A stretch of DNA of 32,000 bases from Faecalibaculum rodentium (GTDB lineage: Bacteria; Bacillota_I; Bacilli_A; Erysipelotrichales; Erysipelotrichaceae), in NCBI RefSeq assembly GCF_001564455.1, contig NZ_CP011391.1, forward strand, positions 2,280,001 to 2,312,000. Reading direction: 5' to 3'. Below, in pieces: positions 1 through 32,000 of this stretch. Position 1 is the stretch's first letter; each line of letters opens with the position of its first letter. The notes beneath the pieces were generated by a model. It was given only the letters and a program-made list of their open reading frames with translations. It had not been told where the DNA came from and searched no databases. A program made the position numbers and the translations under genes.

Positions 1-546
1 GTGGATGCCGGAAGCTTCAATGGCGAGGTGTTTACCTATGTCGCCGCTGTGGGCATCGGGACACAGGCGGCCTGGGACACGTCCCAGGACATGAAGAAAC
101 GGTTCGGCACCCTGGCCTATGTGGCGTCGGTGATCCAGTCCATTGATTTCACGCACTGGGAGAACAACTCTGCCCGGATGGCCATCGAAACGGATGACCG
201 GTCCTTTGCGGGGGACTTCACCTATGGCATGGTGTGCAATACCTTCTCCGTGGGGGGATCGGACATCCTGGTGCCCAATGAAGCCAATCTCTCGGATGGT
301 CTGCTGGAATATCTCTTCATCCGCCGGCCGATGAACCTCACGGAACTCAACCAGATCCTGCGGTCTCTCGCGAGCCGTGATTTCTCCTCTCCCTTCTTTG
401 AATGGGGACAGACCCGGGCGCTGCATGTGCAAAGCGAAGCGGCGCACTGGACCCTGGATGGCGAATATGGCGGGGAAATCACTGATGCTGAGATCCGGTG
501 CCTGCCCGGGTTCCTGCATCTGGTGAAAGACCCGAAACCTGCGTGA
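1..546 (+). CDS. Lipid/diacylglycerol kinase family protein (YegS/BmrU/DagK-like), C-terminal fragment; the true start lies upstream of the window
   Basis: The frame is open from base 1. The C-terminal half resembles DAGK-family kinases (NTFSVGG, LSDGLLEYLFI, and WTLDGEYGGE, the conserved DGE motif near the C-terminus). TGA stop at 544-546. Confidence 0.6.
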   Translation: MDAGSFNGEVFTYVAAVGIGTQAAWDTSQDMKKRFGTLAYVASVIQSIDFTHWENNSARMAIETDDRSFAGDFTYGMVCNTFSVGGSDILVPNEANLSDGLLEYLFIRRPMNLTELNQILRSLASRDFSSPFFEWGQTRALHVQSEAAHWTLDGEYGGEITDAEIRCLPGFLHLVKDPKPA

Positions 547-618
547 GCCGGCCTGGCCCGCGGCAGTCTGCAGGCCGCTGCCTGCATGGACCGACAGCAC
601 AGAAAAGAGGAAAGAAGT

Positions 619-1395
619 ATGGAAGAACGGACATTCCTGGACCTGACACCCCGCCAGGTCCGGCTGCTGGAACTGGTTTCCGGTGTCAGCGAACAGGCCG
701 GAGGACAGACCCGGCAGCTGATGAAGGACGCCGCAATGCTGCAGCGGTGGACCGACCTGCCCGATCCGGCGGCGCTGGAGGGCATCGGGGTTCCCGACAG
801 CGGGCAGCTCGACTCCACCCGTACGTGGTACCGGGAAAGCCGGCTCCCCGGACTCATCAAATCCATCTATATGCTCCAGGAGCTGGAGGAAGCCGGCGTG
901 GAAACCGGGCCATGCCGGCAGTGGTTTGAACAGGCACTCGCCGCCTGGAGCCCATCCTTTCTGGCATTTCCCTTTGACCGGTTCTGGCGGGCCTACGAAA
1001 GCCGCATCCAGGACACAGAGGACGAACTGACATGGATCGACGGCATTCTCGAAACCATCCTCCTGCTGCAGAACGAGGAATGGGGCCGGCTGCGGGAAAT
1101 GCCCGACAGTCCTTATGTGCTGGTGATCGCGGCGGACTATGACGCGCGACTGGAACGCTGGTTTGCGGATGTGGAAGCCGCCATTCCGCTTTCCCGCATG
1201 GCGTTGCGCCAGCTCGCCTTCGTGGCGACACAATACTGTGAAGAGCACAGCCTGGCGCCGATGGATGAAGACGGCAGCGTGTTTGTGATCGGCTTCCGGG
1301 AAGACGGTGCAACGCTGGTGCCGGAAATCCAGGCAGCGGGGCAGCTGCCCGGGCTCATTGACGAGATCCTGCGGATCGTGAGGCCGGAGCTGTGA
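619..1395 (+). CDS. Hypothetical cytoplasmic protein, no family recognised
   Basis: The ORF track gives 586..1395. The in-frame ATG at 619 is preceded by AAAGAGG (603-610), so it is the preferred start. Its stop overlaps the GTG start of the next gene (GTGA at 1392-1395), which suggests an operon. Confidence 0.5.
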   Translation: MEERTFLDLTPRQVRLLELVSGVSEQAGGQTRQLMKDAAMLQRWTDLPDPAALEGIGVPDSGQLDSTRTWYRESRLPGLIKSIYMLQELEEAGVETGPCRQWFEQALAAWSPSFLAFPFDRFWRAYESRIQDTEDELTWIDGILETILLLQNEEWGRLREMPDSPYVLVIAADYDARLERWFADVEAAIPLSRMALRQLAFVATQYCEEHSLAPMDEDGSVFVIGFREDGATLVPEIQAAGQLPGLIDEILRIVRPEL

Positions 1396-2255
1396 TCAGC
1401 GGCCTGGCGGGCGGCTTTCTCTGGGCGCTGGACACCGTGATCCTGTCACTGGTCCTTGCGCCTTTTTCCATGTCCTTTGCGGCGCCTCTGGCCGCCACGG
1501 CGCTGCACGATGCCTTCAGCGCCCTGTGGCTCGCCCTGCTTGCCACGATCCGCCGCCGGTGGTCTTCCGTTGTCCGGGCGATCAAGCACAAAGACGGCCG
1601 CCGCGTCATGCTGGCGGCGCTGCTGGGAGGCCCCGTGGGGATGGCCGGGTATGTCATGGCGATCCGTTTTCTGGGCCCGGGGCTGGCTGCCTCCATTTCC
1701 TCTTTTTATCCTGCACTGGGACTGGCTGCTTCTGCTCTGCTGTTTCATGAACCGGTGAAGCGGCATCAGGTGGCGGGCATGGTCCTCTCCCTGGTCTGTC
1801 TCGTGCTCATGTCCGGACAGGCTGCCGGCGGCACGGATTTCTGGCTTGGGATCCTGTGCGCCCTGTGCTCCACTGCCGGATGGGCGGCGGAAGGCCTGCT
1901 GGTGCAGAAAGCCGCTTCCCTGGACAACGACATTGCTCTGCTTCTGCGACAGTCGGTGTCGGGTGCGGTGTTCTGGATCCTGGTCCTGCCGCTCTTTGGC
2001 GGACTGCCGGTGGCACTGTCCATGGCTCAAAGCCCGTGGCTGGTGGCTGCCGCCAGCCTGGCAGGAACCGCGAGTTATCTGTGTTACTATCTGGCGATCC
2101 ACCGCATCGGTGCAGCCCGGGCGATGCCTCTGAACATCACCTACTGTGCCTGGGCGGTGGTGCTGGCATGGGTGTTCCAGGGAACCACTGTATCCGGTCC
2201 GGAGGCAGTGTTCTGCGCCGGGGTGATCCTGGGTGGGGTGCTGTCGGCGTGGTGA
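1392..2255 (+). CDS. DMT-superfamily (EamA-like) permease
   Basis: 287 aa, about 10 hydrophobic segments arranged as two similar halves, with Gly/Ala-rich helices typical of EamA/DMT transporters. Translationally coupled to the upstream ORF. Confidence 0.65.
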   Translation: MISGLAGGFLWALDTVILSLVLAPFSMSFAAPLAATALHDAFSALWLALLATIRRRWSSVVRAIKHKDGRRVMLAALLGGPVGMAGYVMAIRFLGPGLAASISSFYPALGLAASALLFHEPVKRHQVAGMVLSLVCLVLMSGQAAGGTDFWLGILCALCSTAGWAAEGLLVQKAASLDNDIALLLRQSVSGAVFWILVLPLFGGLPVALSMAQSPWLVAAASLAGTASYLCYYLAIHRIGAARAMPLNITYCAWAVVLAWVFQGTTVSGPEAVFCAGVILGGVLSAW

Positions 2256-2426
2256 CACGAAAGGGCCGGAAGTCCATGAGGTTTTGCCGGTTTTCCGGTA
2301 AAATACAGCACGGACAGAACCGGAAAATCACGGTAAAATGGTAACACCAATTTCGAGGCATTCCCGCCTGCCGGCATCGGCATGGATCCCGGAATGCATC
2401 AGCCGGAAGGGGAGGCGGTTTGAAGG

Positions 2427-3428
2427 ATGAAAGAAACAGGAAACAGGAAGCGGCAGATGTCCTATACACATTTGTGGGTTTTGACCGCATTTGCAGTGGT
2501 GGCGGTCTTCGGCATCTGCTGGGGCATCCTGGCAGCGGACTACCACACTACACAGGCGGCAAGACATGAAAAGCTCGGGGAAGCCGTGAAAGCCAGGAAG
2601 GACCTGGAATCCCGTCTGTCGCAGGAAACCAATTTCCGGAACCTGGACCAGGGGGACTATGACACGTTCATGGCCATGGTGGCGCAGGACAATGCAGGGG
2701 CGTATCAGGATCTGGAGCCTTACAACAACGAGAAAACGGAAATCCCCGATGACGTGGCCGCACGGGTGGACACCGCGGATCCCGACACAGACGGCAGGCG
2801 CTACCTGGATCTCTGGGATGACCAGAGCATCCCTTCGGAGTACCTGACCTTCCTGTCCCGGGATGATCAGCGCCTCGACATCGTGTCCAGGATCCATGAG
2901 CTGGAGGGAAACACCCAGGCCCCGGAGACCCTGAGCGAGTCCCTGGAAACTGTCCCGCATCTTCTGCAGTGGGACGAACGGTGGGCGTATCTGCCCTATG
3001 GCACAAGCAATATGCTGTTTGCGGGGTGTGCACCCACGTCGCTGGCCATGGTGTTTTCCTACCTGAACCAGGATCCGTCCATCACGCCGTACGCCGTGGC
3101 GCAGTTCTCCGAACAGGCCGGTGACTATGTGGACGGTATCGGAAGCTCCCATTCCCTGCTGGGGGATGCGGCAAACAACTGGGGAATCCAGTTCGAAGCC
3201 ATTTCCCCGACGAAGGAAATGATGGAGGCATCCCTGAATGCCGGCAACATTCTGGTGCTGTCGATGAATCCGGGGGACTTCACGAGAGTCGGTCACTTCA
3301 TTGTGGTGACGGGAATGGAAGACGGTCAGTTCAAGGTGCTGGACCCCAACTCCAATAAAAACACCCGTCTCTGGGATCCCCAGACCGTGGCTGACCAGAC
3401 TGCCTTCGCCTGGGCCTACTGGAAGTAG
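2427..3428 (+). CDS. Membrane-anchored C39-like (papain-fold) peptidase domain protein
   Basis: One N-terminal TM helix (LWVLTAFAVVAVFGICWGILA). The C-terminal domain has LLQWDERWAYLPYG...GCAPTSLAMVFSYLN (catalytic Cys context) and GHFIVVTGMEDGQFKVLDPNS (His context), as in Peptidase_C39_2 proteins. RBS GGAAGGGGAGG lies upstream. Confidence 0.7.
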   Translation: MKETGNRKRQMSYTHLWVLTAFAVVAVFGICWGILAADYHTTQAARHEKLGEAVKARKDLESRLSQETNFRNLDQGDYDTFMAMVAQDNAGAYQDLEPYNNEKTEIPDDVAARVDTADPDTDGRRYLDLWDDQSIPSEYLTFLSRDDQRLDIVSRIHELEGNTQAPETLSESLETVPHLLQWDERWAYLPYGTSNMLFAGCAPTSLAMVFSYLNQDPSITPYAVAQFSEQAGDYVDGIGSSHSLLGDAANNWGIQFEAISPTKEMMEASLNAGNILVLSMNPGDFTRVGHFIVVTGMEDGQFKVLDPNSNKNTRLWDPQTVADQTAFAWAYWK

Positions 3429-3655
3429 GGCGCCGCGTTGACCTGGCCGGGATACCGGCCAAGTCAACCCGCCGGCTTTCAGGTTGACGCGATGAATTTA
3501 CATTTGAAGCTGAATTGCAGTATGGAGGCCTGTCACGTATATGGTGGCCGGGTAGGTAACAGGTGCCATATATAAGAAAAATTAACAAAATGTTTCCTTA
3601 TATATGTGAATTAAGCCCCTTTTCTGTCATAATATAGACAGAGAAGGGGCCTTCT

Positions 3656-4324
3656 ATGATCAGAAAAAGCGAACTCACAAAGGATTTCTACAAGCCAAAG
3701 GAAGCGGGTACCCTGATTGGCAGAGGACCAAGAACTGTCTCTAGCTTGGTCCGTGCCGGAAAACTTGAAGCCATAAGAAGCGACATCAACCGGATCTTGA
3801 TCCCCAGGGACAGTGTGGCCAAACTGCTCGAACAGTCAGGGCTTCTGCTGGAAGACGAGGATGCAAGAAGGGATGCCATCTATGCAAGAGCTTCCTCTCA
3901 TGAGCAGAAAAACAGGGGTGATCTGGAAAGACAGGTCCTGGACATCATGAATGCCTGTGAAAAAGAAGGGCTGGACAAACCGGTCATCATCAGAGATACC
4001 GGATCCGGGCTCAACACAAAGCGAAAAGGGCTGGTCCGGCTGATCGAAATGGCAAAGAATCACGAGATCAAGAGGATCTTCATCACCAGCAAAGACCGGC
4101 TGACCAGGTTTGGCTATGAATATCTGGAAGAGCTGTTCGCCATGGCAGGCGTGGAACTGACCACTCTGCAGGAAGAAGAAAACAAGGACCTTCAGGAGGA
4201 ACTGGTCGACGATATGATTAGCCTGCTGGCATCCTTTTCCGGAAAGCTGTACCGGATCAGGGGGAACAAGAAAAAGAAGATGCGGGAGATCATAGACTCT
4301 GTACCTGAGGAGGACCGGGAATGA
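3656..4324 (+). CDS. tnpA: IS607-family transposase TnpA (MerR-like HTH + serine recombinase/resolvase domain)
   Basis: N-terminal HTH (YKPKEAGTLIGRGPRTVSSLVRAGKLEAIR). Catalytic-serine motif IYARASSHEQK..DLERQ. Also DTGSGLNTKRKGL, KDRLTRFGYEYLEELF and LVDDMISLLASFSGKLY, all hallmarks of IS607 TnpA. Confidence 0.9.
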   Translation: MIRKSELTKDFYKPKEAGTLIGRGPRTVSSLVRAGKLEAIRSDINRILIPRDSVAKLLEQSGLLLEDEDARRDAIYARASSHEQKNRGDLERQVLDIMNACEKEGLDKPVIIRDTGSGLNTKRKGLVRLIEMAKNHEIKRIFITSKDRLTRFGYEYLEELFAMAGVELTTLQEEENKDLQEELVDDMISLLASFSGKLYRIRGNKKKKMREIIDSVPEEDRE

Positions 4325-5742
4325 GGACCATGGATATGCCTCCTGTTTATGAACAGCCGGGATCTCTGATCCTCCCTTTGGAGATACGTCTGGATAAAAG
4401 ACTGTGCCCGGAAGTGATCGACTGTATCGATGACGGGCTTTCTGTTTATTCAAGTGCATACAGGTACGCCTTTTCCCAGATCGACCACGGGCAGAGAAAC
4501 CTGAACCAGCTCACCAAAGACCTCCAGTACAAATACGGCCTGAAAAGCCGGGCAGCCAATTCCATTGCCAGAGACGCAAAAGCCAGACATCAGGCAGGAC
4601 TGGAACTGGCCAGAGTGCAGGACAAAAACCTTCGTGCTTCCATACTCCGTAAAAAGAAACGGCTGAAAAAGCTGAAGAAAACAGTAGAGGAAAAAAGCAG
4701 AGAAGCCGCAGCCGGCCGACTGGGGCATCACGAACTCTCTCATTACCGCAGACAGAAGCATGTTCTGTGGCGTCTGGGCCAGCTGATCCCCAGGCTGGAA
4801 GCCAAACTGAAGCGATGGAAGAAGGATATCGAAAACAGGCACGTCCGCCTTTGCTTTGGCACAAAGAAACTCTTCAAGGCTCAGTACCACCTGAAAGAAA
4901 ACGGTCTGTCCTGTCATGAGGGATGGAAAGAGCTGTTTGTCAGAAGCAGGGACCGGATGATGTACCTCTGCGGTAAAAACGATGAGAAAAACGGGAACCA
5001 GCTCTGCCATCTGTTCCGCATGGAAGACGGGAGCTGGACGATTGGGATCCTTCCTGTGCTCAAGCCAGAAAAAGGACAGGACAAGATCATCACCGGTCCG
5101 GTAAAGATCACCCATGCACCCGGGCTTGAACTGCTCAATAAGACATTTGACGGCTTTGAAGCTGCCCAGCCAGCGAAGCAGGCGGTCAGTGTCCGGATCC
5201 TGAGGAGGAAGAAGGGGCATTATGTCCAGTTCTATCTTCATCTGCCAAAACCGGAAGGATGGAGCACTTCCTCTTTTGAGGGAGCGATCGGTCTTGATTT
5301 CAATGCCGACCACATAGCGCTTTGCGAGACGGACCGGAGCGGGAGCGTAGTGTATGCAAGAAGGATCAGCCTGCATGGATTCGGCAGGAAGAAGCATAAC
5401 TATGATCAGGGGATCGCTCAGATGATGTCTGCAGTAAAGGAGATAACGGGCGAAGCCCGCTTGAAGGGGAAAGATCTTGTCATCGAAAATCTTGACTTCT
5501 CCGGCAAAAAAACAGATCTCCAGAAGAACAGGGACTACAACCGGATGATCACTCAGCTGGCTTACGGCCGATACACCCAGGCAGTAAAGAGAAGATGCTT
5601 CAAGGACAACGTGGACCTGAAGATCGTGGATCCGGCTTATACATCAAAGAAAGCAAAAGAGACAGTATGCAGGGAACTTGGCATCAATGTTCATCTCGGT
5701 GCTGCCTGCATGATCGCAAGAAGAGGACTCGGCCTCTTTTGA
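4321..5742 (+). CDS. tnpB: TnpB-related protein (divergent: no zinc ribbon, RuvC-III Asp position occupied by His)
   Basis: ATGA overlap with tnpA. RuvC-I is AIGLDFNADHIAL (D326) and RuvC-II is DLVIENLDF (E389). The TnpB signature IVDPAYTS (aa 435-442) is followed directly by KKAKETVCRELGINVHLGAACMIARRGLGLF and the stop. There is no CxxC pair. The D-x-N-A-A-x-N-I motif reads H-L-G-A-A-C-M-I. Confidence 0.75.
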   Translation: MRTMDMPPVYEQPGSLILPLEIRLDKRLCPEVIDCIDDGLSVYSSAYRYAFSQIDHGQRNLNQLTKDLQYKYGLKSRAANSIARDAKARHQAGLELARVQDKNLRASILRKKKRLKKLKKTVEEKSREAAAGRLGHHELSHYRRQKHVLWRLGQLIPRLEAKLKRWKKDIENRHVRLCFGTKKLFKAQYHLKENGLSCHEGWKELFVRSRDRMMYLCGKNDEKNGNQLCHLFRMEDGSWTIGILPVLKPEKGQDKIITGPVKITHAPGLELLNKTFDGFEAAQPAKQAVSVRILRRKKGHYVQFYLHLPKPEGWSTSSFEGAIGLDFNADHIALCETDRSGSVVYARRISLHGFGRKKHNYDQGIAQMMSAVKEITGEARLKGKDLVIENLDFSGKKTDLQKNRDYNRMITQLAYGRYTQAVKRRCFKDNVDLKIVDPAYTSKKAKETVCRELGINVHLGAACMIARRGLGLF

Positions 5743-5744
5743 CA

Positions 5745-5930
5745 ACTGAGAAACACCTCCCACAGGGAGGAAAGAAACGCCGGAGGATGTTTCTTTCAGG
5801 CCTTGTGGGAGGAGCTTTAAAATCGCTGTCCGGCTCAATGCATTCAGGTGCAGGCCCCGGAACAGAACTGGCATCAGGCGCAGGATGCTGGCCCGTCATA
5901 GGCGGGAGGAAAACCTGAATCCAGTTTTTC
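5745..5930 (+). ncRNA. Candidate structured RNA (omega-RNA-like scaffold or complex terminator) just 3' of the TnpB-related gene
   Basis: A 12-bp stem (5756-5767 with 5801-5812) encloses a 9-bp hairpin (GAAAGAAAC 5770-5778 / GTTTCTTTC 5789-5797). An 8-bp long-range stem (ATTCAGGT 5842-5849 / ACCTGAAT 5913-5920) encloses the hairpin 5868-5891. A T-run follows at 5925-5929. No credible ORF. Confidence 0.3.
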
Positions 5931-6130
5931 CAATTATTTGCTACGCTTTTTCTGATGGATGCAGATCCGCTGTTCTGCCTCACCGCCCTGGAGTATGGCG
6001 GCACAAGTCTGCGTGATCCCGAAACACATTGTTTCCTCTTTACTTGCCTGCTGACACCGCGCAGAATCAGAAAAGAAGGCACTGGCGGGATGGCTTGTCC
6101 ATCATCGGCCAGAGGAAGGAATGCAACGGT

Positions 6131-7153
6131 ATGGATCTTGAACTGTTCGGAACGCTGGGTCCCGCGTGTCACGATGTGAAGCGTCTGAAGCGGATGATTG
6201 AATCGGGGATGAACGGCATCCGGCTGAATCTCTCGCATGGGTCTCTGGAGGAAAAACAGGACTGGATCGCGGCGCTGCATGAGGCACAGAAAGAAACGGG
6301 GCAGCGGGTGACCCTGCTCGTGGACCTCAGGGAACGGGAATTGCGGATCCAGGACATGGAACCGCTGGATCTGGAAACCGGCAGCTGTGTCGGATTTGGC
6401 ACAGACATCCCGGCGGATCGGGCCCTGTGTTCTCTGATCACACCGGGGATGACCATTCAGCTGGATGACGGGCGTGTGAAGCTCAGGGCGCTGAACCTGA
6501 ATGCCGACGGCTCCTGGGACTGCGAGGTACTGCAGGGAGGCTGCCTGCAGGGACGGAAAAGCTGTGCCCTGGAAGGGGCGCCGATACCCTTTTCTCCTCT
6601 CTGTGAAGATGACCTGAAAAACCTGGACAACGCCAGGCGCTTCGGGGTGACGGCACTGATGGTCCCCTTTGTGCAAAGTGCACGGGATCTGGAAACGGTG
6701 CGCCGGGAACTGACACACAGGGGGCTGAACCTGCGGCTTTATGCGAAGATCGAGAACGAGGAAGGGTGCCGGAATCTGGAAAAGATCCTGCCGCTGGCGG
6801 ATATGATCGTCATTGCACGCGGGGACCTGGGGCAGGATACGGGTCTTGTGCGGCTGCCCGGGATCCAGCGGGATCTGGAACGGCGCTGCCAGCGTGGCGG
6901 GAAGCCATGGATGGTGGTGACGGAACTCCTTGCCTCCATGGTCCAGTCTCCAGTCTGCACACGGGCGGAAGCCAATGATGTGTTCCGGGCCGTGGCAGAC
7001 GGCGCTTCGGCGGTGATGCTCACGAACGAAACCGCGGCCGGGCAGTGGCCGGAGGAAGCCATGGATATGCTGTGCCGCCTGGCCCGGGAAGGGCTTCGGG
7101 AACGCGAAGCGCTGGCGTCGGCGGTCTGCGATGGCAGGCCACTGGATCATTGA
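6131..7153 (+). CDS. Pyruvate-kinase-like protein (A barrel + B lid only, no C-terminal domain)
   Basis: Starts MDLELFGTLGPA at ATG 6131, downstream of AGAGGAAGGA. PK motifs present: GMNGIRLNLSHG, AKIENEEG, IARGDLGQD, TRAEANDV, MLTNETAAGQWPEEA. The protein ends about 340 aa, where canonical PKs continue with a ~120-aa C domain. Confidence 0.7.
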   Translation: MDLELFGTLGPACHDVKRLKRMIESGMNGIRLNLSHGSLEEKQDWIAALHEAQKETGQRVTLLVDLRERELRIQDMEPLDLETGSCVGFGTDIPADRALCSLITPGMTIQLDDGRVKLRALNLNADGSWDCEVLQGGCLQGRKSCALEGAPIPFSPLCEDDLKNLDNARRFGVTALMVPFVQSARDLETVRRELTHRGLNLRLYAKIENEEGCRNLEKILPLADMIVIARGDLGQDTGLVRLPGIQRDLERRCQRGGKPWMVVTELLASMVQSPVCTRAEANDVFRAVADGASAVMLTNETAAGQWPEEAMDMLCRLAREGLREREALASAVCDGRPLDH

Positions 7154-7181
7154 CCGGCTCCGTCCCTTTTGGAGACTCACT

Positions 7182-7222
7182 GTGCAGCCGTCTGGATGAC
7201 ACCATCCGGGCGGCACTTTTTT
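7182..7222 (+). terminator. Rho-independent terminator after the PK-like gene
   Basis: Imperfect GC-rich hairpin GTGCAGCCGTCTGGATG...CATCCGGGCGGCAC, followed by TTTTTT. Confidence 0.65.
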
Positions 7223-7310
7223 CATCTGTCCTTCAGCCTTCTACAATGGAAAGCGAACACAGGCAAAGCCAGGTCCTGCCGGGACGCAGGCAGTCTGCGG
7301 AGGTGATTCG

Positions 7311-8402
7311 ATGTCGTTTTATCAGATGATGCAGCTGGATCCTGCATCCAACCGGAAACTGCGTGCAGATGCAGCCCCGGAGACCGTCCGGAAGCTGCGG
7401 CTGGCGATGGTGGCACGCTCGGCGCTGATCGTCGTATTCGCGATTGCCTTCATCGGCCTCATGAGCACCTGGTTCGGGGCGGAGAACAGCAGCATGGCTG
7501 TGTCCATTTTCTGTATCCTGCTGGCGAGCCGCTTCGCAGGGTTCGGGTACCGCATATCGGATTCCCTGCTCTGCATGGGACTCAGCTTCTTCCTCCTGCT
7601 GACAGGTCCGGTTCTGGCCCTGCTGCCCCATGAGCTGTTCTGGGCGTTGCTGATCGATTTTGTCAGTCTGCTGACCATCATTGTCATGACGTGTGAAAAC
7701 CCGGAACTGGGCAACGGCGGGCTGTATACCTTCGCATATATTTTCCTGAGCGGCAATCCCGTTCGGGGGGATGCCTTTGTGCAGCGGGCGTGGCTGACAG
7801 TCCTGGGGTTCGCGCTTTGCGGATTCGTGCTCTGGCACAACCACCGGGACCAGAACAGAGACCGGACCTTTGTGTCGATCCTGCGCGGATTTTCCCTGCG
7901 CAGCTACAAATGCCAGTGGCAGCTGCGGCTGGCGTTTGGCGTGAGTCTGCTTCTGGCGCTGTTCTCGACCCTGGATATGACCCGCTTCATGTGGGCCGGA
8001 TTCGCCTGCGGGTCCCTGCTGGCGGATGTGGAAGTCGAGAGCCACATTCATGAAAAGCTCCGGGACCGGCTGCTGGGGGCGGTCATCGGCTCGGTGGCGT
8101 TCTGGCTGATCTGGTCTGTGCTTCCGGTGAACCTGGAACCGCTGCTGGGGCCGGTGGGCGGCATGTGTCTGGGGCTCTGTGCCGAATACCGCCACAAGAC
8201 GATGCTCAACTGCTTCGGCGCCCTGGCGCTGGCAGCGGGCATGTACGGACTCCAGGGCGCTGTGCTGCTCAGGATCATCATGACTCTCCTGGGGATCCTG
8301 TTTGCGATCCTGTTCTTCTATGTGTATGACCATTTTGTCATGACGGCGTTTGTGCCGGAGAAATCCCGGCTGGAGCCGTACCGGGATGACCCGGAGCGCT
8401 GA
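7311..8402 (+). CDS. Polytopic membrane protein, FUSC/ArAE-like (tentative)
   Basis: 363 aa with many hydrophobic helices. Strong RBS GGAGGTG lies 6 nt upstream of the ATG. Overall architecture resembles the fusaric-acid-resistance/aromatic-acid-exporter superfamily, but no diagnostic motif was recognised. Confidence 0.5.
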   Translation: MSFYQMMQLDPASNRKLRADAAPETVRKLRLAMVARSALIVVFAIAFIGLMSTWFGAENSSMAVSIFCILLASRFAGFGYRISDSLLCMGLSFFLLLTGPVLALLPHELFWALLIDFVSLLTIIVMTCENPELGNGGLYTFAYIFLSGNPVRGDAFVQRAWLTVLGFALCGFVLWHNHRDQNRDRTFVSILRGFSLRSYKCQWQLRLAFGVSLLLALFSTLDMTRFMWAGFACGSLLADVEVESHIHEKLRDRLLGAVIGSVAFWLIWSVLPVNLEPLLGPVGGMCLGLCAEYRHKTMLNCFGALALAAGMYGLQGAVLLRIIMTLLGILFAILFFYVYDHFVMTAFVPEKSRLEPYRDDPER

Positions 8403-25428: not shown

Positions 25429-25728
25429 TCAGTTTCCCAGAATGCTTATGGCTTTTTTTAGAATCTTCAAAGCCTCCTGTGAGTCCCTGAGTTCTCGTTG
25501 AAGCCTGACATTTTCTTTGAGAAGGTCTTTTTCTTCCTTGTCATTATTATGAGCTGTCACAGCTGAAAGACCGGATCGGTTGAAATCTGCCCTCCATCTT
25601 TCCAGGGTGCTGCGGCCTACACCAAGTGTTTCAGCACATTCTATAACGGTCATTTCTGGATGGTTAGTCAAAAATTGAACCGCATCCTGCTTGAATTCAT
25701 CTGTAAATGTTTTACGTTTCTTTGCCAT
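25429..25728 (-). CDS. IS3-family transposase OrfA (HTH)
   Basis: MAKKRKTFTDEFKQDAVQFL...IECAETLGVGRSTLERW is the IS3/IS911 OrfA HTH. A leucine-zipper-like tail follows. The slippery sequence CTAAAAAAAGCC lies near its 3' end. Confidence 0.9.
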   Translation of the reverse strand: MAKKRKTFTDEFKQDAVQFLTNHPEMTVIECAETLGVGRSTLERWRADFNRSGLSAVTAHNNDKEEKDLLKENVRLQRELRDSQEALKILKKAISILGN

Positions 25729-25824
25729 AGATTTTCCTCTTTCATAGTGATTGTAGTTCTATGACATAGATACCGGTATTCTTAGAATCTCTAAATGGAC
25801 TGTCCGTAAATTATTCTAAGGTCA

Positions 25825-26691
25825 GGCATCAGGCCTGATCCCCAGAAGTTCACTCTGATGCTTGAGCAGATAGTATTCCGGAGACCCTTTTCGAGTTCCT
25901 TTCATCACACGGATCCTCACTCTGTTCAGGCTCTTCGTATATTCCTGGACCACATGGAACCTGTCCACGGCGAATATCGCTTTGGGAAAGAAAGTCGCAG
26001 CTATCTCCCTGTAGGGCCTGTACATATCGGACGAGATGTACTCCACTCTGTCTCTCTCGCTTCTGGGAAACTTTCGGAAATAAGCTGCCAGATACTCCTT
26101 TTTCCTGGAAGGGAGCACATCCACCGGGGACTGGGCATCGTAGTCCAGGAGCATGCATACATACTTTGAATCATCAGATTTGAAGGAATATGTTTCGTCG
26201 ATCTGCATCACCCTGCATAGTTTCACCGGCACAGGGTAACTTACACACATGTCGAATATCTTCATCACTGTCGTAGCTGAAACGTGATGACGCTCTCCTA
26301 CAGAAGCAAAAGTTTCATTTGGAGACCTGAGATCTTCGATGATTGCTTTTCCTGTCAATATGGAGATCCGCTGTCTTTTCATGGCGAAGGGATTGTCTTC
26401 TCCATAGGTGCGGTGGCAGTCTTTGCATTTGTAACGCCTGGCGTTGTAGATGAGAGTGCATTTGCGGTCTGTAAGGACATCATGGTTTATCACACGGGGA
26501 GTGTAGTTGAAAACGACGATGTTATGACCACCGCATCGGGGGCATTCAGGAAACGCAGGAACCAAAGTGACCTCCACAAGCATCTGACCGATGCCAGGGG
26601 AGGTCGATATGTTCTGGACCCTGGAAGCATCAAGACCGAACAGTTCAAGAGCTGTATTTTCCAGGGAATTTTTGACTTTTACAGCCATCAT
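25825..26691 (-). pseudogene. ISL3 transposase, N-terminal fragment (zf-ISL3 + HTH + start of DDE domain)
   Basis: CPRCGGHNIVVFNY...YKCKDC zinc finger. MQIDETYSFK (first D region). AVDRFHVVQ. Translation ends at a TGA supplied by the IS3 terminus (25822-25824). Confidence 0.85.
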
Positions 26692-26694
26692 TCA

Positions 26695-27306
26695 TCACCT
26701 CGATGACAGTATGGCGGAAGGCGGAACAGGTTCCGATGAGAGGAAGGTTGGAAAGACCATGGTCTTTCCCCACTGGGCTCCATTGGATACAGATGTATCA
26801 GAATTGCCATTGGTTTCGTACTGCAATCGCTGAATGAACTTTGGAACAAGAGAAAAGAAGCTCCTGAAACCGGATGATGGGAATTCCGGGAACCGACGAC
26901 GAAAATCCAGTACGAATCGGTACAGGGATGAGGATTCAGTATCTGGAGAGAAATCCGCCAGGCGCAGCGGCTCCCCTGCAGCAGACTTTTTCAGGGCCAT
27001 GGAGGCATCTTCGGTGGAAAACAGATAATAGGGTATGAAAATGTCGGGAAGGACCCGGTGGACGTGGCGGCAGTGTGGGCAACGGACGCGTCTTATTGAG
27101 ATGGTGAAAGTATCACAAGGCAGCTTAATGGTGCGGGGGACACTACCATGACAGTGAAGATCATGACCGCAAAAAGGGCAGACGAAGAGCTTTTCACTGG
27201 AGCAGAAGGCCTGGAAAAGCAGGTCATAGATCCTCTGCAGCATCTCCTGACTTGAGATATCGGAAAGTGATCGTATCTGATTCAGGCGTTTGTCTTTCGG
27301 GGACAC
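26695..27306 (-). CDS. Zinc-ribbon accessory protein (DUF6431-like), co-oriented with and 3 nt upstream of the ISL3 transposase
   Basis: CPFCGHDLHCHGSVPRTIKLPCDTFTISIRRVRCPHCRHVHRVLPDIFIPYYLFS has the C-x2-C ... HG ... R-x-x-C-x2-C-x-x-H ... LP...PY pattern I associate with DUF6431. The track start is a GTG, and the ATG at aa 22 is an alternative. Confidence 0.6.
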   Translation of the reverse strand: MSPKDKRLNQIRSLSDISSQEMLQRIYDLLFQAFCSSEKLFVCPFCGHDLHCHGSVPRTIKLPCDTFTISIRRVRCPHCRHVHRVLPDIFIPYYLFSTEDASMALKKSAAGEPLRLADFSPDTESSSLYRFVLDFRRRFPEFPSSGFRSFFSLVPKFIQRLQYETNGNSDTSVSNGAQWGKTMVFPTFLSSEPVPPSAILSSR

Positions 27307-27770
27307 AAACTTCTTGAAAACCCATGTGATTATCTGTAACGTAAAGGTTGCCTAACGGTGGGACAGAGCAAAGTAGGGTCGAAACTAGATTGCACTGTCT
27401 CTTTTTCTTTCTATACAGTGTATTGTGACCGAAAAGGCCTCAAGATAAAAGGAGTTGTTCTGACCTTCCACCTCACAGGCTGGATAGGACAGGAACAACT
27501 CCTTTTCAGTTTTACTGATTAAATTTGGAGGCTTGATTCGACCTCACAAATCTTTGGATATTCCATTTTTTCCGTTTATAACAAGAAAAAGGGGCTGTAA
27601 TCAGCCTACAGACCGTAAAACCGGCCTTACTGTTACAACCCCTATTGATTTGGGAAAGTTGCATTCTACTTCTGGAAGGTTTCCAACAGTTGGCTAAAAC
27701 CTCTGTAAACGCTTCTGTTAAATAGATCCACCTATAAGGAAAACCGGTACCCTTTCGGATGCCGGCTGTC

Positions 27771-27878
27771 TGTGTGGCCATTTGTTATTTTTGCCTTTCG
27801 GCTATCGTCACCGTCTCTGAGCTTGACTTCTGTGTTCGGGATGGGAACAGGTATTTCCTCAGCACTGTGATGACCACA
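27771..27878 (-). rRNA. rrf: 5S rRNA (short, ~108 nt, with an atypical 3' domain)
   Basis: The reverse complement reads UGUGGUCAUCACAGUGCUGAGGAAAUACCUGUUCCCAUCCCGAACACAGAAGUCAAGCUCAGAG..., which aligns to the 5' two-thirds of bacterial 5S. Helix I closes with ...AUGGCCACACA. Confidence 0.75.
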
Positions 27879-27973
27879 TCTTCCGGAATCATCTCTTCCA
27901 GGTCACTCCCTGAAAACCGTACATGATATGTCTTTCGTTTCCTGTCTTTCCGCAAAGCTGCGGGCTTCTTCTT

Positions 27974-30857
<2,884 letters not shown>

Positions 30858-31090
30858 TGATTCTCTCAAACGTTTTTCGTGCTTTCTTCGAGATATTTTT
30901 CTCAGAACTGTTTCTTCTCTGTTCTTTTCTTTCTCTCAGTTTCTTTCTATTTCTCCACAACTTTACTTCAGACCTTCTGTTGTCTTTCATATCGTTGTAC
31001 GGTTTTCAAAGATCGACCCTGGAAGACACTCTTCCAAAACCGGACAGGAACCACTCTGCTCTTTTTCCTTTTCCCCTGTACTTTCTCCTT

Positions 31091-32000
<910 letters not shown>

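Follow-up and report, generated by a model that had tools for sequence, protein, structure and literature searches.

Can a TnpB-like protein that has lost its zinc finger, and holds a His where the third RuvC carboxylate is expected, still serve the insertion sequence that encodes it? The question is raised by two overlapping genes of Faecalibaculum rodentium in a 32,000-nucleotide stretch of contig NZ_CP011391.1 (positions 2,280,001 to 2,312,000 of the forward strand). This stretch is called the window here; all coordinates below are window positions.

An intact IS607-family element

The two genes belong to an intact IS607-family insertion sequence of approximately 2.4 kb (3547..5947, + strand), whose left edge is placed within a few bases and whose right edge is exact. 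Its extent is the stretch that aligns with an 80%-identical paralogous element (L011/L013), and its G+C content is 0.51-0.52, as against about 0.60 in the flanks. On the right, similarity stops immediately after GCTACGCT in 10/10 diverged copies. The left-end motif reads GGGTAGGTAACAGGTGCC in the window (3550..3567, + strand) and has the common form GGGTAGGnnACnnnTGCC in tnpA-carrying copies; a regular-expression search located it in the window and at L011, L024, L025 and L029, all with unrelated upstream flanks, and comparison of the left flanks across five independent copies revealed no obvious common motif. This defined element with common ends recurs at several genomic sites that are unrelated to one another: in Erysipelotrichaceae bacterium OPF54, tnpA-tnpB copies occupy three independent sites, and the window copy, L011, L015-L018 and L030 lie at distinct sites as well. 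The F. rodentium copy itself sits at one fixed locus in 10/10 of the placements shown among the matches listed, and metagenome contigs searched for joined left and right flanks, i.e. an empty site, gave no match; neither result gives a sign of recent movement of this copy. No second copy of the element was found within the window.

The first gene, tnpA (3656..4324, + strand), encodes an IS607-type serine recombinase of 222 aa, in which an HTH at the N-terminus precedes a resolvase catalytic domain. It matches the NCBIfam model NF033518 'IS607 family transposase' at 164 bits (E 2.5e-48), above the curated cutoff of 110, and the Pfam models Resolvase (E 5.8e-19) and HTH_17 (E 8.5e-8). Its reading frame overlaps by ATGA that of the tnpB-like gene (4321..5742, + strand), which encodes a 473-aa protein (WP_067559559.1 / AMK55652.1). 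Distant homologs of this protein in Verrucomicrobia and Chlamydiae also adjoin an overlapping tnpA, and many family members occur without tnpA.

Two RuvC carboxylates, a His and no zinc finger

Standard TnpB profiles match the 473-aa protein weakly, over aa 370-446 only and with scores at or below their cutoffs (29 bits for the curated TnpB model, with a cutoff of 100). In an hhalign comparison of the family with an experimentally active canonical TnpB (96.7% probability), D326 (codon 5296..5298, + strand) pairs with the RuvC-I Asp and E389 (codon 5485..5487, + strand) with the RuvC-II Glu, and the alignment stops at PAYTS (residues 438-442), directly before the canonical zinc ribbon. Downstream of PAYTS the protein contains no CxxC, C450 and C463 being the only Cys residues there. 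A frameshift or hidden ribbon further downstream was rejected as an explanation, as no frame beyond 5742 has CxxC pairs. H458 (codon 5692..5694, + strand) follows PAYTS 15 residues downstream, where the last helix of the AlphaFold2 model (457-469) begins. In an ungapped alignment it falls on the canonical Asp and in a gapped one on the His of the canonical 'HAD', two residues earlier; under either alignment, the RuvC-III position has no carboxylate. The canonical D-E-D triad and zinc-ribbon (TNB) module are not found in this protein, the third position being a His. Among the acidic residues of the RuvC region other than D326 and E389, only D338 is highly conserved (94%), and the AlphaFold2 model places it in the turn between beta2 and beta3.

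This model (pLDDT 92.1, pTM 0.84) is confident up to the C-terminus and shows two long helices, 76-130 and 136-171, in the long N-terminal part. The top Foldseek matches in the PDB are AsCas12f (E 2.3e-9), Cas12k (TM-score 0.54), CnCas12f, Cas12m, CasX and T. thermophilus RuvC. The match to Cas12f and Cas12k covers the full-length fold, including the WED/REC-like N-terminal part, and the predicted structure as a whole is a Cas12f-like WED/REC/RuvC fold in which the split RuvC keeps its Asp (RuvC-I) and Glu (RuvC-II).

Most of what a sequence-only reading had claimed for this locus is borne out by these results. The layout of the two reading frames and their ATGA overlap are exactly as it gave them, the recombinase is intact, the RuvC-I, RuvC-II and PAYTS motifs are kept by direct reading and by alignment to an active TnpB, the zinc-ribbon CxxC pairs are absent, and the coiled-coil-like stretch noted in the long N-terminus corresponds to the two modelled helices. 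Its placement of a His at the RuvC-III Asp position holds in that no carboxylate is present there, but the exact equivalence, with the Asp or with the 'HAD' His, is ambiguous by sequence.

A large family within the RIIIr-4 clade

At E<=1e-3 the homologs of the tnpB-like protein amount to 6,149 cluster representatives, of which 1,870 also pass E<=1e-30. D326 and E389 are invariant in 65/65 sequences with 20-36% identity, which argues for a maintained site, and in the alignment of these 65 sequences D326, E389, PAYTS and H458 are all invariant or at least 90% conserved. His occupies the RuvC-III position in 59 of the 65 and in 196 of 215 scored homologs; none of these 215 has a CxxC in the spacer of 14-22 residues between PAYTS and the His motif. 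All homologs examined, which belong to several phyla and range in identity from 98% to 20%, share this architecture, and the identical protein is listed on 289 contigs. One subclade, whose members are cyanobacterial wherever a source is named, shows Gly in place of the His and keeps D326 and E389, so the His is not indispensable for the role of these proteins. At 466-479 aa, the proteins of the Faecalibaculum branch are short, without the C-terminal extension of 70-100 aa that most of the 510-600-aa members have. The sequence-only reading had named a cryptic Asp or zinc module and a one-off decayed copy as refutations; the survey revealed neither and rules out the latter.

RIIIr-4 is a major TnpB clade described by Altae-Tran, Shmakov, Makarova, Wolf, Kannan, Zhang and Koonin (PNAS 2023; PMC10691335), which they defined by a RuvC-III Asp replaced by His, conserved clade-wide, and by loss of the C4 zinc finger, and inferred to be active. 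Among the five major TnpB clades, it alone is reported without the C4 zinc finger. Our family profile (A2) aligns with the first 399 aa of an author-labelled RIIIr-4 protein, ortholog 39 from Nocardiopsis dassonvillei (Nety et al., CRISPR J 2023; PMC10278001), at 99.7% probability (hhalign, E 8.9e-26, 356 columns), and the tail of ortholog 39, which has no Cys, shows the family's H-x-A-A-x-x-x-x-G-R-R motif, identical in register. With a conserved His for Asp, no C4 zinc finger and this homology, the Faecalibaculum protein is, as judged from its sequence, a member of RIIIr-4. The earlier suggestion of a re-wired active site in a TnpB clade not yet characterised is thereby upheld in that the His and the ribbon loss are clade-wide and D326 and E389 invariant, but the clade is already published and one of its members has been sampled.

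In a cell-free reaction that member, ortholog 39, gave a clear omegaRNA processing site, and in a TAM screen it was scored 'N' (no dsDNA cleavage signal) (PMC10278001). The negative score carries little weight, since 32/59 orthologs of all clades gave no signal in the same screen (PMC10278001). As omegaRNA processing by AmaTnpB depends on its RuvC site, processing by the RIIIr-4 ortholog is a hint of catalysis. The literature searched contained no demonstrated activity, DNA cutting included, for any RIIIr-4 member.

A conserved structured RNA at the right end

The 205 nt between the tnpB-like stop codon and the right end of the element (5743..5947, + strand) are predicted to form a structured 3' non-coding RNA, a candidate omegaRNA scaffold. 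The segment folds with an MFE of -82.8 kcal/mol (z = -4.58), and of the 58 pairs that RNAalifold predicts, 12 show compensatory changes. Per-site divergence is 0.19 in this RNA, compared with 0.376 at synonymous codons and 0.79 past the right end; a conserved structured 3' RNA that ends at the transposon right end is thus found computationally. An extension of the RNA constraint into the reading frame was considered and rejected, as synonymous divergence in the last 34 codons equals the gene average (0.369 versus 0.376, in six sequences only). A search of 3000-6600 against Rfam returned nothing at E<=1 and no hit at gathering score, whether group I intron, RAGATH-18 or any other family. If the RNA acts like a TnpB omegaRNA, the putative guide would be the 20 nt that open the right flank (5948..5967, + strand), as suggested by the abrupt loss of conservation between 5947 and 5948; Nety et al. 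placed the scaffold-guide boundary by such a drop (PMC10278001).

Discussion

We consider it reasonably probable that this intact IS607 element encodes a RIIIr-4 TnpB which, RNA-guided and equipped with a D-E-H site, supports the persistence of the element. The analysis shows the anatomy of the element, its multi-copy state, the clade and the conserved residues of the tnpB-like protein, and the conserved structured RNA; that this protein is guided by RNA, targets DNA and is catalytic is our inference. We propose a scenario in which the serine recombinase TnpA would mobilise the element, while its partner would be a Cas12f/Cas12k-like RNA-guided protein from which the C4 zinc finger has been lost, with a His in the RuvC-III position. 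In this scenario, (i) the protein would bind a structured RNA produced from the conserved 3' region, 205 nt long and bounded exactly by the right end of the element; (ii) read-through into the flank would supply the guide; (iii) the protein-RNA complex would act, like other TnpBs, on the element-free donor joint and thereby favour persistence; and (iv) the D326-E389-H458 site would probably still be catalytic. A mobile RNA-guided TnpB whose D-E-H site remains catalytic is the most likely reading; counting against it are the Gly subclade, the 'N' score of ortholog 39, the possible equivalence of H458 with the 'HAD' His, and the single fixed locus of the F. rodentium copy, with no empty site in the metagenome contigs searched.

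The same three-residue site could, though we regard this as clearly less probable, belong to an RNA-guided protein that does not cut dsDNA. The site would then process only its own RNA, or act on ssDNA or RNA, and the element would harbour a programmable binder, which might, for example, control copy number, confer target immunity or repress the donor joint. The sequence-only reading had put forward this idea first, as a nuclease-impaired RNA-guided binder that still lives inside a mobile element. The sole tested RIIIr-4 ortholog behaves in this way, having processed its omegaRNA and given no dsDNA TAM signal, and Nety et al. propose that such orthologs may act on substrates other than dsDNA (PMC10278001). 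The missing zinc finger is a target-nucleic-acid-binding module, Gly is tolerated at the His position in one subclade, and the closest structures by Foldseek include Cas12k and Cas12m, of which Cas12m and V-K Cas12k leave their DNA targets uncleaved (PMC10691335). However, D326 and E389 are invariant here, whereas inactivated TnpB derivatives have their catalytic residues replaced (PMC10691335); moreover, the 32/59 negatives in the screen came from all clades, and the element keeps tnpA and is multi-copy. It is likewise possible, if somewhat doubtful, that the D-E-H site and the loss of the zinc finger together changed the substrate, leaving an enzyme that cuts only RNA (self-processing) or ssDNA, or that nicks. 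If so, a very large clade, in which members like this one are still borne on transposons, would consist of RNA-guided proteins that aid IS607 elements other than by homing cleavage of dsDNA; binding of the donor joint or of the target would be one such route.

Far less likely is a protein that works without RNA guidance, either as a RuvC-like structure-specific nuclease or as an accessory factor for strand exchange or resolution by the serine recombinase. Its RuvC core does resemble that of T. thermophilus RuvC, whose active site also uses a His, and we count both points for such a role. Against it stand the match of the full-length fold to Cas12f and Cas12k, WED/REC-like N-terminus included, the structured RNA with covarying pairs that abuts the right end, the defined omegaRNA of the related RIIIr-4 ortholog, and the many family members without tnpA. 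That the gene is a C-terminally truncated tnpB pseudogene, deprived of zinc ribbon and Asp by a recent deletion in a single copy, can be practically dismissed: standard TnpB models do reach only aa 370-446, but the architecture is the same in every homolog examined, the exact protein recurs on 289 contigs, the AlphaFold2 model stays confident to the C-terminus, and no downstream reading frame holds a zinc ribbon.

The zinc-finger loss and the His of the tnpB-like protein are real but not new, both the features and their conservation having been published in 2023, and little is therefore added as discovery. The Faecalibaculum element is compact (473 aa), apparently intact and still tnpA-linked, with a clean right end and a short, well-conserved RNA. 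Such a copy, multi-copy in a related genome, is a reasonable test case for the question whether a RuvC site of the D-E-H type, with no zinc finger beside it, still supports the cleavage of DNA under RNA guidance.

Comparison with known systems

With the canonical TnpBs of IS200/IS605 and IS607 elements (ISDra2, AmaTnpB; the 'Typical' and 'Derived' clades) the Faecalibaculum protein shares the RuvC-I Asp, the RuvC-II Glu, the P-x-x-T-S motif, the WED/REC and split-RuvC architecture, a 3' RNA ending at the transposon right end and a tnpA partner. In contrast to them, it has no zinc finger, carries His for the Asp of D-x-N-A-A, and has approximately 325 residues before RuvC-I, among them a long helical hairpin. 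TldRs are immobile, occur without tnpA and have lost their catalytic residues. The present protein resembles them as a TnpB derivative without the canonical RuvC-III Asp, but neither the RuvC catalytic residues nor the transposon context is lost here: D326 and E389 are invariant, tnpA adjoins and the element is multi-copy. Flagellin- and DppD-linked TnpBs are described as immobilised and inactivated (PMC10691335). Cas12k and Cas12m are among the best structural matches (TM-score up to 0.54), yet the locus has no CRISPR array and no Tn7-like genes, and the catalytic Asp and Glu are kept.

Ortholog 39 has the same domain order, the same PAYTS...H-x-A-A...G-R-R tail without Cys, and an RNA that is encoded by the 3' end of the gene together with the adjoining sequence. 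It differs in its identity of only about 19% to the family profile (hhalign), in its length (529 aa versus 473 aa) and in its omegaRNA scaffold of 466 nt, which begins inside the ORF, whereas RNA-level constraint here is seen only in the 205-nt 3' UTR; the 'Clade associations' field is empty in its table row, while other rows list TnpA. From the RIIIr-4 clade as a whole, the Faecalibaculum member differs in nothing of kind; it represents simply a short branch of it.

The element and its copies

The tnpA gene (3656-4324, + strand) encodes a 222-aa IS607 serine recombinase and overlaps by ATGA the TnpB-like ORF of 473 aa on the same strand (4321-5742). TnpA scores 164 bits against the NCBIfam model NF033518 'IS607 family transposase' (cutoff 110) and also matches Pfam HTH_17 and Resolvase, so that the intact tnpA and the gene overlap described in the sequence-only reading are both confirmed. 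TnpB models detect the 473-aa protein weakly and within residues 370-446 only (TIGR01766, 32 bits; guided_TnpB, 29 bits with a cutoff of 100; Pfam Cas12f1-like TNB, E 0.15). Direct reading places the codons of D326, E389 and H458 at 5296-5298, 5485-5487 and 5692-5694 (all + strand) and PAYTS at residues 438-442, exactly as first assigned. The tail that follows PAYTS is only 31 residues long and contains two Cys, each standing alone, but no CxxC, which bears out the proposed loss of the zinc ribbon; the features described from the sequence alone all hold.

The protein (WP_067559559.1 / AMK55652.1, Faecalibaculum rodentium) occurs with exactly this sequence on 289 listed contigs. The exact F. 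rodentium copy (3656-5947, compared with L001-L010) occupies one chromosomal locus in all ten assemblies shown, of 23 contigs read, flanked by a peptidase-C39-like gene on one side and pyruvate kinase on the other. The type-strain genome also carries fragments (189, 240 and 269 aa) of a paralog with 79% identity. Elsewhere in the window, a low-G+C stretch (region 20001-28000; 0.33 at 21-22 kb, about 0.60 elsewhere) precedes an rRNA operon on the - strand (27772-32000), comprising 5S rRNA (27772-27878), 23S rRNA (27974-30857) and a partial 16S rRNA (from 31093).

The ends of the element were set by diverged paralogous copies. On the left, the match to an 80%-identical tnpA-tnpB element starts at 3547, close to the motif GGGTAGGnnACnnnTGCC (3550-3567); on the right, similarity is lost in ten copies exactly after ...CCAATTATTTGCTACGCT at 5947. 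The element type has moved, because the five tnpA-tnpB copies of Erysipelotrichaceae bacterium OPF54 show three independent flank pairs. Among the homologs examined, an overlapping serine-recombinase gene also lies beside the distant ones in Methylacidimicrobium and a Chlamydiales MAG; two close paralogs and the Sporosarcina and Rhizobium homologs are found without tnpA.

Three of the OPF54 copies (L025, L026 and L027; BQKD01000001.1, at 2,323,044, 2,394,050 and 2,465,056) lie about 71 kb apart, and since both the elements and the flanks on either side are identical, they suggest that a stretch of about 71 kb containing the element was triplicated, instead of the element having inserted three times. 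The three loci of homolog P0003 (L015, L016 and L017; locus coordinates 2922-4615) carry a solo tnpB with no more of tnpA than 55 bp from its 3' end, and share one upstream flank followed by three different downstream flanks that part ways exactly at the element right end; this pattern could reflect a right-end rearrangement or metagenome mis-assembly across a repeat. In Methylacidimicrobium sp. AP8 (L019, 4130-6132), about 2 kb without a called gene directly follow the tnpB homolog.

A conserved structured RNA

The 205 nt from the stop codon to the right end are predicted to form a stable fold (-82.8 kcal/mol, z = -4.58), and in the consensus structure predicted from eight diverged copies, compensatory changes support 12 of the 58 pairs. 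Divergence in this 3' RNA is 0.19 per site, as against 0.376 per codon for synonymous codons of the gene and 0.79 directly past the right end. The Rfam search matched no family. The last ORF codons show no added synonymous constraint that could mark where the RNA begins. If the boundary is drawn as is customary in the field, the first guide nucleotide would be 5948.

Conservation across the family

A word-indexed search recovered 164 homologs, and a profile run exhaustively against 1.84 billion cluster representatives recovered 6,149 with E<=1e-3, of which 1,870 reach E<=1e-30. In an alignment of 65 sequences with 20-82% identity, D326, N328, E389, A461 and R467 are invariant and H458 is kept in 59. 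Of the 215 full-length homologs with a locatable C-terminal motif, 196 have His at the H458 position, 15 have Gly, 3 Asp and 1 Ala, and the spacer between PAYTS and this position (14-22 residues) contains a CxxC in none. The reading of tnpB as a one-off decayed copy or pseudogene is thus refuted, as the His and the lack of CxxC recur throughout the homologs.

The Gly homologs (P0076, P0078, P0084, P0086, P0091, P0096, P0102, P0104, P0105, P0107 and P0109-P0113) are one subclade with the motif LNSGTAAxLVLARR at the His position, and those with a source name are cyanobacterial; homolog P0069 has Asp there. Gly- and Asp-type members present in the alignment keep the RuvC-I Asp and RuvC-II Glu. 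Besides D326 and E389, the sole RuvC-region acidic residue conserved to at least 80% is D338 (ETDRxGN motif, residues 336-342; Asp in 61/65), predicted to lie in the beta2-beta3 turn. Most distant homologs (510-600 aa) continue after ARRGLG into a Cys-poor extension of 70-100 residues with a conserved R-N-x-x-K-H-V-W-S-x-W (alignment columns 610-796), which is missing from the Faecalibaculum branch and some homologs of 460-490 aa.

Fold and active site

An AlphaFold2 model built with the family alignment (pLDDT 92.1, pTM 0.84) matches AsCas12f (E 2.3e-9), Cas12k (TM 0.54, query-normalised), CnCas12f, Cas12m and CasX in Foldseek searches of the PDB, and its RuvC core matches T. thermophilus RuvC. 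D326 is modelled within strand 322-327, E389 at the end of strand 385-389 and H458 at the opening of the last helix (457-469), a predicted placement that corresponds to the usual RuvC topology. Two long modelled helices (76-130 and 136-171) would explain the extended N-terminus, in agreement with the sequence-only reading. With hhalign, the family profile aligns at 96.7% probability to ortholog 1 of Nety et al., a canonical TnpB with activity shown by experiment. Its RuvC-I Asp lines up with D326 and its RuvC-II Glu with E389, and the alignment ends at PAYTS, directly ahead of the canonical zinc ribbon. In pairwise tail alignments H458 falls on the canonical Asp without gaps and on the His of 'HAD' with a 2-residue gap, leaving its equivalence ambiguous.

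Proposed function and relation to known TnpB clades

TnpB proteins form five major clades, of which RIIIr-4 is defined by a RuvC-III Asp mutated to His and no C4 zinc finger; from the conservation, the authors infer that its members are still active (Altae-Tran et al., PNAS 2023, PMC10691335). On the evidence, the locus is best read as an IS607 element with a TnpB partner from RIIIr-4 that would be guided by RNA to its DNA target and has a maintained, probably catalytic D-E-H site. Alternatively, RIIIr-4 proteins may not cut dsDNA and instead act as binders or on other substrates, which we consider rather unlikely, though deserving of serious weight. This alternative draws on the missing zinc finger, the existence of the Gly-bearing subclade and a single negative TAM screen: the one RIIIr-4 ortholog sampled by Nety et al. 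(CRISPR J 2023, PMC10278001), a 529-aa protein from Nocardiopsis dassonvillei, was scored inactive in their cell-free dsDNA assay, in which 27 of 59 orthologs (all clades) were active. The same ortholog has a clear omegaRNA processing site and a 466-nt scaffold, and for AmaTnpB the RuvC site is needed for processing (PMC10278001). Our literature search found no experimental work on RIIIr-4 after that study.

The F. rodentium protein is placed in RIIIr-4 by the match of its family profile to the labelled Nocardiopsis ortholog and by the tail register that the two proteins share. The profile match spans 356 columns against residues 1-399 of the ortholog (99.7% probability, E 8.9e-26), and the tail of the ortholog, translated from the start of the published omegaRNA, reads VDPAYTS, 20 Cys-free residues and then H-D-A-A-S-I-A-V-G-R-R, with the His and R-R in the same register as H458 and R467-R468. 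The earlier suggestion of a TnpB clade with a re-wired site was therefore the right alternative, as the His and the lack of a zinc finger are clade-wide, but the clade is not uncharacterised: both features have already been published, and the F. rodentium protein adds a member.
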